Sequence record: PZ154895.1
Reading direction: 5' to 3' (one strand)
Length of the DNA: 64,000 nucleotides
DNA from: a phage
How positions within the stretch are numbered: position 1 is the first letter of the stretch; each line of letters starts with the position of its first letter. The position numbers and the translations under genes were made by a program. The notes beneath the pieces were generated by a model that was not told the origin of the DNA, did not search any database, and saw nothing but the letters and a program-made list of their open reading frames with translations. Below are positions 1 through 64,000 of this stretch, one piece after another.

Positions 1-5
1 AATGG

Positions 6-887
6 GTGCGTAATTTTAATAAAGCGGGATATATTACACAAATGACTGCTCGTGAGCAGCTCACCGATTTCTGTAAAACTATTGATTATAAAAATCCTCT
101 ATTTGTTCAAGGCGTTGGCCAAAGTAAGGTCGATTTATCATCTGGATTTTTCAATCCAAATCATTATCGTATTGAATGGAGATTTATTGCTCTGTTCCGT
201 AGGCAATTAAAGCAAATTTTATCAACTGCGAGTCGATTAAAAGGTTCTGATATTAATTTAAAGAATCTGAAATTTGATGGTTATACTCTTCAGATGGAAG
301 TAAGACCATTAAAAGAAAATAACAGAACTGCACGAATTAGCTTTAAACCTAATACAAAAAATTCTCTTTCAATTTGCGAATGCCTTAAATCACAGTTGAC
401 AGAAGCATTTAAGTATATGGATGTTGTTGCTGCTGTTCAGTCTAAGATTTCACAACATTTCGAACGATTTAAATTAGACACAACAACATATGAACTTGAT
501 ATGATCGTTTCATTTAAATACGATTTTTTGAGAAAGGACGAAGTCACGCAAGAGAAAAAGCAGGAAGTGCAAGATAACTTAAATTTAAATTTATCCAATT
601 ACTTATCAAACGATCCTAAATTTTGGATGTATAGTTCAGGTAATAAGGATGAATGGAAATTCAATAAAGTGAATTTTCTTCCTGTTGAAAATCCGAGTCT
701 TAAACCTGTTGAAAAATGGCATGCAGATGCGATTGAGAAGTCTATCAAGGCAGTAGATGATGAACTCGTTAAAGCAACTAATGAAGTGCTAGAAGCTGAA
801 AAGATGCTAGAAAAAGCTCAAGAAAAAGTCAAAAATCTCACGAAGCAACGTTCTAAACTGAACAATGCACTAAATGCACTAAACTAG
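6..887 (+). CDS. hypothetical early protein (nrdC-upstream region), coiled-coil C-terminus; 5' end probably truncated by window edge
   Basis: ORF track 6..887; frame stays open upstream of nt 6; no recognisable catalytic motif; early promoter begins at its stop codon. Confidence 0.5.
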   Translation: MRNFNKAGYITQMTAREQLTDFCKTIDYKNPLFVQGVGQSKVDLSSGFFNPNHYRIEWRFIALFRRQLKQILSTASRLKGSDINLKNLKFDGYTLQMEVRPLKENNRTARISFKPNTKNSLSICECLKSQLTEAFKYMDVVAAVQSKISQHFERFKLDTTTYELDMIVSFKYDFLRKDEVTQEKKQEVQDNLNLNLSNYLSNDPKFWMYSSGNKDEWKFNKVNFLPVENPSLKPVEKWHADAIEKSIKAVDDELVKATNEVLEAEKMLEKAQEKVKNLTKQRSKLNNALNALN

Positions 888-916
888 TTTACTTTGCCAC
901 AAGGATGTGGTATAAT
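887..916 (+). promoter_or_regulatory. early sigma70-type promoter (GTTTAC -35, TATAAT -10)
   Basis: GTTTAC 887-892, 18-nt spacer, TGgTATAAT 911-916. Confidence 0.6.
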
Positions 917-944
917 GTTCTTACTTTCTACTGAGGAGATTAAT

Positions 945-1946
945 ATGACTCGCAACGAATATATCAAATCGTTCAACAGCGTTATTGATGATAAAGTTAA
1001 ACCTATGTCTAGTCAGAATAGTTTGATTTCTATTATCAATCAATGGCTCAATAATACTGATGCAAGTATTGTTTCTTCTGGCAAATTTATTCATGAAGTT
1101 CGTGAAATTTCTAGTCGTACAGATAAAGAAGACATTAAGAAAACCTTTAAAGGGTCTCGTCTTCTTTCATACTTAGTCAACAGAGATATTCTTAGTAAAT
1201 TTGGGAAAGAAATTAAACGAACTAAAGATGTAGTAGGATATAATTGGTTCGGTGATGTTAATTCTTATCATCTTAATAATAAAGAAGACCCTGAGAATAT
1301 TTTTACTCGTCGTTGGATTAGTAATTTCAGACTTTTCAAAGGACAAATTCTAAAATCAGCTTCTAAATTATGCTATGGCGATTATCGTCAAATTCATCCT
1401 TTGGCTTCTGATATGATTATCGTAAAAGAATATGAGCTTGATAAAAATAAAGTAGCTATTTTTGTGAATTATGGATTTTTTACACCAAACGCTAACCAAA
1501 AGAATATTAATAAATTTTTCTCAATTGCTAGCACTATAACTTATCAATTAGAGGCGGCTTTGGGCTGTATGGAAACTGTAAAAAGTATTCATACATATCC
1601 TTTCAAAAATATGTGTGGTTGGGAAGGATATAAAATTATAATTAGCCTTCGTGAAGTAAAGCGTGCGTACTCACCGACTGATAAAGAAATTTATCAACAA
1701 AAATGCGAAGAAATTGTGAATACTCCTAAAGAAGAAACTACCCTTGAGGAACTAATGGAATGTCTTGACGATTCACCTGAACCGGTAGAAATTCGTCCAG
1801 AAGTTATTGCATTAGAAAAAGCTTATAAAGAAGCTCTAGAAATTTCTAATAAAGCACAGAAAGAATATGAGAAGACTAAAAGGATTTGGGAAGAATCTGT
1901 TAATCGTCTGGATCGTCTGGAACAAGCTTTACAATTAATTAAGTAA
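945..1946 (+). CDS. hypothetical early protein, coiled-coil C-terminus
   Basis: ORF track 894..1946 begins at TTG inside the promoter; first ATG at 945 preceded by GAGGAG. Confidence 0.55.
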   Translation: MTRNEYIKSFNSVIDDKVKPMSSQNSLISIINQWLNNTDASIVSSGKFIHEVREISSRTDKEDIKKTFKGSRLLSYLVNRDILSKFGKEIKRTKDVVGYNWFGDVNSYHLNNKEDPENIFTRRWISNFRLFKGQILKSASKLCYGDYRQIHPLASDMIIVKEYELDKNKVAIFVNYGFFTPNANQKNINKFFSIASTITYQLEAALGCMETVKSIHTYPFKNMCGWEGYKIIISLREVKRAYSPTDKEIYQQKCEEIVNTPKEETTLEELMECLDDSPEPVEIRPEVIALEKAYKEALEISNKAQKEYEKTKRIWEESVNRLDRLEQALQLIK

Positions 1947-1998
1947 TTTAAAGCCAAGGATGGCTCGGAGTATAAATCATTAACCAAGTGAGAAGAAC

Positions 1999-2928
1999 AT
2001 GAAAACTCGTAAACATTATATTGATTATTTTGACAGTCTTATTACTAAACACCGTAATTATCAAATCGGGCACAGAGCAGTAATCAATAATATTCTTCGT
2101 GATTTCCTTCAATATGTTGGCCAGGAAAATCATATCTGTAAAGATACTCAAAACGCTTATTCTCATTCGTTAGGCAATTTGCTTGAATGGTTTAAACGTT
2201 CTCGTATGTTATCTTCTACTGTAGCTCGCGATAACATTAAAAACTTTATGAAGCCGAGCTTTATTAAATCTGAGACATCTATAACTGATTTGGTTGAATT
2301 TACTATTGTTAACGATGTTAAAAAGACTCATTTGGCTGATTGGTTATCTACCATTCCTGAAACTAAATTTGCTGATAAATTTGCTTGTCAATTCAATGAC
2401 CAAGTGAATATGCTTTTTAAGCATGCTCGCAAACTGTTTACCGCGGGTGATGACCGTACAAATACAGTTCATGTTAAGGATTGGGTTATTGCTGATGAAG
2501 TAACACACAAGCCAGGTGGTTCATCAGTATTAATTAATATCCAGGTTCCTTATTATTACTCACGTAATCTCGGCACCATGAATGCTAGAGAAATTAATAA
2601 GCATAACAAAACTATTCGTTCGTTGTCTTATAAACTCCGCATGATGCTAAAAATTATGGACGTAGTGGAAATGTATGACGAAACCGAAGATAATGGTTCA
2701 ATGTTATACAGTTCACGCATTCTAATTAAACTGAAGAACCCTAATACATATAAGCCAGATGTAAAAGAACCTAAAGTAGAAAAGGTTGATAACCTGAGTG
2801 AAGAACGTGAATATCTCAAATCTCGATTGGTTGAAGTTGAAGCCCAGATTGCCGAACACACCAAATTGTTAAAAGCTCTTAATGCAAAAGCAAATGGTTT
2901 ACGTAATGCTATTGAGGTATTGAAATGA
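1999..2928 (+). CDS. hypothetical early protein (309 aa), coiled-coil C-terminus
   Basis: ORF track; ATG start; C-terminal heptad-like region. Confidence 0.55.
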   Translation: MKTRKHYIDYFDSLITKHRNYQIGHRAVINNILRDFLQYVGQENHICKDTQNAYSHSLGNLLEWFKRSRMLSSTVARDNIKNFMKPSFIKSETSITDLVEFTIVNDVKKTHLADWLSTIPETKFADKFACQFNDQVNMLFKHARKLFTAGDDRTNTVHVKDWVIADEVTHKPGGSSVLINIQVPYYYSRNLGTMNAREINKHNKTIRSLSYKLRMMLKIMDVVEMYDETEDNGSMLYSSRILIKLKNPNTYKPDVKEPKVEKVDNLSEEREYLKSRLVEVEAQIAEHTKLLKALNAKANGLRNAIEVLK

Positions 2929-3242
2929 AAAAGCGTCTATTAGAAGACATTGCAGCTTCAAGTAATTCTAGTCTAATTAAAATTATTATGGCTGGTGAAG
3001 AAGACGATCTGGAAATGCGTGGAAAGATTCATGGTTGTGACGATTTAGATTTTAAACCTCCGGCATGGGATGCTATTATTGTTATGGTTGAACGCCGCGA
3101 AAGGGCTTCTAAGAATGTTCCGAACTGCCCAAAATGTGGTACTGAACAGGTACAATTAGTTCATTGGCAGACTAGTATTCTTCGTTATAAATGTCGTCAT
3201 TGCAAACACCGATTTGACCGAGAAGAAAATGAAAAAGCGTAA
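2925..3242 (+). CDS. small zinc-ribbon protein (CPKCG...CRHCKH)
   Basis: ORF track; ATGA overlap with upstream stop; GAGG 7 nt upstream; two Cys pairs. Confidence 0.5.
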
Positions 3243-3471
3243 AGAATATATGGAGATTGCTGAAAAGGCAGTCCGTGAATTAGCAATAGCGTATTATAAT
3301 GAACACGGTAAATTTCCTGATAGATACAGCGTGCTTAAATCTGCTTTAACTCGTTCATATAAAAATATGCTATCAGAAGTAAGTGATATTATATACAAAC
3401 ATAAAGAACAAACGGGCCAAAGTCTTGATTACGACGAGACTTTTAAACAAGTACTAGGAATTAAGGAATAA
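3229..3471 (+). CDS. hypothetical protein
   Basis: ORF track 3214..3471 begins at TTG; first in-frame ATG at 3229. Confidence 0.4.
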
Positions 3472-3472
3472 T

Positions 3473-3736
3473 ATGTTTAAAGTATATGGTTATGATAGCA
3501 ACATCCACAAATGTGTGTATTGCGATAATGCAAAACGTCTCTTGACTGTGAAGAAACAGCCGTTTGAATTTATCAACATTATGCCGGAAAAAGGTGTTTT
3601 TGATGATGAGAAAATCGCTGAGCTTCTGACGAAACTAGGTCGTGATACTCAAATTGGACTGACGATGCCACAAGTATTTGCTCCTGATGGAAGTCATATT
3701 GGTGGATTTGACCAATTGCGGGAATACTTTAAATGA
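3473..3736 (+). CDS. nrdC: phage glutaredoxin/thioredoxin NrdC
   Basis: 87 aa; CVYC redox motif; matches T4 NrdC as recalled; AAGGA SD. Confidence 0.9.
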   Translation: MFKVYGYDSNIHKCVYCDNAKRLLTVKKQPFEFINIMPEKGVFDDEKIAELLTKLGRDTQIGLTMPQVFAPDGSHIGGFDQLREYFK

Positions 3737-3948
3737 TGCTCGAAGGAACTGATTATATCCATGACTACCGCGGAAGCGCGGTATATGTAGGTGATGAGGT
3801 TGCAGTTTATTATGGGTATGGAACTTTGATGACAGCAAAGGTTATTCAAATTAAAAATAATCGTGCTAAACTCGAAGTTTATTATTCTAATGGTGAAAAG
3901 TCTATTTCTAAATGGAAATATGGCGATTGCATGGTCAAACTGGGGTAA
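3733..3948 (+). CDS. hypothetical protein (71 aa)
   Basis: ORF track; ATGA overlap with nrdC stop. Confidence 0.45.
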   Translation: MMLEGTDYIHDYRGSAVYVGDEVAVYYGYGTLMTAKVIQIKNNRAKLEVYYSNGEKSISKWKYGDCMVKLG

Positions 3949-3950
3949 AT

Positions 3951-4121
3951 ATGATTTACGATATTAGTGTATCAAGAACTCCGTCAATGGTTACTATTCC
4001 AGCCGAAGAATTAGATCGTCTTCAGAAAATTGAAGAGCTTCTTTGGGAAATTGAATCTGATTTGCCATCAGGACTAGAATCCTGGATTGATTATGAAGAA
4101 CTTAATAAATTGCGAAATTAA
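3951..4121 (+). CDS. hypothetical protein
   Basis: ORF track 3912..4121; in-frame ATG at 3951 just after upstream stop; alternative start 3912. Confidence 0.4.
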   Translation: MIYDISVSRTPSMVTIPAEELDRLQKIEELLWEIESDLPSGLESWIDYEELNKLRN

Positions 4122-4131
4122 TTGGTGACAA

Positions 4132-4452
4132 ATGAATATTGAAAATAAATTAGATGTTGATGCAGTTCTGAGTGAAATCATTGAAGACCATGATGCATTT
4201 TCAGAAAACTATGATTTCGATTTTTCCGATTATCTTAAACCTGTCGAAATAGAAGACTGGGTGCAAGACGGTAAATGTCAATATCGTCAGTGTGTTTATT
4301 TTAGTCCAAAACATAACGTTCATGTGTCTGTAAATGAATCTCGCTCAGGTTCTTACCATTCTGACTGGTATTATGCAGTTCCGACTGTTGAACTAGTCGA
4401 GCCCCGTGAACGTGTAGTAACTCAGACAATACGAGAATGGATTACGCTATAA
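4132..4452 (+). CDS. hypothetical protein (106 aa)
   Basis: ORF track. Confidence 0.5.
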   Translation: MNIENKLDVDAVLSEIIEDHDAFSENYDFDFSDYLKPVEIEDWVQDGKCQYRQCVYFSPKHNVHVSVNESRSGSYHSDWYYAVPTVELVEPRERVVTQTIREWITL

Positions 4453-4575
4453 AACCTTGGTGGGCGGCTAGATGGGAAACAGTAGAGCCAGAACCGGAAG
4501 AACCGGTTTACACTGATGAAGAAACAGTATATAATGAACCTACAATAAATGACATAATTGATATGGAGATGGGAC

Positions 4576-5022
4576 ATGATTACAGTAGATAAGTGGTTTA
4601 GAATTAATCGTGCTGATAAAGGGCTGTGTAATTACTGGCCGGAACTTAGTGCAGGTACTGTCTTTAAAGTTCGTGAACTTGCAAAAGAATGTGAAGATGA
4701 TATAGAACCTGATACTGGAATTATTGAAATTGAACTTTCTGACGGAAAGGTTATTAACATCTATGATAAGCCAATTACATATTGGTGCCTATGGAATACT
4801 GAATCAGTAGAAAACGGCGAAATTGAAGAAGTTGTAGAACGAGTTGATCAAGCTATTCATAAACCTAAAGCCGCTTTTCAAGGTGAACGCATTTCATATG
4901 CATTAGCTAAATTAGCTGCGCAAGAAAACAATGATGGCTATGAAGGAAATTTGATGCAAGCTGCGGCAGAATATATTGAATGGCTTGAAACTCAAATTTC
5001 TTTTTCTGACCGAGCGTTTTAA
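4576..5022 (+). CDS. hypothetical protein (possibly pin-like by position)
   Basis: ORF track 4558..5022 begins at TTG; first ATG at 4576 with GGAG upstream; position between nrdC and gene 49. Confidence 0.45.
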   Translation: MITVDKWFRINRADKGLCNYWPELSAGTVFKVRELAKECEDDIEPDTGIIEIELSDGKVINIYDKPITYWCLWNTESVENGEIEEVVERVDQAIHKPKAAFQGERISYALAKLAAQENNDGYEGNLMQAAAEYIEWLETQISFSDRAF

Positions 5023-5071
5023 TACTTGAAAATAATAAATACCCTTATCTATTCAAGGTAAGGGTTTTATT

Positions 5072-5545
5072 ATGTTATTGACTGGCAAATTATACAAAGA
5101 AGAAAAACAGAAATTTTATGATGCACAAAACGGTAAATGCTTAATTTGCCAACGAGAACTAAATCCTGATGTTCAAGCTAATCATCTTGACCATGACCAT
5201 GAATTAAATGGACCGAAAGCTGGAAAGGTACGTGGATTGCTCTGTAATCTCTGCAATGCTGCAGAAGGTCAAATGAAGCATAAATTTAATCGTTCTGGCT
5301 TAAAGGGACAAGGTGTTGATTATCTTGAATGGTTAGAAAATTTACTTACTTATTTAAAATCCGATTACACCCAAAATAATATTCACCCTAACTTCGTTGG
5401 AGATAAATCAAAGGAATTTTCTCGTTTAGGAAAAGAGGAAATGATGGCTGAGATGCTTCAAAGAGGATTTGAATATAATGAATCTGACACCAAAACACAA
5501 TTAATAGCTTCATTTAAGAAGCAGCTTAGAAAGAGTTTAAAATGA
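5072..5545 (+). CDS. 49: endonuclease VII (Holliday junction resolvase)
   Basis: 157 aa; matches T4 gp49 as recalled; zinc-binding Cys cluster; hairpin immediately upstream. Confidence 0.9.
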   Translation: MLLTGKLYKEEKQKFYDAQNGKCLICQRELNPDVQANHLDHDHELNGPKAGKVRGLLCNLCNAAEGQMKHKFNRSGLKGQGVDYLEWLENLLTYLKSDYTQNNIHPNFVGDKSKEFSRLGKEEMMAEMLQRGFEYNESDTKTQLIASFKKQLRKSLK

Positions 5546-7359
5546 CAATTGAAAAAGAAATTGAAGGATTGATTCATAAAACTAATAAAGACCTTTTAAA
5601 CGAGAATGCTAATAAAGATTCTCGTGTTTTTCCAACTCAACGGGACCTTATGGCTGGTATTGTGTCTAAACACATTGCCAAAAATATGGTCCCGTCTTTT
5701 ATTATGAAAGCGCATGAAAGCGGAATTATTCATTTCCATGATATTGATTATTCCCCTGCTCTTCCATTTACTAATTGCTGTTTAGTAGATTTAAAAGGAA
5801 TGCTTGAAAACGGATTTAAGCTCGGCAATGCACAGATTGAAACTCCTAAATCAATCGGCGTTGCTACTGCAATTATGGCACAAATTACTGCACAGGTTGC
5901 TTCCCATCAATACGGTGGAACGACTTTTGCGAATGTAGATAAAGTCCTTTCTCCTTATGTTAAACGCACCTATGCAAAACATATTGAGGATGCAGAAAAA
6001 TGGCAAATCGCTGATGCGTTGAATTATGCCCAATCTAAAACAGAAAAAGACGTATACGATGCATTCCAAGCTTATGAATATGAAGTAAATACTCTCTTTA
6101 GTTCAAACGGACAAACGCCTTTTGTAACAATTACATTTGGTACGGGAACTGACTGGACTGAACGAATGATTCAGAAAGCAATTCTGAAAAATCGTATTAA
6201 AGGTCTTGGTCGTGACGGGATAACTCCTATTTTCCCTAAGCTTGTTATGTTCGTTGAAGAGGGTGTTAATCTTTATAAAGACGATCCGAACTATGATATT
6301 AAGCAGCTTGCTTTAGAGTGTGCAAGCAAAAGAATGTATCCTGACATCATTTCGGCTAAGAACAATAAAGCTATCACCGGTTCATCTATTCCTGTTTCTC
6401 CAATGGGTTGTCGTAGTTTCTTGAGTGTATGGAAAGATTCGACTGGTAATGAAATTCTTGATGGACGTAATAATCTTGGTGTTGTAACACTGAATCTTCC
6501 TCGTATTGCATTAGATTCTTATATTGGAACACAGTTCAATGAACAGAAATTTACTGAATTGTTCAATGAGCGAATGGATTTATGTTTTGAAGCATTGATG
6601 TGTAGAATTAGTTCCTTAAAAGGAGTTAAAGCGACTGTTGCTCCTATTCTTTACCAAGAAGGTGCATTCGGGGTTCGTCTTAAACCTGATGACGATATAA
6701 TTGAGTTATTTAAAAACGGTAGAAGTTCAGTGTCCCTAGGATACATCGGTATTCACGAATTGAATATTCTTGTCGGTCGTGATATTGGACAGGAAATTTT
6801 AACTAAAATGAATGCTCGTCTTAAGCAGTGGACTGAAAGAACTGGTTTTGCTTTTAGCTTGTATTCTACTCCTGCTGAAAACCTGTGCTATCGCTTCTGT
6901 AAACTTGATACCGAAAAATATGGAAGTGTAAAGGATGTTACTGATAAAGGCTGGTACACCAACAGTTTCCACGTTTCAGTAGAAGAAAATATTACTCCGT
7001 TTGAAAAGATTTCTCGAGAAGCCCCATATCATTTCATTGCGACAGGTGGTCACATTTCTTATGTTGAACTTCCTGATATGAAAAATAACCTAAAAGGTCT
7101 TGAGGCTGTATGGGATTATGCTGCACAACATTTAGATTATTTTGGTGTTAACATGCCGGTAGATAAATGTTTTACGTGTGGAAGTACCCATGAAATGACT
7201 CCTACTGAAAACGGATTTGTTTGTTCTATTTGTGGAGAAACTGATCCTAAAAAGATGAACACAATAAGAAGAACTTGTGGCTATTTGGGAAATCCGAATG
7301 AACGCGGATTTAATCTTGGCAAAAATAAAGAAATCATGCATAGGGTTAAACACCAATGA
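5542..7359 (+). CDS. nrdD: anaerobic ribonucleoside-triphosphate reductase NrdD, uninterrupted
   Basis: 605 aa continuous ORF; matches T4 NrdD including C-terminal Cys/Gly-radical region; ATGA overlap with gene 49. Confidence 0.95.
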   Translation: MTIEKEIEGLIHKTNKDLLNENANKDSRVFPTQRDLMAGIVSKHIAKNMVPSFIMKAHESGIIHFHDIDYSPALPFTNCCLVDLKGMLENGFKLGNAQIETPKSIGVATAIMAQITAQVASHQYGGTTFANVDKVLSPYVKRTYAKHIEDAEKWQIADALNYAQSKTEKDVYDAFQAYEYEVNTLFSSNGQTPFVTITFGTGTDWTERMIQKAILKNRIKGLGRDGITPIFPKLVMFVEEGVNLYKDDPNYDIKQLALECASKRMYPDIISAKNNKAITGSSIPVSPMGCRSFLSVWKDSTGNEILDGRNNLGVVTLNLPRIALDSYIGTQFNEQKFTELFNERMDLCFEALMCRISSLKGVKATVAPILYQEGAFGVRLKPDDDIIELFKNGRSSVSLGYIGIHELNILVGRDIGQEILTKMNARLKQWTERTGFAFSLYSTPAENLCYRFCKLDTEKYGSVKDVTDKGWYTNSFHVSVEENITPFEKISREAPYHFIATGGHISYVELPDMKNNLKGLEAVWDYAAQHLDYFGVNMPVDKCFTCGSTHEMTPTENGFVCSICGETDPKKMNTIRRTCGYLGNPNERGFNLGKNKEIMHRVKHQ

Positions 7360-7826
7360 ATTACGACAGATTTTATCCCTGCGATTTTGTGAATGGCCCT
7401 GGATGCAGGGTCGTTCTTTTCGTTACGGGGTGTTTGCATAAATGTGAAGGGTGTTATAATAAATCAACATGGAATGCTAGAAATGGCGTTCCATTCACTG
7501 GTGAAACACTAGAACAATTAATTGAATGTTTGAATAATGATTATATAGAAGGATTAACTATAACTGGAGGAGACCCTCTTTATCCTGATAACCGGGATGC
7601 TGTTCATTGCATTGTTCAAACAGTAAAAAATCTTTATCCAAATAAAAGCATTTGGTTGTGGACAGGGTATAAGTTTGAAGATATTAAACAACTAGAAATG
7701 CTTAAATATGTTGATGTTATTATTGATGGGAAGTATGAGAAAAATCTTCCGACCAAAAAGCTGTGGCGAGGATCAGATAATCAGCGACTTTGGTCAAATA
7801 CCGATGGGGTGTGGAAACATGATTAA
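7356..7826 (+). CDS. nrdG: anaerobic RNR activating enzyme NrdG (radical SAM)
   Basis: 156 aa; CxxxCxxC-type cluster (CLHKCEGC); overlaps nrdD stop. Confidence 0.95.
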   Translation: MNYDRFYPCDFVNGPGCRVVLFVTGCLHKCEGCYNKSTWNARNGVPFTGETLEQLIECLNNDYIEGLTITGGDPLYPDNRDAVHCIVQTVKNLYPNKSIWLWTGYKFEDIKQLEMLKYVDVIIDGKYEKNLPTKKLWRGSDNQRLWSNTDGVWKHD

Positions 7827-7940
7827 ATTGAATTATATTATGGACACTATAAATGATATGATTTTTCATTTTGGTCCAGAATTTTATTCGCAATATAGTT
7901 TAGTGCTTATCAATGCTTGGTTAATCAATTAAGGGTAAAT

Positions 7941-8156
7941 ATGTATAAATTTCGTAAAGGTTTAGCTGATTTTCTTACAACTGTAACATTCTTTTTGTTT
8001 ATGGCAGTTGGTGCTATTTTTCTTATTCCTTTTATTGTTATATTTTTCGTGATTAGTTTGATTTATCCAGAAAAAGGCTTATCTTCTAGCGAGTTCAATG
8101 AGCGTCTGGATAAAATTACTAACAAACTGAATTCTGTTCTTGACAAAAAGGCTTAA
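7941..8156 (+). CDS. small membrane protein
   Basis: ORF track 7917..8156 begins at TTG; ATG at 7941 after AAGGG; hydrophobic core. Confidence 0.45.
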   Translation: MYKFRKGLADFLTTVTFFLFMAVGAIFLIPFIVIFFVISLIYPEKGLSSSEFNERLDKITNKLNSVLDKKA

Positions 8157-8158
8157 TT

Positions 8159-8470
8159 ATGATTAGTTTTGAGCGGTACGTGGTAGAGAGTTGGAAGGGT
8201 TTTGATATGTTCGGTAATGACTATTATTTCTATGAATGTAGTCTAAATCCTAGTTTTTGGGCTGGACGAGAACGAGAACTCGAAGAAATTAATAACCGTG
8301 CTGAATTGTTAGGTGAATTACCTACGGTGTATTTTACCTTTGACGCATCTGGATTTGTTATCCAGGTTTATTTTCCTGAAGAAAATTCTGGCGATGATTC
8401 TGTTAACCCGCCATACTGGGCTTATCAAGGAATTATTTCTCGTGGAACAAAACTCGAACTTAAAGAATAA
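8159..8470 (+). CDS. hypothetical protein (103 aa)
   Basis: ORF track. Confidence 0.5.
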   Translation: MISFERYVVESWKGFDMFGNDYYFYECSLNPSFWAGRERELEEINNRAELLGELPTVYFTFDASGFVIQVYFPEENSGDDSVNPPYWAYQGIISRGTKLELKE

Positions 8471-8471
8471 G

Positions 8472-8765
8472 ATTGAAGTCTATGGAATTCCAGATGAAGT
8501 AGGTCGTTGTCCTGGATGTCAATCAGTTACAAAACTTCTAAAGGAGCTCAATGCTCCTTTTACTTTCTATAAAGTTCTTACAAATAATGGTAAGATTGAG
8601 TATGATCGTCCACTAATTGTATCTCTTGCTAAACGAGCTGGATTCACATCTCTTAACATTCGTTATCCAGTCATTTTCATTAATGATTCTAGACAAAAGA
8701 ACATTAAACACTTCAAAGAAACTCTCATTTCACTTGGATATGATAGAGATATCATAGAAGACTAA
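8472..8765 (+). CDS. nrdH: NrdH-like glutaredoxin (CPGC); start codon unresolved
   Basis: Glutaredoxin-like region KIEVYG...CPGC lies in ORF 8313..8765; no ATG between upstream stop (8470) and the fold; ATT at 8472 or upstream ATG/GTG are candidates. Confidence 0.5.
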   Translation: MEVYGIPDEVGRCPGCQSVTKLLKELNAPFTFYKVLTNNGKIEYDRPLIVSLAKRAGFTSLNIRYPVIFINDSRQKNIKHFKETLISLGYDRDIIED

Positions 8766-8767
8766 GA

Positions 8768-8790
8768 CGGGCCCTCTGGGCCTTTCTTTC
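8768..8790 (+). terminator. putative rho-independent terminator
   Basis: GGCCC-TCT-GGGCC hairpin then TTTCTTT. Confidence 0.4.
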
Positions 8791-8861
8791 TCACATTCTG
8801 TATATTACCATTCTAACTATCATTCACTTCTTATCATTCCCTAAAATAATTTCACAAAGTT

Positions 8862-8891
8862 GTTTACAACAAGTTCAAACTGTGGTATTAT
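8862..8891 (+). promoter_or_regulatory. early promoter
   Basis: GTTTAC, 18-nt spacer, TGgTATTAT. Confidence 0.55.
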
Positions 8892-8921
8892 TAACATATG
8901 AATTGCCTTTGAGGATTTGAT

Positions 8922-9104
8922 ATGGTTGTGGTTGATAAAGAAATTAAAAAGGGACAATATTATTTTATTAATGGTAATGTTGTTCGTGTTACTTACGTAA
9001 ACGGTTTTGAAGTTTATTATCTTATACTCAAGTTACATAAACAGATGATTTGTGATCGTGCTGTATTTAGTTCAGTTGCTAAGGAAATTAAACTCCATGG
9101 GTAA
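8922..9104 (+). CDS. hypothetical protein (60 aa)
   Basis: ORF track; GAGGA SD; early promoter upstream. Confidence 0.4.
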   Translation: MVVVDKEIKKGQYYFINGNVVRVTYVNGFEVYYLILKLHKQMICDRAVFSSVAKEIKLHG

Positions 9105-9390
9105 AACGTATCGTCGTAAAGATTTAAAAGTACGTGATTATGACTATTTTGGAAAGCGCAAAGCTCCTGATGGTGTAAGTCATAAAGATATGGTTGAAAA
9201 CATTTTTCGCTCTGATAAATGGCGTAGAATGAAAGGCATTGATTCAGAAGTTAAAGATGAGCTAAATCGTCAATTACGTAGTGAAGTAAGAAAGTTGAAA
9301 AAATCAGTTTACATTGACGATGATTTTGATTATAATACTTCTCAACGAGTTGCTAAGCGTAAATCAAACGAGTGCTATCGTTACAGCTGA
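9097..9390 (+). CDS. hypothetical basic protein
   Basis: ORF track 9052..9390; in-frame ATG at 9097; K/R rich. Confidence 0.4.
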   Translation: MGKTYRRKDLKVRDYDYFGKRKAPDGVSHKDMVENIFRSDKWRRMKGIDSEVKDELNRQLRSEVRKLKKSVYIDDDFDYNTSQRVAKRKSNECYRYS

Positions 9391-9529
9391 GGAAAATATG
9401 AATATCAAACGAATGCTTTTTAAACAAGGATTATACACTTTAAATGTTGCTCCAAAAGGTGATACGACTAAGTGGTCAATAAATGACTGGATTAAATTCA
9501 TTGATGAAAACGGTAACTGGAAAATTTAA

Positions 9530-9730
9530 ATGAATCCTGAATCTAAATTATCGCAACGAATTGCTGAAGCTCGTCGCCAGTTCTTTGAAAATATGATATC
9601 TCAAGGTATTGATGACGAAGTTTTTCTAAACTGGTTTTGGAATCACAAATATTCAAGTTGCTCAGGAGCAATATTAATATCAGCCGCAATGATGTACGAA
9701 GGCTGGAAGGGTGCCAAGAAGTTTAGCTAA
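9530..9730 (+). CDS. hypothetical protein (66 aa)
   Basis: ORF track; followed by terminator. Confidence 0.45.
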   Translation: MNPESKLSQRIAEARRQFFENMISQGIDDEVFLNWFWNHKYSSCSGAILISAAMMYEGWKGAKKFS

Positions 9731-9748
9731 GGGCTTCGGCCCTTTTTG
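9731..9748 (+). terminator. rho-independent terminator (UUCG tetraloop)
   Basis: GGGCTTCGGCCC + TTTTT. Confidence 0.7.
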
Positions 9749-9782
9749 GATAATAAAATTTTAATGTAATTGAGGATAATGT

Positions 9783-10109
9783 ATGACTATTCAAATTAAA
9801 AACGCCATCAATTCTTACGCATATGATAAAGTAGTTTCTTTGCTAGAAAAAGGCGATATTGTAACTCCTCAAATTTTGGATAAATGGGAAAAAGAGCTTC
9901 ATCAGACGATGAAACAGAATGATCAGAAAATTGGACGCAATACTGTCCGTGAATTGTTGGTTCAATATATCTTGTCAGAATTTGATGTTAAAGCTTTTGG
10001 TGTAGAATCTAAAGCTTATCAAAAACATGAAATTTCCGATAAAACTATTCGTCGTATGAAAAATCAACGCAAGAAAAAATTTGCTGACCTGAAAATTGCT
10101 AAGGTATGA
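9783..10109 (+). CDS. hypothetical protein (108 aa)
   Basis: ORF track. Confidence 0.5.
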   Translation: MTIQIKNAINSYAYDKVVSLLEKGDIVTPQILDKWEKELHQTMKQNDQKIGRNTVRELLVQYILSEFDVKAFGVESKAYQKHEISDKTIRRMKNQRKKKFADLKIAKV

Positions 10110-10327
10110 ATATGAACGAAGCTCTTATTAACGATTTGCGTCTTGCCGGATATGAAGTAAATACAAATGGCATTGGTTTAACTCAAATTGAAGGAAATGG
10201 ATTCATCCTTGAGTATGAATTTAGCCAATGGTGGTTATACGCTAATTATGGCGAATTGATTGAATACGTTGACCAATTTGATTCACTAGATGCAGCTCTT
10301 GAAGCGGCTAAGTTGATGAATGTATGA
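10106..10327 (+). CDS. hypothetical acidic protein (73 aa)
   Basis: ORF track; ATGA overlap. Confidence 0.45.
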   Translation: MNMNEALINDLRLAGYEVNTNGIGLTQIEGNGFILEYEFSQWWLYANYGELIEYVDQFDSLDAALEAAKLMNV

Positions 10328-10593
10328 AATTTATTAATATTTCTATTACTATTGAAAATTATGGAATTTTCTATGTTGATCAATACATGAAAATTTCATT
10401 TTTCCCAAATAAGACTGGTGTTGGATATTGGGAAAGCCATGTTTCTGAATTAAATGAAAGTGAATATGCTAGCACACATGAAAAGTTTTTAGACTTTTTA
10501 TATCATGCTGATTTAACTAGTCATTATATAGATATTCATGAATTTAAAAAGATGATGGAGAAAGTGTTCCAAGCATACTGCTTACTTAGATAA
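10324..10593 (+). CDS. hypothetical protein (89 aa)
   Basis: ORF track; overlaps upstream stop. Confidence 0.45.
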   Translation: MKFINISITIENYGIFYVDQYMKISFFPNKTGVGYWESHVSELNESEYASTHEKFLDFLYHADLTSHYIDIHEFKKMMEKVFQAYCLLR

Positions 10594-10671
10594 CTGATAT
10601 CCTCTATGCTTTAAGATAGATCTTCAAATATTATGATATAATAGATCTATGAATTGAGCTAAGAGGTGAAA

Positions 10672-11229
10672 ATGTCAGAAACTAAGCCTAAATATAATTA
10701 CGTAAACAATAAAGAGCTTTTACAAGCTATTATTGATTGGAAAACAGAATTAGCAAATAATAAAGACCCAAATAAAGTAGTTCGTCAGAATGATACTATC
10801 GGATTAGCCATTATGCTTATTGCAGAAGGTTTATCTAAACGTTTCAACTTTTCAGGATACACCCAGTCTTGGAAACAAGAAATGATTGCAGATGGTATAG
10901 AAGCTTCTATTAAAGGACTTCATAATTTTGATGAAACGAAATATAAAAACCCACATGCATATATAACTCAAGCTTGTTTTAATGCATTCGTCCAACGTAT
11001 TAAAAAAGAACGTAAGGAAGTTGCAAAGAAATACAGTTACTTCGTTCACAATGTCTATGACAGTCGTGACGACGATATGGTTGCGTTAGTAGATGAAACT
11101 TTTATTCAAGACATCTACGATAAAATGACGCATTACGAAGAATCAACCTATAGAACACCGGGGGCTGAAAAGAAAAGTGTTGTAGACGATTCTCCTAGTT
11201 TGGATTTTTTATATGAGGCTAACGATTAA
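10672..11229 (+). CDS. 55: late-transcription sigma factor gp55
   Basis: Matches T4 gp55 ([17 protein letters not shown]...); ATG at 10672 with AAGAGG SD (track starts at GTG 10666). Confidence 0.92.
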
Positions 11230-11431
11230 CCTCTCCGGATTCTTGGAAGAAATACCTGAAGTTGAAGCTATTCCCTATTTACTTAAAATGTATCTCAGGG
11301 AAGTTTTAGCTCTTGACATTGATATTGATCCAGAAAATCCGTATGATACCGCTTTTAAATCTAATGGTGTAGAATTAAACTATCGGTATCATTTAACAGA
11401 TGATGATTTTTATTTTATATTAGAGAAATAA
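11213..11431 (+). CDS. hypothetical protein (72 aa)
   Basis: ORF track. Confidence 0.4.
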
Positions 11432-11432
11432 T

Positions 11433-11750
11433 ATGACTGATAAACCCGAAATTAATGATGAAGTGGAAAAGCTTATTTCTTCTATTGAAGAAAAGAACCG
11501 TCTTGAAGCAGAAAGAAAAGCAAATAAGTTATTGTCTAAAAATAAACGCGAACTGAACCGTCTTTATAAGCACGCTCAGATTGCAGCTGAAAACAATAAT
11601 TTCGCTCAATACGAATATGCTATCAAGAAAAGTCGGGATATTCTAAAACAGCCATATAACGATGAACTCATTAGTATTCTTTGGAAGACTACTAGATCGC
11701 AGATTGAGGATATGATTGATGCTTACACGCGTAAAATTCAAGCGTCTTAA
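11433..11750 (+). CDS. hypothetical protein (105 aa)
   Basis: ORF track. Confidence 0.5.
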   Translation: MTDKPEINDEVEKLISSIEEKNRLEAERKANKLLSKNKRELNRLYKHAQIAAENNNFAQYEYAIKKSRDILKQPYNDELISILWKTTRSQIEDMIDAYTRKIQAS

Positions 11751-11922
11751 AATTAATGCAGGATTTACTGAATCTTTGAATGGTCATCTTTGCGTGAAAA
11801 TTTCTGAAAAAGAATACCATGATAGTTCAATTAAAGAAGTTAATCCTCCTATTGTAAGAGCAGACCCTAATATGAAAGTGTGGGTTGATTCCTATCAAGT
11901 CAAAAAATGGTGGCAGCTGTGA
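11716..11922 (+). CDS. hypothetical protein (68 aa)
   Basis: ORF track. Confidence 0.4.
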   Translation: MMLTRVKFKRLKINAGFTESLNGHLCVKISEKEYHDSSIKEVNPPIVRADPNMKVWVDSYQVKKWWQL

Positions 11923-11925
11923 AAG

Positions 11926-12099
11926 ATGAACACCCAGACTTCTGAAATAGATTATAATAAAATTCGTTCCTCTAAAGTAGAAATGATGAGGCGCTTTAAA
12001 GAGTCTCATGATAAAGCTAAAGCAGAAGGAACTATAACACATAAACGTATAAAATTTAGAAGCTCTAATGAGCCTCTGTATGGCGTATTATGTGGATAG
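11926..12099 (+). CDS. small hypothetical protein (57 aa), below ORF-track size cut-off
   Basis: ATG 3 nt after upstream stop; ends in hairpin; read by eye. Confidence 0.3.
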   Translation: MNTQTSEIDYNKIRSSKVEMMRRFKESHDKAKAEGTITHKRIKFRSSNEPLYGVLCG

Positions 12100-12116
12100 G
12101 AGCTTCGGCTCCTATA
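12099..12116 (+). terminator. hairpin / putative terminator
   Basis: GGAGCTTCGGCTCC then TATATT. Confidence 0.4.
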
Positions 12117-12117
12117 T

Positions 12118-12141
12118 TGCTTTACAAATTTTTGGTAAAAT
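12118..12141 (+). promoter_or_regulatory. MotA-dependent middle promoter upstream of a-gt
   Basis: MotA box TGCTTTA, 11-nt spacer, -10 TAAAAT (approx. coordinates). Confidence 0.45.
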
Positions 12142-12165
12142 AAACCAAAACAATGAGGATATTAA

Positions 12166-13368
12166 ATGAAAGTATGCATTTTTATGGCTCGAGGTCTTGA
12201 AGGTTGTGGCGTAACTAAATTTTCTCTTGAGCAACGTGATTGGTTTATTAAAAATGGTCATGAAGTAACTTTGGTTTATGCTAAAGATAAATCATTTACT
12301 CGTAATTGCGCACATGATTATAAGTCATTTTCAATTCCGGTTTTATTGGCAAAAGAATACGATAAAACACTTAAGTTGGTAAATGATTGTGATATTCTAA
12401 TTATCAATTCAGTTCCTGCTACTTCAGTAGAAGAAGACACTATTAATAACTATAAAAAAATTATTGATAACATTAAACCTTCAGTTCGTGTTGTAGTTTA
12501 TCAGCATGACCATTCTTCTCTTTCTTTGCGCCGAAATTTGGGATTAGAAGAAACTGTTCGTCGAGCTGATGTTATTTTTAGTCATTCTGATAATGGTGAT
12601 TTTAATAAAGTTCTGATGAAAGAATGGTATCCGGAAACTGTTTCTCTGTTTGATGATATTGAAGAAGCACCGACCGTATATAACTTTCAGCCTCCTATGG
12701 ATATTGCGAAGGTTCGATCAACTTACTGGAAAGATGTTTCTGAAATTAACATGAATATCAACCGTTGGATTGGTCGTACTACTACATGGAAAGGCTTTTA
12801 TCAGATGTTTGATTTTCACGAAAAACATCTTAAACCTGCAGGACTAAGTACTATTATGGAAGGTCTGGAACGTTCTCCAGCGTTCATTCCTATTAAAGAA
12901 AAAGGAATTCCATACGAGTATTATCGTCTTCATCAAGTAGACCAAATTAAAATTGCTCCTAATTTGCCAACGCAAATTCTCGACCGTTATGTAAATAGCG
13001 AAATGCTTGAACGCATGAGTAAATCCGGATTTGGTTATCAGCTGAGTAAATTAGATAAAAAATATCTACAACGTTCTTTAGAATATACTCATCTCGAGCT
13101 TGGTGCATGCGGAACAATTCCAGTATTTTGGAAATCTACTGGCGAAAATTTAAAATTCCGTGTTGATAATACTCCGTTAATTTCTCATGATAGCGGTATC
13201 GTTTGGTTTGATGAAAATGACATGGAATCAACATTTGAGCGTATTAAAGAACTGTCATCTGACCGAGCTCTTTATGACCGTGAACGCGAAAAAGCTTATG
13301 AATTTTTGTATCAGCATCAAGATTCAAGCTTCTGCTTTAAAGAACAGTTTGACATTATTACAAAATAA
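12166..13368 (+). CDS. a-gt: DNA alpha-glucosyltransferase
   Basis: 400 aa; near-identical to T4 AGT as recalled; GAGGA SD; MotA-box promoter upstream; terminator downstream. Confidence 0.93.
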   Translation: MKVCIFMARGLEGCGVTKFSLEQRDWFIKNGHEVTLVYAKDKSFTRNCAHDYKSFSIPVLLAKEYDKTLKLVNDCDILIINSVPATSVEEDTINNYKKIIDNIKPSVRVVVYQHDHSSLSLRRNLGLEETVRRADVIFSHSDNGDFNKVLMKEWYPETVSLFDDIEEAPTVYNFQPPMDIAKVRSTYWKDVSEINMNINRWIGRTTTWKGFYQMFDFHEKHLKPAGLSTIMEGLERSPAFIPIKEKGIPYEYYRLHQVDQIKIAPNLPTQILDRYVNSEMLERMSKSGFGYQLSKLDKKYLQRSLEYTHLELGACGTIPVFWKSTGENLKFRVDNTPLISHDSGIVWFDENDMESTFERIKELSSDRALYDREREKAYEFLYQHQDSSFCFKEQFDIITK

Positions 13369-13388
13369 AGGGCTTCGGCCCTTTAGCT
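13369..13388 (+). terminator. rho-independent terminator after a-gt
   Basis: GGGCTTCGGCCC + TTT. Confidence 0.6.
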
Positions 13389-13407
13389 TTATACGGAGTT
13401 TGATATA

Positions 13408-13548
13408 ATGATATTTCTTGGATATGTGATACTTTTTCTAGCGTTTTATTTGTTCACCAGAGCATGTTGGATTGGGTTCTTTAGTACTCCAGATGGATTT
13501 ATTTCAATAATTTTATTTTGCATTTCAATGACGGTTCTTGATATATGA
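13408..13548 (+). CDS. small hydrophobic peptide (46 aa)
   Basis: ATG after GGAG; stop overlaps start of next gene (ATGA). Confidence 0.35.
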   Translation: MIFLGYVILFLAFYLFTRACWIGFFSTPDGFISIILFCISMTVLDI

Positions 13549-14168
13549 AAAAATATATAACTTATTTAACAATATATAGTGGAGATAAACTTCCTCCTTT
13601 TTATATTGGATCTACATCTTTAGACAGGCATTTAGCCGGATATCATGGATCAGTTTTATCTAAAAAGTATAAGAAAATTTATAATGAAGAACTTTCAAAT
13701 AACCCACATTTATTTGATTCATGCATTTTAGATGAATTTGATACACGCGAAGAAGCTATTAAATGCGAGCTATATTATCAACGTTTGCATGATGCGGTTA
13801 AAAATCCATTATTCTTTAATATGTCATATGCTGCTCCAAAAGGTTCATTTGGAAGAGATATTAAAGGACAAAATCATCCATTATATGGTTCTCATAATTG
13901 TAAAGGAAACATACATTCACATGACCCATTAACAGGAAAATCTGCCTTTTTACCGTATATTCCAGAAGGTTATGTAAAAGGAAGGTCAAATAAATTTAAA
14001 GCTTCATCACATAATAAAGGTAAAAAATGGTATAATAACGGAGTTAAGCAAATGTTATGTCATGAACCTCCTGGTCCTGAATGGACAAAAGGAAAAATTA
14101 AAGAACTAGTTTCAAAAGCAGCTAAATTAGGATGGAAAAGACACCATGAAAATACTAAACTTGGGTGA
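13545..14168 (+). CDS. GIY-YIG family homing endonuclease-like protein (seg-like)
   Basis: N-terminal YLTIY...(10 aa)...FYIGST with downstream R and E (EEAIKCELYY); basic C-terminal half; 3' end overlaps gene 47 by 23 nt. Confidence 0.6.
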   Translation: MKKYITYLTIYSGDKLPPFYIGSTSLDRHLAGYHGSVLSKKYKKIYNEELSNNPHLFDSCILDEFDTREEAIKCELYYQRLHDAVKNPLFFNMSYAAPKGSFGRDIKGQNHPLYGSHNCKGNIHSHDPLTGKSAFLPYIPEGYVKGRSNKFKASSHNKGKKWYNNGVKQMLCHEPPGPEWTKGKIKELVSKAAKLGWKRHHENTKLG

Positions 14169-15165
14169 TTGGCATTTAGGCGTTAAAGCTGATGATGAAT
14201 GGATTCGCGGTATTCAAATTGATGGAATTAAGCAAGCGATAGAATATTCTAAGAAAAATGGAATTACTGTATGGATTCAATACGGTGATATTTTTGATGT
14301 ACGAAAAGCGATCACGCATAAAACTATGGAGTTTGCCCGTGAAATAGTTCAAATGCTTGATGCCGCTGGAATCACATTACATACTATTGTAGGAAATCAC
14401 GATCTCCACTATAAAAATGTAATGCATCCAAATGCTTCTACTGAGCTTTTGGCTAAATATCCTAATGTTAAAGTATATGATAAGCCTACTACAGTAGATT
14501 TTGACGGATGTTTGATTGATTTAATTCCTTGGATGTGTGAAGAAAATACCGGTGAAATTCTTGAACACATCAAAACTTCATCTGCTTCTTTTTGTGTCGG
14601 TCACTGGGAGCTGAATGGATTTTATTTTTATAAAGGAATGAAATCTCACGGTCTTGAACCTGATTTCCTTAAGACTTATAAAGAGGTGTGGTCTGGTCAC
14701 TTCCATACTATCTCTGAGGCTGCTAACGTCAGATATATTGGGACACCATGGACACTAACTGCAGGTGACGAGAATGACCCTCGTGGGTTCTGGGTGTTTG
14801 ATACAGAAACAGAACGAATGGAATTTATTCCAAACAACACTACCTGGCATCGTCGAATTCAATATCCATTTAAGGGAAAAATTGACTATAAAGATTTTAC
14901 AAATCTATCAGTGCGTGTTATAGTAACTGAAGTAGACAAAAATCTAACGAAGTTCGAATCTGAACTAGAAAAAGTTGTGCATTCATTACGAGTTGTGTCA
15001 AAGATTGATAACTCTGTCGAGTCAGATGATAGTGAAGAAGTTGAAGTTCAATCTCTTCAGACATTGATGGAAGAATACATTAATGCAATTCCAGACATCA
15101 CTGATTCTGACCGTGAAGCACTTATTCAATATGCAAATCAGTTATATGTAGAGGCAACACAATGA
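14146..15165 (+). CDS. 47: recombination endonuclease subunit gp47 (Mre11/SbcD-like)
   Basis: 339 aa; matches T4 gp47; phosphoesterase motifs GDxH/GNHD. Confidence 0.93.
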   Translation: MKILNLGDWHLGVKADDEWIRGIQIDGIKQAIEYSKKNGITVWIQYGDIFDVRKAITHKTMEFAREIVQMLDAAGITLHTIVGNHDLHYKNVMHPNASTELLAKYPNVKVYDKPTTVDFDGCLIDLIPWMCEENTGEILEHIKTSSASFCVGHWELNGFYFYKGMKSHGLEPDFLKTYKEVWSGHFHTISEAANVRYIGTPWTLTAGDENDPRGFWVFDTETERMEFIPNNTTWHRRIQYPFKGKIDYKDFTNLSVRVIVTEVDKNLTKFESELEKVVHSLRVVSKIDNSVESDDSEEVEVQSLQTLMEEYINAIPDITDSDREALIQYANQLYVEATQ

Positions 15166-15425
15166 CTTTTGATGAATTTAAAAATGATATGATGAGTCAG
15201 CATTTTGAATGCGAAGTAAAAGATGATATTGGGCATAAAGAAATTATTGAATATTGGTTTGAACCGCTAGAAGTTGAAGATAATTGTATTAAAAAGGTTA
15301 CGGTCTGTACTGACTGGGCTGTATCTTTTAACTTCAACATTTTAGATAATGACACACCTAAATCATTACAAGATATGGCTGTATCTTGTATTAAGGATGC
15401 ATACTGTGAAGTTTTCGACATTTGA
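15162..15425 (+). CDS. hypothetical acidic protein (87 aa)
   Basis: ORF track; ATGA overlap with gene 47. Confidence 0.45.
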   Translation: MTFDEFKNDMMSQHFECEVKDDIGHKEIIEYWFEPLEVEDNCIKKVTVCTDWAVSFNFNILDNDTPKSLQDMAVSCIKDAYCEVFDI

Positions 15426-15612
15426 CATTAACGATGAATTCATAGCAAATATTGATTACACCGAAGAAGATTCTAGATATGTTGGAATAATTTATATCAC
15501 ATCAAAAGCAGCACAAGGTGTTGTTTGCATGGCTGAATTTGATGAATACTTTTTAGATTATGATGATATGATAGAATGGTCTAAAAGATACATTAAAAGG
15601 AATCTTTTGTGA
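15397..15612 (+). CDS. hypothetical protein; start uncertain
   Basis: ORF track 15349..15612; in-frame ATG 15397 or GTG 15406. Confidence 0.35.
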   Translation: MHTVKFSTFDINDEFIANIDYTEEDSRYVGIIYITSKAAQGVVCMAEFDEYFLDYDDMIEWSKRYIKRNLL

Positions 15613-17297
15613 AGAATTTTAAACTAAACCGAGTTAGGTATCAAAATATAATGTCAGTAGGTGGAAATCCTATTGACATTCAACTAGATAAGGTTCAAAA
15701 AACTCTTATTACTGGGCGAAATGGTGGTGGTAAGTCTACTATGTTAGAAGCCATCACATTTGGGCTTTTTGGCAAGCCATTTCGTGATGTAAAGAAAGGT
15801 CAATTAATAAACAGCACAAATAAGAAAGAACTTTTAGTTGAACTGTGGATGGAATATGATGAGAAAAAGTACTATATCAAAAGAGGACAAAAACCAAACG
15901 TTTTCGAAATCACCGTTAACGGTACACGTCTTAATGAATCTGCCAGCAGTAAAGATTTCCAAGCAGAATTTGAACAGCTTATCGGAATGTCATATGCCAG
16001 TTTCAAGCAGATTGTTGTCCTTGGTACAGCAGGGTATACCCCTTTCATGGGTTTGTCGACCCCTGCGCGAAGAAAGCTTGTGGAAGACCTGCTCGAGGTA
16101 GGAACATTAGCTGAAATGGATAAGCTTAATAAAGCACTAATACGTGAATTAAATTCACAAAACCAAGTGCTTGATGTTAAAAAAGATAGTATTATCCAAC
16201 AAATTAAAATATATAATGATAACGTTGAACGCCAGAAAAAATTAACTGGTGATAACCTTACTCGTCTGCAGAACATGTATGATGATTTGGCAAAAGAAGC
16301 TAGAACGTTAAAATCGGAAATAGAAGAAGCTAATGAAAGATTAGTTAATATTGTTTTGGATGAAGACCCGACTGATGCATTTAATAAAATCGGTCAAGAA
16401 GCATTTTTAATTAAATCAAAAATTGACTCGTATAATAAAGTCATTAATATGTATCACGAAGGTGGATTATGTCCAACCTGTTTGTCACAATTAAGTTCCG
16501 GTGATAAAGTTGTTTCTAAAATTAAAGATAAAGTTTCTGAATGCACGCATTCATTTGAACAGCTTTCAACACATCGTGATAATTTAAAAGTTCTTGTTGA
16601 TGAATACCGAGATAATATTAAAACCCAGCAGACGTTGGCAAATGATATTCGCAATAAAAAGCAATCCTTAATCACGACGGTAGATAAAGCTAAAAAAGTT
16701 AAAGCGGCTATAGAAAAAGCATCATCTGAGTTTATTGACCATGCTGATGAAATAGCACTGCTTCAAGAAGAACTTGATAAAATTGTTAAGACAAAAACTA
16801 ATTTAGTAATGGAAAAATACCACAGAGGAATTTTGACTGATATGCTCAAAGATTCTGGTATTAAAGGTGCTATTATTAAAAAGTACATTCCATTATTTAA
16901 TAAGCAGATTAACCATTATCTTAAAATAATGGAAGCGGATTATGTGTTTACATTAGATGAAGAATTTAATGAAACAATTAAATCCCGTGGTCGTGAAGAT
17001 TTTAGTTATGCTTCATTTAGTCAAGGTGAAAAAGCACGAATTGATATTGCTCTTTTATTTACTTGGCGTGATATTGCTGAAAAAGTTTCAGGTGTTAAAA
17101 TAAGCTGTTTATTTCTTGATGAAGTATATGACGGTGCATTTGATGCTGAAGGTATTAAAAATGTAGCTAAAATTTTAGATGGTTTGAAGGATACCAACTT
17201 CTTCATAATTTCGCATAAAGACCATGACCCACAAGAATATGGTCAGCATATTCAGATGGAAAAAGTTGGTAGATTTAGTTTAGCTAAGATTAGCTAG
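15609..17297 (+). CDS. 46: recombination endonuclease subunit gp46 (Rad50/SbcC-like ATPase)
   Basis: 562 aa; Walker A GRNGGGKST; CPTC zinc hook; matches T4 gp46; GTG start. Confidence 0.93.
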   Translation: MKNFKLNRVRYQNIMSVGGNPIDIQLDKVQKTLITGRNGGGKSTMLEAITFGLFGKPFRDVKKGQLINSTNKKELLVELWMEYDEKKYYIKRGQKPNVFEITVNGTRLNESASSKDFQAEFEQLIGMSYASFKQIVVLGTAGYTPFMGLSTPARRKLVEDLLEVGTLAEMDKLNKALIRELNSQNQVLDVKKDSIIQQIKIYNDNVERQKKLTGDNLTRLQNMYDDLAKEARTLKSEIEEANERLVNIVLDEDPTDAFNKIGQEAFLIKSKIDSYNKVINMYHEGGLCPTCLSQLSSGDKVVSKIKDKVSECTHSFEQLSTHRDNLKVLVDEYRDNIKTQQTLANDIRNKKQSLITTVDKAKKVKAAIEKASSEFIDHADEIALLQEELDKIVKTKTNLVMEKYHRGILTDMLKDSGIKGAIIKKYIPLFNKQINHYLKIMEADYVFTLDEEFNETIKSRGREDFSYASFSQGEKARIDIALLFTWRDIAEKVSGVKISCLFLDEVYDGAFDAEGIKNVAKILDGLKDTNFFIISHKDHDPQEYGQHIQMEKVGRFSLAKIS

Positions 17298-18006
17298 GTT
17301 TATATTTACAGTTATCATTATGCCATCTTGATAAATTTCCGAAAGTGGTAACTTTACCACAATGGACGCAAGTACCAGTCTTTTCAGTTTTCTTGCGTCC
17401 ATTTGGATTTTTCTTGCAGAAATTTCTATGCGCTGCGATAACGCATTTCTTGCCTATCATTCCACAGAATTCGCAGGATGTTTCTTCAAGAACGATTGCT
17501 TTAAGCCCGTTTGAGATATTATTTCTGTGTTCTTTAGACATTGGTGGTCTAACTTTAGGATTAGGGTGATTTGGACAGTTATCAAAATGCCAACGATTCA
17601 TATTCCCGCTTAATCCAGACTTACCGCAATGAGGACAAGTTAGTCTTGCTTTATTAGCTACTGCATCAGACATTTTCTTTCGTGTCTCCTGGGAGAATTC
17701 TTTGTTCTTTTCTATTTCCCAGAGTTTACGACGAATCCAACCGAAAGTTTTATTGTTGCGTTTAGCGTATTTCGTGGAAACTGTCATCATGTTAGCAGCA
17801 TAGACTAATTTTGGTTCAGAAGGATAAATTTTTACTAAAAGTTGATGAGCTACATAGTGCTCTTCTGGCGTTAAATCTACTAAGTTTGAAGCATCATCAC
17901 TACCGTTTAAACAGCGTGGTATAATGTGATGAGATTCAGTATAGCAATCAAGTTTTCGAGATTTAGCATTAGAGATTAACTTTTCATAAATTAGTTTATA
18001 ATTCAT
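17290..18006 (-). CDS. HNH homing endonuclease with three C-terminal zinc-finger-like repeats
   Basis: HNH core ESHHIIPR...SNLVDLTPEEHYVAH; three CxxC...W(H)xDNC repeats; AAGGA SD; only minus-strand gene inside the plus-strand replication cluster; 3' end overlaps gene 46 by 8 nt. Confidence 0.75.
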   Translation of the reverse strand: MNYKLIYEKLISNAKSRKLDCYTESHHIIPRCLNGSDDASNLVDLTPEEHYVAHQLLVKIYPSEPKLVYAANMMTVSTKYAKRNNKTFGWIRRKLWEIEKNKEFSQETRKKMSDAVANKARLTCPHCGKSGLSGNMNRWHFDNCPNHPNPKVRPPMSKEHRNNISNGLKAIVLEETSCEFCGMIGKKCVIAAHRNFCKKNPNGRKKTEKTGTCVHCGKVTTFGNLSRWHNDNCKYKPS

Positions 18007-18057
18007 AACATATCCTTTTGATACAGCGAGTGATAAACATATTTATACGGAGGAACT

Positions 18058-18249
18058 GTGGCAGAATATTTAACTGGACAGCATCTATTAACTATTCCTG
18101 AAATAAAACGATATATTCTGAGAAATAATTTTTCTAATGAAGAGCATATAGTTACTGAATCTATGCTTAAGAATGCATTTAAATCAGAATATACGAAAAT
18201 AATGTCCAACAGGAATGAAGCTTGGACTGTTACTGATTATTATGACTAA
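18058..18249 (+). CDS. hypothetical protein (63 aa)
   Basis: ORF track; GTG start after GGAGG. Confidence 0.45.
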   Translation: MAEYLTGQHLLTIPEIKRYILRNNFSNEEHIVTESMLKNAFKSEYTKIMSNRNEAWTVTDYYD

Positions 18250-18258
18250 AGGTGTATT

Positions 18259-18648
18259 ATGACTAAAATTACTGTGAATTATACTGTTGATGTAAAAGAT
18301 ATTCAGCCAAAACACGTGCGTTCTGAATCAAATCCGCAAAACCAAAATAAAATTCGTCGAGCATGGGTTTTGTCTCTTTCTGATAACGCAATGGAAGTTA
18401 TTCAGAATAAAATTAAATCTGCACCTGCTCGTCATGCGTATTATGAAGCTATCGATCGTGAAGTGAGTGATAAATGGATTGAACTAATGCGCAAACATAC
18501 GACAGAATCTCTAAATGCTGGCGCTAAATTTATTATGACTTCATGCGGTGAACGCCTTGAAGATGATTATTGCGGTAATGCAGATGAACGTCTAATTGTT
18601 GCTGCTCAAATTGTTGCGGAAACAATTGCTGCTGATTTTAATCGTTAA
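18259..18648 (+). CDS. rpbA: RNA polymerase-binding protein RpbA
   Basis: 129 aa as in T4; position immediately upstream of gene 45. Confidence 0.8.
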
Positions 18649-18649
18649 T

Positions 18650-18674
18650 TGCTTTATTAAATTAGTTATAAAAT
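18650..18674 (+). promoter_or_regulatory. MotA-dependent middle promoter upstream of gene 45
   Basis: TGCTTTA box, 12-nt spacer, TAAAAT. Confidence 0.5.
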
Positions 18675-18703
18675 TAAATCTCATTTGAATTGAAGGAAAT
18701 TAC

Positions 18704-19390
18704 ATGAAACTGTCTAAAGATACTACTGCTCTGCTTAAAAATTTCGCTACTATTAACTCCGGTATTATGCTTAAATCCGGTCAATTTATTATGACTCGCG
18801 CAGTTAATGGTACAACTTATGCAGAAGCAAATATTTCTGACACTATTGATTTTGATGTAGCAATTTACGATTTGAACGGTTTTCTCGGTATTCTGTCTCT
18901 AGTTAATGACGATGCAGAAATTTCCCAGTCAGAAGATGGAAATATTAAAATTGCTGATGCCCGTTCAACAATTTTTTGGCCAGCAGCCGATCCGAGTACA
19001 GTAGTTGCTCCTAATAAACCAATTCCATTCCCGGTAGCATCTGTTGTTACTGAAATTAAAGCTGAAGACCTTCAACAACTGTTGCGTGTATCTCGCGGTC
19101 TGCAGATTGATACAATTGCTATCACAGTAAAAGAAGGTAAAATCGTAATTAACGGTTTTAATAAAGTAGAAGATTCTGCTTTGACCCGTGTTAAATATTC
19201 TTTGACTCTTGGTGATTATGATGGTGAAAATACATTTAATTTCATTATCAATATGGCAAATATGAAAATGCAACCAGGAAATTATAAACTTCTGCTCTGG
19301 GCAAAAGGTAAACAAGGCGCTGCTAAATTTGAAGGTGAACATGCGAATTATGTAGTAGCTCTTGAAGCTGATTCTACCCACGATTTTTAA
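18704..19390 (+). CDS. 45: sliding clamp gp45
   Basis: 228 aa; near-identical to T4 gp45; MotA-box promoter upstream; terminator downstream. Confidence 0.95.
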   Translation: MKLSKDTTALLKNFATINSGIMLKSGQFIMTRAVNGTTYAEANISDTIDFDVAIYDLNGFLGILSLVNDDAEISQSEDGNIKIADARSTIFWPAADPSTVVAPNKPIPFPVASVVTEIKAEDLQQLLRVSRGLQIDTIAITVKEGKIVINGFNKVEDSALTRVKYSLTLGDYDGENTFNFIINMANMKMQPGNYKLLLWAKGKQGAAKFEGEHANYVVALEADSTHDF

Positions 19391-19412
19391 TAAAGGGCTT
19401 CGGCCCTTTATA
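19391..19412 (+). terminator. rho-independent terminator after gene 45
   Basis: GGGCTTCGGCCC + TTTAT. Confidence 0.6.
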
Positions 19413-19441
19413 ATTTACACTAAAACTTGAATGAGGAAATT

Positions 19442-20401
19442 ATGATTACTGTAAATGAAAAAGAACACATTCTTGAACAGAAATATCGTCCATCTACTAT
19501 CGATGAATGTATTCTTCCCGCCTTTGATAAAGAAACCTTTAAATCTATTACAAGTAAAGGTAAGATTCCACATATTATTCTTCATTCTCCTTCTCCAGGA
19601 ACAGGTAAAACAACTGTAGCAAAAGCATTGTGTCATGATGTAAATGCTGATATGATGTTTGTGAATGGGTCAGATTGTAAAATTGATTTCGTTCGTGGTC
19701 CTTTGACTAATTTTGCTAGTGCAGCTTCATTTGATGGTCGTCAAAAAGTAATTGTTATTGATGAATTTGACCGTTCAGGGTTAGCAGAGTCTCAGCGACA
19801 TCTTCGTTCCTTTATGGAAGCTTATAGTTCAAACTGTAGTATTATTATTACTGCTAACAATATTGATGGTATTATTAAACCGCTTCAGTCACGCTGCCGA
19901 GTTATTACGTTCGGTCAACCGACCGATGAAGATAAAATTGAAATGATGAAGCAGATGATTCGTCGATTGACTGAAATCTGTAAGCATGAAGGAATTGCTA
20001 TAGCTGATATGAAAGTTGTAGCAGCTTTGGTTAAAAAGAATTTTCCTGATTTTCGTAAAACTATTGGTGAGCTCGATAGTTATTCATCTAAAGGTGTTTT
20101 GGATGCTGGTATTTTATCACTGGTTACTAACGATCGTGGTGCTATTGATGATGTTCTTGAGTCTCTCAAAAATAAAGATGTTAAACAGCTCAGAGCTTTA
20201 GCACCAAAATATGCAGCTGATTATTCGTGGTTCGTTGGTAAACTTGCCGAAGAAATCTATACACGTGTAACTCCGCAAAGTATTATTCGTATGTATGAAA
20301 TTGTTGGTGAAAATAACCAGTATCATGGAATTGCGGCTAATACGGAATTACATTTAGCATATCTTTTCATTCAATTAGCATGCGAAATGCAGTGGAAGTG
20401 A
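19442..20401 (+). CDS. 44: clamp loader large subunit gp44 (AAA+)
   Basis: Matches T4 gp44 ([17 protein letters not shown]...); Walker [11 protein letters not shown]; ATG at 19442. Confidence 0.95.
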
Positions 20402-20402
20402 T

Positions 20403-20966
20403 ATGAGCTTATTTGAAGATGATATTCAATTAAACGAGCATCAAGTTGCTTGGTATTCAAAAGATTGGACAGCTGTCCAATCTGCTGCTGATTCTTTCAA
20501 GGAAAAAGCTGAAAATGAATTTTTTGAAATAATTGGGGCTATCAATAATAAAACTAAATGCTCTATTGCTCAAAAAGATTATTCAAAATACATGGTTGAG
20601 AATGCATTATCACAATTTCCTGAATGCATGCCAGCTGTATATGCTATGAATTTAATTGGATCAGGTTTAAGCGATGAAGCCCATTTTAATTACCTGATGG
20701 CTGCTGTTCCTCGGGGTAAAAGATATGGTAAATGGGCAAAACTGGTCGAAGATTCTACTGAAGTATTGATTATTAAGTTACTTGCTAAGCGGTATCAAGT
20801 TAATACAAATGATGCAATTAACTATAAATCAATTCTTACTAAAAATGGAAAACTTCCTTTAGTATTAAAAGAACTAAAAGGTTTAGTCACGGATGATTTT
20901 TTGAAAGAAGTGACTAAGAACGTAAAAGAACAGAAACAACTCAAAAAACTAGCATTGGAATGGTAA
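20403..20966 (+). CDS. 62: clamp loader small subunit gp62
   Basis: 187 aa; synteny 44-62-regA. Confidence 0.9.
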
Positions 20967-20967
20967 A

Positions 20968-21336
20968 ATGATTGAAATTACTCTTAAAAAACCTGAAGAT
21001 TTTCTGAAAGTAAAAGAAACTTTGACTCGCATGGGAATTGCTAATAATAAAGATAAAGTTCTGTATCAGTCCTGTCATATTCTTCAGAAAAAAGGACTAT
21101 ACTATATCGTTCATTTTAAAGAAATGCTTCGTATGGATGGTCGCCAGGTTGAAATGACAGAAGAAGATGAAGTTCGTCGTGATTCGATTGCATGGCTGTT
21201 AGAAGATTGGGGGCTGATTGAAATCGTTCCTGGTCAAAGAACTTTTATGAAAGATTTAACCAATAACTTCCGAGTTATTTCTTTTAAACAAAAACATGAA
21301 TGGAAACTCGTTCCAAAATATACGATTGGTAATTAA
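20968..21336 (+). CDS. regA: translational repressor RegA
   Basis: 122 aa; synteny. Confidence 0.9.
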   Translation: MIEITLKKPEDFLKVKETLTRMGIANNKDKVLYQSCHILQKKGLYYIVHFKEMLRMDGRQVEMTEEDEVRRDSIAWLLEDWGLIEIVPGQRTFMKDLTNNFRVISFKQKHEWKLVPKYTIGN

Positions 21337-21337
21337 T

Positions 21338-21559
21338 ATGACTGCTATAACCCCGCAAGAATACATGGCGTCTCTTAAAGAAAAATATAATCTTTCTGCA
21401 ACAGAAACACTTTTTGATTTACCAGAAAATCTCCAACTAAAATTTCAGGTAGAATTTCAAAAATTAGTTCACCCAGAACAAAAACACTTTACCGCAGTGG
21501 TTAAGTCAATTAATGCAGATGGATTGACAATTTTTCACCGACAAATGGTATTAATTTAA
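21338..21559 (+). CDS. hypothetical protein
   Basis: ORF track 21296..21559; ATG at 21338 just after regA stop; terminator follows. Confidence 0.45.
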   Translation: MTAITPQEYMASLKEKYNLSATETLFDLPENLQLKFQVEFQKLVHPEQKHFTAVVKSINADGLTIFHRQMVLI

Positions 21560-21561
21560 GC

Positions 21562-21583
21562 AAGGGGCTTCGGCCCCTTATTT
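21562..21583 (+). terminator. rho-independent terminator upstream of gene 43
   Basis: GGGGCTTCGGCCCC + TTATTT. Confidence 0.6.
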
Positions 21584-21600
21584 AGAGTATAATATATCAA

Positions 21601-21637
21601 GAGCCTAATAACTCGGGCTATAAACTAAGGAATATCT
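21601..21637 (+). promoter_or_regulatory. gene 43 translational operator (hairpin plus SD)
   Basis: GAGCCTAATAACTCGGGCT hairpin followed by AAGGA SD before ATG; matches the T4 gp43 autoregulation site as recalled. Confidence 0.6.
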
Positions 21638-24334
21638 ATGAAAGAATTTTATATCTCTATCGAAACAGTCGGAAATAATATTGTTGAGCGTTATATTGAT
21701 GAAAACGGAAAGGAACGTACTCGTGAAGTAGAATATCTTCCGACTATGTTTAGGCATTGTAAGGAAGAGTCAAAGTACAAAGACATTTACGGTAAAAATT
21801 GCGCTCCTCAAAAATTTCCATCAATGAAAGATGCACGAGACTGGATGAAGCGAATGGAAGACATCGGTCTCGAAGCTCTTGGTATGAACGATTTTAAACT
21901 CGCTTATATCAGTGATACATATGGTTCAGAAATTGTTTATGACCGAAAATTTGTTCGTGTAGCTAACTGTGACATTGAGGTTACTGGCGATAAATTTCCT
22001 GACCCAATGAAAGCAGAATATGAAATTGATGCTATCACTCATTATGATTCAATTGACGACCGTTTTTACGTCTTTGATTTGTTGAATTCAATGTACGGTT
22101 CAGTATCAAAATGGGATGCAAAGTTAGCTGCTAAACTTGACTGTGAAGGTGGTGATGAAGTTCCTCAAGAAATTCTTGACCGAGTAATTTATATGCCATT
22201 TGATAATGAGCGTGATATGCTCATGGAATATATTAATCTCTGGGAACAGAAACGACCTGCTATTTTTACTGGTTGGAATATTGAGGGATTTGACGTTCCG
22301 TATATCATGAATCGCGTTAAAATGGTTCTTGGTGAACGTAGTATGAAACGCTTCTCTCCAATCGGTCGAGTAAAATCTAAACTAATTCAAAATATGTACG
22401 GTAGCAAAGAAATTTATTCTATTGATGGCGTATCTATTCTTGATTATTTAGATTTGTACAAGAAATTCGCATTTACTAATTTGCCATCATTCTCTTTGGA
22501 ATCAGTTGCTCAACATGAAACCAAAAAAGGTAAATTGCCGTACGATGGTCCTATTAATAAACTTCGTGAGACTAATCATCAACGATACATTAGTTATAAC
22601 ATTATTGACGTAGAATCAGTTCAAGCAATTGATAAAATTCGTGGGTTTATCGATCTAGTTTTAAGTATGTCTTATTATGCTAAAATGCCTTTTTCTGGTG
22701 TAATGAGTCCTATTAAAACTTGGGATGCTATTATTTTTAACTCACTGAAAAGTGAACATAAGGTTATTCCTCAACAAGGTTCGCACGTTAAGCAGAGTTT
22801 TCCAGGCGCATTTGTGTTTGAACCTAAACCGATTGCCCGTCGATACATTATGAGTTTTGACTTGACATCTCTGTATCCTAGCATTATTCGTCAGGTTAAC
22901 ATTAGTCCTGAGACTATTCGTGGACAGTTTAAAGTTCATCCAATTCATGAATATATCGCAGGAACAGCTCCTAAGCCAAGTGATGAATATTCTTGTTCTC
23001 CGAATGGATGGATGTATGATAAGCACCAAGAAGGTATCATTCCAAAGGAAATCGCTAAAGTATTTTTCCAGCGTAAAGATTGGAAAAAGAAAATGTTCGC
23101 CGAAGAAATGAATGCCGAAGCTATTAAAAAGATTATTATGAAAGGTGCAGGGTCTTGCTCAACTAAGCCAGAAGTTGAACGATATGTTAAGTTCAGTGAT
23201 GATTTCTTAAATGAATTATCGAATTACACCGAATCTGTTCTTAATAGTCTGATCGAAGAATGTGAAAAAGCAGCTACACTTGCTAACACAAATCAGCTGA
23301 ACCGTAAAATTCTTATCAACAGTCTTTATGGTGCTCTTGGTAATATTCATTTCCGTTACTATGATTTGCGAAATGCTACTGCTATCACAATTTTTGGTCA
23401 AGTTGGTATTCAGTGGATTGCTCGTAAAATTAATGAATATCTGAATAAAGTGTGTGGAACTGATGGTGAAGATTTCATCGCAGCAGGTGATACTGATTCG
23501 GTATATGTTTGTGTAGATAAAGTAATTGAAAAAGTAGGTCTTGACCGCTTTAAAGAACAAAATGATTTAGTTGAATTCATGAATCAGTTTGGTAAGAAAA
23601 AGATGGAACCTATGATTGATGTTGCATATCGTGAGTTATGTGATTATATGAATAACCGCGAGCATCTGATGCATATGGACCGTGAAGCTATTTCTTGCCC
23701 TCCACTCGGTTCAAAGGGTGTTGGTGGATTTTGGAAAGCGAAAAAACGTTATGCTCTGAACGTTTATGATATGGAAGATAAGCGATTTGCTGAACCACAT
23801 CTAAAAATCATGGGTATGGAAACTCAACAGAGTTCAACACCAAAAGCAGTGCAAGAAGCTCTCGAAGAAAGTATTCGTCGTATTCTTCAGGAAGGTGAAG
23901 AGTCTGTCCAAGAATACTATAAGAACTTTGAGAAAGAATACCGTCAACTTGACTATAAAGTTATTGCTGAAGTAAAAACCGCGAACGATATAGCAAAATA
24001 TGACGATAAGGGTTGGCCAGGATTTAAATGTCCGTTCCATATTCGTGGTGTGCTAACTTATCGTCGAGCTGTTAGCGGTTTAGGTGTAGCTCCAATTTTG
24101 GATGGAAATAAGGTAATGGTTCTTCCGTTACGTGAGGGAAATCCATTTGGTGACAAGTGTATTGCTTGGCCGTCGGGCACAGAACTTCCAAAAGAAATTC
24201 GTTCTGATGTACTGTCTTGGATTGACTACTCAACTTTGTTCCAAAAATCGTTTGTTAAACCGCTTGCGGGCATGTGTGAATCGGCAGGTATGGACTATGA
24301 GGAAAAAGCTTCGTTAGACTTCCTGTTTGGCTGA
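21638..24334 (+). CDS. 43: DNA polymerase gp43 (family B, 3'-5' exonuclease)
   Basis: 898 aa; exo and pol motifs (DIE, YGG, DTDS); translational operator hairpin upstream. Confidence 0.97.
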   Translation: MKEFYISIETVGNNIVERYIDENGKERTREVEYLPTMFRHCKEESKYKDIYGKNCAPQKFPSMKDARDWMKRMEDIGLEALGMNDFKLAYISDTYGSEIVYDRKFVRVANCDIEVTGDKFPDPMKAEYEIDAITHYDSIDDRFYVFDLLNSMYGSVSKWDAKLAAKLDCEGGDEVPQEILDRVIYMPFDNERDMLMEYINLWEQKRPAIFTGWNIEGFDVPYIMNRVKMVLGERSMKRFSPIGRVKSKLIQNMYGSKEIYSIDGVSILDYLDLYKKFAFTNLPSFSLESVAQHETKKGKLPYDGPINKLRETNHQRYISYNIIDVESVQAIDKIRGFIDLVLSMSYYAKMPFSGVMSPIKTWDAIIFNSLKSEHKVIPQQGSHVKQSFPGAFVFEPKPIARRYIMSFDLTSLYPSIIRQVNISPETIRGQFKVHPIHEYIAGTAPKPSDEYSCSPNGWMYDKHQEGIIPKEIAKVFFQRKDWKKKMFAEEMNAEAIKKIIMKGAGSCSTKPEVERYVKFSDDFLNELSNYTESVLNSLIEECEKAATLANTNQLNRKILINSLYGALGNIHFRYYDLRNATAITIFGQVGIQWIARKINEYLNKVCGTDGEDFIAAGDTDSVYVCVDKVIEKVGLDRFKEQNDLVEFMNQFGKKKMEPMIDVAYRELCDYMNNREHLMHMDREAISCPPLGSKGVGGFWKAKKRYALNVYDMEDKRFAEPHLKIMGMETQQSSTPKAVQEALEESIRRILQEGEESVQEYYKNFEKEYRQLDYKVIAEVKTANDIAKYDDKGWPGFKCPFHIRGVLTYRRAVSGLGVAPILDGNKVMVLPLREGNPFGDKCIAWPSGTELPKEIRSDVLSWIDYSTLFQKSFVKPLAGMCESAGMDYEEKASLDFLFG

Positions 24335-24347
24335 TAGAATAAATCTA

Positions 24348-24369
24348 GGGACCTCCGGGTCCCTTTTTC
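24348..24369 (+). terminator. rho-independent terminator after gene 43
   Basis: GGGACC-TCCG-GGTCCC + TTTTT. Confidence 0.7.
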
Positions 24370-24451
24370 ATACAAGTAATATAAATCTATACTTAGGAAA
24401 AATAGATGATTCTAGGTCCTGTAAATTCATTAAAAATTTTTTCACAAAACT

Positions 24452-24481
24452 GTTTACATCCCCGTTCTTCCATGGTACTAT
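24452..24481 (+). promoter_or_regulatory. early promoter
   Basis: GTTTAC, 18-nt spacer, TGgTACTAT. Confidence 0.5.
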
Positions 24482-24515
24482 ACAACTATCAACTGATATG
24501 GATTTGGAGAATAAA

Positions 24516-24752
24516 ATGAAAATTGTTTATGGTTGTTTAGCAGTGTGTTTAGTTGCATTAGCAACTGTTCCATTTATTGATATTGAAAATGACACTCAGA
24601 ATGTGATTGAATCTAATACTATTATTCACATGAATGGTAAAGTATCAACAAAAATTGATGATAATCTTCATATGAATACTAATGGAACGTTGGGTGTTCA
24701 ATTAGGTAATACCTGTGTAAGCACTACTGGAGTAATTACTACTTGTATTTGA
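24516..24752 (+). CDS. small secreted/membrane protein (78 aa)
   Basis: In-frame ATG inside ORF 24327..24752, preceded by early promoter and GGAG; N-terminal hydrophobic segment. Confidence 0.45.
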   Translation: MKIVYGCLAVCLVALATVPFIDIENDTQNVIESNTIIHMNGKVSTKIDDNLHMNTNGTLGVQLGNTCVSTTGVITTCI

Positions 24753-24762
24753 GGAAATTATT

Positions 24763-25143
24763 ATGAAAATCGCTATTTTGGTTATTGCATTAGGTCTTAC
24801 TGGCTGTGTAGCTCAAGGACCAGTAGTAAATCAGTCTGATGTAGGAAAAATTGTAAACTGTTCAAGCAAATTTTATAATCCTAACGTCAAGTGTTATAAA
24901 GAAGCTCCAAAACAGACAGTAGAACAAATGCAGGCGAATTTTGACGAAGCTATTCGTCCAGATGAATCTGCTCAAGCATATCGTAATTCAGATGTGATTA
25001 CACGTGAAGAAAAAATTGAAAACTACTGTGCTGAACTTTGGGCAAATTGGGCTAATAATTACCAATGGCGTACCGGTAAAAATGCTCCGATGGAGTATGT
25101 AGTAAATTCTTATAATTCATGCGTAAAAAATTTGACTAAGTGA
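24763..25143 (+). CDS. putative lipoprotein (126 aa)
   Basis: Signal peptide with lipobox LTGC; GAGGA SD. Confidence 0.55.
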   Translation: MKIAILVIALGLTGCVAQGPVVNQSDVGKIVNCSSKFYNPNVKCYKEAPKQTVEQMQANFDEAIRPDESAQAYRNSDVITREEKIENYCAELWANWANNYQWRTGKNAPMEYVVNSYNSCVKNLTK

Positions 25144-25150
25144 GGAAAAC

Positions 25151-25402
25151 ATGGAAACTTTAGTAGCAGGTTCAATTTTTATGGTTTTAGTTTCAGGCGT
25201 GTTGGCTATTATTATATACATGCTTCCATGGTTCATCGCCTTGATGCGTGGGTCAAAATCGACAGTAGGAATCTTTTTCACATCTTTACTGTTTAACTGG
25301 TCAATCATTGGTTGGTTTATTACATTTATTTGGTCAATTGCAGGTGAAACTAAAAAATCTGTACAGCAAAATCAAGTAATTATCATCAGAGAGAAGGAAT
25401 GA
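25151..25402 (+). CDS. imm: immunity (superinfection exclusion) membrane protein Imm
   Basis: 83 aa, two hydrophobic helices; position between 43 and 42 as in T4. Confidence 0.85.
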   Translation: METLVAGSIFMVLVSGVLAIIIYMLPWFIALMRGSKSTVGIFFTSLLFNWSIIGWFITFIWSIAGETKKSVQQNQVIIIREKE

Positions 25403-25548
25403 AAAGCAAAATTTTAGCAGTATTGCTTTTAATCTTGATGATTATAATAAGTATATACTATAGCGTAACAGTTCCTTGTATGATTCCAACGCTTATTATA
25501 GGGTGGAGTTTATTACTGTTACAAGTTAAATATGAATGCATCAATTGA
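25399..25548 (+). CDS. small membrane protein (49 aa), below ORF-track cut-off
   Basis: ATGA overlap with imm stop; entirely hydrophobic. Confidence 0.4.
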   Translation: MKSKILAVLLLILMIIISIYYSVTVPCMIPTLIIGWSLLLLQVKYECIN

Positions 25549-25555
25549 GGTTTAA

Positions 25556-26296
25556 ATGATTAACGATTATATGACAGTTGAAGAAATCCGTCTTGATTTG
25601 GGTCTTGCATTAAAGGAAAAAGATTTCGTAATTGATAAAACCGGTGTTAAAACTATTGAAATTATTGGTGCATCATTTGTAGCAGATGAACCTTTTATTT
25701 TTGGCGCTCTTAATGATGAATACATTCAACGTGAACTTGAATGGTATAAGTCTCAAAGTCTGTTTGTTAAAGATATTCCAGGTGAAACGCCGAAGATTTG
25801 GCAGCAGGTAGCATCTTCTAAAGGCGAAATTAACTCGAATTATGGTTGGGCCATCTGGTCAGAAGATAACTATGCCCAGTATGATATGTGTTTAGCTGAA
25901 CTTGGTCAAAATCCTGATTCTCGACGCGGTATCATGATTTATACTCGTCCATCCATGCAGTTTGACTACAATAAAGATGGTATGTCAGATTTCATGTGTA
26001 CGAATACAGTACAGTACCTGATTCGTGATAAGAAAGTCAATGCAGTAGTAAGCATGCGTTCAAATGACGTAGTCTTCGGATTCCGTAATGATTATGCGTG
26101 GCAAAAATACGTACTAGATAAATTAGTATCTGATTTGAATGCAGGTGATTCAACTCGTCAGTATAAAGCAGGTTCCATTATATGGAATGTCGGGAGCCTT
26201 CATGTGTATTCCCGTCATTTTTATTTGGTTGACCATTGGTGGAAAACTGGCGAAACTCATATTGCGAAAAAAGATTATAACGGTGAGTGGAAATGA
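25556..26296 (+). CDS. 42: dCMP hydroxymethylase gp42
   Basis: 246 aa; near-identical to T4 gp42. Confidence 0.95.
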   Translation: MINDYMTVEEIRLDLGLALKEKDFVIDKTGVKTIEIIGASFVADEPFIFGALNDEYIQRELEWYKSQSLFVKDIPGETPKIWQQVASSKGEINSNYGWAIWSEDNYAQYDMCLAELGQNPDSRRGIMIYTRPSMQFDYNKDGMSDFMCTNTVQYLIRDKKVNAVVSMRSNDVVFGFRNDYAWQKYVLDKLVSDLNAGDSTRQYKAGSIIWNVGSLHVYSRHFYLVDHWWKTGETHIAKKDYNGEWK

Positions 26297-27135
26297 TTCA
26301 ATTCGTAATTCCAAGCTATCAACGCGGAGGGGCAGTTTCTGCCCTTGATATGTTTCCGACTGATTATGAACCTCATATTGTAGTACGTGAACACGAAGAA
26401 AAAGCTTATTATGACGCTTACGGGTCTAGAGCTAAAATTATAACTATTCCTGATGATGTTAATGGAATTGCTGGTACTCGTAAAGCAATTACTGATATGT
26501 ATGCAGGTCAACGAATCTGGATGATTGATGATGATACTACTATTCGTATGAGTTCAATGCGAAAGAAAGATGATCGTCGCTGTGTAGATAAAATTAATCA
26601 ATTAACTCGTGAACAGTTCTATGAATTGATTCAATACGTGGAAGATGCCATGGATTGCGGGTATTATCACGGCCATGCTCGTCTACCTATTTTTAAAATT
26701 ACTTCATCTTGGGGTAATTATCGTGAAAATTCATACGGATTCACGAATACCTGGTATGATTTAGGAAAACTTACAACAGAACAAATTGGGTATGGAAAAA
26801 TTGATTTATGCGAAGATATGTATGCATTTCTCAATTTAATTAATCAAGGTTATCCGCATTTGGCCTTGTTCAAATATCTAGTTGTATCTGGAAAAGCGCA
26901 AGCTCCTGGCGGATGTAGTTCAATTCGTAGTAATTCAAAACATAATAGAGCTCTTGAGCAAATCAATAGAGAGTTTCCAGAGCAAGCTCGTTGGAAAACT
27001 TCTAATATTGAAAAACGAAAATCGTTGGGTGAAGAAGACGAGCCATTAAAGGTTCTTCGCATGTGTGTTTCGCGCAAAGAAAAGTCAGAAGCATTTCATA
27101 AGTTTAATGCTATTCATCCAATAGCAGTTGATTAA
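26293..27135 (+). CDS. ba-gt: putative DNA glycosyltransferase with DXD motif; candidate beta-alpha-glucosyltransferase
   Basis: Occupies the b-gt slot between 42 and uvsX but does not resemble T4 BGT; motif WMIDDDTTI; ATGA overlap with gene 42. Confidence 0.6.
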   Translation: MIQFVIPSYQRGGAVSALDMFPTDYEPHIVVREHEEKAYYDAYGSRAKIITIPDDVNGIAGTRKAITDMYAGQRIWMIDDDTTIRMSSMRKKDDRRCVDKINQLTREQFYELIQYVEDAMDCGYYHGHARLPIFKITSSWGNYRENSYGFTNTWYDLGKLTTEQIGYGKIDLCEDMYAFLNLINQGYPHLALFKYLVVSGKAQAPGGCSSIRSNSKHNRALEQINREFPEQARWKTSNIEKRKSLGEEDEPLKVLRMCVSRKEKSEAFHKFNAIHPIAVD

Positions 27136-27212
27136 TGCCTAAATTTATTGTGTTATAATTACCCTATCTTTAACCAGTGAGGAAAATATAATGATGCCTA
27201 TGGAAAAAATGA

Positions 27213-28394
27213 ATGTCTATTGCAGATTTAAAATCCCGTTTGATTAAAGCTTCCACTTCTAAAATGACTGCTGAACTGACTACATCTAAATTCTTTAATG
27301 AAAAGGATGTAATCCGTACAAAAATCCCAATGCTTAATATCGCTATTTCCGGTGCGATTGATGGTGGAATGCAGTCTGGTTTAACCATTTTTGCAGGTCC
27401 TTCTAAACACTTTAAATCAAATATGTCTTTGACTATGGTTGCGGCGTATTTGAACAAATATCCTGATGCGGTTTGTTTATTCTATGATAGCGAATTTGGT
27501 ATTACTCCAGCTTATTTGCGATCCATGGGAGTTGACCCGGAACGAGTAATTCATACACCAATTCAGTCAGTTGAACAGCTGAAAATTGATATGGTGAATC
27601 AGCTTGAAGCTATTGAGCGCGGTGAAAAGGTTATTGTATTCATCGACTCAATCGGTAATATGGCTTCTAAGAAAGAAACGGAAGATGCCTTGAATGAAAA
27701 ATCTGTGGCAGATATGACTCGTGCTAAATCACTGAAGTCATTATTCCGTATTGTTACTCCTTATTTTAGTATCAAAAACATTCCATGTGTTGCGGTTAAC
27801 CATACAATTGAAACAATTGAAATGTTTAGTAAAACCGTGATGACAGGTGGTACAGGCGTAATGTATTCGGCTGATACTGTATTCATTATCGGTAAGCGTC
27901 AGATTAAAGATGGTTCTGATCTTCAGGGGTATCAATTTGTTCTAAATGTAGAAAAATCTCGTACCGTCAAAGAAAAAAGTAAATTCTTTATTGATGTTAA
28001 ATTTGACGGTGGTATCGATCCTTATTCTGGATTGTTAGATATGGCTCTTGAATTAGGATTTGTAGTAAAACCTAAAAATGGCTGGTATGCTCGTGAATTT
28101 CTTGATGAAGAAACCGGCGAGATGATTCGCGAAGAAAAATCTTGGCGCGCAAAAGATACCAACTGTACTACATTCTGGGGTCCTTTATTTAAGCATCAAC
28201 CATTCCGAGATGCTATTAAACGCGCTTATCAGTTGGGTGCTATTGATAGTAATGAAATTGTTGAAGCTGAAGTTGATGAATTAATTAACTCAAAGGTTGA
28301 AAAATTTAAATCTCCAGAAAGTAAAAGTAAATCAGCAGCTGATTTAGAAACTGACCTAGATCAGTTAAGTGATATGGAAGAATTTAATGAATAA
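27213..28394 (+). CDS. uvsX: RecA-like recombinase UvsX
   Basis: 393 aa; near-identical to T4 UvsX; Walker A GPSKHFKS. Confidence 0.95.
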   Translation: MSIADLKSRLIKASTSKMTAELTTSKFFNEKDVIRTKIPMLNIAISGAIDGGMQSGLTIFAGPSKHFKSNMSLTMVAAYLNKYPDAVCLFYDSEFGITPAYLRSMGVDPERVIHTPIQSVEQLKIDMVNQLEAIERGEKVIVFIDSIGNMASKKETEDALNEKSVADMTRAKSLKSLFRIVTPYFSIKNIPCVAVNHTIETIEMFSKTVMTGGTGVMYSADTVFIIGKRQIKDGSDLQGYQFVLNVEKSRTVKEKSKFFIDVKFDGGIDPYSGLLDMALELGFVVKPKNGWYAREFLDEETGEMIREEKSWRAKDTNCTTFWGPLFKHQPFRDAIKRAYQLGAIDSNEIVEAEVDELINSKVEKFKSPESKSKSAADLETDLDQLSDMEEFNE

Positions 28395-28731
28395 AGATGA
28401 TTTGGATTTAGATCTAGAAATTATCGACGAATCCCCCTCTTCGGAGGGGGAAGAAGAAAGAAAAGAACGTCTTTTTAATGAATCTCTTAAGATAATTAAA
28501 TCTGCCATGGAAAATGTTATCCAGGAGATTGTCATTAAACTAGAAGACGGTTCTACACACATTGTGTATGTGACAAAATTAGATTGGGTTGATGGAAAAG
28601 TCGTAATGGACTTTGCTGTTCTTGACCAAGAAAGAAAAGCTGAGTTAGCTCCTCATGTAGAAAAATGTATTACAATGCAACTACAAGATGCATTTAATAA
28701 AAGGTCAAAGAAAAAATTTAAATTCTTTTAA
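28387..28731 (+). CDS. 40: head vertex assembly chaperone gp40
   Basis: ORF track 28369..28731 (GTG); in-frame ATG at 28387 overlapping uvsX stop; synteny uvsX-40-41. Confidence 0.7.
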   Translation: MNKDDLDLDLEIIDESPSSEGEEERKERLFNESLKIIKSAMENVIQEIVIKLEDGSTHIVYVTKLDWVDGKVVMDFAVLDQERKAELAPHVEKCITMQLQDAFNKRSKKKFKFF

Positions 28732-28740
28732 GGAGTAAGT

Positions 28741-30168
28741 GTGGTAGAAATTATTCTTTCTCATCTCATATTTGATCAAGCTTATTTTTCAAAAGTTTGG
28801 CCATATATGGATTCAGAATATTTTGAAAGTGGTCCAGCTAAAAATACATTCAAATTAATTAAATCTCATGTTAATGAATACCATAGCGTTCCATCTATTA
28901 ATGCGTTAAATGTTGCATTAGAAAATAGTTCATTTACTGAAACAGAATATTCTGGTGTAAAAACACTTATTTCAAAACTGGCCGATTCTCCGGAAGACCA
29001 TAGCTGGTTAGTAAAAGAAACAGAAAAATATATTCAGCAAAGGGCGATGTTTAACGCCACATCTAAAATAATTGAAATTCAAACTAATGCTGAGCTTCCT
29101 CCGGAAAAACGAAATAAGAAAATGCCAGATGTAGGTGCTATTCCTGACATCATGCGCCAAGCATTATCAATTTCATTTGATAGCTACGTTGGTCATGATT
29201 GGATGGATGACTACGAAGCACGTTGGCTATCTTATATGAATAAAGCTCGTAAGGTTCCATTTAAACTCAAAATTCTAAATAAAATTACTAAAGGCGGAGC
29301 TGAGACTGGAACACTGAACGTTTTAATGGCTGGTGTTAACGTTGGTAAGTCATTAGGATTGTGTTCATTGGCAGCAGATTATTTGCAGCTCGGACACAAT
29401 GTTCTTTACATTTCCATGGAAATGGCAGAAGAAGTCTGCGCTAAGCGTATTGACGCTAACATGCTCGATGTTTCTCTTGATGACATTGATGATGGGCATA
29501 TTTCTTACGCTGAATATAAAGGAAAAATGGAAAAATGGCGTGAGAAATCTACTCTTGGACGTTTAATCGTTAAACAGTATCCTACTGGTGGAGCAGACGC
29601 TAATACATTTCGGTCGCTTTTAAATGAATTAAAGCTCAAGAAGAATTTTGTTCCAACAATCATTATTGTTGACTATCTGGGTATTTGTAAATCTTGCCGC
29701 ATTAGAGTTTATTCAGAAAATAGTTACACAACTGTTAAAGCCATCGCAGAAGAATTGCGTGCTCTGGCTGTTGAAACCGAAACTGTTCTTTGGACTGCAG
29801 CACAGGTTGGTAAGCAAGCTTGGGATTCTTCTGATGTTAACATGAGCGATATTGCAGAATCTGCCGGTCTTCCAGCAACAGCCGATTTTATGCTTGCGGT
29901 CATTGAAACCGAGGAGTTAGCAGCTGCTGAACAACAACTCATTAAGCAAATCAAATCACGATACGGTGATAAGAATAAATGGAATAAGTTTTTGATGGGT
30001 GTTCAAAAAGGAAATCAGAAATGGGTAGAAATTGAACAAGATTCTACTCCAACTGAAGTGAACGAAGTAGCAGGTTCACAGCAGATTCAGGCTGAACAGA
30101 ATCGCTATCAAAGAAACGAATCCGCTCGAGCTCAGTTAGATGCTTTGGCAAATGAATTAAAATTTTAG
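28741..30168 (+). CDS. 41: replicative DNA helicase gp41 (DnaB-like)
   Basis: 475 aa; near-identical to T4 gp41; GTG start after AAGGAG; Walker A GVNVGKS. Confidence 0.95.
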   Translation: MVEIILSHLIFDQAYFSKVWPYMDSEYFESGPAKNTFKLIKSHVNEYHSVPSINALNVALENSSFTETEYSGVKTLISKLADSPEDHSWLVKETEKYIQQRAMFNATSKIIEIQTNAELPPEKRNKKMPDVGAIPDIMRQALSISFDSYVGHDWMDDYEARWLSYMNKARKVPFKLKILNKITKGGAETGTLNVLMAGVNVGKSLGLCSLAADYLQLGHNVLYISMEMAEEVCAKRIDANMLDVSLDDIDDGHISYAEYKGKMEKWREKSTLGRLIVKQYPTGGADANTFRSLLNELKLKKNFVPTIIIVDYLGICKSCRIRVYSENSYTTVKAIAEELRALAVETETVLWTAAQVGKQAWDSSDVNMSDIAESAGLPATADFMLAVIETEELAAAEQQLIKQIKSRYGDKNKWNKFLMGVQKGNQKWVEIEQDSTPTEVNEVAGSQQIQAEQNRYQRNESARAQLDALANELKF

Positions 30169-30204
30169 TTTACAAGCCGACAAGACTATGGTATAGTAGT
30201 CTTG
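30168..30204 (+). promoter_or_regulatory. early promoter with stem-loop around -10 (PeSL-like)
   Basis: GTTTAC 30168-30173, TATAGT 30192-30197, inverted repeat CAAGACT/AGTCTTG flanking the -10. Confidence 0.55.
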
Positions 30205-30226
30205 TTGGTTAAATGAGGAGATTTTT

Positions 30227-30409
30227 ATGGAATTGGTAAAGGTAGTTTTTATGGGGTGGTTTAAGAATGAAAGCATGTTTACTAAAGAAATCACAATGAT
30301 GAAAGATGACGTTCAATGGGCTACTACTCAATATGCTGAAGTTAATAAAGCGCTAGTTAAAGCTTTCATTGATGACAAGAAAGTATGCGAAGTGGATTGC
30401 CGAGGATAA
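30227..30409 (+). CDS. dmd: Dmd-like protein (60 aa)
   Basis: Size and position (first gene after 41) as T4 dmd; GAGGAG SD. Confidence 0.6.
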   Translation: MELVKVVFMGWFKNESMFTKEITMMKDDVQWATTQYAEVNKALVKAFIDDKKVCEVDCRG

Positions 30410-30410
30410 T

Positions 30411-30668
30411 ATGCATATTGTTTTATTTAAACCTACTCCGTATAACGTCAGGAAAAATACTCAATTCAAAGCACTTATCGCAGATACGTGGGAATTGGTA
30501 TTAGATATTCCAGCAGAAGAAAGCCCTCCATTTGGTCGAGTGGAATTTATTAAGTTTGCTGTGCGCCCTACGAAGCGACAGATTCGTCAATGCAAAAGAT
30601 ACTTTCGTAAAATCGTCAAGTTAGAGAAACAGTTTGTAACATGTGATTATACAGAAGTTTTAAAATAG
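30411..30668 (+). CDS. hypothetical protein
   Basis: ORF track 30369..30668; ATG at 30411 after GAGGA, immediately after dmd stop. Confidence 0.45.
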   Translation: MHIVLFKPTPYNVRKNTQFKALIADTWELVLDIPAEESPPFGRVEFIKFAVRPTKRQIRQCKRYFRKIVKLEKQFVTCDYTEVLK

Positions 30669-30670
30669 TA

Positions 30671-30712
30671 GTTTACAAGCTGATAGAGTTGTGTTATAGT
30701 AATTCTATCAGC
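30671..30712 (+). promoter_or_regulatory. early promoter with stem-loop around -10 (PeSL-like)
   Basis: GTTTAC, TATAGT, inverted repeat GCTGATAGA/TCTATCAGC. Confidence 0.55.
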
Positions 30713-30731
30713 TAATCGCGGAGAAAAGAAA

Positions 30732-30986
30732 ATGATGCTAGTTAATAGAGAATATCAGTTTAAATCAGAAGAAGATTTGGAAAAATTCGCGAGTGGTTGT
30801 GAACTGAATAGACGCACAGCTAAAGTCATAGGATTAAAACCCTTTACAGTTCTAGATTGTGAAGTTTCTAAATTCCGCAGAGGGTGTTCTATTAGCAGTC
30901 ATGCTCTGGTTGATGGGAACACATTTTTCTTTGTTTTTAGCGTCAGAGAACTTTTATTGATTAACGAACTTGAGGAAATAAAATAG
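30732..30986 (+). CDS. hypothetical protein (84 aa)
   Basis: ORF track; promoter/stem-loop upstream. Confidence 0.45.
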   Translation: MMLVNREYQFKSEEDLEKFASGCELNRRTAKVIGLKPFTVLDCEVSKFRRGCSISSHALVDGNTFFFVFSVRELLLINELEEIK

Positions 30987-31040
30987 TTTACTTTTGTTTT
31001 AAACATGTTATTATAGACCTATCAAAACAAACGAGTAAAT
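30986..31040 (+). promoter_or_regulatory. early promoter with flanking inverted repeat (PeSL-like)
   Basis: GTTTAC, TATTAT, TTTTGTTTT/AAAACAAA inverted repeat. Confidence 0.5.
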
Positions 31041-31050
31041 GGAGAATAAA

Positions 31051-31230
31051 ATGTCTAAAGTATCAGGTTATCAATTATTAACACAAGAACAACGTTCAGA
31101 GATGGATTCTTTACAAGAACGGTGTCAGCATAGAAATAACGCACTTGATTCATTTTTATTAATTGAATATGAAAACTTGTGCTCTAGACTTGAAAAAGAA
31201 TATGTTCATCAACATGGAGGAGAAGAATGA
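31051..31230 (+). CDS. hypothetical protein
   Basis: ORF track 31039..31230; ATG at 31051 has GGAG SD. Confidence 0.4.
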   Translation: MSKVSGYQLLTQEQRSEMDSLQERCQHRNNALDSFLLIEYENLCSRLEKEYVHQHGGEE

Positions 31231-31333
31231 AACTGAAATCACCAATTATTGTAATTTGTCTGTTTGCTTCTACTAGTGTTTACTTTTGTTGAAAATTGAG
31301 ATACTATAAACATAAACTACTGAGGAGATTATC

Positions 31334-31627
31334 ATGAAAAAATTTATCTTTGCTGCAATTTTTGCTTTATCTTCTTGCGCTGCTCAGCCTACTATGGCAG
31401 GCTATGATAAAGATTTGTGTGAGTGGTCTATGACTGCAGATCAGACTGAAGTTGAAACTCAAATTGAAGCCGATATTATGAATATCGTTGAGCGTGATCG
31501 TCCTGAAATGAAAGCTGAAGTGCAAAAACAACTTAAGTCTGGTGGTGTAATGCAGTATAATTATGTTCTGTATTGCGATAAAAACTTTAATAATAAAAAT
31601 ATCATCGCTGAAGTGGTAGGTGAGTAA
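31334..31627 (+). CDS. sp: periplasmic protein with signal peptide, Sp (spackle)-like
   Basis: 97 aa; cleavable signal peptide; position in 61.x cluster. Confidence 0.6.
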   Translation: MKKFIFAAIFALSSCAAQPTMAGYDKDLCEWSMTADQTEVETQIEADIMNIVERDRPEMKAEVQKQLKSGGVMQYNYVLYCDKNFNNKNIIAEVVGE

Positions 31628-31639
31628 ATAGAGGTTAGT

Positions 31640-31996
31640 ATGTATAGTTCTGAATTTTCATATTTAAAAATGGAAAAAATTTCATACGATTTCATAGATG
31701 AAAAGATTTATTACAGTTTCCATGAACCACGTTTTAATAGTGAAGTTGGGTTTATTGTAGTAAAAGACAATTTCATTTTAAAAATATATTCGGCATTAAA
31801 GGATTTTCACTACGAAAATATTAACCTAAAATTTGATAAAGAAAACGTTCGTAATTGCGCAGTAACAATTACAGGAAATAAAGGTACATGCGTTATGCTA
31901 TCTGATGAAATTAATGATTTGTTAAATGATGCCGAAAAGGTTGCTATTCCATCGATTGATGACCAAATTTTTAATGCTTTTATGAATAGAGGTTAA
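31640..31996 (+). CDS. hypothetical protein (118 aa)
   Basis: ORF track. Confidence 0.5.
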   Translation: MYSSEFSYLKMEKISYDFIDEKIYYSFHEPRFNSEVGFIVVKDNFILKIYSALKDFHYENINLKFDKENVRNCAVTITGNKGTCVMLSDEINDLLNDAEKVAIPSIDDQIFNAFMNRG

Positions 31997-31997
31997 T

Positions 31998-32162
31998 ATG
32001 AAAACATATAAAGAATTTATCAAAGAAGATATGGTAGCTGGAGATTCGGGTGGTAATCCTGAAAATATCTCTACTGGAACAACGTCAGGCGCTGTAGTAA
32101 ATAAAGGTCCTGAACAGATTCCTAAAAAGAAAAAAGAGGAATCTAAAGAAAAAGAAGAGTAA
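31998..32162 (+). CDS. small charged protein (54 aa), below ORF-track cut-off
   Basis: ATG 1 nt after upstream stop; stop 2 nt before gene 61 ATG. Confidence 0.3.
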   Translation: MKTYKEFIKEDMVAGDSGGNPENISTGTTSGAVVNKGPEQIPKKKKEESKEKEE

Positions 32163-32164
32163 AA

Positions 32165-33193
32165 ATGTCATCAATACCTTGGATTGATAATGAGTTTGCA
32201 TATCGTGCATTAGCTCATTTACCTAAATTCACACAAGTAAATAATAGTTCAACTTTTAAATTACGGTTTAGATGCCCTGTTTGTGGAGATTCAAAAACCG
32301 ACCAAAATAAAGCCCGTGGATGGTATTATGGCGATAATAATGAAGGAAATATTCATTGTTATAACTGCAACTATCATGCACCAATCGGAATATATTTAAA
32401 GGAGTTTGAACCCGATTTATATCGTGAGTATATCTTTGAAATAAGAAAAGAAAAAGGTAAAAGTCGTCCAGTAGAAAAACCTAAAGAACTTCCTAAACAA
32501 CCTGAGAAGAAAATAATTAAATCTCTTCCGTCATGCATTAGATTAGATAAATTGGCGGAAGACCATCCAATTATAAAATATGTAAAAGCTCGCTGTATTC
32601 CAAAGGATAAATGGAAATATCTTTGGTTTACAACCGAATGGCCTAAATTAGTTAATAGCATAGCACCAGGAACATACAAAAAGGAAATACCTGAGCCTCG
32701 TCTTGTTATTCCAATTTATAATGCTAATGGAAAAGCTGAGTCTTTTCAAGGACGTGCATTAAAGAAAGATGCTCCTCAAAAATATATCACCATCAAAGCT
32801 TATCCTGAAGCAACAAAAATCTATGGCGTTGAACGAGTTAAAGATGGTGATGTATATGTTCTAGAAGGACCTATAGATTCACTTTTTATTGAAAATGGTA
32901 TAGCTATTACGGGCGGTCAATTAGACCTAGAAATTGTTCCATTTAAAGATAGACGTGTGTGGGTTTTGGATAATGAACCTCGTCATCCTGACACTATTAA
33001 ACGAATGACTAAATTAGTTGATGCAGGAGAAAGGGTTATGTTTTGGGACAAATCTCCCTGGAAATCAAAAGATGTTAATGATATGATTAGAAAGGAAGGT
33101 GCAACCCCTGAACAAATTATGGAATATATGAAAAATAATATTGCCCAGGGGTTGATGGCTAAAATGCGGCTATCTAAATATGCTAAGATTTAA
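32165..33193 (+). CDS. 61: DNA primase gp61
   Basis: 342 aa; near-identical to T4 gp61; zinc ribbon CPVCGD...CYNC; TOPRIM region. Confidence 0.95.
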   Translation: MSSIPWIDNEFAYRALAHLPKFTQVNNSSTFKLRFRCPVCGDSKTDQNKARGWYYGDNNEGNIHCYNCNYHAPIGIYLKEFEPDLYREYIFEIRKEKGKSRPVEKPKELPKQPEKKIIKSLPSCIRLDKLAEDHPIIKYVKARCIPKDKWKYLWFTTEWPKLVNSIAPGTYKKEIPEPRLVIPIYNANGKAESFQGRALKKDAPQKYITIKAYPEATKIYGVERVKDGDVYVLEGPIDSLFIENGIAITGGQLDLEIVPFKDRRVWVLDNEPRHPDTIKRMTKLVDAGERVMFWDKSPWKSKDVNDMIRKEGATPEQIMEYMKNNIAQGLMAKMRLSKYAKI

Positions 33194-33390
33194 ATTAACC
33201 CAACTAAAGCAAATGCTAAATCTACGAATGTATCAAGAGTAATTACTGGAATATTAACACCATGAGCAATAGCAATTGGTGATAAAACAAAATTCCAAAG
33301 TAAAATTCCTACCATAGCAGAAATAGTAAAAGCTATACGTTTTTTATTACCTTTTATGGCATTAACAAGTGCCATTAATTTTTGTACCAT
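33190..33390 (-). CDS. small membrane protein on opposite strand (66 aa)
   Basis: ORF track; strong AGGAGG SD on minus strand; two hydrophobic segments; stop overlaps gene 61 stop. Confidence 0.45.
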   Translation of the reverse strand: MVQKLMALVNAIKGNKKRIAFTISAMVGILLWNFVLSPIAIAHGVNIPVITLDTFVDLAFALVGLI

Positions 33391-33461
33391 ATGTCCTCCT
33401 TATTGCTTTATATATTTATTGTATAATTAATCTACTAACCCATGAATTGAAAGGAAAAATA

Positions 33462-33980
33462 ATGGCATACTTTAATGAATGTTCACAACTGATCGAAGGC
33501 GCTGATAAAGCTCAAAATGAATACTGGGATATTCTCGGTGATGAAAAAGACCCACTACAGGTTATGCTTGATATGCAGAAATCTTTGCAGGTTCGTTTAG
33601 CTAAAGATAAACCTGAATATAACCGTCATCCTGATGATTTGGCTACTGCAGGCGAAGTTGTTGATTGGCTGCGTAATCAAAAAGATTATATTGACGATGA
33701 ATTCCGTGAACTTCTGACTTCTCTTGGCGGCATGAGCAATGGTGAAAAAGATGCATCTGCTGTATGGAAGCCTTGGAAAGCTCAACATGGTGAACGCCGT
33801 GAAACTCTAATTACTGATTTGTCTCCGCAAGATCAGTTGGAAATTAAATTCGAAATGATTGATATTCTTCATTTCGTTCTGAACATGTTCCAAGGTCTTG
33901 GTCTTACGGCTGAAGAAATCTTTAAACTTTATTATCTGAAAAATGCTGAAAACTTCGCTCGTCAAGACCGAGGTTATTGA
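33462..33980 (+). CDS. 56: dCTPase/dUTPase gp56
   Basis: ORF track 33369..33980; internal ATG at 33462 gives MAYFNECSQLIEG... as in T4 gp56. Confidence 0.9.
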   Translation: MAYFNECSQLIEGADKAQNEYWDILGDEKDPLQVMLDMQKSLQVRLAKDKPEYNRHPDDLATAGEVVDWLRNQKDYIDDEFRELLTSLGGMSNGEKDASAVWKPWKAQHGERRETLITDLSPQDQLEIKFEMIDILHFVLNMFQGLGLTAEEIFKLYYLKNAENFARQDRGY

Positions 33981-34180
33981 TGGCTCGTTTAAATAAACGC
34001 CAGCTTAAGAAAGCCCGCAAGAAACGTATTGACCAGCTATTTAAAAATTATGATAAGGAGCTCGTATGTGAGCTCTTATCTAATCAGCTCCGCAAAGCTC
34101 ACACAATTAAAACTGGACATATACCAGGTAAGTGGGTGCATGAAGAAGCCTTAAAATTAATTATAGAGCATTCAAAATGA
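33980..34180 (+). CDS. hypothetical basic protein
   Basis: ORF track 33977..34180 (TTG); ATG at 33980. Confidence 0.4.
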   Translation: MARLNKRQLKKARKKRIDQLFKNYDKELVCELLSNQLRKAHTIKTGHIPGKWVHEEALKLIIEHSK

Positions 34181-34386
34181 AATTTGATTTTTATGCATGG
34201 CAAAAAGCCGGTAGACCTGCTAGTCGAGCATTTGGTTCTGATGGATATAATATTAGAGCCCATTGGAAGTTTAATGCTCCAGCCGATTATTCTCCGGTAA
34301 TTATTAATGGTGATGTTGTTATATTAACTAAAATTGGATATTTTAACGTTCCGCGAGAATTTATTATAAATAATCATGTAATTTAA
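34177..34386 (+). CDS. hypothetical protein (69 aa)
   Basis: ORF track; ATGA overlap. Confidence 0.4.
   Translation: MKFDFYAWQKAGRPASRAFGSDGYNIRAHWKFNAPADYSPVIINGDVVILTKIGYFNVPREFIINNHVI
34365..34372 (+). promoter_or_regulatory. late promoter TATAAATA upstream of soc
   Basis: TATAAATA about 30 nt upstream of soc ATG (approx.). Confidence 0.5.
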
Positions 34387-34402
34387 ATAAAAGGAGAATT
34401 AC

Positions 34403-34648
34403 ATGGCTAGTACTCGCGGTTATGTTAATATCAAAACGTTTGAGCAGAAATTAGATGGAAATAAGAAAATTGAAGGAAAGGAAATTTCTGTAGCTTTCCC
34501 TCTTTATTCTGATGTTCACAAAATTTCTGGCGCTCATTACCAGACATTCCCTTCAGAAAAAGCAGCATATTCTACAGTATATGAAGAAAATCAACGTACT
34601 GAATGGATTACTGCAAACGAAGATTTGTGGAAAGTAACTGGTGAATAA
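34403..34648 (+). CDS. soc: small outer capsid protein Soc
   Basis: 81 aa; near-identical to T4 Soc; AAGGAG SD; TATAAATA upstream; terminator downstream. Confidence 0.9.
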   Translation: MASTRGYVNIKTFEQKLDGNKKIEGKEISVAFPLYSDVHKISGAHYQTFPSEKAAYSTVYEENQRTEWITANEDLWKVTGE

Positions 34649-34654
34649 ATTCAA

Positions 34655-34680
34655 GGACTCCTCCGGGAGTCCTTTTTTCA
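34655..34680 (+). terminator. rho-independent terminator after soc
   Basis: GGACTCC-TCCG-GGAGTCC + TTTTTT. Confidence 0.75.
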
Positions 34681-34688
34681 TTTTACTG

Positions 34689-34718
34689 GTTTACTTTCCA
34701 AAATGAGTATGGTATAAT
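34689..34718 (+). promoter_or_regulatory. early promoter
   Basis: GTTTAC, 18-nt spacer, TGgTATAAT. Confidence 0.55.
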
Positions 34719-34744
34719 AGAATTATCTTATAGAGGAGAGCACT

Positions 34745-34951
34745 ATGTTAAATCGTTGGATTAAACCAAATGAAGATTTAGATATTATCATTTCACGGCA
34801 TGTAATGAAGAAATATGAACTGCAGCCATGGTCTACAGAAGTTGTTGTGCATTCATTTATGATGTACGCAGATGGTTCTGTCGAATTTAATGCAGAGATT
34901 CGATATGATTATGGCGAGAAGCAAGTTGAATTCAAGAGAGGCTTTTTGTAA
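34745..34951 (+). CDS. hypothetical protein (68 aa)
   Basis: ORF track; early promoter upstream. Confidence 0.45.
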   Translation: MLNRWIKPNEDLDIIISRHVMKKYELQPWSTEVVVHSFMMYADGSVEFNAEIRYDYGEKQVEFKRGFL

Positions 34952-35292
34952 TGTTTATCTTTAATTGGTTTAAAAGCTTCTTTACAGATTTTTTCTCTAC
35001 AACTCCTGGAGAAGGTGTAGTTCCTATTTCAAACGACTACCTTCCTTTAACTGTAGTTGAATATGTTTATATGGGAGATGGAACAGTAGAAGCAGTTACT
35101 ATGACTTATGAAGAAGCCCAAGAATATTATAAAAATCCTTGGCGCTGGTCAACACCTACTACATCATCTAATACGCAGAATACACAGTCTAGTTCTGATT
35201 CATATGACACTAATGTTCCTGTTCATGTATGGACGGGCGATTCGTGTGGAAGTTCTTGCGATTCTAGTTGTTCATCTACATCTTGTGATTGA
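34951..35292 (+). CDS. hypothetical protein with Ser/Cys-rich C-terminal tail
   Basis: ORF track; tail ...[18 protein letters not shown]. Confidence 0.45.
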
Positions 35293-35300
35293 GGAAAATT

Positions 35301-35786
35301 ATGGAAGCGATTTTGTTTGAAATGTATATTAGCAGTGATAGCATGGCGTTTGCTAAAGATATTCCAATTACAGTAGCAGTAATGATTGATAAAAGATATG
35401 ATAATAACATGTATCTAGTAGAAGATTTTATTTCAATGCCAGTTCCAGAAGATGTTGAAATAAAACTTAAAAAGATCGGAATTATTGAAACTGTACGAAA
35501 TTCTCCATTTATGTCAATTCAAGCATTTACTAAATCTAACTATATTGATGTTGCTGAATCATATTATAACAATAAACCATTGCCATTATATTCATATGAT
35601 TCAATATATGACTGGAAAATAGATAAGGGAAATAAATTTATAATTACAGAAGAAAATGCACTATCATATTTTATTACCTCTTTATGGAATAATTTAAATC
35701 CAAATTTACTCAAAATTCATAAATTTGACGATGCTCCTACTGTTGTTTTAGGTAAAACAAATGAAAGTTCTGAAGAAAATGCTTGA
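35301..35786 (+). CDS. hypothetical protein
   Basis: ORF track 35289..35786 (TTG); ATG at 35301 after GAGGA. Confidence 0.5.
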
Positions 35787-35964
35787 ATGGTTCAGTAGAC
35801 CAAACTCAATGTACATTGACGATGGTTGGGTTGAACAAGCAAATAAAGAAATGCAGAACGAATCAGAAGAATGGATGAAATCAATGATTAGCGTTGAGAA
35901 AGAAAAGAAATTAGAACGCTCAGCGCTTAAATTGATGAGAGACATCTATGGGGATAAATCATGA
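35761..35964 (+). CDS. hypothetical protein (67 aa)
   Basis: ORF track; overlaps upstream gene; start uncertain. Confidence 0.35.
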
Positions 35965-36125
35965 ACAAAGATATAACGTTAGAAGAGGCTAAAGCTAAAG
36001 CAAATGAAGCATTGGATTTGCTTCTTAAAATTGGCAGTAAAATGATGGAAGAAAATGAGAAATATATCCAGGAAAACAAAATTCCTGACGGCCCATTAGT
36101 AGGCAAGAGGAAATCACATGATTGA
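35961..36125 (+). CDS. small protein (54 aa), below ORF-track cut-off
   Basis: ATGA overlap with upstream stop; ends overlapping next start. Confidence 0.3.
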
Positions 36126-36588
36126 AGTAGCAAAACATTATTCAATAGAATTTATGTCTAAAGAAGGTAAATCAGTAAATACACTTGATAAAAAGTGCTC
36201 ATTAATTATTCCTTTAGCAGAAAATCCGGATATTTTAATTAAAGATATAAAAGAAAGAAAATATCCAGAAAATGTTATTCTAATTATAAAGCATACTGAA
36301 GATATTTTGCAGAATACTGATTCACCATTTTCTTCTTCTGAAGCTTTAACTATTAAAGGCTATAAAAGAGCTCATGAATATGGTCTTTTTGACCTGTTTG
36401 AAGACGATAAAGTTAAATTAGCGAGTCAACCTTCTAAAAGTAAAACATTCATTATTGAAGATATTAAAGATATAAATGCATTTGTTAAGATGGTCTGGGC
36501 TCATTTTGATGTTGGACTGCGCTGGAGAATGTCCGAAGAAGAAAGAAAAATTATTGAAGCTAATCGTTATTTTGGTTTTTATCGCTAG
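36118..36588 (+). CDS. hypothetical protein (156 aa)
   Basis: ORF track. Confidence 0.5.
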
Positions 36589-36596
36589 GAATTAAT

Positions 36597-36779
36597 ATGG
36601 ATTTATTTGAGATGTTAGAAGATAATCATTCTACGAATATCCAGAATGATTCTAGTGATTATAAGAAAGAGTACCGTATAGTATTACAGAATTATGGAAT
36701 TGAAGCCCCAGATGCTCTTCTAGAAGAACTAGCTTCATACCATCTTGACCCTCCGCCCTGGGCTCCCTGGGCAAAATAA
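36597..36779 (+). CDS. hypothetical acidic protein (60 aa)
   Basis: ORF track. Confidence 0.4.
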   Translation: MDLFEMLEDNHSTNIQNDSSDYKKEYRIVLQNYGIEAPDALLEELASYHLDPPPWAPWAK

Positions 36780-36790
36780 TTCACAAAGTT

Positions 36791-36820
36791 GTTTACTTTC
36801 CTTCCTAACAATGATATGAT
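36791..36820 (+). promoter_or_regulatory. early promoter upstream of modB
   Basis: GTTTAC, 18-nt spacer, TATGAT. Confidence 0.45.
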
Positions 36821-36846
36821 AGCTTCTGAAGTATATGGAGGCTATC

Positions 36847-37470
36847 ATGATTATTAATCTTGCAGATGTTGAACAATTATCTATAAAAGCTGAAAGCGTT
36901 GATTTTCAATATGATATGTATAAAAAAGTCTGTGAAAAATTTACTGACTTTGAACAGTCAGTTCTTTGGCAATGTATGGAAGCCAAAAAGAATGAAGCTC
37001 TTCATCGGCAGTTGAATAAAATCGTTAAAAAGCATTTAACTAAATCGCCTTATCAGTTATATCGTGGTATATCAAAATCGACAAAAGAACTCATTAAAGA
37101 TTTACAAGTTGGAGAAGTGTTTTCAACGAACAGAGTAGATTCATTTACTACTAGTTTGCATACAGCGTGTTCTTTTTCTTATGCTGAATATTTCACTGAA
37201 ACAATACTTCGCTTAAAAACTGATAAAGCTTTTAATTACTCTGACCATATCAGCGATATTATACTTTCTTCTCCTAATACTGAGTTTAAGTATACATATG
37301 AAGATACTGATGGATTAGATTCAGAACGTACTGATAACTTAATGATGATTGTGCGTGAACAAGAATGGATGATTCCAATTGGAAAGTATAAAATAACTTC
37401 TATTTCAAAAGAAAAATTACACGATTCATTTGGAACATTTAAAGTGTATGATATTGAGGTAGTTGAATGA
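36847..37470 (+). CDS. modB: ADP-ribosyltransferase ModB-like
   Basis: ORF track 36835..37470; ATG at 36847 after GGAGG gives 207 aa; R (LYRGI), S-x-S (TTSLH) and EQEWMIP motifs. Confidence 0.8.
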   Translation: MIINLADVEQLSIKAESVDFQYDMYKKVCEKFTDFEQSVLWQCMEAKKNEALHRQLNKIVKKHLTKSPYQLYRGISKSTKELIKDLQVGEVFSTNRVDSFTTSLHTACSFSYAEYFTETILRLKTDKAFNYSDHISDIILSSPNTEFKYTYEDTDGLDSERTDNLMMIVREQEWMIPIGKYKITSISKEKLHDSFGTFKVYDIEVVE

Positions 37471-38069
37471 AATATTCAGCAATGCAATTAAAAGATTTTA
37501 AAATCAAATCAATGGATGCATCGGTGCGTGCTTCTATTCGTGAAGAATTACTTTCTGAAGGATTTAATTTATCTGAAATTGAACTTTTAATTCATTGTAT
37601 TACTAATAAGCCAGACGATCATTCTTGGTTAAATGAAATAATCAAATCTCGTTTGGTTCCAAACGATAAACCTCTTTGGAGAGGTGTTCCAGTTGAGACT
37701 AAGCAGGCGTTAAATCAAGGAATTGATATTATTACATTTGATAAAGTAGTATCAGCTTCATATGATAAAAATATAGCTCTACATTTTGCTTCTGGATTAG
37801 AATACAATACGCAAGTTATTTTTGAATTCAAAGCTCCTATGGTATTTAATTTTCAGGAGTATGCTATAAAAGCTCTACGTTGTAAAGAATATAGTCCGAG
37901 TTTTAAATTTCCGGATAGCCATCGTTATCGTAATATGGAATTAGTTTCAGATGAACAGGAAGTAATGATACCAGCTGGAAGTGTATTTAGAATTGCGGAT
38001 AGATATGAGTATAAAAAGTATTCAACATACACTATCTATACTCTTGACTTTGAAGGATTTAATCTATAA
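37467..38069 (+). CDS. modA: ADP-ribosyltransferase ModA-like
   Basis: 200 aa; R (LWRGV), S-x-S (SASYD), EQEVMIP; tandem paralogue of upstream gene. Confidence 0.8.
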   Translation: MKYSAMQLKDFKIKSMDASVRASIREELLSEGFNLSEIELLIHCITNKPDDHSWLNEIIKSRLVPNDKPLWRGVPVETKQALNQGIDIITFDKVVSASYDKNIALHFASGLEYNTQVIFEFKAPMVFNFQEYAIKALRCKEYSPSFKFPDSHRYRNMELVSDEQEVMIPAGSVFRIADRYEYKKYSTYTIYTLDFEGFNL

Positions 38070-38125
38070 TGGAAGGACTTAGATTCATTATACCATGAAA
38101 GTTTTAAAGCATTTTTCATAAAGTT

Positions 38126-38155
38126 GTTTACAAGCTAAAGTAAAAATGATATAGT
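38126..38155 (+). promoter_or_regulatory. early promoter upstream of srd
   Basis: GTTTAC, 18-nt spacer, TATAGT. Confidence 0.45.
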
Positions 38156-38184
38156 ATAAGTAGTTAACCGTCCGTGAGAAAAAT

Positions 38185-38931
38185 ATGAAACTGTCTAATA
38201 ATCAAATTCGTAAAATTACACGTCGTTTAGAGCACACTCAGGCATCTGCCAAAAGACGTTCTAAAGATTTTAACTTAGACTTCAATTACATTAAGAACAT
38301 TTTAGATCAGAAAGTTTGCGCTTACTCGGGAGAACCTTTTGATAATCGTATTGAAGGAGAGAAATTATCATTAGAACGTTTTGATAATAATGTTGGATAC
38401 ATTAAAGGGAATGTTATTGCAGTAAAGAAAAAGTATAATACATTTCGTTCTGATTATACTTTAGAAGAGTTGATTGAAAAGCGTGATTTATTTGCTTTGC
38501 GAATTGGTCGTTCATCTGCGAAAAAAGTTCATAAACTAAATTTAGATGAAAAGAAATGGGCTAAAATCAAAAAGACTTATAATCAAATTAAAGCTATACA
38601 GAAAAAACGTGAAAACCGAATTGAGCACATTTCTCAGCTTTCTAAATCAAAACAAACTTCTGACGTTAAGCTAACGATTATAGCACTCAAAGCTCGTATT
38701 GATGGTTCTCGTATAGCAGAAGGCGCTGAAGTTGTTAAATTGAACGTTCTTCTTAAAGGCTCGGATTGGAAAACTGTGAAAAAGCTGTCAGAAGCAGAAA
38801 TGCAATATGATATGTGTGATAAAATTATTCAAGGTGTAGAGCGGTATCAAAACTTGTCTTTTATTGATAAACTTAAACTGAAAAGAGGATACCCGCTAAA
38901 TTGTTCAATTTTTAAACTTATCCGAGGATAA
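38185..38931 (+). CDS. srd: Srd-like protein
   Basis: 248 aa; position between modA and dda as T4 srd; early promoter upstream; weak recollection only. Confidence 0.6.
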   Translation: MKLSNNQIRKITRRLEHTQASAKRRSKDFNLDFNYIKNILDQKVCAYSGEPFDNRIEGEKLSLERFDNNVGYIKGNVIAVKKKYNTFRSDYTLEELIEKRDLFALRIGRSSAKKVHKLNLDEKKWAKIKKTYNQIKAIQKKRENRIEHISQLSKSKQTSDVKLTIIALKARIDGSRIAEGAEVVKLNVLLKGSDWKTVKKLSEAEMQYDMCDKIIQGVERYQNLSFIDKLKLKRGYPLNCSIFKLIRG

Positions 38932-38932
38932 T

Positions 38933-39244
38933 ATGTTTTATGTATATGCGATAGTGTATAGAGATAAAGATGGATTTGCGGTGCCTGTTCCTCTTGATGA
39001 ACATCGTCCTGCTGTATTTTTTGAAAGGGAGATTGCTGATAAAGTATTTACTACTCTTAAAGAGCAGTATCGACTAGCTTTAGGTATGGGAATTCCGAGA
39101 TTAGTTGAGACTCCACGCAAGTTTTGGTTTAATAAAATAGAAGTTAAACATGTTAAGCCTGATGTAGACACACAAAGATTATATCAGCGAATTTTAGATA
39201 CTGGGCGTATTGTTAGTATACCAATTGCAGGGAATTTACGATGA
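38933..39244 (+). CDS. hypothetical protein (103 aa)
   Basis: ORF track; position upstream of dda. Confidence 0.5.
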   Translation: MFYVYAIVYRDKDGFAVPVPLDEHRPAVFFEREIADKVFTTLKEQYRLALGMGIPRLVETPRKFWFNKIEVKHVKPDVDTQRLYQRILDTGRIVSIPIAGNLR

Positions 39245-40560
39245 CATTTGATGATTTGACAGAAGGCCAGAAAAATGCCTTTAACATCGTTATGAGGGCT
39301 ATTAAAGAAAAGAAACATCATGTAACTATTAATGGACCTGCTGGTACTGGTAAGACTACTCTTACTAAGTTCATCATTGAAGCCTTAATATCTACGGGCG
39401 AAACTGGCATTATTTTAGCAGCTCCTACACATGCAGCTAAAAAGATTCTTTCAAAACTATCAGGAAAAGAAGCAAGTACTATTCACAGTATTCTTAAAAT
39501 TAACCCAGTAACATACGAAGAAAACGTTCTTTTTGAACAAAAAGAAGTACCGGATTTAGCTAAATGCAGAGTATTAATCTGCGACGAAGTGTCAATGTAT
39601 GATAGAAAGCTATTTAAAATTCTGCTTTCAACTATCCCGCCATGGTGTACTATAATTGGAATAGGTGATAATAAGCAAATTAGACCTGTTGACCCAGGAG
39701 AAAACACTGCTTATATTAGTCCATTCTTTACGCACAAAGACTTTTATCAGTGTGAACTCACTGAAGTTAAACGCAGTAATGCTCCTATTATTGATGTAGC
39801 TACTGATGTTCGTAACGGTAAGTGGATTTATGATAAAATTGTTGACGGACATGGAGTACGTGGATTTACTGGTGATACCGCTTTACGCGATTTTATGGTA
39901 AATTATTTTTCAATCGTCAAATCACTAGATGATTTGTTTGAAAATCGTGTAATGGCATTTACGAATAAATCTGTTGATAAGTTAAATAGCATTATTCGTA
40001 AAAAGATTTTTGAAACTGATAAAGATTTTATTGTCGGTGAAATTATTGTAATGCAGGAACCATTAATTAAAACATATAAAATTGATGGAAAGCCTGTGTC
40101 AGAAATTATTTTTAATAACGGACAATTAGTTCGTATTATAGAAGCAGAATATACATCAACATTTGTTAAAGCTCGTGGTGTTTCTGGAGAATATCTAATT
40201 CGTCATTGGGATTTAACAGTAGAAACTTACGGCGATGATGAATATTATCGTGAAAAGATTAAAATAATTTCATCTGATGAAGAGCTGTATAAGTTTAACT
40301 TATTTTTAGGTAAAACTGCAGAAACTTACAAAAATTGGAATAAAGGTGGAAAAGCTCCGTGGAGTGATTTTTGGGATGCTAAATCACAGTTTAGTAAAGT
40401 GAAAGCACTTCCTGCATCAACATTCCACAAAGCTCAGGGCATGTCTGTAGACCGTGCTTTCATCTATACGCCTTGTATTCATTATGCAGACGCTGAACTA
40501 GCTCAGCAGCTTCTTTATGTTGGTGTAACACGTGGTCGTTATGATGTGTTTTATGTATGA
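39241..40560 (+). CDS. dda: DNA helicase Dda (SF1B)
   Basis: 439 aa; near-identical to T4 Dda; Walker A GPAGTGKTT. Confidence 0.95.
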   Translation: MTFDDLTEGQKNAFNIVMRAIKEKKHHVTINGPAGTGKTTLTKFIIEALISTGETGIILAAPTHAAKKILSKLSGKEASTIHSILKINPVTYEENVLFEQKEVPDLAKCRVLICDEVSMYDRKLFKILLSTIPPWCTIIGIGDNKQIRPVDPGENTAYISPFFTHKDFYQCELTEVKRSNAPIIDVATDVRNGKWIYDKIVDGHGVRGFTGDTALRDFMVNYFSIVKSLDDLFENRVMAFTNKSVDKLNSIIRKKIFETDKDFIVGEIIVMQEPLIKTYKIDGKPVSEIIFNNGQLVRIIEAEYTSTFVKARGVSGEYLIRHWDLTVETYGDDEYYREKIKIISSDEELYKFNLFLGKTAETYKNWNKGGKAPWSDFWDAKSQFSKVKALPASTFHKAQGMSVDRAFIYTPCIHYADAELAQQLLYVGVTRGRYDVFYV

Positions 40561-40581
40561 TTAAATTTGAGGAAGCTATTC

Positions 40582-40827
40582 GTGGAAATAACTAAAGACC
40601 AGTTTTATCTACTTCAAGATAAAGTGAGCGAAATTTATGAAATAGCTTATAGTAAAAATCGCAAAAATGTGAAAATTGAATCAGGCAAGTTAATGCTTCA
40701 ATTGGAAGAAATTGAACGAGATTTGATTGCGTTAGAATTCTTTTGCGGTGAAGTGAAAACTGTTACAATCAGTGATTATGTTTTAGGTGAAATTAGTCAT
40801 CTTTATAAGGCGATTATTAATGATTGA
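40582..40827 (+). CDS. hypothetical protein (paralogue of next gene); start uncertain
   Basis: ORF track 40567..40827 (TTG); GTG at 40582 after GAGGAAG. Confidence 0.4.
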   Translation: MEITKDQFYLLQDKVSEIYEIAYSKNRKNVKIESGKLMLQLEEIERDLIALEFFCGEVKTVTISDYVLGEISHLYKAIIND

Positions 40828-41062
40828 ATTAAGTTTGCATCAGTTTAAATCTCTTATGACAAATGTTAAAGCTGTCATTGAGGAAAATCCAGGACCTGAT
40901 AATGTTACTATTCGCGAAAAAGCTTCAAAGATAGTATACAGTCTTGAAGAGATACAAAAAGATATTGAATCTATGGAAAAATTTATTGATGAGCCCATTA
41001 ATAAAGTTTATATCCAAGATTATACTGTAGGTCAAATTCGCGATTTAGCGAGGAAAATTTAA
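40820..41062 (+). CDS. hypothetical protein (paralogue of previous gene)
   Basis: ORF track 40787..41062; ATG at 40820 overlapping upstream stop; shared motif LEEI(E/Q)(R/K)D...DY(V/T)(L/V)G(E/Q)I. Confidence 0.4.
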   Translation: MIELSLHQFKSLMTNVKAVIEENPGPDNVTIREKASKIVYSLEEIQKDIESMEKFIDEPINKVYIQDYTVGQIRDLARKI

Positions 41063-41745
41063 TGTTTGATTTTATTATAGATTTTGAAACAATGGGAAGC
41101 GGTGAAAAGGCAGCTGTTATTGATTTGGCTGTTATTGCCTTTGACCCTAATCCAGAAGTAGTTGAAACATTTGATGAATTAGTTTCACGCGGCATTAAAA
41201 TCAAGTTTGATTTAAAAAGCCAAAAAGGACATCGTCTTTTTACTAAAAGCACTATCGAATGGTGGAAAAATCAGTCTCCCGAAGCTCGAAAAAATATTGC
41301 ACCATCAGATGAAGATGTAAGCACCATCGATGGTATTGTAAAATTTAATGATTACATCAATGCACATAACATCGATCCTTGGAAATCTCAAGGCTGGTGC
41401 CGTGGAATGTCGTTTGATTTTCCAATTTTAGTCGATCTCATTCGCGATATTCAACGTCTTAATGGCGTTTCTGAGAATGAACTTGACACATTTAAGTTAG
41501 AACCATGTAAATTCTGGAATCAGCGTGATATTCGTACCAGAATTGAAGCACTTCTCCTTGTTCGTGATATGACCACGTGTCCTCTTCCAAAGGGAACTTT
41601 AGATGGATTCGTTGCACATGATTCTATTCATGACTGTGCGAAAGACATCCTGATGATGAAGTATGCTTTGCGGTATGCTATGGGTCTTGAAGATGCTCCG
41701 TCAGAGGAAGAGTGCGATCCTCTATCTCTTCCAACAAAACGATAA
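41062..41745 (+). CDS. dexA: exonuclease A DexA
   Basis: 227 aa; near-identical to T4 DexA; DEDD-like IDFET motif. Confidence 0.92.
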   Translation: MFDFIIDFETMGSGEKAAVIDLAVIAFDPNPEVVETFDELVSRGIKIKFDLKSQKGHRLFTKSTIEWWKNQSPEARKNIAPSDEDVSTIDGIVKFNDYINAHNIDPWKSQGWCRGMSFDFPILVDLIRDIQRLNGVSENELDTFKLEPCKFWNQRDIRTRIEALLLVRDMTTCPLPKGTLDGFVAHDSIHDCAKDILMMKYALRYAMGLEDAPSEEECDPLSLPTKR

Positions 41746-41751
41746 AAAGTT

Positions 41752-41781
41752 GTTTACTTCCTCGGTTAGTTGTGGTATTAT
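41752..41781 (+). promoter_or_regulatory. early promoter
   Basis: GTTTAC, 18-nt spacer, TGgTATTAT. Confidence 0.55.
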
Positions 41782-41808
41782 AACACCATAGCTACTGAGG
41801 ATAATAAA

Positions 41809-42309
41809 ATGAAAATTTATCGTGTTGAATCATCGTTTAGTATTCTTGATTATGAAGATGCTATAACAATACGTCGAAATCTTTGTGTTCAAATAACGCC
41901 GTACAGGAGTATAATAGATTCATGGAGCGAAGAGTGGCTATTACACGTAGGTTATGACAGACCTAATTTTATGCATCATAGCGATAATAATAAAAGAATT
42001 CCTTTACCGCACGAAGATAAACTATTAGTTAAAAACGCTAATATAGTAATTAATACTAAGTTCAAGAAAGATTATGTTGGAGTAGAATATCATATTCCAG
42101 GATGGTTTATAGCTCTTTATCATTTTGCTTTCGCTAGCGAATATGATATGATGAGATGGTTCACACGAGAAGAGCGGGAAGAATTATCTTCTAAAGGATT
42201 TTATCTCGCTGTATACGAAGTTCCTGAAGATGAAGTTATCATTGGCGGGCACCAAGTAATGTTCCGCAAATCGCATGCTGAACTCATAGATTTTATTGAA
42301 ATGAGATAA
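41809..42309 (+). CDS. hypothetical protein
   Basis: ORF track 41770..42309 (TTG); ATG at 41809 after GAGG; early promoter upstream. Confidence 0.5.
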   Translation: MKIYRVESSFSILDYEDAITIRRNLCVQITPYRSIIDSWSEEWLLHVGYDRPNFMHHSDNNKRIPLPHEDKLLVKNANIVINTKFKKDYVGVEYHIPGWFIALYHFAFASEYDMMRWFTREEREELSSKGFYLAVYEVPEDEVIIGGHQVMFRKSHAELIDFIEMR

Positions 42310-42311
42310 TT

Positions 42312-42854
42312 ATGAAATTTAATTATAATCCTGAATACATACCAAATCCGGTAGCTAAACTGATTGATTTTGATGTTGTAAGCACTTATGTATGCCCTGT
42401 TAAACCATTGGAAATTAAGGAACCTACTATGACTACCGCTATTGAAATCGGCAAAACCTACAAACTGGTTGAACCTGAAATTAAAACTAATGCCTTGATT
42501 TCCGGCCATAAAACTCTGACTGATGTTTTTGGTGAAGGCGAATTTACTGTTGAAGACTTTGAAAAAAGTAAATGGTTTACTAAATCTTATATTGTCCACG
42601 GTCGTCGTTTAGACAATAACAAAATAGAGAAAATCCTGGTTTATGAAGCAGAGTTCATCCTGTTCCAAGAAGTTGAAGAACAAGACCCTACAGACCTTCT
42701 AACTCGTGCGGTAGCTATCAAGACTCCATTTATTTCAGTCTGTGGTTGGGTAACAGACCAATGGATTGAAGATGGCGTTGAACTTCTGAACGTTGTTCAT
42801 GCAGGTGATTTTAGCGTAGTACCTCGTAGTGCAGTGGTAGCTATTTTGAATTAA
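42312..42854 (+). CDS. hypothetical protein (180 aa); C-terminal domain shared with next gene
   Basis: ORF track. Confidence 0.5.
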   Translation: MKFNYNPEYIPNPVAKLIDFDVVSTYVCPVKPLEIKEPTMTTAIEIGKTYKLVEPEIKTNALISGHKTLTDVFGEGEFTVEDFEKSKWFTKSYIVHGRRLDNNKIEKILVYEAEFILFQEVEEQDPTDLLTRAVAIKTPFISVCGWVTDQWIEDGVELLNVVHAGDFSVVPRSAVVAILN

Positions 42855-42856
42855 TA

Positions 42857-42892
42857 GTTTACAAACTCTTGGGACCAGAGTATAATGGTCCC
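42857..42892 (+). promoter_or_regulatory. early promoter with -10 inside hairpin (PeSL-like)
   Basis: GTTTAC 42857-42862, TATAAT 42881-42886 flanked by GGGACC/GGTCCC. Confidence 0.55.
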
Positions 42893-42930
42893 GCGGAGTA
42901 TAAAATCTTTTTAACAAGTGAGAGATAACT

Positions 42931-43428
42931 ATGATTATTAATATTGGTGAAATTGCTCGTGTATCTGATAAATCCCGTTCTAAAGCAGCAGGAAAATTGG
43001 TCGAAATTGTAAGCATTCAGCTTAAACATGGTGTTAAAGATGAAGATTCTGAAGTAAAAGTGCGTATCATTCCTAAAGATGGAAAGTCTAAACCTCAGTT
43101 TGGCTATGTTCGTGCGAAATTTCTTGAGTCTGCGTTTTTGAAAGCTGTTCCTGCTAAAGGAATTGAAACGATTGATACTTCGCATGTAGGTGTAGACTTT
43201 AAGTGGAAACTCGGTCAGGCTATTAAGTTCGTTGCTCCTTATGAATTCGAATTTACTGAAGATGAGGAAGGGGTTGTTCAAAAACATCGTACTCGTGCTA
43301 TGTGTGCATACATTACTGATCAATGGGTAGAAGATGGTGTTAAGCTATACAACGCGGTATTTTTAGGAACATACAAAGTCATTCCTGAAAGTTGGATTAA
43401 ACACTATAGCAAAGCTCGCTGTGCATAA
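42931..43428 (+). CDS. hypothetical protein (165 aa); paralogous C-terminal domain
   Basis: ORF track; promoter with stem-loop upstream; shared motif (C)xYxTDQW(I/V)EDGV(E/K)L(L/Y)N(V/A)V. Confidence 0.5.
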   Translation: MIINIGEIARVSDKSRSKAAGKLVEIVSIQLKHGVKDEDSEVKVRIIPKDGKSKPQFGYVRAKFLESAFLKAVPAKGIETIDTSHVGVDFKWKLGQAIKFVAPYEFEFTEDEEGVVQKHRTRAMCAYITDQWVEDGVKLYNAVFLGTYKVIPESWIKHYSKARCA

Positions 43429-43476
43429 AGTTTAAAATTTTTTCATAAAACTATATACATCAGTAGTTGATTATGG

Positions 43477-43482
43477 TACTAT
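43477..43482 (+). promoter_or_regulatory. early promoter -10 (TGgTACTAT) with degenerate -35
   Basis: TATGGTACTAT followed by conserved leader box. Confidence 0.4.
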
Positions 43483-43525
43483 ATCAATATCAACTACTGA
43501 TACAGAAAACAACTTGGAGAATAAA

Positions 43526-43795
43526 ATGGAAAACTTAATTATCATCGAGCAATCTTTCAACGATTATGGTATGGCTTACGGTTATCGTGCGATAATGGAA
43601 GATTCTTGTGGATGTGTTATCGATATTGCTGAATGTAAAGATTTACTGCAGCTTTTGAAGATTGTTCGTAAAAATTGGGATTGTGAAAACATTAAAGTTC
43701 GTGTTGTAACGGAAGAAGAAACTGTTTTTCATGATGTAAAATTTGCCAAAGGTGCTGCTACTCTTCTGAAACGCATCGCTCCACTGTTCAATTAA
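43526..43795 (+). CDS. hypothetical protein
   Basis: ORF track 43514..43795 (TTG); ATG at 43526 after GGAG. Confidence 0.45.
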   Translation: MENLIIIEQSFNDYGMAYGYRAIMEDSCGCVIDIAECKDLLQLLKIVRKNWDCENIKVRVVTEEETVFHDVKFAKGAATLLKRIAPLFN

Positions 43796-43808
43796 TGAGG
43801 AAATTGTA

Positions 43809-44024
43809 ATGAAACGTAAAATTGTTCAGAACTGCACTAATGACGAATTTGAAGATGTATTATTCGATCCAGATTTGGTAGTAGTTCAAAAGGAACACAC
43901 CATTAAGTTTACTCACTTGACTTCGGTTTATGTTTATGAAAAGGTTGGTGATAAACAGCCAATTTACGGTGTATTTCGTGAAATTACTGAAGATGGCACA
44001 ACTTACTGGAAGGAAATTTATTAA
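43809..44024 (+). CDS. hypothetical protein (71 aa)
   Basis: ORF track. Confidence 0.45.
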
Positions 44025-44443
44025 TGGCTATTAGATTTGAAGTTAATAAATGGTATCAATTTAAAAATAAACAAGCTCAAGAAAATTTTATTAAAGACCA
44101 TACTGATAACGGAATCTATGCACGACGTTTAGGTATGTATCCTTTTAAAATTTTAGATGTGGACGCTCTTGGGCGTCCTATTAAAATTTTGTCATCTACT
44201 GGAAATTTAGTACTATCTTCTGGTAAAGATGTTTTGGATGAAGACTTTATTTGGCTTTCAAAAAGTGAAGCTGGGTTCTTTGATGAAGTGGAAAATCCAT
44301 ATCAGGCTGCTGAAGAACAAGAGCAGGAAGAGCAAGAACAAATAGAAGATTTCACAGAATTCCCGGTAATGAAAGTTACTATTGAAAATAATGAACAGGC
44401 ATGGTCCTTGTATCAGATGTTGAAAGCACATTTTAAGGAATAA
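44024..44443 (+). CDS. hypothetical protein with acidic EQEQEEQEQ tract
   Basis: ORF track. Confidence 0.45.
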
Positions 44444-44445
44444 TT

Positions 44446-44622
44446 ATGCCAATGTATGATTATAAATGCCAATCCGAAGATTGTGGGCATGAATATGAAA
44501 AAATTAAAAAGATTTCTGAACGAGAAAATGATGTTTGCCCTAAATGTCATCGTTTGTCTACTCGTCGGCCTTCTGCTCCTAAGCATGTGAATGGTGGATT
44601 TTACGACTTACTTAAAGGGTGA
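44446..44622 (+). CDS. small zinc-ribbon protein (58 aa), below ORF-track cut-off
   Basis: CxxC (CQSEDC) ... CPKC; ATG 2 nt after upstream stop. Confidence 0.45.
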   Translation: MPMYDYKCQSEDCGHEYEKIKKISERENDVCPKCHRLSTRRPSAPKHVNGGFYDLLKG

Positions 44623-44624
44623 TT

Positions 44625-44996
44625 ATGTTTAAAATCGGTAAGAAATATCGTGTTCGCGAAGGTGAAGAAAAGAAATATCTACTTTCTGCTAGTAATAGGA
44701 ATAGTTCTATTAATGCTGTAATATTGACTAGTGAATTTATCGTTGAAGATATGAAAGGTCATAATGTTACAATGATTAGTACAGCATCTGGAAATGATGG
44801 AAAAGTTCTTCATAGTCTGCGGAGTAGTGTTCTAATTTATGATGAAGAATTTGACTTCTTCAAAGAAGTTTCCGAAGATTTTGATTTTGAATGCACTATC
44901 ACTATGAAATCTGGCGACCCTCTTTCTTTTACAGTTAAAGATGAAAGAAGTCGCTTGAGAATTATTAGTCTTCTTCAAGCCATTAAATTTGAGTGA
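44625..44996 (+). CDS. hypothetical protein
   Basis: ORF track 44619..44996 (GTG); ATG at 44625. Confidence 0.5.
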   Translation: MFKIGKKYRVREGEEKKYLLSASNRNSSINAVILTSEFIVEDMKGHNVTMISTASGNDGKVLHSLRSSVLIYDEEFDFFKEVSEDFDFECTITMKSGDPLSFTVKDERSRLRIISLLQAIKFE

Positions 44997-45000
44997 AATT

Positions 45001-45261
45001 ATGAAATATGTTAATCGTTCTATCGCGGCAATAGTATTAGCAGTATCTTTAGTAGGATGTACTGATGCTGATAATGCAACCAAAGTTCTGTCTTCAAGTG
45101 GTTTTACTAATATTGAAATCACTGGATATAATTGGTTCGGTTGCTCTGAAAATGATTTCCAACATACTGGATTTCGTGCTATTGGACCTACCGGGCAGAA
45201 AGTAGAAGGAACAGTATGTTCTGGTCTTTTCTTCAAGGATTCGACTATCCGTTTTAAATAA
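45001..45261 (+). CDS. putative lipoprotein (lipobox LVGC)
   Basis: ORF track 44989..45261 (TTG); ATG at 45001; signal peptide plus lipobox; terminator downstream. Confidence 0.5.
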   Translation: MKYVNRSIAAIVLAVSLVGCTDADNATKVLSSSGFTNIEITGYNWFGCSENDFQHTGFRAIGPTGQKVEGTVCSGLFFKDSTIRFK

Positions 45262-45282
45262 AAGGCCTTCGGGCCTTTAGCT
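45262..45282 (+). terminator. rho-independent terminator upstream of gene 39
   Basis: AGGCC-TTCG-GGCCT + TT. Confidence 0.55.
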
Positions 45283-45330
45283 TTATGATTACCGGAGTAT
45301 AATATTCCCGAAACCAAACGAGGATAAGTG

Positions 45331-47148
45331 ATGATTAAGAATGAAATTAAAATTCTGAGCGATATTGAACATATCAAAAAGCGTAGCGGCATGTACATTG
45401 GTTCTTCTGCTAATGAAATGCATGAGCGCTTTCTGTTTGGTAAATGGGAAAGTGTTCAGTATGTACCTGGTCTTGTTAAGCTTATTGATGAAATTATCGA
45501 TAACTCAGTAGATGAAGGTATTCGTACTAAGTTTAAATTCGCAAATAAAATTAATGTTACTATTAAAAACAATCAAGTAACAGTTGAAGATAACGGTCGT
45601 GGTATTCCGCAGGCGATGGTTAAAACACCTACTGGTGAAGAAATTCCTGGTCCAGTTGCTGCATGGACTATTCCAAAAGCAGGTGGTAACTTCGGTGATG
45701 ATAAAGAACGCGTCACTGGTGGTATGAACGGTGTTGGTTCTAGTTTAACTAACATTTTTTCTGTGATGTTTGTCGGTGAAACTGGTGATGGTCAAAATAA
45801 TATTGTAGTTCGTTGTTCAAACGGCATGGAAAATAAATCGTGGGAAGATATTCCTGGAAAATGGAAAGGAACTCGCGTTACTTTCATTCCTGATTTTATG
45901 TCATTTGAAACTAATGAGCTATCTCAAGTTTATCTTGACATTACACTGGATCGTCTCCAGACACTTGCAGTAGTTTATCCTGATATTCAATTTACATTTA
46001 ATGGTAAAAAGGTTCAGGGTAATTTTAAGAAATATGCACGCCAATATGATGAACATGCTATTGTTCAAGAACAAGAAAATTGTTCTATTGCGGTCGGTCG
46101 TTCACCTGATGGTTTTCGTCAATTAACATACGTCAATAACATTCATACTAAGAATGGTGGCCATCATATTGACTGTGTTATGGATGATATTTGTGAAGAC
46201 CTTATTCCACAAATCAAACGTAAATTCAAAATTGATGTAACTAAAGCACGTGTTAAAGAATGCTTGACTATCGTTATGTTTGTTCGTGATATGAAAAACA
46301 TGCGATTTGATTCTCAAACTAAAGAGCGTTTGACTTCTCCATTTGGTGAAATCCGTAGTCATATTCAGCTTGATGCTAAAAAGATTTCACGTGCTATTTT
46401 GAATAATGAAGCAATTTTAATGCCAATTATTGAAGCTGCATTGGCTCGTAAATTGGCGGCAGAAAAAGCAGCTGAAACTAAAGCAGCTAAAAAGGCCTCT
46501 AAAGCTAAGGTTCATAAACATATTAAAGCGAATCTTTGTGGTAAAGATGCTGACACTACTCTTTTCTTGACTGAGGGTGATTCTGCTATCGGATATCTTA
46601 TTGATGTTCGTGATAAAGAACTTCATGGCGGTTATCCATTGCGTGGTAAAGTTCTCAACAGTTGGGGTATGTCATATGCTGATATGCTTAAAAACAAAGA
46701 ACTGTTTGATATTTGCGCAATCACTGGATTAGTTCTTGGTGAAAAAGCCGAAAACTTGAATTATCATAATATTGCTATTATGACTGATGCTGACCATGAT
46801 GGTCTAGGAAGCATTTATCCTTCTCTGCTCGGATTTTTTAGTAATTGGCCAGAATTGTTTGAACAAGGAAGAATTCGCTTTGTCAAAACTCCTGTAATCA
46901 TCGCTCAGGTCGGTAAAAAACAAGAATGGTTTTATACAGTCGCTGAATATGAGAGTGCCAAAGATGCTCTACCTAAACATAGCATCCGTTATATTAAAGG
47001 ACTTGGCTCTTTGGAAAAATCTGAATATCGTGAGATGATTCAAAATCCAGTATATGATGTTGTTAAACTTCCTGAGAATTGGAAAGAGCTTTTTGAAATG
47101 CTCATGGGAGATAATGCTGACCTTCGTAAAGAATGGATGAGCCAGTAG
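45331..47148 (+). CDS. 39: DNA topoisomerase II large (ATPase, GyrB-like) subunit, unsplit
   Basis: 605 aa from ATG 45331 (track starts at GTG 45328); N-terminus matches T4 gp39; one continuous ORF. Confidence 0.93.
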   Translation: MIKNEIKILSDIEHIKKRSGMYIGSSANEMHERFLFGKWESVQYVPGLVKLIDEIIDNSVDEGIRTKFKFANKINVTIKNNQVTVEDNGRGIPQAMVKTPTGEEIPGPVAAWTIPKAGGNFGDDKERVTGGMNGVGSSLTNIFSVMFVGETGDGQNNIVVRCSNGMENKSWEDIPGKWKGTRVTFIPDFMSFETNELSQVYLDITLDRLQTLAVVYPDIQFTFNGKKVQGNFKKYARQYDEHAIVQEQENCSIAVGRSPDGFRQLTYVNNIHTKNGGHHIDCVMDDICEDLIPQIKRKFKIDVTKARVKECLTIVMFVRDMKNMRFDSQTKERLTSPFGEIRSHIQLDAKKISRAILNNEAILMPIIEAALARKLAAEKAAETKAAKKASKAKVHKHIKANLCGKDADTTLFLTEGDSAIGYLIDVRDKELHGGYPLRGKVLNSWGMSYADMLKNKELFDICAITGLVLGEKAENLNYHNIAIMTDADHDGLGSIYPSLLGFFSNWPELFEQGRIRFVKTPVIIAQVGKKQEWFYTVAEYESAKDALPKHSIRYIKGLGSLEKSEYREMIQNPVYDVVKLPENWKELFEMLMGDNADLRKEWMSQ

Positions 47149-47177
47149 TTTACTTTACCACAAGGATGTGGTATAAT
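47148..47177 (+). promoter_or_regulatory. early promoter, near-identical copy of promoter at 887
   Basis: GTTTACTTTaCCACAAGGATGTGGTATAAT. Confidence 0.6.
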
Positions 47178-47202
47178 TAATTGGGTAAATGAGGATATTG
47201 AA

Positions 47203-47406
47203 ATGAAATCATATAGAGTAAATTTAGAACTTTTTGATAAAGCAGTTCATCGAGAATATAGAATCATTCAACGCTTTTTCGATATGGGAGAAGCCGAAGA
47301 GTTTAAAAACCGCTTTAAGGACATTAGAGATAAAATTCAATCCGACACTGCAACTAAAGATGAACTACTAGAAGTTGCTGAAGTTATTAAACGCAATATG
47401 AATTAA
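47203..47406 (+). CDS. hypothetical protein (67 aa)
   Basis: ORF track; early promoter upstream. Confidence 0.45.
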
Positions 47407-47416
47407 TGAGGAAATT

Positions 47417-49594
47417 ATGATTATCACCACTGAAAAAGAAACAATTCTTGGTAATGGTTCTAAATCAAAAGCATTTAGCATCGCAGCAAATCCTAAAGTA
47501 TTTAAAATTCTATCATCTGATTTGTATACAAACAAGATTCGTGCAGTAGTCCGTGAATTGATTACCAACATGATTGATGCCCATGCTCTCAATGGAAATC
47601 CTGAAAAATTTATCATTCAAGTTCCAGGACGATTAGATCCGCGATTTGTTTGTCGAGATTTTGGTCCGGGTATGAGCGATTTTGATATTCAGGGTGATGA
47701 TAATTCTCCTGGGTTGTATAATTCATACTTTAGTTCATCTAAGGCTGAATCTAACGATTTCATTGGCGGATTTGGTTTAGGTTCTAAATCCCCGTTTAGT
47801 TATACTGATACATTCAGTATTACTTCATATCATAAAGGCGAAATTCGCGGTTATGTAGCTTACATGGATGGTGACGGTCCGCAAATTAAACCTACATTCG
47901 TAAAAGAAATGGGTCCAAATGATAAAACTGGTATTGAAATCGTAGTTCCAGTTGAAGAAAAAGATTTTAGAAACTTTGCTTATGAAGTTTCTTATATCAT
48001 GCGACCATTCAAAGATTTAGCTATCATTAACGGTCTTGACCGCGAAATTGATTATTTTCCGGATTTTGATGATTATTACGGCGTAAATCCAGAAAGATAC
48101 TGGCCAGATCGCGGTGGATTGTATGCTATCTATGGCGGCATTGTTTATCCTATCGAAGGTGTTATTAGAGATCGTAACTGGTTAAGCATCCGCAATGAAG
48201 TGAATTACATTAAGTTTCCAATGGGTTCACTTGATATTGCTCCATCACGCGAAGCTCTTTCATTAGATGATCGTACTCGTAAAAATATTATTGAGCGTGT
48301 TAAAGAGCTTAGTGAAAAGGCATTCAATGAAGATGTAAAACGATTTAAAGAATCTACATCTCCTCGTCATACATACCGTGAATTGATGAAGATGGGATAT
48401 TCTGCTCGAGATTATATGATTAGTAATTCAGTCAAATTTACGACTAAAAATCTGTCATATAAGAAGATGCAGAGCATGTTTGAACCTGATAGTAAACTAT
48501 GCAATGCAGGAGTTGTGTATGAAGTAAATCTTGACCCTCGACTGAAACGCATTAAGCACAGCCATGAAACTTCAGCCGTTGCATCAAGTTATCGTCTGTT
48601 TGGTATTAATACGACAAAAATTAATATTGTTATTGATAATATTAAAAATCGTGTTAATATTGTCCGTGGATTAGCACGTGCATTAGATGATAGCGAATTT
48701 AATAACACCTTAAATATTCATCACAATGAACGCCTTTTGTTTATTAATCCGGAAGTAGAATCACAGATTGATTTGCTTCCTGATATTATGGCAATGTTTG
48801 AAAGTGATGAAGTTAACATTCATTATTTGTCAGAAATTGAGGCTTTAGTTAAAAGTTATATTCCAAAGGCAGTAAAAAGTACAGCTCCTCGTCCTAAAAC
48901 TGCTACTGCATTTAAGTTTGAAATTAAAGACGGGCGTTGGGAAAAAGAGGAACTGTTTACACTTACGTCAGAAGCAGATGAAATTACTGGTTATGTAGCA
49001 TACATGCATCGTTCTGATATTTTCTCTATGGATGGTACTACATCGCTTTGTCATCCATCTACGAATATTTTGATTCGTATGGCTAATCTTATTGGCATTA
49101 ATGAATTTTATGTTATTCGTCCGCTTTTACAGAAAAAGGTAAAAGAACTTGGTCAGTGCCAATGTATTTTTGAAACTCTACGTGATTTATATGTAGATGC
49201 TTTTGACGATGTAGATTATGATAAGTATGTAGGTTATTCAAGTTCAGCTCAGCGATATATTGATAAAATTATTAAGTATCCTGAACTTGATTTTATGATG
49301 AAATATTTCAGTACAGATGAAGTTTCCGAAGAATATACTCGCCTTGGTAATATGGTTAGTTCATTGCGGGGCGTATATTTCAATGGTGGAAAAGATACCA
49401 TCGGTCATGACATCTGGACCGTAACTAATCTTTTTGATGAATTATCACGTAATGCTTCAAAAAACAGTGATAAAATGGTTGCTGAGTTTACCAAGAAATT
49501 CCGTATTGTTTCCGACTTCATCGGTTATCGCAATTCTTTAAGTGATGATGAAGTTTCCCAAATCGCTAAAACTATGAAGGCCCTTGCGGCCTAA
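47417..49594 (+). CDS. rIIA: rIIA membrane-associated protein
   Basis: 725 aa; N-terminus matches T4 rIIA; GHKL-like ATPase region. Confidence 0.93.
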
Positions 49595-49605
49595 TAAGGA
49601 AAATT

Positions 49606-50544
49606 ATGTACAATATTAAATGCCTGACCAAAAACGAACAAGCTGAAATTGTCAAACTGTATTCAAGTGGTAATTACACCCAACAGGAATTGGCTGATTG
49701 GCAAGGTGTATCGGTTGATACAATCCGTCGTGTTTTGAAAAATGCTGAAGAAGCTGAGCGCTCCAAAGTTACCATTAACGGTGACATTACAGTTGAAGTT
49801 AAGAGCGATGTAGCTATTGCTCCAGTTGCTAAATCTGACATTATTTGGAATGCATCTAAAAAATTCATTTCAATTACTGTTGACGGTGTAACTTATAACG
49901 CAACTCCTAATACTCATTCAAACTTCCAAGAAATTCTTAATCTGCTTGTTGCAGATAAATTGGAAGAAGCAGCGCAAAAAATTAACGTTCGTCGCGCTGT
50001 TGAAAAATATATTTCCGGCGATGTTCGAATTGAAGGTGGAAGCTTGTTCTATCAAAACATTGAATTGCGGTCTGGTTTAGTTGATCGTATTCTCGATTCG
50101 ATGGAAAAAGGCGAAAACTTTGAATTTTATTTTCCGTTCTTGGAAAATCTGCTGGAAAACCCAAGCCAAAAAGCGGTATCTCGACTCTTTGATTTCTTGG
50201 TAGCAAACGATATTGAAATTACAGAAGACGGCTACTTCTATGCTTGGAAAGTAGTTCGCAGCAATTACTTTGACTGTCACTCAAATACCTTTGATAACAG
50301 TCCTGGTAAAGTAGTTAAAATGCCACGTACTCGTGTAAATGACGATGATACACAAACTTGTTCTCGTGGTCTGCATGTGTGTTCTAAATCTTATATTCGT
50401 CACTTTGGCAGTTCAACCAGCCGAGTTGTAAAAGTTAAAGTACATCCTCGCGATGTAGTATCAATTCCGATTGATTACAACGATGCTAAAATGCGTACCT
50501 GCCAATATGAAGTAGTCGAAGACGTTACTGAACAATTTAAATAA
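49606..50544 (+). CDS. rIIB: rIIB protein
   Basis: 312 aa; matches T4 rIIB; terminator downstream. Confidence 0.93.
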   Translation: MYNIKCLTKNEQAEIVKLYSSGNYTQQELADWQGVSVDTIRRVLKNAEEAERSKVTINGDITVEVKSDVAIAPVAKSDIIWNASKKFISITVDGVTYNATPNTHSNFQEILNLLVADKLEEAAQKINVRRAVEKYISGDVRIEGGSLFYQNIELRSGLVDRILDSMEKGENFEFYFPFLENLLENPSQKAVSRLFDFLVANDIEITEDGYFYAWKVVRSNYFDCHSNTFDNSPGKVVKMPRTRVNDDDTQTCSRGLHVCSKSYIRHFGSSTSRVVKVKVHPRDVVSIPIDYNDAKMRTCQYEVVEDVTEQFK

Positions 50545-50562
50545 GGGCTTCGGCCCTTATCA
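50545..50562 (+). terminator. rho-independent terminator after rIIB
   Basis: GGGCTTCGGCCC + TTAT. Confidence 0.55.
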
Positions 50563-50576
50563 CATTAAGGAAAATT

Positions 50577-50771
50577 ATGTTAGGTTATCAAGCACGAGTA
50601 AAAGAAGAATACGATCAATTAATGCTCAAAATTAATGCACTGAGCAAATTTTTAGAAAGCGCAAAGTTTCTAACAGTTAGCGCAGTTGAGCAAGAACTGC
50701 TACTTTCGCAGTTTATCTCAATGAAATCTTATGCTGAATGTCTAGAGAAAAGAATTGCACAATTCAAGTAA
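50577..50771 (+). CDS. hypothetical protein (64 aa)
   Basis: ORF track; flanked by terminators. Confidence 0.45.
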   Translation: MLGYQARVKEEYDQLMLKINALSKFLESAKFLTVSAVEQELLLSQFISMKSYAECLEKRIAQFK

Positions 50772-50775
50772 AATA

Positions 50776-50798
50776 AAGGGCTTCGGCCCTTTTGTTTT
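50776..50798 (+). terminator. rho-independent terminator
   Basis: GGGCTTCGGCCC + TTTTGTTTT. Confidence 0.7.
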
Positions 50799-50857
50799 AA
50801 GGGAAGTTATGATTTATTATATGAATATCAGTAATTCCGACGTGAAAGGAAAGTTTA

Positions 50858-51415
50858 ATGCAGAAAACAAATCCGGGTTTACAGAGACTATTTCAGATTC
50901 CGACATTTATCCTATCGAACGGTGACTTGACTAGTGAAATGAAGGTCAAAATTGCTGATACAGCAAGATACTCTTTAAAACAAAATCCTAATCAGGATAA
51001 AGCAGAAGTCATCGAAAGATGCCGTATCGCTGTGTATGCAGAGTTTTTTGTAGCAGATTGGCTGAGCGGGTATGTTAACAAAGGCCAAGAGGATGTTAAT
51101 GACCCGTATACATACGCATGGGATGTATTGGCGCATCCAAGATATTGCGGGCTTCGTGTAGAAGTTAAGACACACCAAACTGACTCACGTTGGATTTCTG
51201 TAACAACCGGATGCAGCGGAGAGTATCCATATGGTTCTGGAATAAATCTAGGGCCCATTCTAAATCATCAAGTCGCTGACTGTATAATTATATTCAACAC
51301 TAAAGAAATTCATCCAGGTGTCATCCAGTACACTCCGAAGTTCATCGGTGACAGAGAAGACCTTCGTAAGGTTGTAAGAAAAAGCAACTACAACGGATGG
51401 TATCTTTCCATTTAA
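50858..51415 (+). CDS. denB: DenB-like endonuclease (endonuclease IV)
   Basis: 185 aa as T4 DenB; position downstream of rIIB; identity from size and synteny only. Confidence 0.65.
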   Translation: MQKTNPGLQRLFQIPTFILSNGDLTSEMKVKIADTARYSLKQNPNQDKAEVIERCRIAVYAEFFVADWLSGYVNKGQEDVNDPYTYAWDVLAHPRYCGLRVEVKTHQTDSRWISVTTGCSGEYPYGSGINLGPILNHQVADCIIIFNTKEIHPGVIQYTPKFIGDREDLRKVVRKSNYNGWYLSI

Positions 51416-51433
51416 AAAAAATTTCACAAAACA

Positions 51434-51463
51434 GTTTACATACCACAAGGACTGTGGTACTAT
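51434..51463 (+). promoter_or_regulatory. early promoter
   Basis: GTTTAC, 18-nt spacer, TGgTACTAT. Confidence 0.5.
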
Positions 51464-51490
51464 ACAACTATCAGCTACGGAGGAGTAAAA

Positions 51491-51754
51491 ATGAAATTTA
51501 AATTTTATTACGCTAAACATAAAATTACCGGTGAATTTATTGCATTTACGACTTCAACTACAGGTGAAGGAGATATTTTTACTGCAGTATTTTTATCAAA
51601 ATGGGAATCAGATCAACCTTACTTATCATCACGTGAAGATCTCCAACGATTAGTTAATGGAGAATATAATGATTCATGGTCATATTTAGTCCATGATTGT
51701 GTTAAAAAGGCAATAAAACAAAAACACCTGGAAATCGTTGAGATTGAACTATGA
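51491..51754 (+). CDS. hypothetical protein (87 aa)
   Basis: ORF track; early promoter upstream. Confidence 0.45.
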   Translation: MKFKFYYAKHKITGEFIAFTTSTTGEGDIFTAVFLSKWESDQPYLSSREDLQRLVNGEYNDSWSYLVHDCVKKAIKQKHLEIVEIEL

Positions 51755-51939
51755 GTTCACTGTGGTGGTGTTTTGTTTGGTTAATTAGTATTCCAGTAAT
51801 TTGTTTAACATTTACTTTTGTGATGAGGTTATTATGAAAATTTTGAATTCTGTACTTATTGCTTGTGCGTGGTGGGTTGTGCAAGTTTCAGCGGTAGTAG
51901 TTGGTATTCACATTTATTACGAATATTTTTAAAAAAGTT

Positions 51940-51969
51940 GTTTACAAGACTGTTCTTCCGTGGTACTAT
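51940..51969 (+). promoter_or_regulatory. early promoter
   Basis: GTTTAC, 18-nt spacer, TGgTACTAT. Confidence 0.5.
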
Positions 51970-51997
51970 TACCCTATCAACTACGGAGGAACAGAAA

Positions 51998-52111
51998 ATG
52001 AAAAAGATTGTTAAAGCTATATGGAATGTAGTTATAATACTAATAGTTTTGAGTATATTCCCAATCGTTTTAATGATTGATGTATTAAACGTTTACTTTG
52101 GATTTATGTGA
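51998..52111 (+). CDS. hydrophobic micro-protein (37 aa)
   Basis: In-frame ATG within ORF 51863..52111, preceded by early promoter and GGAGG. Confidence 0.3.
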   Translation: MKKIVKAIWNVVIILIVLSIFPIVLMIDVLNVYFGFM

Positions 52112-52118
52112 GGAAAAT

Positions 52119-52316
52119 ATGAAGCGTAAACGCAGTGCTTTTACATTTATTGAATGGTTTTTCGATAATATTTTTCCGGCTTTATTCATTTTCATGCTGA
52201 TTTTTGCCTTAGGTTCAGTTGTAGTTGGAATCTATTTGATGACAGTAGTCGGAATTGATATTCGTCAAAATGGTTTAAAATCTGTGGTTGAAACAATTTG
52301 GAATGGTGTAAAATAA
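52119..52316 (+). CDS. small membrane protein (65 aa)
   Basis: ORF track 52098..52316 (TTG); ATG at 52119 after GAGGA. Confidence 0.4.
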   Translation: MKRKRSAFTFIEWFFDNIFPALFIFMLIFALGSVVVGIYLMTVVGIDIRQNGLKSVVETIWNGVK

Positions 52317-52419
52317 GCATTTGGTTTTATATTCTTATGTTTTACATTGGTGCAAATTTTCCATATTGGATGGGATGGTCAACAACTGCATTTGGATTTT
52401 ATACTCCTTGAGGTGAATT

Positions 52420-52635
52420 ATGAAAAGTTTTAAAGATGTAAAAGTTGGTGAAATTTTTTGTTTAGATAACGGTGATCAGTTAATTCGTATTTCACCTCTT
52501 AAGAGCACTAGCGAGAAACCGACAGTTAACGCTACTTTAGCAAATAACAGTAATGAACGTTTCTGTATTGAAAATGATACTGAAACTTATACCGTAGAAG
52601 AGTTCTGGGAATTGAGCGTCGACTGCGACGATTAA
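52420..52635 (+). CDS. hypothetical protein (71 aa)
   Basis: ORF track. Confidence 0.45.
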   Translation: MKSFKDVKVGEIFCLDNGDQLIRISPLKSTSEKPTVNATLANNSNERFCIENDTETYTVEEFWELSVDCDD

Positions 52636-52639
52636 TTTA

Positions 52640-52668
52640 TCGGCCGTATGTATTCATGCGGCCTTGGA
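52640..52668 (+). terminator. hairpin, possible terminator or processing site
   Basis: GGCCGTATG...CATGCGGCC imperfect hairpin, no clear U-tract. Confidence 0.3.
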
Positions 52669-52694
52669 GTAGAAAATAATTAGAGGAAATTAAT

Positions 52695-53153
52695 ATGAAA
52701 TATATGACTGTTACTGATCTGAACAATGCAGGCGCTACTGTTATTGGTACAATCAAGGGTGGTGAATGGTTTTTAGGAACTCCGCATAAAGATATTTTAT
52801 CTAAACCTGGATTTTACTTTTTAGTAAGTAAATTAGATGGTCGTCCATTTAGTAATCCATGTGTGTCTGCACGATTTTATGTAGGTAATCAGCGTTCTAA
52901 GCAAGGATTCAGTGCAGTTCTAAGTCATATTCGTCAACGTCGGTCTCAGCTTGCACGTACTATTGCAAATAACAATGTTCCATACACAGTATTTTATCTG
53001 CCTGCTTCTAAGATGAAACCTCTGACGACGGGATTTGGTAAAGGTCAGTTAGCTTTGGCGTTTACTCGTAATCATCATTCTGAGTATCAAACACTTGAAG
53101 AAATGAATCGTATGTTGGCTGATAACTTTAAATTCGTTTTGCAGGCATATTAA
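52695..53153 (+). CDS. ndd: nucleoid disruption protein Ndd
   Basis: 152 aa; N-terminus matches T4 Ndd as recalled. Confidence 0.8.
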
Positions 53154-53240
53154 TGAGTAATTTCCACAACGAACACGTGATGCAGTTCTATCGTAACAAT
53201 CTTAAAACCAAAGGCGTCTTCGGACGCCAGTGAGGAAAAT

Positions 53241-53399
53241 ATGAATATCGCAAAATTATTAGGAGTTATTTCATTTATTTGTTGGATAGTAGCATGTGTT
53301 TTAACTATCTGTATTGATGCCAGCAGTGTGTTTTCGCAAGCTTTAGCTCAGGGTATGTGTGCATATTTAACATTTGTGTTGTTATCTACTAATGATTAA
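53241..53399 (+). CDS. ac: small membrane protein (52 aa), Ac-like by size and position
   Basis: GAGGA SD; single hydrophobic helix; T4 ac is a 51-aa membrane protein near gene 52. Confidence 0.45.
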   Translation: MNIAKLLGVISFICWIVACVLTICIDASSVFSQALAQGMCAYLTFVLLSTND

Positions 53400-53532
53400 G
53401 AAAATCTTGGGCTATTCATTAGCCCTTGCTATTTTATTGATAGCATTATATTACGGAATAATGTTCGGATTAATTCAAGTCGTGCTTTTCATTTCCGATG
53501 TTATTATGGCACTACATTCACTAGTATGGTAA
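53392..53532 (+). CDS. small membrane protein (46 aa)
   Basis: Start overlaps upstream stop; hydrophobic; stop 4 nt before gene 52 ATG. Confidence 0.3.
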   Translation: MIKKILGYSLALAILLIALYYGIMFGLIQVVLFISDVIMALHSLVW

Positions 53533-53536
53533 ATTT

Positions 53537-54865
53537 ATGCAACTGAATAATCGCGATTTAAAAAGTATCATTGATAATGAAGCATTGGCTTATGCTATGT
53601 ACACGGTTGAAAATCGTGCTATTCCAAATATGATTGATGGATTTAAGCCAGTCCAACGATTTGTTATTGCTCGAGCTCTTGATTTGGCGCGAGGAAATAA
53701 AGATAAGTTTCACAAACTTGCTTCTATTGCAGGTGGTGTAGCGGACCTTGGATATCATCATGGTGAAAACTCTGCGCAAGACGCGGGGGCTTTGATGGCT
53801 AATACTTGGAATAATAACTTTCCTTTGTTAGATGGTCAAGGAAACTTTGGTTCTCGTACCGTTCAAAAAGCAGCGGCAAGTCGTTATATTTTTGCTCGTG
53901 TAAGTAAAAATTTCTATAGCGTATATAAAGATACTGAATATGCTCCGGTACATCAAGATAAAGAACACATTCCTCCTGCTTTCTATTTGCCTATTATTCC
54001 TACTGTTCTTCTTAATGGTGTTTCCGGTATTGCAACTGGTTATGCAACTTACATTCTTCCTCATAGTGTTTCTTCTGTCAAGAAAGCTGTATTGCAAGCT
54101 CTTCAAGGAAAGAAAGTAACTAAACCGAAGGTAGAATTCCCAGAATTTCGCGGTGAAGTCGTTGAAATTGACGGTCAATATGAAATTCGTGGAACGTACA
54201 AGTTTACTTCACGAACTCAAATGCATATCACTGAGATTCCGTATAAGTATGATCGTGAAACTTATGTGAGTAAAATCTTAGACCCGCTTGAAGATAAAGG
54301 CTTCATTACGTGGGATGATGCTTGCGGTGAGCATGGTTTTGGCTTTAAAGTTAAATTCCGCAAAGAATATTCTTTGAGCGATAACGAAGAAGAACGCCAT
54401 GCAAAAATCATGAAAGACTTCGGGTTGATTGAGCGTCGTTCCCAAAATATTACAGTCATCAACGAGAAAGGAAAGTTACAAGTTTACGATAACGTAGTTG
54501 ATTTAATTAAAGACTTCGTTGAAGTTCGTAAAACTTATGTCCAAAAACGAATTGATAACAAAATCAAAGAAACTGAATCAGCATTTCGTTTAGCCTTTGC
54601 CAAGGCGCATTTCATTAAGAAAGTAATTTCAGGTGAAATTGTTGTGCAGGGTAAAACTCGTAAAGAACTGACCGAAGAACTTTCTAAAATTGAGATGTAT
54701 TCTTCTTATGTTGATAAACTAGTCGGAATGAATATTTTTCATATGACTTCCGACGAAGCAAAGAAACTTGCTGAAGAAGCTAAAGCTAAGAAAGAAGAAA
54801 ACGAATATTGGAAAACTACTGATGTAGTTACAGAATACACCAAAGATTTAGAGGAAATCAAATGA
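53537..54865 (+). CDS. 52: DNA topoisomerase II medium (GyrA-like) subunit gp52
   Basis: 442 aa; near-identical to T4 gp52. Confidence 0.95.
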   Translation: MQLNNRDLKSIIDNEALAYAMYTVENRAIPNMIDGFKPVQRFVIARALDLARGNKDKFHKLASIAGGVADLGYHHGENSAQDAGALMANTWNNNFPLLDGQGNFGSRTVQKAAASRYIFARVSKNFYSVYKDTEYAPVHQDKEHIPPAFYLPIIPTVLLNGVSGIATGYATYILPHSVSSVKKAVLQALQGKKVTKPKVEFPEFRGEVVEIDGQYEIRGTYKFTSRTQMHITEIPYKYDRETYVSKILDPLEDKGFITWDDACGEHGFGFKVKFRKEYSLSDNEEERHAKIMKDFGLIERRSQNITVINEKGKLQVYDNVVDLIKDFVEVRKTYVQKRIDNKIKETESAFRLAFAKAHFIKKVISGEIVVQGKTRKELTEELSKIEMYSSYVDKLVGMNIFHMTSDEAKKLAEEAKAKKEENEYWKTTDVVTEYTKDLEEIK

Positions 54866-55011
54866 GTCCATTTATAGGTATTACAAGCGCTGCATTAGTA
54901 TCCGGTGGCATTTTACTGGCGGGTTTAGGTGTTGTTCCAGCTGTAGCAGGAGGTCTTCTTGCGTTCGGCATTCAACGTGTTATCATGACAGTTATCACAG
55001 TCATGCAGTAA
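54862..55011 (+). CDS. small membrane protein (49 aa)
   Basis: ATGA overlap with gene 52 stop; Gly/Ala-rich hydrophobic helix; hairpin downstream. Confidence 0.35.
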   Translation: MSPFIGITSAALVSGGILLAGLGVVPAVAGGLLAFGIQRVIMTVITVMQ

Positions 55012-55016
55012 TTTTA

Positions 55017-55040
55017 GGGAGAGCCGAGGCTCTCCCTTCC
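55017..55040 (+). terminator. hairpin upstream of motA promoter
   Basis: GGGAGAGC-CGAG-GCTCTCCC; weak U-tract. Confidence 0.4.
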
Positions 55041-55054
55041 AAAGCATACTGTGG

Positions 55055-55060
55055 TACTAT
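55055..55060 (+). promoter_or_regulatory. early promoter -10 (TGgTACTAT) upstream of motA
   Basis: CTGTGGTACTAT plus conserved leader box; -35 weak. Confidence 0.4.
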
Positions 55061-55101
55061 ACAACTATCAACTACTGATACAGAATTACGGAGATTAGAA
55101 A

Positions 55102-55737
55102 ATGTCTAAAGTAACTTACATCATCAAAGCTTCTAACGATGTTCTGAATGAAAAAACTGCTGCGATTTTAATTACCATTGCTAAGAAAGATTTCATTACA
55201 GCTGCAGAAGTTCGTGAGGTGCATCCAGATTTAGGTAACGCAGTAGTTAATAGTAATATTGGGGTATTGATTAAAAAAGGCCTGGTGGAGAAATCTGGTG
55301 ATGGATTAATCATTACAGGTGAAGCTCAGGATATTATTTCAAATGCAGCAACTTTATACGCACAGGAAAACGCTCCTGAACTGCTGAAAAAACGAGCAAC
55401 TCGTAAAGCTCGTGAGATTACTTCTGATATGGAAGAAGATAAAGACTTCATGTTAAAACTTTTAGATGAAAATGGATTTGTTCTTAAAAAGGTTGAAACT
55501 TATCGTAGTAACTATCTCGCTATTTTAGAAAAACGCACTCACGGAATTCGCAATTTTGAAATTAACAACAATGGAAATATGCGAATTTTTGGATACAAAA
55601 TGATGGAACATCATATTCAGAAATTTACTGATATCGGAATGTCATGTAAAATCGCTAAAAACGGTAATGTGTATCTTGACATTAAACGCTCAGCAGAAAA
55701 CATTGAAGCTGTAATCACCGTGGCATCTGAACTGTGA
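55102..55737 (+). CDS. motA: middle-transcription activator MotA
   Basis: 211 aa; near-identical to T4 MotA. Confidence 0.93.
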   Translation: MSKVTYIIKASNDVLNEKTAAILITIAKKDFITAAEVREVHPDLGNAVVNSNIGVLIKKGLVEKSGDGLIITGEAQDIISNAATLYAQENAPELLKKRATRKAREITSDMEEDKDFMLKLLDENGFVLKKVETYRSNYLAILEKRTHGIRNFEINNNGNMRIFGYKMMEHHIQKFTDIGMSCKIAKNGNVYLDIKRSAENIEAVITVASEL

Positions 55738-55747
55738 GGAATAAATA

Positions 55748-56077
55748 ATGAACAAGTTAGAAATTATTAATGAACTTCGTCGCTGTGCAGAACCCACTCA
55801 AGAGGGGTGGGACATCTGGTACCACGGGGCTTATCTTGGAACCATCGTAAAGATTAAGACCGGTAAATACATGATTATTCGTGAAAGTAAAGATGCTCCA
55901 GTAGGTATTCGCAATAATTTCATGGCAGCGATAAGTTCCTTTACGGATTCAGCTTACGAAATTTACCTTGCTGATTATAAAGAATTCCAGGAATCTCAAC
56001 CGGTTATTCGTTCAATTGGTGTTAACAAAGCTCAACAGAAAACTTTGTGGCAGCGTATTAAAGGATGGTTTAAATGA
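55748..56077 (+). CDS. hypothetical protein (109 aa)
   Basis: ORF track. Confidence 0.5.
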
Positions 56078-56535
56078 ACCCATTTATCAATCGTTTAAAA
56101 ATGCTGAATGTTCCTTTATCTCGTGAAACTCCAGAAAGTCTTGTTGAAAAATTTAAAGCGCATGGTTATAAATGCACAGAAGAAGATATTCTGAAAGAAG
56201 TTCCTGAAATTTGTTGGCAGACTGCATATTGGGATGAAAACCAAAAGTATCAACGACGAATTGTCTGTGCAGCCAACCGTTTTAAATTAAAAGATGGACG
56301 AACTCTTGTTATTCCAGGTGCTCGTCATTATTCTAAAGATATGGCAGAAGTTTTAGATGTAGTTAAACCTCAATTAGTTACTCAACAAGTTTGTGATGAT
56401 GACCAAGGGTTTATTGACCAATATAGTAATTATTGGACACGTGAAGAAGCAATGATTATTGCAACTTACGCTGGACAAGTACGTATTGAACGTGGTGGTA
56501 GTGAAAAAGAACTTTACTCCGAGGACCTTTACTAA
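56074..56535 (+). CDS. hypothetical protein (153 aa)
   Basis: ORF track; ATGA overlap. Confidence 0.5.
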
Positions 56536-56831
56536 TGAATATTAAAAAGTTTCAAATTGATGGAATTATGAATCAAATCCAGGCATTGGAATATGCCAAT
56601 AAAATGATGTCAACCAAATGGGGAATTTATGCCAATGAACCGGCATTTCAGTTCTGTAATATGGAATTCACTAAAAAGCTCGTAGGAAAAGATTATGTAT
56701 GTCCATTTAGTTCCCCAATAAATGGAATGCTAAAACCTGCTTTACGCGATCTTTATATTGCGATGAACGAAGAGATGATAAAAGAGCTAAAACGTCAACT
56801 GAAGGTGATTCAATTTGGCCAGGGAAATTAA
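56535..56831 (+). CDS. hypothetical protein (98 aa)
   Basis: ORF track. Confidence 0.5.
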   Translation: MNIKKFQIDGIMNQIQALEYANKMMSTKWGIYANEPAFQFCNMEFTKKLVGKDYVCPFSSPINGMLKPALRDLYIAMNEEMIKELKRQLKVIQFGQGN

Positions 56832-57033
56832 TTCAAAATCCGATTATTTTAATTCTCTCAATGATAAAGATAAAAATCTAATACGACATTTTATCGTTGA
56901 GATGGGATATACTGACACGCGTGATTTAAGAGAACATATATTTGAATGTGGTGTAGCTAAAAAGTTTTCATTCACATGCAAATGTTTAAGAGAGGTAATT
57001 CAACATTATGAACAATTTAGTCGCAAAACATAA
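56815..57033 (+). CDS. hypothetical protein (72 aa); TTG start only
   Basis: ORF track; no in-frame ATG near 5' end. Confidence 0.3.
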   Translation: MAREINSKSDYFNSLNDKDKNLIRHFIVEMGYTDTRDLREHIFECGVAKKFSFTCKCLREVIQHYEQFSRKT

Positions 57034-57116
57034 TTTTAATAAAGCTTCTGTTCATAAAGATAAGAAGAAAGCGTTTAAAGAATCTAATCGCAAACAGAAA
57101 CATAAGGGGAAGGTCT

Positions 57117-57395
57117 ATGATTATTGATTCTCAATCTGTGGTTCAATACACAATCAAAATTGATATTCTAGAAAAGCTATATAAGTTTCTACCAAATTTA
57201 TACCACTCAATTGTTAATGAATTAGTTGAAGAACTACATCTTGAGAATAATGATTTCTTGGTTGGAACTTATAAAGACCTCTCAAAAGCAGGGTATTTTT
57301 ACGTAATTCCAGCTCCAGGAAAAAGTATTGATGATGTATTAAAAACTATAATGATTTACGTCCATGATTACGAAATTGAAGACTATTTCGAATGA
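57117..57395 (+). CDS. arn: anti-restriction nuclease Arn-like
   Basis: 92 aa, acidic; position between motA and asiA as in T4. Confidence 0.7.
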   Translation: MIIDSQSVVQYTIKIDILEKLYKFLPNLYHSIVNELVEELHLENNDFLVGTYKDLSKAGYFYVIPAPGKSIDDVLKTIMIYVHDYEIEDYFE

Positions 57396-57556
57396 GTCAT
57401 AATCTTGAAAAGGTAATCGAGCATAATGTAGCTCAGGAACGCGAGTCGTTCAAGGAATTCGTAGAAAAAATTTTTGAAGAAAATAACACAGACCAGTTTA
57501 CAAATCAAGCGTCTGATGATATTATAATAAAGTCAACTAATTGAGTGGTATAGTTA

Positions 57557-57829
57557 ATGAATAAAAACATTGATACAGTTCGTGAAATTATTACTGTTGC
57601 GTCTATTTTGATTAAATTTTCCAGAGAAGATATTGTTGAGAATCGTGCTAATTTTATTGCATTTCTGAATGAGATTGGAGTAACGCATGAAGGTAGAAAG
57701 TTAAATCAGAATTCATTCCGTAAAATTGTTTCTGAATTAACTCAAGAAGATAAGAAAACCCTCATCGACGAATTCAACGAGGGTTTTGAGGGTGTATATC
57801 GATATCTAGAGATGTATACAAACAAATAA
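57557..57829 (+). CDS. asiA: anti-sigma-70 factor AsiA
   Basis: 90 aa; matches T4 AsiA (MNKNIDTVREIITVASILIKF...). Confidence 0.9.
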   Translation: MNKNIDTVREIITVASILIKFSREDIVENRANFIAFLNEIGVTHEGRKLNQNSFRKIVSELTQEDKKTLIDEFNEGFEGVYRYLEMYTNK

Positions 57830-58486
57830 TTATTTAGCCCTTCCTAATATTCTGGCCGCCTGAGCACATATTGATTCAAGGCGGTCATTACTTATATGAT
57901 CATTTCTATACCAGTACATGGTTATTGTTCCAGCATAGATATTATCCAAATTGAAATATGGACAACTGTACATGTAATTTATTTCGGGAGTAGGCTTTTT
58001 AGTTGGTAAAAAAGCAAATTTTGAATTGGAATAATAGTGACGTCCATTTAAATGAACTGTATATTCATCCATAGTTTTATCAACAGGATATCCTCCAAGT
58101 GATTTTTCAGTTATTGTTGAAGGTAATCTTCCTTCGTATGCTATAATATCAACAAAATAGTTTAAGTTTTTAGGGCGGAAAGAATACACCGCACTAAAGT
58201 CTGCCTCAGATGATATATGAACTATCTGGAGTTGTTCCAGGGCGACAGATTCAAAGCGTGCAGTTCTTTCCTTTTCAATAATTTCACTGTATGTTTCATA
58301 CTTTGATTGCTTATAGTACTCAAAGAAACTATCTCCCCTATACCAAACAATCGCCATCATAAATAAAAGAATTACGACAGCTACTCGGGAAGCAAGAACT
58401 TTCCCGGTAGCGTTATCTTTGAACAAGCGATCTAGAACACCAAATAGAATATCAGAGGGCGAAAATGATATTCTAGGTGCTGCCAT
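57830..58486 (-). CDS. t: holin T
   Basis: 218 aa; near-identical to T4 holin; single N-proximal TM; AAGGAGGG SD and TATAAATA upstream on minus strand. Confidence 0.92.
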   Translation of the reverse strand: MAAPRISFSPSDILFGVLDRLFKDNATGKVLASRVAVVILLFMMAIVWYRGDSFFEYYKQSKYETYSEIIEKERTARFESVALEQLQIVHISSEADFSAVYSFRPKNLNYFVDIIAYEGRLPSTITEKSLGGYPVDKTMDEYTVHLNGRHYYSNSKFAFLPTKKPTPEINYMYSCPYFNLDNIYAGTITMYWYRNDHISNDRLESICAQAARILGRAK

Positions 58487-58504
58487 AGACCCTCCTTTTT
58501 AAGA

Positions 58505-58512
58505 TATTTATA
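58505..58512 (-). promoter_or_regulatory. late promoter TATAAATA upstream of t
   Basis: TATAAATA on minus strand about 20 nt upstream of t ATG, overlapping gene 38 stop (approx.). Confidence 0.5.
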
Positions 58513-59059
58513 CGTAATGCTTGAATAAACGCTTATACCAAGGCTTCCGTTCTTTTTCAGGCCATGCAGGGAATTCACCACCTAAATGCTCATGCTTTTC
58601 TAAAAGAGCAAAGAACCGTTTAAGGTTTTGATGATAGAATTTTTCCTTTTTATTTGCAGCTGAAGCTTCGATCATATTACTCAATACTTGAAATTCTTTA
58701 TATAATTCTTCAATTTTTCTATTACGAATTAAAACCCGTTTATATGTTTCATCTTCTTTCCAACCATCATCAGTCCATATGTCAAATTCGCCGGGTTCAT
58801 CAAAAGTTATACCAACTGGGCTTCCAATGTCATTTATAAAAATTTCTTCTTTATTAAAAGTCCATGCTCGTTTGCCGCGATGGTCTTCTTCATAAATCCA
58901 ATCCTGAATACGTTCATCAAATACAACCGCGTATCCTTCTTTAGGTTCTAAAGGTTTTTTAATTGTTGAATGAGCAGGAAGACCAAGACCTTTAATCGGT
59001 TTGTAATTTTCTTCTTTGTAAAATTCTTTTGTGTCAAAATAATAATGATAGATTTTCAT
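58508..59059 (-). CDS. 38: long tail fiber assembly chaperone gp38 (T4-type)
   Basis: 183 aa; near-identical to T4 gp38; lacks the Gly-rich adhesin architecture of T2-type gp38. Confidence 0.9.
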   Translation of the reverse strand: MKIYHYYFDTKEFYKEENYKPIKGLGLPAHSTIKKPLEPKEGYAVVFDERIQDWIYEEDHRGKRAWTFNKEEIFINDIGSPVGITFDEPGEFDIWTDDGWKEDETYKRVLIRNRKIEELYKEFQVLSNMIEASAANKKEKFYHQNLKRFFALLEKHEHLGGEFPAWPEKERKPWYKRLFKHYV

Positions 59060-59086
59060 ATTTAGAAGGGGCCGAAGCCCCTCTCC
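59060..59086 (-). promoter_or_regulatory. gene 38 translation initiation region with hairpin between SD and AUG
   Basis: Minus-strand RNA: TAAGGAGAGGGGCUUCGGCCCCUUCUAAAUAUG; SD lies 5' of a GGGGC-UUCG-GCCCC hairpin, AUG 3' of it. Confidence 0.5.
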
Positions 59087-62000
59087 TTATGCTAAACGAA
59101 CGATATAGTTAAAAGCAATGTTTTTAACCGTGTTTTCTGTATTACCTGTACTATTTACAGTGATAGTATGACCATGCGAACCAATCGCTACCGTGTGGGT
59201 ATGAGCACCAATACCTACAGAGTGGGAATGGTTACCATCACCGCTTGTAGTACCAGACCATGTGTGTGTATGGTTACCAGTTGTGTTAGTGTTAGGGAAC
59301 TTATTGTCTCTTCTGTCAAGCCAGTCAAGTGTTCTAGGTAGACTGTTACCAATGGTTGTATAACCGTACAAAGCATCACCGCCGTTAACTAATAGTAGAC
59401 CTAAGTGATGAGCGTGGTTACCAGCAGCACTTGTTGTACCACTTACAGAGTGAGTGTGAGCACCAGTACTATTAGTGTTCTTCGTACCATAGTCAAAGCT
59501 TGATGTGGTTTTAGTGCCTAAGTCAGTACTTGAAGCAGATGCACTATGGCTATGAGCCTTAACACCATCTTCTTCTGTGCTCAAAACAGCACGACCACTT
59601 GGTTTACCTTTGATAGTTTGCCCGCGCATATCTGGAATAACACCGCTAGGATATGCAACAGCTAGCTTTGGATATGCAGACTTATCAAAGGTCTGACCTT
59701 CCATAATAGCGTAACCGTTAGGAGGAGTATCTGTAGGCCATGGAATTGGAGCTCCAATAGGATAACTTGAAACAATATCAGTTTTAAGTGATTCAATTGT
59801 ACTGTTTAAGTTAGCAAAATTACCAGAACCACCAGTAATATTACCATCAGTGCCAAGAGTGGCAGCGCCGGCAATAATTTTACCTGCCGCGCGGAAATCG
59901 CCTGTGCGACGGAATTCCCAACTCAAATCTACGCCATTGGTGCTAGTTCCCTGGTGATAATGGACGCGGAAGTCTCCCTGAGAAATCAAGGTACCAATAG
60001 AATAAGTACTATCTCCTTGAACGTAACGTTGCTTCAAAATTGGAATATAAGTACTATTATCACCACGGTCGATATTCATATAGAACGGTGCACGAACATT
60101 TTCGTTATTCTGTGAAGCAAACGAACCAGCACCTGCCGGGCGAACAGAGTTAGTGCATTCAACATCAATATAAGACGAGTGGCCTATTTGCATGCGGAAA
60201 TTAGGGCTTAATCTGGTATTAGAAGTTATCACAACAAGTTTACTATCATTATCAATAGTAACCATATTGCCGCCTAATCCATCGTCGCCTAATGTAACCG
60301 AATGACGCATTTGTACCATACCATTATTAAGACTAATACTTAATGGGCGGAGATTACTTATTCCACCACTTTCACCAGCATCTTTAGGAGTCGGGATAAT
60401 ATGTAATGCTGCTTCTGAACGACGGAAAATAGCACCGTATTCAGCATTCCAAATTCTCAATGCATCAGCTGTTCCACCAATTTTTACTTGGCCTGTAATA
60501 GAAGAACCCCCAGTTAAATTAAGCCCATTGCTCATTGTAACTGCGCCGACTAAAGTGCTCAATCCATTAACTTTAAGATTTCCTGCAGTGCTAATAGAGC
60601 CGTTAGCATTAACTGGTCCATTGAACTGGGTTACAACGGGCCCAACAGTTTCAGAACCTTCTGGGCGCTGGCGTTGTGAATAAAAATAATAACCTTGTGA
60701 ATCATATACTTCAAATACAGTTTCTCTAATACCGGGAACTGAGTTAAAGGCATTACCCCATGCTTTAATTGAAACAGTATTTTTATTCTGTCCGTTACGA
60801 GTGCCTGCATCCCAGTTAATAGTTTTGGTACCATCTACACCGGAAGGAGCTTTAAACGATAAAGCATTAGTATTATCATCACCATTTAAAAACAAGCCCG
60901 TACGCATAGAAATACGTTGGGTTGAGTCAAATGTACCATCTGCTCTAATAGCAACTCTATTAGACCCAGTTTTAATATCTAAAATACCTGGCTCAACAAG
61001 AAGTCCATCGCCCATGCTAACAGACATACGACCCGTGCCACGGAAATAGTGATACATTTTAGAATTACTGTTATAACCGATATGAGTTTGCCCATCACCG
61101 TTATTATTGCCATCAACATCAGTACGTGCAGTAAACATTGCTTGGTTGTTATTTGGGAAAACCCAAGTAGAACCGGAATCTCGACTATAACCAACCATCA
61201 ATTTTTTAGTACTGTTAATACCATTATTAATAATAGTCGCCGCAGAAATACCGTTAGCCATCAGGTCATAAACGCCATCACGGACCCATTTAATACCGGT
61301 GTCATTATCACCAATTGCAATACCGATAGAAATGGCAGAATCTAAAGGATAACGTCCATTTGCACCGTTATCAGGAAGACCTACTGAAATAGATTTACCT
61401 GCAGTAATACGACCGGAGATATCAAACGCCCATAGGAAAGATTCCGGGCCTACGCCTGTCCACCAAGAAATTTCTTGTGGCTTACCTTTTCGGCAATCGG
61501 CAATTTCATGGAAAATACTTGCTGCACTTGATGCACGCAATTTACGCAAATAGTTTAAACCATTAGTGGTATTATCAGAACCATCAGCCGGTGGGTTATA
61601 AACCCAAGTAGGTAAAGAAACCCAATCATACCCGATGTTGGCGTTAGCGACAAATGTTTTTGTACTGAAATTAATATTTTTAGTAACAATTTCAGGCCCG
61701 GTGATAATACCATTAGCGGAGTTAATATTGCCTGACGCAGAAATATTACCGGCACGAACTTCAATACTACCGGAATCTACGATGAAATTACCATTTCTAT
61801 TAAAAGTCCAGTATTTTGAATCACCAGATTCATTGATATATTGAATTTTAAAACTTCCTTCATTTACTAACGTACCAACAGAAAAAGTTCCATCTTTATA
61901 GCGTTGTTTAATTAGCGGATGGTATTCTGAAGTAGAAGTAGTTGAACTCAAATCGGTAAAGATAGGAGCTTTATTTTTATGTTGGTTTGCCCAAGCACCA

Positions 62001-62290
62001 TTACCCGCGGTTTTAGGCAGGAATTCAATATATTTACCAGCATAAACAAACTGGTTTCCATTAAGATTATATGTTCCATTTTGTAAATAATCACCAGTTT
62101 GAGTGATATTTCCACTGATATTACCGCCAGCGGAAATGCTTAAGTCGATGATATTTCCTGAATCATCTTTAGTAAAAATTGTTCTATCTTTTAAGTTTAT
62201 AGCCAATTCACCTTCGGCTAATACTGAAGCAGCAGGACGTGCACCTGCGGTTTTGCTTCTTTTAAATTGTATTTGTTTTAAAGTAGCCAT
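59087..62290 (-). CDS. 37: long tail fiber distal subunit gp37 with C-terminal His-box repeats
   Basis: 1067 aa; repeated HxH boxes near C-terminus ([48 protein letters not shown]). Confidence 0.93.
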
Positions 62291-62298
62291 AAGTCCTC

Positions 62299-62961
62299 TT
62301 AATAATAGCCGAAATCTTGAACAGAATCCTTAATTACGATTTGGTCAAATCGTGGAACGTGTGAAGGTTGAGATGCAGGATTCTGCGAGAAAAAGTTTGG
62401 TGCTGTTAAGTTACCCGTCATAGTGTCGCCAGATCGTAACACTCTAGAGTTCGCATTTGCCGTAACAGTATTTATTGCTCCATCAACATAGTCCTTTCTA
62501 GTAAGGTCATTTGCTGATACAGGAGAAACTGCATTACTTCTTATTTGACCTACTGCTGTCACAACGCCTTTTGTACTAATATCACCATTACGTGCATTAA
62601 TTACAACAGTTCGGTCTGCTGAACCTTGTGATGATTTAAAACCAATACCATTCCACGAAACGATGTCAATATTTGCCATAGCAAAAGTAGCTGCATCACC
62701 GTTACCTGGATAAACACCGCACTGTTGACTACTACCTATAGTAGGAACATGTACTCCTCCATTAAATCGAACAGTCGCGGCATAAGTACCACCATTAGCT
62801 TTAGAAACGAAATCGTTATCAGCAGCTTGTGGTTTATTGTATTCTGAATATATTTTAAATGATTTATAGAGTACATCGTCACCGGCTGGATTCAATGGAA
62901 AATTTCCTTGATGCCAAATGACAGAGCCTCCAGTTGTTGAACCTACTTTTAAATCAGCCAT
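62299..62961 (-). CDS. 36: long tail fiber hinge subunit gp36
   Basis: 220 aa; synteny 35-36-37; late promoter upstream. Confidence 0.9.
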
Positions 62962-62984
62962 TGTATGCCCCTTTATTTTAATAG

Positions 62985-62992
62985 TATTTATA
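62985..62992 (-). promoter_or_regulatory. late promoter TATAAATA upstream of gene 36
   Basis: TATAAATA on minus strand between 35 and 36, preceded by hairpin (approx.). Confidence 0.45.
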
Positions 62993-63023
62993 AAGAAAAA
63001 GGGAACCCGAAGGCTCCCTCAAT

Positions 63024-64000
63024 TTATACTTCTCTAAATTCTTGCCCAAACACTTTACCAGTTTTAGACGATGCTTGCGTAGGAAGTACCATTATATCCG
63101 GAGGTGAAGCAGATTCACAGATATAATTAACACGAATGCCGTTGACGCCAAATTCAGCAGGTTTCGAAATACCTCCATTTCTTGACACTTCAGAAAAGCT
63201 TAAATTTCTCATGCCACCTTGACCAGCTTGTGCTGTTCTTTGTGCATATATCGTAAATCCCACAGCGTTTTCTGGAACAACTACATAATCTTCCTTTAAT
63301 TCCCAAGACCCAGCTTGTCCGGTAAACTCAGCTTGTGTTGAAGAAATATATCCATTTGATGCGTTATAAAAACGGATAGATATATTTGTGGTTCCAAGCG
63401 CAAGTAAATCGGCATCAGCATATAACTGAGCTTTAAGATAAAGAACATCGCCAGGAATTAAATTATAATCAGAGAGTTTACTTATAGCAGCTGAAGTTGG
63501 CAATCGCGCAATTTCGTTATTAGTTCCACCAACCGCTGACATAAATTGCTCGATGCTTTCATATGTTCTTTTAGGAAATCCCGTAGCTCCAACGTCTTCT
63601 AAACTGTCAAATACAACATCTAAAATAGTTTGATAGTCATCTGTGCTTTTTCTATTACTTAGTTTAACGTGTTCTAATGCAATAGCTCTTTTAGAAGAAG
63701 TGTAAAAAGCAGCATATGATACGTCAAATCTTGACAATATAGAATCAGATGGAAAAGCAGACGTTCCTGCGGTTCTTAGCCAAGATACTACTTCAGGAGG
63801 AAAATTAACCTTTCCGTTAGTTAATATAGCAACAAGTCTATTATTCGCCAAAGAATTCATGAAACTAACAAAAGCAGCTGATGTAGTATCATTTGAAGTC
63901 GAAAAAGCATATGACTTACTATCAACTAATGCTCCGGTGGAAGGGTCAAAAACTCTTAAATGAAGACCCGCGCTAAATGTTTGACTTCCAACCGGATTAT
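63024..64000 (-). CDS. 35: long tail fiber subunit gp35, 5' end beyond window
   Basis: ORF track 63024..63860; frame stays open upstream to the window edge; synteny. Confidence 0.8.
   Translation of the reverse strand, partial: NPVGSQTFSAGLHLRVFDPSTGALVDSKSYAFSTSNDTTSAAFVSFMNSLANNRLVAILTNGKVNFPPEVVSWLRTAGTSAFPSDSILSRFDVSYAAFYTSSKRAIALEHVKLSNRKSTDDYQTILDVVFDSLEDVGATGFPKRTYESIEQFMSAVGGTNNEIARLPTSAAISKLSDYNLIPGDVLYLKAQLYADADLLALGTTNISIRFYNASNGYISSTQAEFTGQAGSWELKEDYVVVPENAVGFTIYAQRTAQAGQGGMRNLSFSEVSRNGGISKPAEFGVNGIRVNYICESASPPDIMVLPTQASSKTGKVFGQEFREV

Follow-up and report, generated by a model that had tools for sequence, protein, structure and literature searches.

A predicted seg-like GIY-YIG homing endonuclease gene at the 47.1–47 junction of a Tequatrovirus

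The 207-aa open reading frame (ORF) immediately upstream of gene 47 is very probably a free-standing gene for a homing endonuclease of the GIY-YIG/seg type, carried on a 601-bp cassette that sits exactly at the 47.1–47 junction of a Tequatrovirus. It was found in a stretch of phage DNA of 64,000 nucleotides (PZ154895.1), referred to here as the window. The phage is a Tequatrovirus, and its locus was 99% identical to those of Shigella phage SH-1 and Escherichia phage SA20RB. The 207-aa protein was identical to SA20RB_057 (UIU28003.1), and dozens of deposited genomes already contain the gene, labelled generically or wrongly. Judged by its sequence, the protein would be expected to act as an endonuclease and to home. 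No description of an endonuclease at the 47.1/47 locus was found in the literature, nor were reports of cleavage or homing by this protein or its close homologues.

Organization of the locus and boundaries of the insertion

The a-gt gene (12166-13368; Pfam AGT, E 2e-236) is followed by a GC-rich, terminator-like hairpin (AAAGGGCTTCGGCCCTTT, 13366-13385, detected by a terminator scan), which lies 5' of the 47.1 unit. The same hairpin is present in T4, and the annotation of the 99%-identical SA20RB lists it as a rho-independent terminator. A putative T4 middle-promoter-like site, GCTT-N14-TATAAT (13386-13409, plus strand), known from a consensus-similarity annotation in SA20RB, comes next, and its -10 box overlaps the ATG of 47.1 as read from the sequence. 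Gene 47.1 (13408-13548, plus strand) encodes a hydrophobic, predicted membrane protein of 46 aa, which matched phrog_6693 with an E value of 1.5e-31 and occupies the same place as gp47.1 of T4; its identity was also given by T4 NP_813808 and the SA20RB annotation. The original prediction had described this ORF as a hydrophobic micro-ORF to which the endonuclease gene is translationally coupled. It is present and hydrophobic, but it is the resident gene 47.1 and not part of the insertion. The predicted endonuclease gene occupies 13545-14168 (plus strand), as defined by the ORF, the T4 alignment, the homologues and the fold. Its ATG (13545-13547) shares an ATGA with the TGA of the 46-aa ORF, and this overlap of start and stop, noticed at the outset, was confirmed at 13545-13548. 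Gene 47 (14146-15165, plus strand) encodes the Mre11/SbcD-like nuclease subunit (Pfam Metallophos; PHROG SbcD-like, E 6e-142), and the predicted 23-nt overlap of the two genes holds at 14146-14168. The site had been placed between a-gt and gene 47; the cassette is indeed 5' of gene 47, but it actually lies between 47.1 and 47.

Pairwise alignment of T4 with the window showed a single gap of 601 bp with ATGAAAA at both edges, in agreement with blastn, and the flanks of the gap were 90-95% identical to T4. Because 7 nt are ambiguous, the inserted 601 bp can be placed at either 13545-14145 or 13552-14152, and T4 coordinates 36441-36447 were matched twice by the window, once by each ATGAAAA copy. 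The left copy (13545-13551, plus strand) carries the ATG that overlaps the stop of 47.1, and the right copy (14146-14152, plus strand) is the start of gene 47 and lies within the last codons of the endonuclease ORF (..H-E-N..). The T4 sequence at the junction reads ...GATATATGAAAATTTTAAATTTAGG... and that of the window reads ...GATATATGAAAA[AATAT...CACC ATGAAAA]TACTAAACTTGGG..., and therefore the 7-nt ATGAAAA stands at each edge of the cassette. In T4, 47.1 (36444-36584) overlaps gene 47 (35428-36447) by 4 nt through the same ATGA, with nothing between them. As read from the aligned junctions, the coupled ATGA start serving gene 47 in T4 is taken over by the cassette. The compact footprint of a mobile insertion that had been proposed is thus recognizable as a clean 601-bp insert, but the ATGA coupling was inherited from the 47.1/47 arrangement of T4 and not evolved by the element. 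The homologue alignment showed that this copy starts with M-K-K-Y-I-T and most orthologues with M-K-Y-I-T; the extra lysine would be consistent with formation of the junction at the ATG-AAA of gene 47.

No GGAG-type Shine-Dalgarno sequence precedes the ATG of the 207-aa ORF (upstream sequence GACGGTTCTTGATAT), as the original prediction had stated. Some copies outside Tequatrovirus (FBB1, AV109) possess their own AAGGAG Shine-Dalgarno, and a terminator-like hairpin with a TATAAT box is located just upstream of the SEA1 and FBB1 copies. No late promoter (TATAAATA) was found within kilobases of the locus, and sigma-70-like sites near it were not above the shuffled expectation, so that an independently transcribed cassette was rejected. 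The sole promoter-like signal 5' of the endonuclease gene was the GCTT-N14-TATAAT at 13386-13409. With no promoter of its own and only this middle-promoter-like site upstream, the endonuclease is therefore most likely expressed from the 47.1-47-46 transcripts, and it would most likely be made at a low level by termination-reinitiation at the ATGA. At the other end, gene 47 starts 23 nt before the endonuclease stop, behind a weak GGATGGAAAAG purine stretch from the cassette, and its new upstream context, ...TTAGGATGGAAAAGACACC-ATG, is cassette-supplied. Initiation of gene 47 may depend on the weak GGA/AGGA purines that the final cassette codons contain, on ribosomes already translating the endonuclease ORF, or on both.

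Insertion polymorphism and the linked allele of gene 47

The population was surveyed by junction-specific megablast queries against 50,697 GenBank phage records, with the endonuclease 3' end plus the gene 47 start as the filled-junction query. The filled junction was found in 68 records and the empty junction in 433 (of about 501 related records), so that the element is present in about 14% and missing from T4 and about 86% of its close relatives; these counts contain GenBank/RefSeq duplicates as well as phages related by descent and therefore do not represent independent events. Base-by-base checking established the empty site in T4, T2, T6, PD112, sb4, UGKSEcP1 and six IMG/VR contigs, and the filled site in SA20RB, fPS-90 and ERS-1, as well as in KNP1 with an internally shortened copy. 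Within IMG/VR, a collection with few coliphage T-evens, the protein-based search for relatives gave no confirmed ones, and the DNA-pattern search for the empty site gave six loci only. The view that T4 has no seg gene at this site proved right, since the 47.1/47 junction was uninterrupted in T4, T2 and T6. Comparison of the junction across T-evens, which had been set beforehand as a check, revealed an insertion polymorphism; with 68 filled and 433 empty records, an orthologue is therefore not present in all T-even phages including T4.

The ORF was intact in the filled-junction genomes examined and was annotated as a single CDS in most listed records, with KNP1 and KNP5 (internal deletions) and two 194-aa cluster members as the exceptions. 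Its dN/dS was 0.08-0.21 against five orthologues with 61-97% amino acid identity, and the endonuclease protein is therefore maintained by selection.

These distributions bear on the reading that the ORF is an ancestral resident of the gene 47 region of Tevenvirinae, which was deleted in T4 and most Tequatroviruses and is not currently mobile. Homologues do occur at the same position in many genera, the polarity is not given by presence and absence alone, and a precise deletion between the ATGAAAA repeats would recreate the T4 junction. However, an ancestral gene accords poorly with the sporadic occurrence within Tequatrovirus (68 filled against 433 empty) and with the few Klebsiella phage records that have the element. 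The Tequatrovirus copies are 96-100% identical, and yet their flanks form a mosaic of haplotypes that loses linkage with the element within about 50 nt; moreover, the upstream neighbours differ between genera, and homing enzymes are what the characterised members of the family (the T4 Seg proteins and I-TevI) have proved to be. We therefore consider an immobile ancestral gene improbable. Since gain and loss both belong to the normal cycle of homing endonucleases, it is only partly a rival of the mobile cassette.

A short stretch of gene 47 immediately adjoining the cassette was linked to the element. Codons 3-6 read ATA CTA AAC TTG in the window versus ATT TTA AAT TTA in T4, which makes four synonymous changes within 10 nt (14154-14163, plus strand; T4 alignment and record counts). 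Only positions 14154, 14155, 14160 and 14163 co-segregated with the element in an alignment of 17 sequences, and none of the 47.1 polymorphisms (13440-13485) or deeper gene 47 sites did so in the same alignment. Haplotype blocks switch within about 50 nt on either side of the cassette. A long co-conversion tract was ruled out because no other flanking polymorphism tracks the element.

The allele ATACTAAACTTG was found in 62-67 of the 68 filled sites (62 exact and 5 with one mismatch) versus 9 of the 433 empty sites, about 424 of which were T4-type or other. The one filled site with the T4-type allele, and the only combination of this allele with the element, was ERS-1, whose record is flagged UNVERIFIED_ORG. 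The allele without the element was carried by SHFML-26 (two records), UGKSEcP1/P2, BCPEco_001, BCPSen_003, PBM-1, Ec_YwIITB1 and EPIMAM01, so that the empty site exists with ATACTAAACTTG (as in SHFML-26 and UGKSEcP1) or with ATTTTAAATTTA. RB14, which has an empty junction, showed an intermediate allele, and CTN is the usual codon for Leu4 in other genera. The linked allele could shield carriers from cutting their own DNA; alternatively, it could be a short donor scar co-converted with the cassette. Both are candidate explanations based on the association. ERS-1 and the nine allele-only records are the exceptions to the idea of an immunity allele.

A tentative and rather unlikely extension is that the cassette is hard to lose and that the changes in codons 3-6 are a true cleavage-immunity allele that also circulates alone. 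The cassette would then have captured the only translational start signal of gene 47, namely the ATGA coupling to 47.1, and the new start of gene 47 would be buried in the 3' end of the cassette, so that gp47 would need translation of the endonuclease ORF. The cassette could be viably lost only by a deletion running exactly from one ATGAAAA to the other, and the nine allele-only records would represent "resistant empty" sites.

Genomic position of the relatives and the presumed homing target

All of the nine full-length homologues examined (9/9) were located immediately 5' of gene 47, in most cases with an overlap at its start. The nine loci, this window included, represent at least seven genera of the Tevenvirinae plus one metagenomic contig without classification. 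The overlap with the start of gene 47 was 23 nt in SEA1 (Gelderlandvirus) and Aeromonas phage L9-6, 17 nt in KP185 (Jiaodavirus), 14 nt in FBB1 (Roskildevirus), QL01 (Dhakavirus) and the ENA T4-like contig, and 1 nt in AV109 (Mosigvirus), and a gap of 121 nt separated the two genes in Serratia phage LC53. Wherever the overlap was at least 14 nt, the end of the endonuclease (..H/N-E-N..stop) was read from the ATGAAAAT of gene 47. The upstream neighbours varied by locus (47.1, a-gt, a-gt.2-like or other small ORFs) and gene 47 was always downstream; therefore, the constant partner is the 5' end of gene 47. Its codons 7-12 (GDWHLG) form metallophosphoesterase motif I, and codons 7-10 (GDWH) lie at 14164-14175 (plus strand) of the window. 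Conserved sequence coding for an active site is a typical target of homing endonucleases (PMC2988022). The homing target region would thus be the 5' end of gene 47 with the Mre11 motif I.

In a mixed infection, the C-terminal half of the protein would bind at or near the gene 47 5' end of an endonuclease-less phage, and the GIY-YIG domain would make a double-strand break in that genome. Recombinational repair from the carrier genome would then give the recipient the cassette and a short stretch of flanking DNA. Protection of the carrier itself would come from the interrupted site, from the four synonymous changes at codons 3-6, or from both.

Homologues sharing only the N-terminal part, with NUMOD3 repeats, were found directly 5' of the gene for the topoisomerase large subunit in Yersinia phage TG1 (neighbour annotated gp60) and Escherichia phage Bp7 (gene 39). 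These gene-39 paralogues (TG1 gp009 and Bp7 EpBp7_0131) are about 55-70% identical to the 207-aa protein over the first ~110 aa, and they are likewise free-standing genes whose 3' ends run a few nt into the essential gene that follows. However, their C-terminal half consists of NUMOD3 repeats, whereas that of the 207-aa protein contains SegE-like motifs. One nuclease domain with two tails and two neighbouring genes fits the modular design of GIY-YIG enzymes, and the TG1 and Bp7 paralogues provide comparative evidence for a choice of target by the C-terminal domain.

The strict association of each type of C-terminal domain with one essential gene (47 or 39) is a signature of target-specific homing, and it argues against a domesticated GIY-YIG nuclease that serves the phage in exclusion, DNA degradation, or local amplification or recombination and is not selfish. 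Such a role would agree with the purifying selection on the ORF and with its operon, which it shares with the recombination nuclease genes 46 and 47. Seg-type enzymes can also benefit their host; for example, SegB is reported to promote the amplification of anti-defence loci (PMC13096335). However, a gene useful to its phage would not be expected to be confined to about 14% of close relatives while the rest have clean empty sites, and we regard domestication as distinctly improbable.

Protein family, predicted fold and implications

The 207-aa ORF had 173 homologues at E<=1e-3 (best 1e-137) and matched phrog_10820 with an E value of 2e-93; by these comparisons it is a genuine gene and not a chance ORF. 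The protein begins with MKKYITYLTIYSGDKLPPFYIGSTS... and contains YLTIY and FYIGST followed by R28, R68 and E75, so that the GIY-YIG-type N-terminus with downstream R and E, as originally described, is present. This N-terminal GIY-YIG domain (about aa 1-100; 13545-13844, plus strand) is marked by TIY at 9-11, YIG at 20-22, R28, GYHGS at 32-36, R68, E75 and N92. The homologue alignment showed a conserved N-terminal domain of about 100 aa with Y7, T9, Y11, Y20-I21-G22-S23, G35, S39 and R68. Among 44 diverse homologues, E75 and N92 were invariant, Y7, Y11, Y20, G22 and R68 were nearly so, and Y11, Y20, I21 and G22 were at least 90% conserved. The first motif is a variant, TIY (aa 9-11), with T in place of G, and the second is YIG (aa 20-22). 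In the MAFFT alignment, E75 and N92 aligned with E75 and N90 of I-TevI and with the E and YN(M/L) of the Seg proteins, and GYHGS aligned with the seg hallmark DGYMGSG, giving the shared motif GY(M/L/H)GS. The column of R28 held K or R in most homologues and Q or N in a few, and the R27 region of I-TevI was gapped in the alignment.

A search with the GIY-YIG profile, which had been named as a check, gave a borderline result: Pfam PF01541 was matched with an E value of 9e-4 (aa 4-84 on profile positions 2-74 of 78), but the score of 19.9 bits was below the gathering cut-off of 22.6. The same profile was matched at E<0.01 by 15 of the 44 homologues. A PDB sequence-profile search with the 44-sequence alignment gave no match at E<=1, and NCBIfam had no model for the endonuclease or for 47.1. 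The AlphaFold model built on the homologue alignment had pLDDT values of 91-98 for residues 1-95, with TIY and YIG in strands 4-11 and 19-25 (pLDDT >95). Foldseek searches of the PDB with the model returned 1LN0 and 1MK0, the catalytic domain of I-TevI, as the best matches (probability 1.0-0.99, TM 0.6 on the target length). The modelled N-terminal domain is thus shown to have a GIY-YIG-like alpha/beta fold in which the catalytic Glu and Asn are conserved.

The C-terminal half (about aa 101-207; 13845-14165, plus strand), presumed to be the DNA-binding region, was modelled mostly at pLDDT 50-60, with a beta-hairpin at aa 161-172 reaching 86-89. It contains two ...P(E)G(Y/W)xKG(R/K) motifs and WYNNG, as in SegE. 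A seg-type DNA-binding character had been proposed for it; it resembles the corresponding half of SegE, but no Pfam domain, DNA-binding domains included, was detected in aa 101-207.

For comparison, the T4 seg proteins were translated from the T4 record. The family profile matched SegE best, with 40.7 bits over residues 2-199, nearly the full length of both proteins, followed by SegG (24.3 bits), SegC (22.3 bits) and, more weakly, the other seg proteins. This match, together with the I-TevI-like fold, upholds the assignment to the GIY-YIG/seg-like enzymes. SegE (205 aa versus 207 aa here) shares the N-terminal Y..YIG..GY(L/H)GS..E..YNM core and, in two copies, the C-terminal WxNNG...P(D/E)G(F/W/Y)xKG(R/K) motifs, and it is also free-standing and immediately 5' of a gene of DNA metabolism. 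The activity of SegE is documented in the literature. The pairwise similarity of the two proteins is weak, however (phmmer 14 bits), and segE is located between hoc/inh and uvsW, whereas the presumed target here is gene 47 and not uvsW. In contrast to SegE, the 207-aa ORF lacks start signals of its own and shares bases with the gene on either side. SegG, SegA-D and SegF have the GIY-YIG N-terminal domain in common with the 207-aa protein, but their sequences are distant and none of these T4 genes is located at 47.1/47; segA and segF of T4 are missing from the phage of the window. The seg genes are known as intergenic cassettes present in some T-evens and missing in others, and they cause localised marker exclusion (PMC2988022). 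I-TevI is encoded in the td intron, and no counterpart of its Zn-finger linker or its C-terminal HTH was detected in the 207-aa protein; the identity between the two was about 17-19%, and the R27 region aligned poorly.

The degenerate GIY motif (TIY) and the sub-threshold Pfam score could also be taken as signs of a catalytically dead, decaying remnant, kept only since translation of gene 47 depends on its 3' end. The internally deleted copies of KNP1 and KNP5, and the position of the gene 47 start and its upstream purine stretch within the ORF, point the same way. However, the strictly or nearly conserved residues E75, N92, Y7, Y11, Y20, G22 and R68 in the 44 homologues, the low dN/dS of 0.08-0.21 over the whole length and not the 3' end alone, and the full-length ORF in nearly all carriers make decay highly improbable. 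The label "HNH endonuclease" of phrog_10820, a name copied in many RefSeq records, can be dismissed with near certainty, since no Pfam HNH match was found at E<=1, no H-N-H motif was present, and the fold and profile matches were all to GIY-YIG proteins. One UniRef cluster member is already named "GIY-YIG domain-containing protein".

The cassette is an uncharacterised addition to a well-known class of elements, at a locus unoccupied in T4, and it leaves the understanding of how homing elements work unchanged. With it, 47.1/47 becomes the ninth seg-type locus in the T-even catalogue of free-standing homing endonucleases, and the widespread annotation as "HNH endonuclease" or "hypothetical protein" is corrected to GIY-YIG. 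The family offers a natural experiment, with a single nuclease domain joined to two C-terminal domains at two essential genes (47 and 39), and with a 4-nt candidate immunity allele that occurs both with and without the element. If the tentative reading of a hard-to-lose cassette and an immunity allele were true, it would provide a sequence-defined system for the co-evolution of a homing endonuclease and its target next to the Mre11 motif I. Where Tequatroviruses undergo recombination, phage-therapy cocktails being one example, marker exclusion and mosaicism would be expected at this locus.

Variation at the gene 47 junction

The four-nucleotide allele, a set of synonymous changes in gene 47 codons 3-6 that is linked to the seg-like GIY-YIG endonuclease, was also found with an empty 47.1/47 junction, in which 47.1 and gene 47 are directly coupled as in T4, in nine phage records, including UGKSEcP1 (L010 1533-1560). 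These nine may represent resistant empty sites or the products of precise loss. RB14 carried an intermediate gene 47 allele.

Atypical carriers of the endonuclease were observed too. ERS-1 (L013 ~1500-1560; UNVERIFIED_ORG, 175 kb) combined the endonuclease with the T4-type gene 47 allele, and the copy in KNP1 (L011 1501-2066) and KNP5, both unverified records, had an internal deletion spanning about 124 aligned positions. The oddities of these three phages may reflect either true variation or errors of assembly.

Putative endonucleases at other sites

GIY-YIG paralogues were located directly upstream of the topoisomerase II large-subunit gene in TG1 (L023 1998-2681) and Bp7 (L024 1998-2678), overlapping that gene by 8 nt in both phages. 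They share the GIY-YIG domain with the window endonuclease but differ from it in having NUMOD3 repeats at the C terminus. Record coordinates at about 5 kb suggested that several Klebsiella phages have a paralogue at the matching position.

Within the window, gene 46 and 45.2 are separated by a 238-aa ORF (17290-18006) encoded on the opposite (minus) strand, at a position where T4 has only about 70 nt. The ORF contains the HNH-type motif HHIIPR...NLVDLTPEEHYVAH as well as Cys-rich repeats, shares the last 8 nt of its 3' end with the end of gene 46, and has the late-promoter consensus TATAAATA (18040-18047, minus strand) just 5' of it. This ORF probably encodes a further free-standing (mob-like) homing endonuclease.

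The interval between 46.1 and gene 46 was occupied in T6 by a gene annotated as "homing endonuclease" (L015 2996-3089) and at the same position in T2 by an ORF annotated as "hypothetical protein" (L014 2996-3089), whereas 46.1 adjoins gene 46 directly in the window and in T4; 46.1/46 is therefore a further site within this operon at which endonuclease occupancy is polymorphic.

Differences from T4

Between gene 42 and uvsX, a 282-aa ORF (26287-27135, plus strand) replaces b-gt and segA of T4 and is unrelated to what T4 has there; from its position, we take it to be a candidate that may encode a beta-alpha-glucosyltransferase of the T2/T6 type. Nothing in the window (~33401-33422) corresponds to a T4 stretch of about 900 bp (16825-17725) that includes the dam methyltransferase gene, and the adjacent gene 56, with 77% identity to T4, is the most divergent block of the comparison. 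The homologues of T4 61.4 and sp are separated by roughly 600 bp of inserted DNA specific to the window (30676-31277), which contains two small function-unassigned ORFs (30732-30986, 84 aa; 31039-31230, 63 aa).

Comparison with T4 also showed that the window phage is without the nrdD intron with I-TevII, mobC, mobB, segA, segF, and the mobA/60.1 segment, the differences falling at ~6078, ~7366, ~12150-12175, 26278-27225, ~33943-34365, and ~46748-46813. In T4, mobB is positioned between a-gt.2 and a-gt, and the mobA/60.1 segment splits genes 39 and 60; both are missing here. The window phage has few of T4's own homing endonucleases and carries different ones.

Follow-up and report, generated by a model that had tools for sequence, protein, structure and literature searches.

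Several homing endonucleases of T-even phages are well described. Among the free-standing HNH enzymes of T4, those listed as active include MobE, for which nrdB is given as the target gene (PMC2988022 Table 1; PMC2790892), and mob genes in T4 are transcribed in the same direction as their neighbors, several of them having no promoter of their own (PMC2988022). I-TevIII, encoded in the nrdB intron of phage RB3, combines an HNH nuclease with zinc fingers of the form CX2CX12-13HX3C, which bind zinc, are required for DNA binding and also mediate dimerization (PMC1865063); it functions as a dimer and introduces a double-strand break. SegG, from the T4 gene 32 region, and SegF are free-standing enzymes that, according to papers cited in PMC2993671 (refs 53-54), have their targets in the adjoining conserved gene and co-convert flanking markers. 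I-TevI is expressed from a late promoter and represses its own synthesis via an operator resembling its homing site at 15 of 20 positions (PMC2988022). Here we analyze a gene that has features in common with each of these systems, located in a 64,000-nt stretch of phage DNA (the window).

An antisense gene between genes 46 and 45.2

An ORF of 238 aa with an ATG start occupies positions 17290..18006 on the minus strand. A reading based on the sequence alone had proposed it as an HNH homing endonuclease gene, and its product matched PHROG 655 'homing endonuclease' (E 9e-69) and had 2304 homologues. When orthologues were compared, dN/dS was 0.10-0.22 with saturated synonymous sites. Given these three results we discarded the possibility of a chance ORF, and purifying selection on the gene is, as judged from the sequence comparisons, strong. 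No other free-standing ORF of 100 aa or more lies on the minus strand ahead of the late genes (~57.8 kb), in agreement with the claim that it is the sole minus-strand gene of its region, and tblastn found no further HNH paralogue in the window.

The gene itself is already known and is not a discovery, since RB32 and dozens of other records carry a homing endonuclease annotation at this locus. RB32ORF054w (YP_802996.1) encodes a 99.6% identical protein in the same 46/45.2 position and orientation, with copies in RB33, RB51, RB68 and other Tequatrovirus genomes, and we see no difference of substance from the present gene, which is its orthologue. It is annotated as 'homing endonuclease; similar to mobB', and PMC2993671 Table 5, where the ORFs are unnamed, presumably includes it among the two mob-like HNH genes counted in RB32; in the literature searched, we found neither mention of RB32ORF054w nor experimental work on it.

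Upstream on the plus strand lies gene 46 (15609..17297; 562 aa), which encodes the SbcC/Rad50-like recombination nuclease subunit. The right-hand neighbor is not rpbA, as had been thought, but gene 45.2 (18058..18249, plus strand; Pfam Gp45_2 E 5e-35, and aligned to its T4 counterpart), with rpbA beyond it. In T4, genes 46 and 45.2 are indeed separated by nothing but a 55-bp spacer, which is replaced in the present genome by a cassette of ~960 bp (window ~17104-18066) comprising a variant gene 46 3′ end, the antisense endonuclease gene, a late promoter with its leader, and an altered start of gene 45.2 (GTG plus an extra Ala codon, compared with ATG and 62 aa in the T4 version). The ORF is intergenic and on the opposite strand between the intact genes 46 and 45.2, and thus does not belong to the intron-encoded class. 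The suggestion that insertion left gene 46 undisrupted holds for its reading frame, which is intact, but not for its sequence: over its final ~65 codons it has a haplotype of its own, in which 20-22 amino acids differ and the tail is new, so that the product has 562 aa versus 560 in T4. The endonuclease ORF overlaps the gene 46 stop by 8 nt, as reported. However, this overlap is not conserved, as the corresponding junctions of orthologues have a 5-nt gap, a 4-nt overlap or a 23-nt overlap, and no terminator was predicted at the gene 46/endonuclease junction; we therefore reject the idea that termination of the two convergent genes is coupled.

We found the gene in 59 GenBank phage records out of ~505 that are Tequatrovirus-like, the remaining ~445 being without it. 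Carriage among T4-like phages is thus about one in ten, which is not the distribution of a core gene conserved in T4 and most T-even genomes. Junction alleles were drawn from GenBank records, as an exact 22-mer search of IMG/VR gave only 3 contigs. Orthologues in Dhakavirus, Mosigvirus, a Klebsiella phage and more distant contigs are likewise convergent after gene 46, and this arrangement persists down to 44% protein identity.

The T4 late-promoter consensus TATAAATA is present on the minus strand at 18040..18047, within the inserted DNA and 41 nt upstream of the endonuclease ATG. There are 4 copies of this motif in the window compared with ~10 expected, and two of the others directly precede minus-strand ORFs of the late-gene block. 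The motif is conserved in four orthologues, being located 41-53 nt upstream of the gene in those of MX01, Roth78 and G2469. The antisense orientation implies that early and middle read-through transcripts would yield no enzyme. Between the promoter and the start codon we identified a 19-nt leader block, ATCACTCGCTGTATCAAAA (18016..18034, minus strand), in which 15-17 of 19 positions are kept among four orthologues despite the saturation of synonymous sites, and which is a candidate operator or homing-site copy. A mobE-like RNA hairpin masking the ribosome-binding site was also considered and set aside, RNAalifold having returned zero pairs for the four leaders, a weak negative at n=4.

Domain organization of the predicted protein

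The N-terminal part of the protein (residues 1-95; 17722..18006, minus strand) is a Mob-type HNH catalytic domain, of the predicted beta-beta-alpha-Me type, homologous to MobA-E. Its identity is highest to MobE (66%), followed by MobD (53%), MobB (44%) and MobC (37%), with BLASTP E-values of 2e-41 for MobE, 4e-29 for MobB, 7e-23 for MobD and 9e-22 for MobC. The proposed core, HHIIPR...N...EEHYVAH, spans residues 26-54, and an alignment of 38 homologues showed H26, H27, N41, H50 and H54 to be invariant, so that none of the catalytic residues has been lost. Their counterparts in I-TevIII are H26, H27, N39 and H48, which were mutated in PMC1865063. An AF2 model of the whole protein (pLDDT 91.6) places strands at residues 24-27 and 42-45 and a helix at 47-60 in this region. 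Pfam HNH (PF01844) scored 16.9 bits (E 0.007), below its gathering cut-off of 21.4, which we attribute to insensitivity of the Pfam model to this Cys-less subtype, given the strength of the PHROG 655 match; NUMOD3 was also under the Pfam threshold in this protein. A PDB sequence search gave a best E of only 0.17, and the whole model yielded no significant match in fold searches.

The C-terminal part carries three C-x2-C-x11/12-H-x3-C motifs, as anticipated in the sequence-only reading, while the W(H)xDNC ending ascribed to all of them is found, as RWHxDNC, only in fingers 1 and 3, finger 2 ending in AAHRNFC. All three are encoded on the minus strand: finger 1, CPHCGKSGLSGNMNRWHFDNC (residues 124-144; 17575..17637), is conserved in all orthologues; finger 2, CEFCGMIGKKCVIAAHRNFC (residues 178-197; 17416..17475), aligns to I-TevIII finger 1 (C211/C214); and finger 3, CVHCGKVTTFGNLSRWHNDNC (residues 213-233; 17308..17370), aligns to I-TevIII finger 2 (C242/C245), with its ligands C213, C216, H229 and C233 invariant among the 38 homologues. 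Residues 174-236, which include fingers 2 and 3, align to I-TevIII-like residues 207-266 with 37% identity (E 8e-8), and the AF2 model predicts a beta-beta-alpha module for each of the three fingers. Across orthologues of 44-65% identity, 12/12 finger ligands and all HNH residues are kept. At the level of sequence the protein is therefore a hybrid, in which a Mob-type HNH domain is combined with three CCHC fingers of the I-TevIII type, an array that should read the DNA target. Taken together with the sporadic occurrence of the gene in T-even phages, these comparisons favor the view that it encodes a homing endonuclease of the free-standing HNH kind, equipped with a DNA-binding tail of zinc fingers.

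The linked gene 46 haplotype and the predicted target

We aligned 6 carriers with 6 non-carriers and found ~99% identity in the sequence before 17080 and again from 18067. Between these flanks, the 3′ end of gene 46 from Walker B to the stop (17104..17297, plus strand) forms an endonuclease-linked haplotype that is ~20-25% diverged from endonuclease-free alleles. Over the final 213 bp of gene 46, 60 records reach an identity of 92.8% or more, whereas no other record exceeds 81%; of these 60, 59 also have the endonuclease gene. The sequence-only reading had expected localized marker exclusion around this locus, and a tightly linked flanking haplotype is the kind of trace that such exclusion would leave; proximity alone, however, predicts that a patch flanking an insertion will be tightly linked to it, and 20% divergence by itself suppresses recombination. 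Endonuclease-free alleles of the T4 and RB27 types are also distinct from one another here, and the patch is therefore not uniquely tied to the endonuclease gene.

We consider it probable that the gene encodes a late-expressed, free-standing T-even endonuclease of the Mob kind whose target is the 3′ end of gene 46. According to this model, the enzyme would be made late in mixed infection from the TATAAATA promoter and would nick or cut endonuclease-free genomes inside the terminal ~200 bp of gene 46, most probably close to the codons directly following Walker B. Recombinational repair off a carrier genome would then copy the segment from the break through the endonuclease gene, and carrier genomes would be protected because their own gene 46 stretch is recoded. 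The leader block suggests where the recognition region may lie, as it shares 16-17 of 19 positions with gene 46 in endonuclease-free alleles of the RB27 type; the predicted region (17126..17144, minus strand) covers codons 507-512, just after the Walker B LDE, and is mutated in the present genome. In 219 kb, non-self matches of at least 17/19 to ATCACTCGCTGTATCAAAA were found only in gene 46 of RB27-type endonuclease-free alleles. This match is modest after multiple testing (z 3.7, best of 36 comparisons), and the promoter/leader region aligned locally with the T4-type endonuclease-free allele no better than shuffled sequences did.

Alternatively, the enzyme may cut at or beside the junction of the gene 46 stop and the gene 45.2 start, with the gene 46 patch hitch-hiking or representing an older polymorphism. 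Such a junction site would be destroyed by the insert, which replaces the entire spacer and changes both gene ends, with seven fixed differences no more than 35 nt from the junction; in addition, T4 and RB27 endonuclease-free alleles share 97-100% identity across the final ~60-90 nt plus spacer, which would provide a single conserved target, and the leader block is without a match in T4-type alleles. Three observations nonetheless lead us to regard a junction cut as unlikely. Linkage is one-sided, extending ~190 bp toward gene 46 and less than 10 bp toward gene 45.2. In carrier/non-carrier pairs from three genera (Tequatrovirus, Dhakavirus and Mosigvirus), the identity break maps to the same place, ~-215 to -240 nt from the gene 46 end, at the Walker B codons. 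Finally, KMB22 has the gene 46 patch yet lacks the endonuclease gene and has an endonuclease-free junction, which may reflect the partial conversion to be expected if the break were distant from the insert.

A second alternative is that the gene has ceased to be mainly selfish and is kept vertically as a beneficial nuclease or DNA-binding regulator, for example as a weapon that cuts the essential gene 46 of co-infecting phages or as a late regulator at 46/45.2. Its locus and orientation are constant in at least 4 genera, the leader element is conserved, selection on the protein is strong, and divergence of the endonuclease is in step with that of gp46 (64% vs 69% and 44% vs 44%), a pattern that would fit long vertical co-residence equally well as active homing; a phage intron endonuclease reported to act in competition among co-infecting viruses (PMC11620839) offers a precedent. 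However, the gene is patchy within each genus (59 of ~505 in Tequatrovirus), so that cycles of gain and loss fit better than a fixed useful gene, and a role in competition is compatible with homing; we find this alternative improbable. An inactive relic that has lost cleavage and is drifting toward loss would have company in mobA-D and segD, which are among the many T4 endonuclease genes without demonstrated activity (PMC2988022 Table 1), but is very improbable here, as the frame is unbroken in every carrier examined, the HNH residues and finger ligands are conserved among distant orthologues, and dN/dS is low at saturated synonymous divergence.

A broader version of homing into gene 46 can be put forward tentatively, and as a whole we consider it rather doubtful. 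The lineage may have tracked the post-Walker B site of gp46 across many T4-like genera, its own leader retaining a copy of the gene 46 site for autoregulation, and repeated invasion, partial conversion and loss may have generated the ~200-bp gene 46 patch in all T-evens, including the split between T4-type and RB27-type endonuclease-free genomes.

As a putative homing endonuclease annotated in public genomes, this is an ordinary feature; what the analysis adds is a predicted target in the terminal ~200 bp of gene 46, probably at codons 507-512. The locus also offers a natural example of domain shuffling between a Mob-type nuclease and I-TevIII-type fingers, and of a recombination boundary, associated with the endonuclease, whose position at the same codons is shared by three genera. 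If homing into gene 46 is correct, it would provide one more worked case for the T4 homing-endonuclease model system and would explain a local hypervariable patch in an essential recombination gene that is otherwise ~99% conserved.

Comparison with known homing endonucleases

The present gene resembles T4 mobA-E in its homologous N-terminal HNH domain, its free-standing position between conserved genes and its sporadic distribution. The T4 Mob proteins, however, are without zinc fingers and their C-terminal halves are unrelated to that of the present protein, and unlike the T4 mob genes this one is antisense and brings its own late promoter. The homology to I-TevIII is with fingers 2 and 3, BLASTP giving no alignment between the I-TevIII HNH domain and the present protein, and I-TevIII further differs in being intron-encoded and in having two fingers rather than three. 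The likeness to I-TevI lies in the late promoter and a nearby block resembling a homing site, here at 16-17 of 19 positions and in RB27-type alleles only; whereas the I-TevI operator is positioned over the promoter, the candidate block is downstream of it, covering ~+1 to +19 on the assumption of a transcription start ~6-8 nt beyond TATAAATA. SegG and SegF differ in that they are GIY-YIG enzymes, are co-oriented with their neighbors and have been experimentally proven. The one-sided linked tract in gene 46 nevertheless matches the intronless homing with a distant cleavage site described for these two enzymes.

An antisense HNH gene downstream of gene 46

The HNH open reading frame (ORF) lies on the minus strand at 17290..18006 and encodes 238 aa from an ATG start, exactly as the sequence-only reading had described. 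The 8-nt overlap reported there with the gene 46 stop was also found, as the convergent gene 46 ends at 17297. Gene 46 was correctly named as one neighbor; the other is not rpbA (18259..18648) but 45.2 (18058..18249; Pfam Gp45_2, E 5e-35), with rpbA next beyond it. The claim that this is the only antisense gene of the cluster was essentially right: all remaining minus-strand ORFs of 100 aa or more ahead of the late-gene block (~57.8 kb) overlap plus-strand genes, and a Pfam search of two of these gave no match. Coupled termination of the two convergent genes, also proposed there, was rejected because no terminator was predicted and the stop-codon overlap varies among orthologs. The gene is indeed absent from T4, where only 55 bp separate gene 46 from 45.2. 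Homology to T4 is lost ~15 nt ahead of the gene 46 stop codon and restarts at the 45.2 ribosome-binding site, and the ends of both neighboring genes are changed, with gp46 ending in ...RFSLAKIS (562 aa) in the window and ...RFTVMV (560 aa) in T4, and 45.2 starting with GTG-GCA in the window and ATG in T4.

The HNH motif, SHHIIPRCLNGSDDASNLVDLTPEEHYVAH, spans residues 25-54, and its core was borne out by a 38-sequence alignment in which H26, H27, N41, H50, H54 and the finger 3 ligands are all invariant. Three C-x2-C-x11/12-H-x3-C motifs (fingers 1, 2 and 3; residues 124-144, 178-197 and 213-233) are present as claimed, but they are not fully alike, since the RWHxDNC ending occurs only in fingers 1 and 3 and finger 2 has AAHRNFC. 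An AlphaFold model built from this alignment was confident (pLDDT 91.6), and in it residues 24-60 fold as a beta-beta-alpha core and each of the three fingers as a beta-beta-alpha module; fold searches with the whole model were uninformative. The protein matched PHROG 655 "homing endonuclease" (E 9e-69) and had 2304 homologs in a collection of 5.8 billion proteins. Its Pfam HNH score was below the cut-off (16.9 vs 21.4 bits), which we attribute to limited sensitivity of the model for this Cys-less subtype. Between ortholog pairs, synonymous sites are saturated (pS 0.62-0.79) and dN/dS is 0.10-0.22, indicating from sequence comparison that the protein is under purifying selection.

The surrounding 3.8-kb region was matched along its full length by 60 phage records. 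The RB32 copy, RB32ORF054w (YP_802996.1), is 99.6% identical and annotated "homing endonuclease; similar to mobB". According to a 2010 review, RB32 has two mob-like HNH genes, with the ORFs unnamed (PMC2993671, Table 5); RB32ORF054w is presumably one of them. Our literature search found no paper naming the ORF and no experimental work on it. Reading it as a T-even homing endonuclease gene is supported in substance, with a putative enzyme and a predicted target, and it is an ordinary, already annotated member of the T-even repertoire. Its main interest lies in a specific target prediction, a conserved antisense late-promoter arrangement and a recurrent recombination boundary in gene 46.

Other endonuclease genes lie nearby. 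A 207-aa ORF at 13545-14168 (+), upstream of gene 47 and overlapping its start by 23 nt, resembles GIY-YIG proteins at its N-terminus (19.9 bits with the Pfam GIY-YIG model, just under the cut-off) and probably represents a second free-standing homing endonuclease gene of this phage, one of the Seg-like kind; at this spot T4 and RB32 carry nothing but the 46-aa gene 47.1. The carriers SYGD1 and G28 have another annotated "homing endonuclease" (855 nt; locus 1-96) directly upstream of gene 46, a place occupied by 46.1/46.2 in T4 and in the window. The 47-46-45.2 region therefore has at least three separate endonuclease insertion sites.

A linked haplotype at the 3' end of gene 46

The HNH ORF was contiguous with its gene 46 haplotype in 59 GenBank records, many of them RefSeq/GenBank duplicates of the same phage. 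The T4 junction matched 505 records, 248 of which covered at least 80% of it; among the matches listed, a second class (e.g., RB27) aligned over query positions 74-351 only, and carriers came after. Carriers are a minority within Tequatrovirus, the sole genus counted. Dhakavirus MX01, Mosigvirus G2469 and Klebsiella phage Roth78 have three-finger orthologs of 57-65% identity in the same convergent place after gene 46, and three IMG/VR contigs (L004-L006) carry a 44% identical ortholog, likewise with three fingers, abutting a gp46 that is also only 44% identical. These shared positions indicate that the association with the gene 46 3' end is old and widespread. The G2469 record gives sliding-clamp gene 45 as a pair of overlapping ORFs of 222 and 537 nt (locus 3697-4438), which could reflect a frameshift or a sequencing error.

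When six carriers and six non-carriers were aligned, identity between the two groups was ~99% both before ~17080 and from 18067 on. Between ~17104 and the stop codon of gene 46, all aligned carriers shared one haplotype, which departs from T4-type and RB27-type alleles at 34-39 codons (20-22 non-synonymous). Linkage is one-sided, extending ~190 bp toward gene 46 and <10 bp toward 45.2. Across GenBank, identity over a 213-bp segment of this haplotype was 92.8% or higher in 60 records and no more than 81% in all others, and 59 of the 60 have the HNH ORF. In the exception, KMB22 (OR539217), a carrier-type patch continues into a gene 46 end and spacer of the endonuclease-free kind, with the crossover within the conserved block encoding IISHKDHD. 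This natural recombinant (locus 700-960), whose spacer is T4-type and lacks the HNH gene, is a useful natural test substrate for target immunity.

In carrier/non-carrier pairs from three genera (one genome of each kind for Dhakavirus and Mosigvirus), gene 46 identity is 93-100% up to ~-215 to -240 nt from its end and 47-80% beyond, with the LDE codons of Walker B at -174 to -180. The pattern recurs independently in the three genera. If the break lay near Walker B and all sequence between it and the endonuclease gene were necessarily co-converted, the boundary, the asymmetry and KMB22 would be accounted for together. Proximity by itself also produces linkage, however, and the T4-type and RB27-type non-carrier alleles also differ mutually in the -215 to -90 patch. 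Between the T4 and RB27 classes, the last ~215 to ~90 nt of gene 46 are 30-37% different and the rest of the gene is 97-100% identical; this patch may be a relic of earlier cycles of invasion and loss.

Late promoter, leader block and predicted target

A T4 late-promoter consensus, TATAAATA (18047-18040, minus), lies within the inserted DNA 41 nt upstream of the HNH ORF ATG and is followed by an AAGGA Shine-Dalgarno sequence. The octamer is rarer than expected in the 64-kb window (4 copies vs ~10). Two of the other three copies immediately precede minus-strand ORFs of the late-gene block; judging by their sizes and the gene order of T4, we provisionally take these ORFs to be t and 36. The sole plus-strand copy is in the early-gene region (34365-34372). 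TATAAATA also occurs 42-53 nt upstream of the ATG in the MX01, Roth78 and G2469 orthologs. In L004-L006 (144-179 kb), CCTAAATA replaces it ~55-48 nt upstream of the ATG (locus position 4001), together with a related leader (...GTATCTAACGGACTATCAAA...), and may be a late-promoter variant of that phage group.

Between promoter and Shine-Dalgarno sequence is a 19-nt block, ATCACTCGCTGTATCAAAA (18034-18016, minus), kept at 15-17 of 19 positions among four orthologs despite the saturated synonymous coding sites; no conserved RNA fold of the leader was predicted. A two-strand scan of 219 kb of fetched T-even DNA gave non-self matches of 17/19 or better only in gene 46 of RB27-type endonuclease-free genomes, on the same strand. 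The site is ATCGGTCGCTGAATCAAAA in phiD1 and PYps47T (17/19), GTCGGTCGCTGAATCAAAA in RB27 (16/19) and ATCAGTTGCTGAATCAAAA in DCP2 (16/19); carriers have ATCAAATGCACCGTCATAT at this position, and T4-type alleles gave no match. The matching nucleotides make up the codons F-D-S-A-T-D that directly follow Walker B, where the linked tract begins. The match has modest statistics after multiple testing, and we only tentatively predict that these codons might be the endonuclease site.

Comparison with known T-even endonucleases

The I-TevI operator at its late promoter resembles the I-TevI homing site (PMC2988022), a likeness paralleled here by the leader block and the putative gene 46 target. Residues 1-95 form a T4 Mob-type HNH domain (identity to MobE 66%, MobD 53%, MobB 44% and MobC 37%); Mob proteins, however, lack fingers and have unrelated C-terminal halves. 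Fingers 2 and 3 (residues 174-236) align with the finger pair of an I-TevIII-like ORF from an intron of phage e11/2 (37% identity, E 8e-8). In I-TevIII, each CX2CX12-13HX3C motif binds one zinc and is required for DNA binding, and the catalytic residues mutated were H26, H27, N39 and H48 (PMC1865063). The protein is thus a modular hybrid of a Mob-type nuclease and a finger array of the I-TevIII type that has an additional finger. In e11/2, a MobE-type HNH gene lies between two annotated nrdA pieces (1434 and 990 nt; L086, locus 1033-4201), a split ribonucleotide reductase gene, and in the adjacent locus (L103) an I-TevIII-like ORF separates the two annotated pieces of nrdB.

Given the antisense orientation, early or middle transcription reading through from gene 46 would yield no message translatable into the enzyme. 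T4 endonuclease genes are all co-oriented with their neighbors except the promoter-less segD (PMC2988022), so that an antisense gene with its own late promoter represents a different solution.

Follow-up and report, generated by a model that had tools for sequence, protein, structure and literature searches.

The stretch of phage DNA analysed here (64,000 nucleotides from sequence record PZ154895.1, hereafter called the window) is a Tequatrovirus, or T4-type, segment, and from position 21638 to 27135 it shares 98% identity with phages that include vB_EcoM_SA21RB and Shfl2. Between genes 43 and 42 it carries four small genes, namely an ORF of 78 amino acids (aa), an ORF of 126 aa that corresponds to the T4 gene imm.1, the superinfection immunity gene imm, and a micro-ORF of 49 aa (Table 1). 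A preliminary description of this locus had listed two ORFs upstream of imm and a hydrophobic micro-ORF beyond it, and both the order and the coordinates that it gave are correct.

A hairpin resembling an intrinsic terminator, recovered by a terminator scan, follows gene 43 and marks the end of the gene 43 transcript. The small genes were also said to have an early promoter of their own around position 24452, and an early promoter of the T4 type is located there. This promoter departs at two positions from the T4 early consensus GTTTAC-N14-gtggTAttaT, as quoted in the SA35RD annotation. In sigma-70 terms it reads TTTACA-17-TACTAT with an extended -10 TG, and both hexamers are identical in the aligned T4 sequence. 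Strong ribosome-binding sites precede all four small genes, and the spacings from the 78-aa ORF through imm.1, imm and the 49-aa ORF to gene 42 are 10, 7, -4 and 7 nucleotides, suggesting that the four genes are co-transcribed and in part translationally coupled. Such coupling holds for the 49-aa ORF and imm, which overlap. The order early promoter, 78-aa ORF, imm.1, imm, 49-aa ORF and gene 42 is the promoter-proximal part of an early operon.

Table 1. Genes and regulatory features of the interval from gene 43 to gene 42, in window coordinates.
Feature	Position	Strand	Signals and basis
Gene 43	21638-24334		
Terminator-like hairpin	24347-24364	+	AGGGACC-TCCG-GGTCCCT, then TTTTT; terminator scan, kept in T4 alignment
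T4-type early promoter	24452-24481	+	GTTTAC(A), 14-nt spacer, atggTActaT; sequence and promoter scan
78-aa ORF	24516-24752	+	Ribosome-binding site GGAG 7 nt 5' of start
Segment encoding CLVALA(T), hydrophobic N-terminus of 78-aa ORF	24546-24567	+	Hairpin at 24550-24567
imm.1 (126-aa ORF)	24763-25143	+	Ribosome-binding site GAGG
imm (83 aa)	25151-25402	+	Pfam PF14373, phrog_1039
49-aa ORF	25399-25548	+	phrog_3610; ATGA overlap with imm stop codon
Gene 42	25556-26296		

The product of imm is the superinfection immunity protein of the inner membrane, with two hydrophobic segments (windows at residues 1-32 and 46-65). It is 96% identical to T4 Imm and matches its Pfam family (Imm_superinfect) with 58.1 bits, against a cut-off of 27.9. 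The 49-aa ORF encodes a hydrophobic micro-protein that matches its PHROG over the full length (E = 1.9e-25) and carries the conserved motif P-x-M-I-P-T...W..L.Q...C.N; the annotators of phage VR26 called this family 'T4 gp42.1-like'. The true sp gene of the window lies about 6 kb away, at 31334-31627, and its product matches the Spackle profile (PF25676) with 151 bits. Neither the 78-aa protein nor the 126-aa protein matches that profile.

The preliminary description recognised here four consecutive early proteins directed to the envelope, and all four are indeed so predicted, behind an early promoter. It also suggested that the cassette is broader than its T4 counterpart, and a much broader arrangement is not supported. 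A base-by-base alignment with T4 reveals that the terminator, the promoter, imm.1, imm and the 49-aa ORF are all shared, and that the window has one extra gene only. The T4 copy of the 49-aa ORF (26227-26376, 90% identical) has no entry in the RefSeq feature table of T4. The sole structural difference from T4 at this locus is an indel of 247 nucleotides that contains the 78-aa ORF and has at its boundaries ATGAAAAT, the eight bases with which the 78-aa ORF and imm.1 both begin. Both ORFs upstream of imm were already known as sequences, since each has a 100% identical, annotated counterpart among published phages and falls into a catalogued family. For the two proteins, searches of Pfam, NCBIfam and PADLOC returned no family above threshold other than DUF5481, which is matched by the 126-aa protein; matches to YidC, a type I S subunit and DRT fell far under the curated cut-offs and were rejected. 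No paralogue of these proteins was found within the window.

The 78-aa ORF

On the strength of its distribution, its substitution pattern and its structural model, the 78-aa ORF is a genuine gene. Its product matches phrog_4189 (E = 2.7e-27, residues 1-78 against profile positions 1-71 of 71), homologues at 74-100% identity occur in 326 phage records, and dN/dS across four homologues ranges from 0.18 to 0.37. AlphaFold predicts a six-stranded beta domain of roughly 45 residues with a pLDDT of about 88, preceded by an acidic linker, and the protein has two C-terminal cysteines (C67 and C77). A fold search found no similarity to solved structures, and profile searches against PDB sequences were also empty.

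The preliminary description ascribed a hydrophobic N-terminus to this protein, and an uncharged hydrophobic stretch of 19 residues does run from I3 to I21, immediately after Lys2, so that the putative signal peptide or anchor takes up residues 1-21. It is accompanied by an A-L-A|T site and then by acidic residues, a pattern that an uncleaved signal anchor would fit equally well as a cleavable Sec signal peptide. Common 85-aa variants in other phages carry a perfect 21-nucleotide tandem duplication of the segment encoding CLVALA(T), which makes the hydrophobic stretch seven residues longer and leans towards an anchor. Whether the protein is exported or anchored, its modelled C-terminal beta domain should face the periplasm, given that acidic residues follow the hydrophobic N-terminus. 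We also considered whether the 78-aa protein is a lipoprotein, as the name of one UniRef cluster ('Lipoprotein') implies, and rejected this possibility. The sequence LAAC occurs only in the variants with the 21-nucleotide duplication, and homologues of the Dhakavirus type (P0016-P0018) have no N-terminal cysteine at all. The protein of the window has no canonical lipobox, with Cys7 of VYGC lying too near the N-terminus and LAVC having Val at position -1.

The 78-aa ORF is present in approximately 322 of 502 Tequatrovirus records (64%), but not in T4 or T6, and it is absent from divergent lineages that bear Imm.1, including two uncultured ones designated L009 and L011. Because these outgroups are without the ORF, its insertion is the more parsimonious explanation of the indel. 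A copy with 61% identity is found in Dhakavirus dhabil near e.1, e and denV, away from imm, where it adjoins an ORF of 228 aa that by eye has no signal-like N-terminus. The flanks of the dhabil copy, GGAGAATAAA-ATG and TGAGGAAA-TATTATG, are those found in the window, and more generally the Tequatrovirus and Dhakavirus copies share the same boundaries, GGAGAATAAAATGAAA...TGAGGAAA-TATTATG. A different locus with the same boundary sequences indicates that the ORF behaves as a mobile cassette. An IMG/VR scan for further loci of the 78-aa ORF yielded four only. We concluded that the 78-aa ORF probably represents a mobile accessory gene in its own right, not tied to imm, and that the Imm system can probably operate without its product. 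A cassette comprising the ORF and its downstream ribosome-binding site would thus have been inserted before imm.1 in about two thirds of Tequatroviruses.

Imm.1 and its association with imm

Judged by its sequence, the 126-aa lipoprotein is the product of T4 gene imm.1, which is already catalogued (UniProt P18057). It matches Pfam DUF5481 (PF17578) over profile positions 1-103 of 103, with 239.2 bits against a cut-off of 27, as well as phrog_1754 (5e-44), and the same gene is annotated as imm.1 in Shfl2 and T4. The protein is 99% identical to the Imm.1 proteins of T4 and T6, and identity across 502 Tequatrovirus records is at least 95%. As in T4, the gene occupies the slot between 43 and imm, is preceded by the same promoter, and encodes a lipobox. 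The lipobox is LTGC here and LAGC in T4, a conservative exchange of Thr for Ala at position -2, and the protein of the window has one extra C-terminal residue. A profile search found no domain support for the RefSeq label 'iduronate sulfatase' given to T4 Imm.1.

An exhaustive HMMER search of 1.84 billion representative sequences with Imm.1 returned six clusters only, all from T-even phages, and no bacterial homologue. To these, PHROG 1754 adds lipoproteins of 147-148 aa from Salmonella phage Melville and Klebsiella phage JD18. We found no paper that mentions DUF5481 by name and none that assigns a function to Imm.1; in PMC5885020, an exclusion role for Imm.1 is offered as speculation only. 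The preliminary description had raised the prospect that both ORFs are conserved imm.1-type genes with a known non-envelope function. This turned out to be half the case, in that one of the two ORFs is imm.1, and it has no known function.

The preliminary claim of an LTGC lipobox was borne out. The N-terminus of Imm.1, MKIAILVIALGLTGC, satisfies a PROSITE rule of the PS51257 type, which calls for a positive n-region, an uncharged h-region, and [LVI][ASTVI][GAS]C with the cysteine within residues 15-35. The predicted lipidated residue is Cys15 in the context ILVIALGLTGC, the n-region contains Lys2, and residues 1-14 form the predicted signal peptide. The match to Pfam LPAM_1 is weak (E = 0.44), as is usual for so short a motif. 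Seven of eight divergent homologues, at 23-44% identity, retain the lipobox cysteine, and in the eighth, encoded on contig L012, a plain signal peptide (AHA|S) takes the place of the lipoprotein signal, so that predicted export is preserved in all eight lineages. In E. coli, a lipoprotein without Asp at position +2 goes to the outer membrane. The +2 residue of Imm.1 in the window is Val, and those of its lipobox homologues are V, V, G, A, V, S and Q, never D; by the E. coli rule alone, Imm.1 is predicted to be sorted to the outer membrane.

The AlphaFold model of Imm.1 is of low confidence overall (pLDDT 63.7), notably in its N-terminal half, where a tether of approximately 35-65 residues follows Cys15. 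Residues 81-125 form a confidently predicted helical hairpin with a conserved Cys89/Cys120 pair. By inspection, two C-terminal cysteines are present in all eight homologues, and they are invariant alignment columns in the seven closer sequences. Neither a fold search nor profile searches against the PDB found a relative of Imm.1 among solved structures.

In every lineage with an Imm.1-type gene, the lipoprotein gene lies directly 5' of imm, even after relocation. This arrangement is seen in at least six T-even lineages and in three genomic contexts, always on the same strand. The order 43, imm.1, imm, 42 is found in Tequatrovirus (T4 and Shfl2), in lineages L009 and L011, and in Gelderlandvirus Melville and Klebsiella Jiaodavirus JD18, whose lipoproteins both belong to phrog_1754. 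The Mosigvirus pair is relocated to the region between dmd and 61, where it has its own early promoter and the order is dmd, promoter, imm.1, imm, sp. On contig L012 the order is frd.3, imm.1, imm, 49-aa ORF. Comparison of the interval between gene 43 and imm across T-even phages therefore gives different answers for the two ORFs that were initially grouped together: imm.1 is conserved next to imm, whereas the 78-aa ORF is not tied to it.

The manner in which the two genes change is also informative. Between L009 and the window, gp43 and gp42 are 85% and 93% identical but Imm.1 and Imm only 40% and 37%, and nucleotide similarity ends at position 24524 and restarts at 25418, suggesting that the imm.1-imm pair diverges, or is exchanged, as a block. 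Within Tequatrovirus, imm.1 is under very strong purifying selection, with 12-15 synonymous and 0-2 non-synonymous changes and a dN/dS of 0.00-0.03, which is tighter than for gene 42. According to the supplements of PMC9697503, T4 imm.1 is early at both the RNA and the protein level. Its knock-down by CRISPRi-ART is scored 'Not Fit' (-0.77) in the supplement of PMC11879866, corresponding to no fitness cost in a standard infection. Dispensability for lytic growth is what would be expected of a competition or accessory function.

Imm does occur without this neighbour. In Dhakavirus JS98 and Gaprivervirus VR26, imm is accompanied by the 49-aa ORF but by no Imm.1-type lipoprotein, and Imm is found in 1011 phage records as against 657 for Imm.1, so that Imm.1 would be an adjunct at most. 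Lu and Henning reportedly observed in 1989 that plasmid-borne imm alone confers immunity, in which case Imm can function without Imm.1.

Possible roles of Imm.1

Of the two functions that the preliminary description suggested for this locus, exclusion and receptor masking, the linkage to imm makes an exclusion role plausible for the lipoprotein, and receptor masking is disfavoured. We tentatively propose that Imm.1 is an outer-membrane-tethered periplasmic adjunct or partner of Imm, which would act after adsorption on a target common to all T-even phages; we place slightly less than even confidence in this reading. Imm.1 would be exported by Sec, lipidated and cleaved, and the Lol system would then deliver it to the outer membrane's inner leaflet, from which its disulfide-stapled helical domain would hang into the periplasm on a flexible tether. 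There it may act with, or in parallel to, the inner-membrane protein Imm, and possibly also with the 49-aa micro-protein. The step denied to superinfecting T-even phages could be transit of the tail tube or of DNA across the periplasm, by analogy with periplasmic Spackle, which blocks the gp5 lysozyme.

The comparison with the established exclusion proteins Imm and Spackle (gp61.3) has several sides. Like them, Imm.1 is early, small and predicted to be located in the envelope, and Imm is encoded immediately downstream. Spackle is described in PMC7677548 as an exported helical protein with a disulfide, and Imm.1 is modelled with a similar combination, a helical exported domain at its C-terminus in which a pair of cysteines is conserved. 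The predicted modes of localisation differ, in that Imm.1 would carry a lipid anchor, Spackle is a soluble protein and Imm spans the inner membrane as a polytopic one. Our searches found no similarity of Imm.1 to Imm or Spackle in sequence or fold.

If Imm.1 or the 78-aa protein, or both, instead masked the receptor, they would resemble Llp of T5 and Cor of T1 and phi80 by inactivating the phage's own receptor, such that competitors would be prevented from adsorbing and progeny would not be inactivated on cell debris. Imm.1 is a predicted outer-membrane lipoprotein made early, as this explanation would have it. T-even phages use different receptors, however, T4 recognising OmpC and LPS, T6 Tsx, and others FadL or OmpF. 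A receptor-specific binder should co-vary with the adhesin, and Imm.1 remains nearly identical in T4, T6 and the other Tequatrovirus records despite these different receptors. Llp and Cor, which are also small phage lipoproteins, are made during infection and exclude other phages by blocking FhuA at the outer membrane, and the action of T5 Llp on FhuA (PMC9586334) is a precedent for masking. We detected no Llp or Cor homology in the 78-aa or 126-aa protein in comparisons with solved structures, a library that should include T5 Llp, the protein whose structure PMC9586334 deals with, and the lack of any relative of Imm.1 among these structures counts against masking as well. Furthermore, classical work has T-even exclusion act after adsorption, according to a T4 annotation note and PMC7677548. 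We consequently regard receptor masking as very improbable. A different suggestion, that all four proteins form an exclusion module richer than that of T4, strikes us as improbable too, if slightly less so. The four are predicted to be envelope-directed and are tightly packed behind one early promoter, and the 78-aa ORF lies directly 5' of imm.1 in seven of seven Tequatrovirus records with comparable coordinates. Nevertheless, three of the four genes are already in T4, and about 36% of Tequatrovirus records, as well as all other lineages that bear Imm.1, lack the 78-aa ORF. Dhakavirus has it without imm.1, at a locus apart from imm, and it evolves far more freely, the dN/dS given above for its homologues comparing with at most 0.03 for imm.1.

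A serious rival, although on balance we consider it unlikely, is that Imm.1 has an envelope role unrelated to exclusion and is adjacent to imm only through co-regulation of exported early proteins. Such a role might be stabilisation against lysis from without, the timing or inhibition of lysis, or the countering of a host defence associated with the envelope. Export signals, early expression and dispensability in laboratory infection would suit any envelope function that is of use under certain conditions, Imm is functional in lineages without Imm.1, and adjacency within a densely packed early operon is weak evidence for shared function. Against co-regulation alone, the lipoprotein gene and imm have stayed together through at least two relocations, the two genes co-diverge as a block between conserved replication genes, and in Mosigvirus the pair directly adjoins sp as well, the second of the known exclusion genes. 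It is a far more remote notion that the hydrophobic N-termini and the lipobox are accidents of AT-rich sequence. AT-rich phage DNA does abound in short reading frames, with 40 ORFs of 30 aa or more counted in 5 kb, but all of the genes considered here are under purifying selection, have conserved homologues by the hundreds and possess strong ribosome-binding sites, and the lipobox is conserved at 23-44% identity. Moreover, T4 Imm.1 was detected by proteomics, as recorded in the supplements of PMC9697503. Selection, homologue counts and T4 proteomics together refute a chance origin, to which we assign next to no probability.

Our preferred reading of Imm.1 as an adjunct of Imm can be extended to a more ambitious proposal, in which Imm.1 as outer-membrane lipoprotein, Imm as inner-membrane protein and the 49-aa protein as a small membrane subunit would constitute one trans-envelope machine. 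In the periplasm, this machine would recognise or obstruct the arriving tail tube, or the conduit for DNA, of a T-even phage. We view this extension as rather unlikely. The T4 annotation describes the action of Imm only as an unspecified 'membrane change', and such a machine, if real, would supply missing parts for how Imm strands superinfecting DNA in the periplasm. It would also follow that the imm.1-imm block, which is hypervariable between T-even lineages, sets which competitors are excluded.

The one real difference of this locus from that of T4 is a common accessory ORF, and the value of the analysis thus lies in a sharpened hypothesis rather than in a new kind of element. What is added is a specific and testable proposal of a conserved module of lipoprotein, Imm and micro-protein that behaves as a hypervariable block. 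If the lipoprotein does take part, T-even exclusion would gain an outer-membrane or periplasmic component beside Imm and Spackle. In that case, the mutual exclusion of related T-even groups could be explained in part by their divergent imm.1-imm blocks, a point of relevance to the design of phage cocktails.

A conserved short gene downstream of imm

The 49-aa hydrophobic ORF that follows imm is conserved across T4, JS98 and VR26 with an invariant motif (P-x-M-I-P-T...W..L.Q...C.N) and dN/dS values of 0.23-0.44, and its co-occurrence with imm is more faithful than that of imm.1. It has no entry in the T4 RefSeq feature table, despite its overlap with the imm stop codon; the VR26 annotators named it 'T4 gp42.1-like'.

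In the classical view, imm is a non-essential gene. When T4 genes were assayed by CRISPRi-ART, knock-down targeted to the imm ribosome-binding site was scored 'Fit' (1.40, p = 0.02), and imm.1 was scored 'Not Fit' (PMC11879866 supplement file 15). The imm score may stem not from imm itself but from an influence on gene 42 or on the 49-aa ORF, whose translation is coupled to that of imm.

Coordinates of the features discussed
Feature	Location	Strand	Context
21-nt unit in 78-aa ORF	window 24546-24567
78-aa ORF variant	L005 (variant locus) 2501-2758
49-aa ORF	window 25399-25548		3' of imm, overlapping imm stop codon
49-aa ORF, T4	NC_000866.4 26227-26376 (L002 5228-5377)	minus
imm.1, T4 (NP_049661.1)	L002 5637-6014
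282-aa glucosyltransferase gene	window 26287-27135		after gene 42; phrog_842; Pfam TAGT
sp (spackle)	window 31334-31627
86-aa ORF	window 45001-45261	+	phrog_902; canonical lipobox MKYVNRSIAAIVLAVSLVGC, Thr at +2
imm.1-like, imm, sp	L003 (Mosigvirus vB_EcoM_SA35RD) 2437-3530		dmd-61 region
DUF5481 homologue	L012 (Logan SRR30535852 contig) 718-1086		after frd.3, not gene 43
'attL', T6	AP018814 24507-24546 (L017 908-947)		43-imm.1 intergenic region

Variation and naming in the 43-imm interval

A 21-nt unit able to form a hairpin lies in the part of the 78-aa ORF that encodes the hydrophobic N-terminus. Its perfect duplication in many phages yields 85-aa variants, and its further expansion yields one variant of 89 aa. 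In some cases an LAAC lipobox has arisen by chance from the duplication, the probable reason for the 'Lipoprotein' name of one UniRef cluster.

RefSeq T4 and several derived records call imm.1 'iduronate sulfatase'. The window protein is nearly identical to that of T4, yet its sole match is to DUF5481 and it has no sulfatase domain, and therefore this name is very probably a mistake in annotation that was passed from record to record. In T6, a strictly lytic phage, the 43-imm.1 intergenic region is marked with a misc_feature 'attL', apparently a false call by a prophage-finding pipeline.

Known and suspected exclusion genes, predicted lipoproteins and glucosylation

In RB69-type phages, an imm.1-like gene, imm and sp lie contiguously behind their own early promoter, and thus all known or suspected exclusion genes form one cluster, whereas sp is ~6 kb away in the window. 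The DUF5481 homologue from the Logan contig combines a Tequatrovirus-like N-terminal half with a Mosigvirus-like C-terminal half. In its lipobox, Cys has given way to Phe, and it has a signal-peptidase-I site, AHA|S; this form of the protein would be soluble in the periplasm.

The 86-aa ORF is predicted from its lipobox to encode a second phage lipoprotein in the window. The gene following 42 begins with GTG, shares its first 10 nt with the end of gene 42 and encodes a beta-glucosyl-HMC-alpha-glucosyltransferase, whereas its T4 counterpart is the 351-aa beta-gt. Because this TAGT-type gene stands in place of beta-gt, we conclude that DNA glucosylation in the window phage is of the T2/T6 type.

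Follow-up and report, generated by a model that had tools for sequence, protein, structure and literature searches.

The ba-gt genes of phages T2 and T6 were reportedly first cloned by Winkler and Rueger (in Nucleic Acids Res, 1993). The DNA of T2 and T6 carries gentiobiosyl-hmC (~5% and ~72%, respectively), which is formed via homologous ba-gt enzymes (PMC6024577), and the DNA of a T6 ba-gt deletion mutant carries alpha-glucosyl-hmC only (PMC11078745). The enzymes of this family, termed TAGT, have no sequence similarity to alpha-GT or beta-GT, and an AlphaFold3 model of T6 TAGT adopts the GT-A fold and clusters as a sister to GT2 (PMC13216743). [quoted passage not shown] Ten Durham Tequatrovirus phages with alpha-GT and TAGT were analyzed by HPLC/MS, which detected hmdC, alpha-glucosyl-hmdC, and alpha-gentiobiosyl-hmdC but no species carrying a beta-glucosyl group; in these phages TAGT lies "at the position syntenic with" T4 beta-GT (PMC13390438).

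We analyzed a stretch of phage DNA of 64,000 nucleotides (sequence record PZ154895.1, hereafter the window), in which one ORF is, with high confidence, the Tequatrovirus ba-gt gene, encoding a single-domain metal-dependent GT-A enzyme predicted to add a second glucose and to leave the phage DNA with gentiobiosyl-hmC. The orthology, synteny, fold, motifs, and partner genes were computed here, and the chemistry and the T6 knockout phenotype are taken from the literature.

Identification and genomic context of the ba-gt gene

The whole window is Tequatrovirus DNA; across 20 kb, its identity to Shigella phage SH-2, ime09, PP01, and others is 96-98%. The ba-gt ORF spans positions 26293-27135 on the plus strand and encodes 280 aa from an ATG codon, with an alternative GTG start at 26287; its assignment as the CDS of a beta-glucosyl-HMC-alpha-glucosyltransferase (ba-gt, ggt, or TAGT) draws on the ORF itself, the PHROG 842 and PF20691 matches, the identity to T2/T6, and the GT-A model. 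It is flanked upstream by gene 42 (25556-26296, plus strand), the dCMP hydroxymethylase gene for hmC supply, which was recognized by a Pfam match to the thymidylate synthase family and by DNA homology to T4, and downstream by uvsX (27213-28394, plus strand), an ORF that shows 90% DNA identity to T4 from position 27225 onward. The first-pass annotation of this DNA had described a 280-aa protein between gene 42 and uvsX with the motif WMIDDDTTI, and the ORF, its flanks, and residues 76-84 all agree with that description.

The ATG codon at 26293 and the TGA stop of gene 42 overlap as ATGA, and the T2 ba-gt gene is annotated with the same start. This overlap suggests that ba-gt is co-transcribed and translationally coupled with gene 42. 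Ten promoter-like sites were found in the region 25300-27400 against 9.8 expected, which leaves separate regulation unsupported, and one terminator-like hairpin was found there against 0.9 expected. An 8-bp GC-rich hairpin, AGGGGCAG-TTT-CTGCCCTT, is located at 26328-26346 on the plus strand, in codons 12-18 of ba-gt and ~35 nt past its start codon; it is terminator-like by the scan, in which the count is at chance level, and T2 and T6 share every base of it except the first.

The 280-aa protein was compared by tblastn with 50,697 phage records, 690 of which gave a match, including 686 with at least 80% query coverage. At least 95% identity to the window protein was found in 472 records, and 203 records from Klebsiella, Enterobacter, Citrobacter, and Salmonella phages fell at 60-80% identity. 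When 1.84 billion representatives were searched exhaustively with HMMER, 327 relatives were retrieved at E <= 0.001. Over the 280 aa, the protein is 98.2% identical to that of T2 (PV648363) and 97.5% identical to that of T6 (MH550421), and the matched gene is annotated in the T2/T6 records as "ggt: beta-glucosyl-HMC-alpha-glucosyl-transferase"; the Durham phages QOTSP (98.6% protein identity) and Solly are also among the tblastn matches. The gene order 42, ba-gt, uvsX is common to T2, T6, Geo, QOTSP, and Solly. Among family profiles, residues 1-275 match phrog_842 ("beta-glucosyl-HMC-alpha-glucosyltransferase") at E=7e-88, and residues 5-207 match positions 4-205 of the 205-position PF20691 profile (TAGT, TET-associated glycosyltransferase) with 37 bits (cut-off 27.5), this being the sole Pfam family matched; the modest score reflects the divergence of the T-even branch, which has ~25-35% identity to most TAGT members. 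NCBIfam has no model for either the ba-gt or the a-gt protein. The candidate identification as the T2/T6 enzyme, which had been put forward from the letters alone and left to a sequence search, is borne out by these identities, the shared slot, and the PHROG match. As judged from the sequence comparisons, the ORF is the orthologue of T2/T6 ba-gt (also named ggt, g-gt, or TAGT). We also considered a recent foreign insertion of ba-gt, which was ruled out since its GC content (0.36-0.38) is the same as that of its neighbours and since a homologue is found in as many as 686 phage records at the above coverage.

Exchange of the T4 b-gt cassette

In T4, the slot between 42 and uvsX is occupied by b-gt and the homing endonuclease gene segA. 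The identity of the window to T4 DNA is 94.7% across positions 24763-26278, a region that reaches into gene 42; in the blastn alignment, homology stops at 26278, short of the last 18 nt of that gene, and restarts at 27225, which is 12 nt into uvsX. The segment that differs from T4 (26279-27224, plus strand) thus measures 946 nt here versus 1941 nt for b-gt and segA in T4.

The two segments, window 26279-27224 and T4 (NC_000866) 23556-25496, represent a clean cassette exchange. The segA gene of the T4 cassette encodes a GIY-YIG homing endonuclease, and the window cassette carries no seg gene. Two ORFs elsewhere in the window look like candidate free-standing homing endonucleases, as suggested by weak, below-cut-off profile matches: a 207-aa ORF at 13545-14168 (plus strand), located between a-gt and gene 47, with a GIY-YIG match of 19.9 bits, and a 238-aa ORF at 17290-18006 (minus strand) with an HNH match of 16.9 bits, located directly downstream of a gene 46-like ORF (15609-17297) and in the opposite orientation.

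The window protein and T4 BGT share no detectable similarity: the best BLASTP E-value is 3.3, hhalign of the family profile (46 sequences) with T4 BGT yields a probability of 0.07%, and PF09198, to which T4 BGT scores 325 bits, does not match the window protein. These results uphold the earlier impression that the protein bears no resemblance to T4 BGT. The first-pass description of an unrelated glycosyltransferase in the b-gt slot holds in this respect; however, its wording implies an unusual arrangement, and the arrangement is in fact the majority state.

Fold and conserved residues of the ba-gt protein

An AlphaFold2 model of the window protein, built from an alignment of 46 sequences collected in two homologue searches, has a mean pLDDT of 92.8 and a pTM of 0.90. 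When the model was compared with the PDB by Foldseek, the top matches were all GT-A enzymes (E ~2e-6, probability 1.00), namely the chondroitin polymerase K4CP, AvpGT, WrtF, RmlT, TarP, and TarS. The model contains a single alpha/beta/alpha nucleotide-diphospho-sugar transferase domain and lacks the two-domain architecture of GT-B enzymes. As modelled, the window protein is of the GT-A fold and not the GT-B fold; the GT-A fold, which had been suspected from the motif and assigned to a structure prediction, is what both the confident model and its top structural matches show. A search of PDB sequences with the window protein returned chance matches only (E >=0.76), so that no solved structure of the family was found in this way.

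Conservation was counted in 182 full-length family members obtained in the homologue searches, and also in the 46-sequence alignment. The motif W76-M-I-D79-D80-D81-T-T-I84 of the window protein contains the DXD-type metal and nucleotide-sugar motif (codons D79-D80-D81, 26527-26535, plus strand), which directly follows strand 74-78 and is conserved as D79 in 181, D80 in 182, and D81 in 173 of the 182 members. A GT-A style DXD motif had already been proposed for this site, and the invariance or near-invariance of the three aspartates and their position after a core beta-strand are as expected for one. The N-terminal motif IPSYxR, which follows strand beta-1, includes R11 (codon 26323-26325, plus strand) as part of a putative nucleotide-binding loop; the arginine is present in 178 of 178 non-gap sequences. 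D175 (codon 26815-26817, plus strand) belongs to a C-E-D sequence that opens helix 174-184 of the model and is an aspartate in all 182 members. Further conserved positions are R63 (173 of the 182), G206/G207 (175/176), and R212 (168), and the window protein has R11, R63, D79-81, D175, G206-G207, and R212 all intact. The arrangement of a DDD after a strand and a C-E-D at a helix start is one that we take to be the layout of the DXD and GT2 "xED" catalytic-base motifs of inverting enzymes. D175 is accordingly a putative catalytic base for an inverting reaction of the GT-A type, R11 is predicted to act in nucleotide binding, and DDD79-81 in the binding of metal and nucleotide sugar.

Proposed pathway of DNA glucosylation

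The partner gene a-gt (12166-13368, plus strand) encodes the 400-aa DNA alpha-glucosyltransferase that makes the alpha-glucosyl-hmC acceptor. The protein matches T4 DNA alpha-glucosyltransferase (PDB 1xv5) at E=5e-257 along residues 1-400 and Pfam PF11440 with 784 bits, and it is 91.3% identical to a-gt of phage Geo; the a-gt gene is intact, as previously noted.

In the proposed pathway, gp42 would make hydroxymethyl-dCMP, from which replication would then build hmC into DNA, and alpha-GT would place an alpha-linked glucose on this hmC. Ba-gt would subsequently transfer glucose from UDP-glucose to the 6-OH of the first glucose with inversion, and the resulting beta-1,6 bond would yield gentiobiosyl-hmC. 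From UDP-alpha-glucose, an inverting enzyme would form a beta linkage, in agreement with the beta-1,6 bond in gentiobiose. The window allele is presumably fully active, and the phage DNA should contain unmodified hmC, alpha-glucosyl-hmC, and gentiobiosyl-hmC, with no beta-glucosyl-hmC. The first-pass annotation had predicted such T2/T6-style decoration in place of the T4 alpha/beta pattern, and it is the one measured in the Durham phages that have this alpha-GT and TAGT gene set (PMC13390438), among them QOTSP.

Allele differences and expected gentiobiosyl level

The gentiobiosyl share observed in phages whose enzymes are ~97-98% identical ranges from ~5% in T2 to ~72% in T6 (PMC6024577, PMC13390438), and because of this range the gentiobiosyl-hmC fraction is only partly predictable from sequence, no residue having been validated as its determinant. 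The Durham phages form a 1:2:2 group of EL, BGP, and Geo (~40%) and a two-thirds group of Solly and QOTSP; the genes for dam and a restriction-enzyme-like protein mark the former group (PMC13390438). Compared with six relatives, the window protein has two changes that are absent from all of them, V12G and R92K, and shares I101 (V in the others) with Geo only. T2 differs from the six other compared sequences, including that of the window, at R11 and P251, both of which the window protein keeps. A tblastn search of the 64-kb window with the Geo dam and the adjacent restriction-enzyme-like gene gave no homologue anywhere in it. Because R11 and P251 are as in T6 and the Durham phages and because the dam and restriction-enzyme-like genes are absent, we lean toward a high gentiobiosyl fraction for the window phage.

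In Geo, dam and the restriction-enzyme-like gene are carried between genes 61 and 56; the corresponding interval in the window is 33194-33458, between gene 61 (32165-33193) and a gp56-like ORF (33459-33980), the latter being assigned by synteny and a weak Pfam dUTPase_2 match.

Several records of T2 and T6 carry ba-gt variants of their own. The T2 gene (PV648363) encodes R11H, with a CGT codon changed to CAT, at a position where 178 of 178 relatives have the invariant arginine, and it also encodes P251S; an 81-nt T2 segment with CAT is found exactly in eight records, all of them T2 or SV76, and its CGT version is found exactly in 55. It is plausible from these comparisons that R11H causes the low gentiobiosyl content of T2; we found no paper that states this link among those consulted for other points. 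In the T6 record MH550421, codon 10 of ba-gt is a TAG amber, a variant unique among 473 records, which is why the CDS is annotated from M20; a start at M20 would remove strand beta-1 and R11. In another T6 record (AP018814/NC_054907), a 3-nt deletion in ba-gt converts IDDD to IDD. These different lesions in two independent records may represent stock mutations or sequencing errors.

The spread of levels between T2 and T6, a difference known since about 1960, raises the question of whether the window gene, as a true ba-gt orthologue, could be a weak T2-like allele that leaves the DNA mostly alpha-monoglucosylated, with a few per cent gentiobiosyl-hmC. The T2 enzyme is 98.2% identical to the window enzyme, yet T2 DNA contains only ~5% gentiobiosyl-hmC (PMC6024577), and of the two private substitutions of the window protein, V12G and R92K, the former adjoins the invariant R11. 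We nevertheless consider a weak allele unlikely: R11 and P251, at which T2 differs, are both retained in the window protein, the R11H codon being found exactly only in the eight T2/SV76 records; all family-conserved residues are intact; and, having no dam and restriction-enzyme-like genes, the window resembles the two-thirds-gentiobiosyl group (PMC13390438). There is a slimmer chance that V12G and R92K shift the extent or the sequence context of the second glucosylation, in which case the phage could have a ratio of mono- to diglucosylated hmC unlike that of both T2 and T6 and a distinct sensitivity to defences of the glycosylase type, such as Brig1 and BapA.

Alternative products of the enzyme

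A fully active ba-gt that extends alpha-glucosyl-hmC was also weighed against readings with a different product. An enzyme that acted directly on hmC in DNA, as an analogue of T4 beta-GT, would form beta-monoglucosyl-hmC, and such a role could be imagined for a gene that occupies the T4 b-gt slot and encodes an inverting-type GT-A enzyme, which would make beta linkages, the more so as free acceptors exist (~25% of hmC is unmodified in T2/T6). However, that same ~25% stays naked in T2/T6 despite the presence of the gene, and no beta-glucosyl-hmC was detected in the Durham phages with the same gene set (PMC13390438). Moreover, T6 without the gene has only alpha-glucosyl-hmC, and the gentiobiosyl-hmC that dominates in wild-type T6 requires it (PMC11078745; bioRxiv 10.64898/2026.02.25.707755), which makes direct action on hmC very improbable. 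The least credible reading is that the window phage uses a different sugar or linkage to make a new disaccharide. In its favour, the TAGT family is diverse, its members being found alongside alpha-GT, alongside beta-GT, or by themselves (PMC13216743), and arabinose-based modifications are known from related Tevenvirinae phages (PMC6024577, PMC13390438). Against it, the window enzyme is 97-99% identical to those of phages with measured gentiobiosyl-hmC (PMC13390438), which makes another donor or linkage very improbable. Nothing in the data points to new chemistry.

Implications for phage defence

The first-pass annotation had held that this DNA decoration changes sensitivity to glucose-specific and type IV restriction systems. 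The claim stands as far as gentiobiosylation alters sensitivity to Brig1 and BapA; it does not extend to GmrSD-type enzymes, which still cut gentiobiosyl DNA. The DNA of T6 lacking ba-gt is degraded by the glycosylase Brig1, to which this phage is more susceptible (PMC11078745), and the glucose-removing BapA acts on DNA of T6 lacking g-gt but not on that of wild-type T6 (bioRxiv 10.64898/2026.02.25.707755). On the other side, both stereoisomers of glucosyl-hmC are targets of GmrSD, as is gentiobiosyl-hmC (PMC13216743), and the GmrSD-family enzyme BrxU cleaved every modification tested, gentiobiosyl DNA included (PMC13390438). The biological function of TAGT, that is, which defences it overcomes, has been called "yet-to-be defined" (PMC13216743); up to now, the second glucose has been documented to help against defences that act as glycosylases or remove glucose (Brig1, BapA). 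The window phage is thus predicted to be less vulnerable to BapA and Brig1-type glycosylases than a phage with mono-alpha-glucosylated DNA, to be still cut by GmrSD/BrxU-type enzymes, and to be protected from McrBC-type enzymes.

Comparison with known glycosyltransferases

Structurally, the window protein was compared with the inverting GT2-like enzymes of the GT-A fold WrtF (9omh), TarP (6h1j/6h4m), TarS (5tze), K4CP (2z86/2z87), and SpsA (1h7l), to which its sequence identity is only 8-16%. The acceptor of the window enzyme would be a sugar on duplex DNA, whereas these enzymes use lipid, teichoic acid, or glycan acceptors; unlike them, the window protein has no membrane or oligomerisation domain. 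With T4 b-gt (PF09198) it shares the genomic slot, the beta linkage, and, according to the literature, the UDP-glucose donor; however, T4 BGT has the GT-B fold in place of GT-A and glucosylates the hydroxymethyl of hmC, whereas the window enzyme is predicted to act on the glucose-6-OH of alpha-glucosyl-hmC.

Within the TAGT family (PF20691), the window protein keeps the family-invariant R11, R63, DDD, and D175, and it differs in the origin of its acceptor: hmC is made here as a nucleotide by gp42 and glucosylated by alpha-GT, and not via a TET/JBP dioxygenase. A genomic linkage to TET/JBP dioxygenases, from which the family takes its name, is not expected in T-even phages because their hmC comes from gp42. 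The T2/T6 ba-gt genes match that of the window in length, in the start overlapping the gene 42 stop, in the slot, and in having a-gt and 42 as partners; the window differs from them at residues 12 (G for V), 92 (K for R), and 101 (I for V), and it carries neither R11H and P251S of T2 nor the lesions of the two T6 records. Among Tequatrovirus phages, this one belongs to the common class with alpha-GT and TAGT and brings no new biology; the window gene is a typical member of a characterised family, and earlier publications already cover the gene and its fold class, the synteny with T4 b-gt, and the DNA chemistry.
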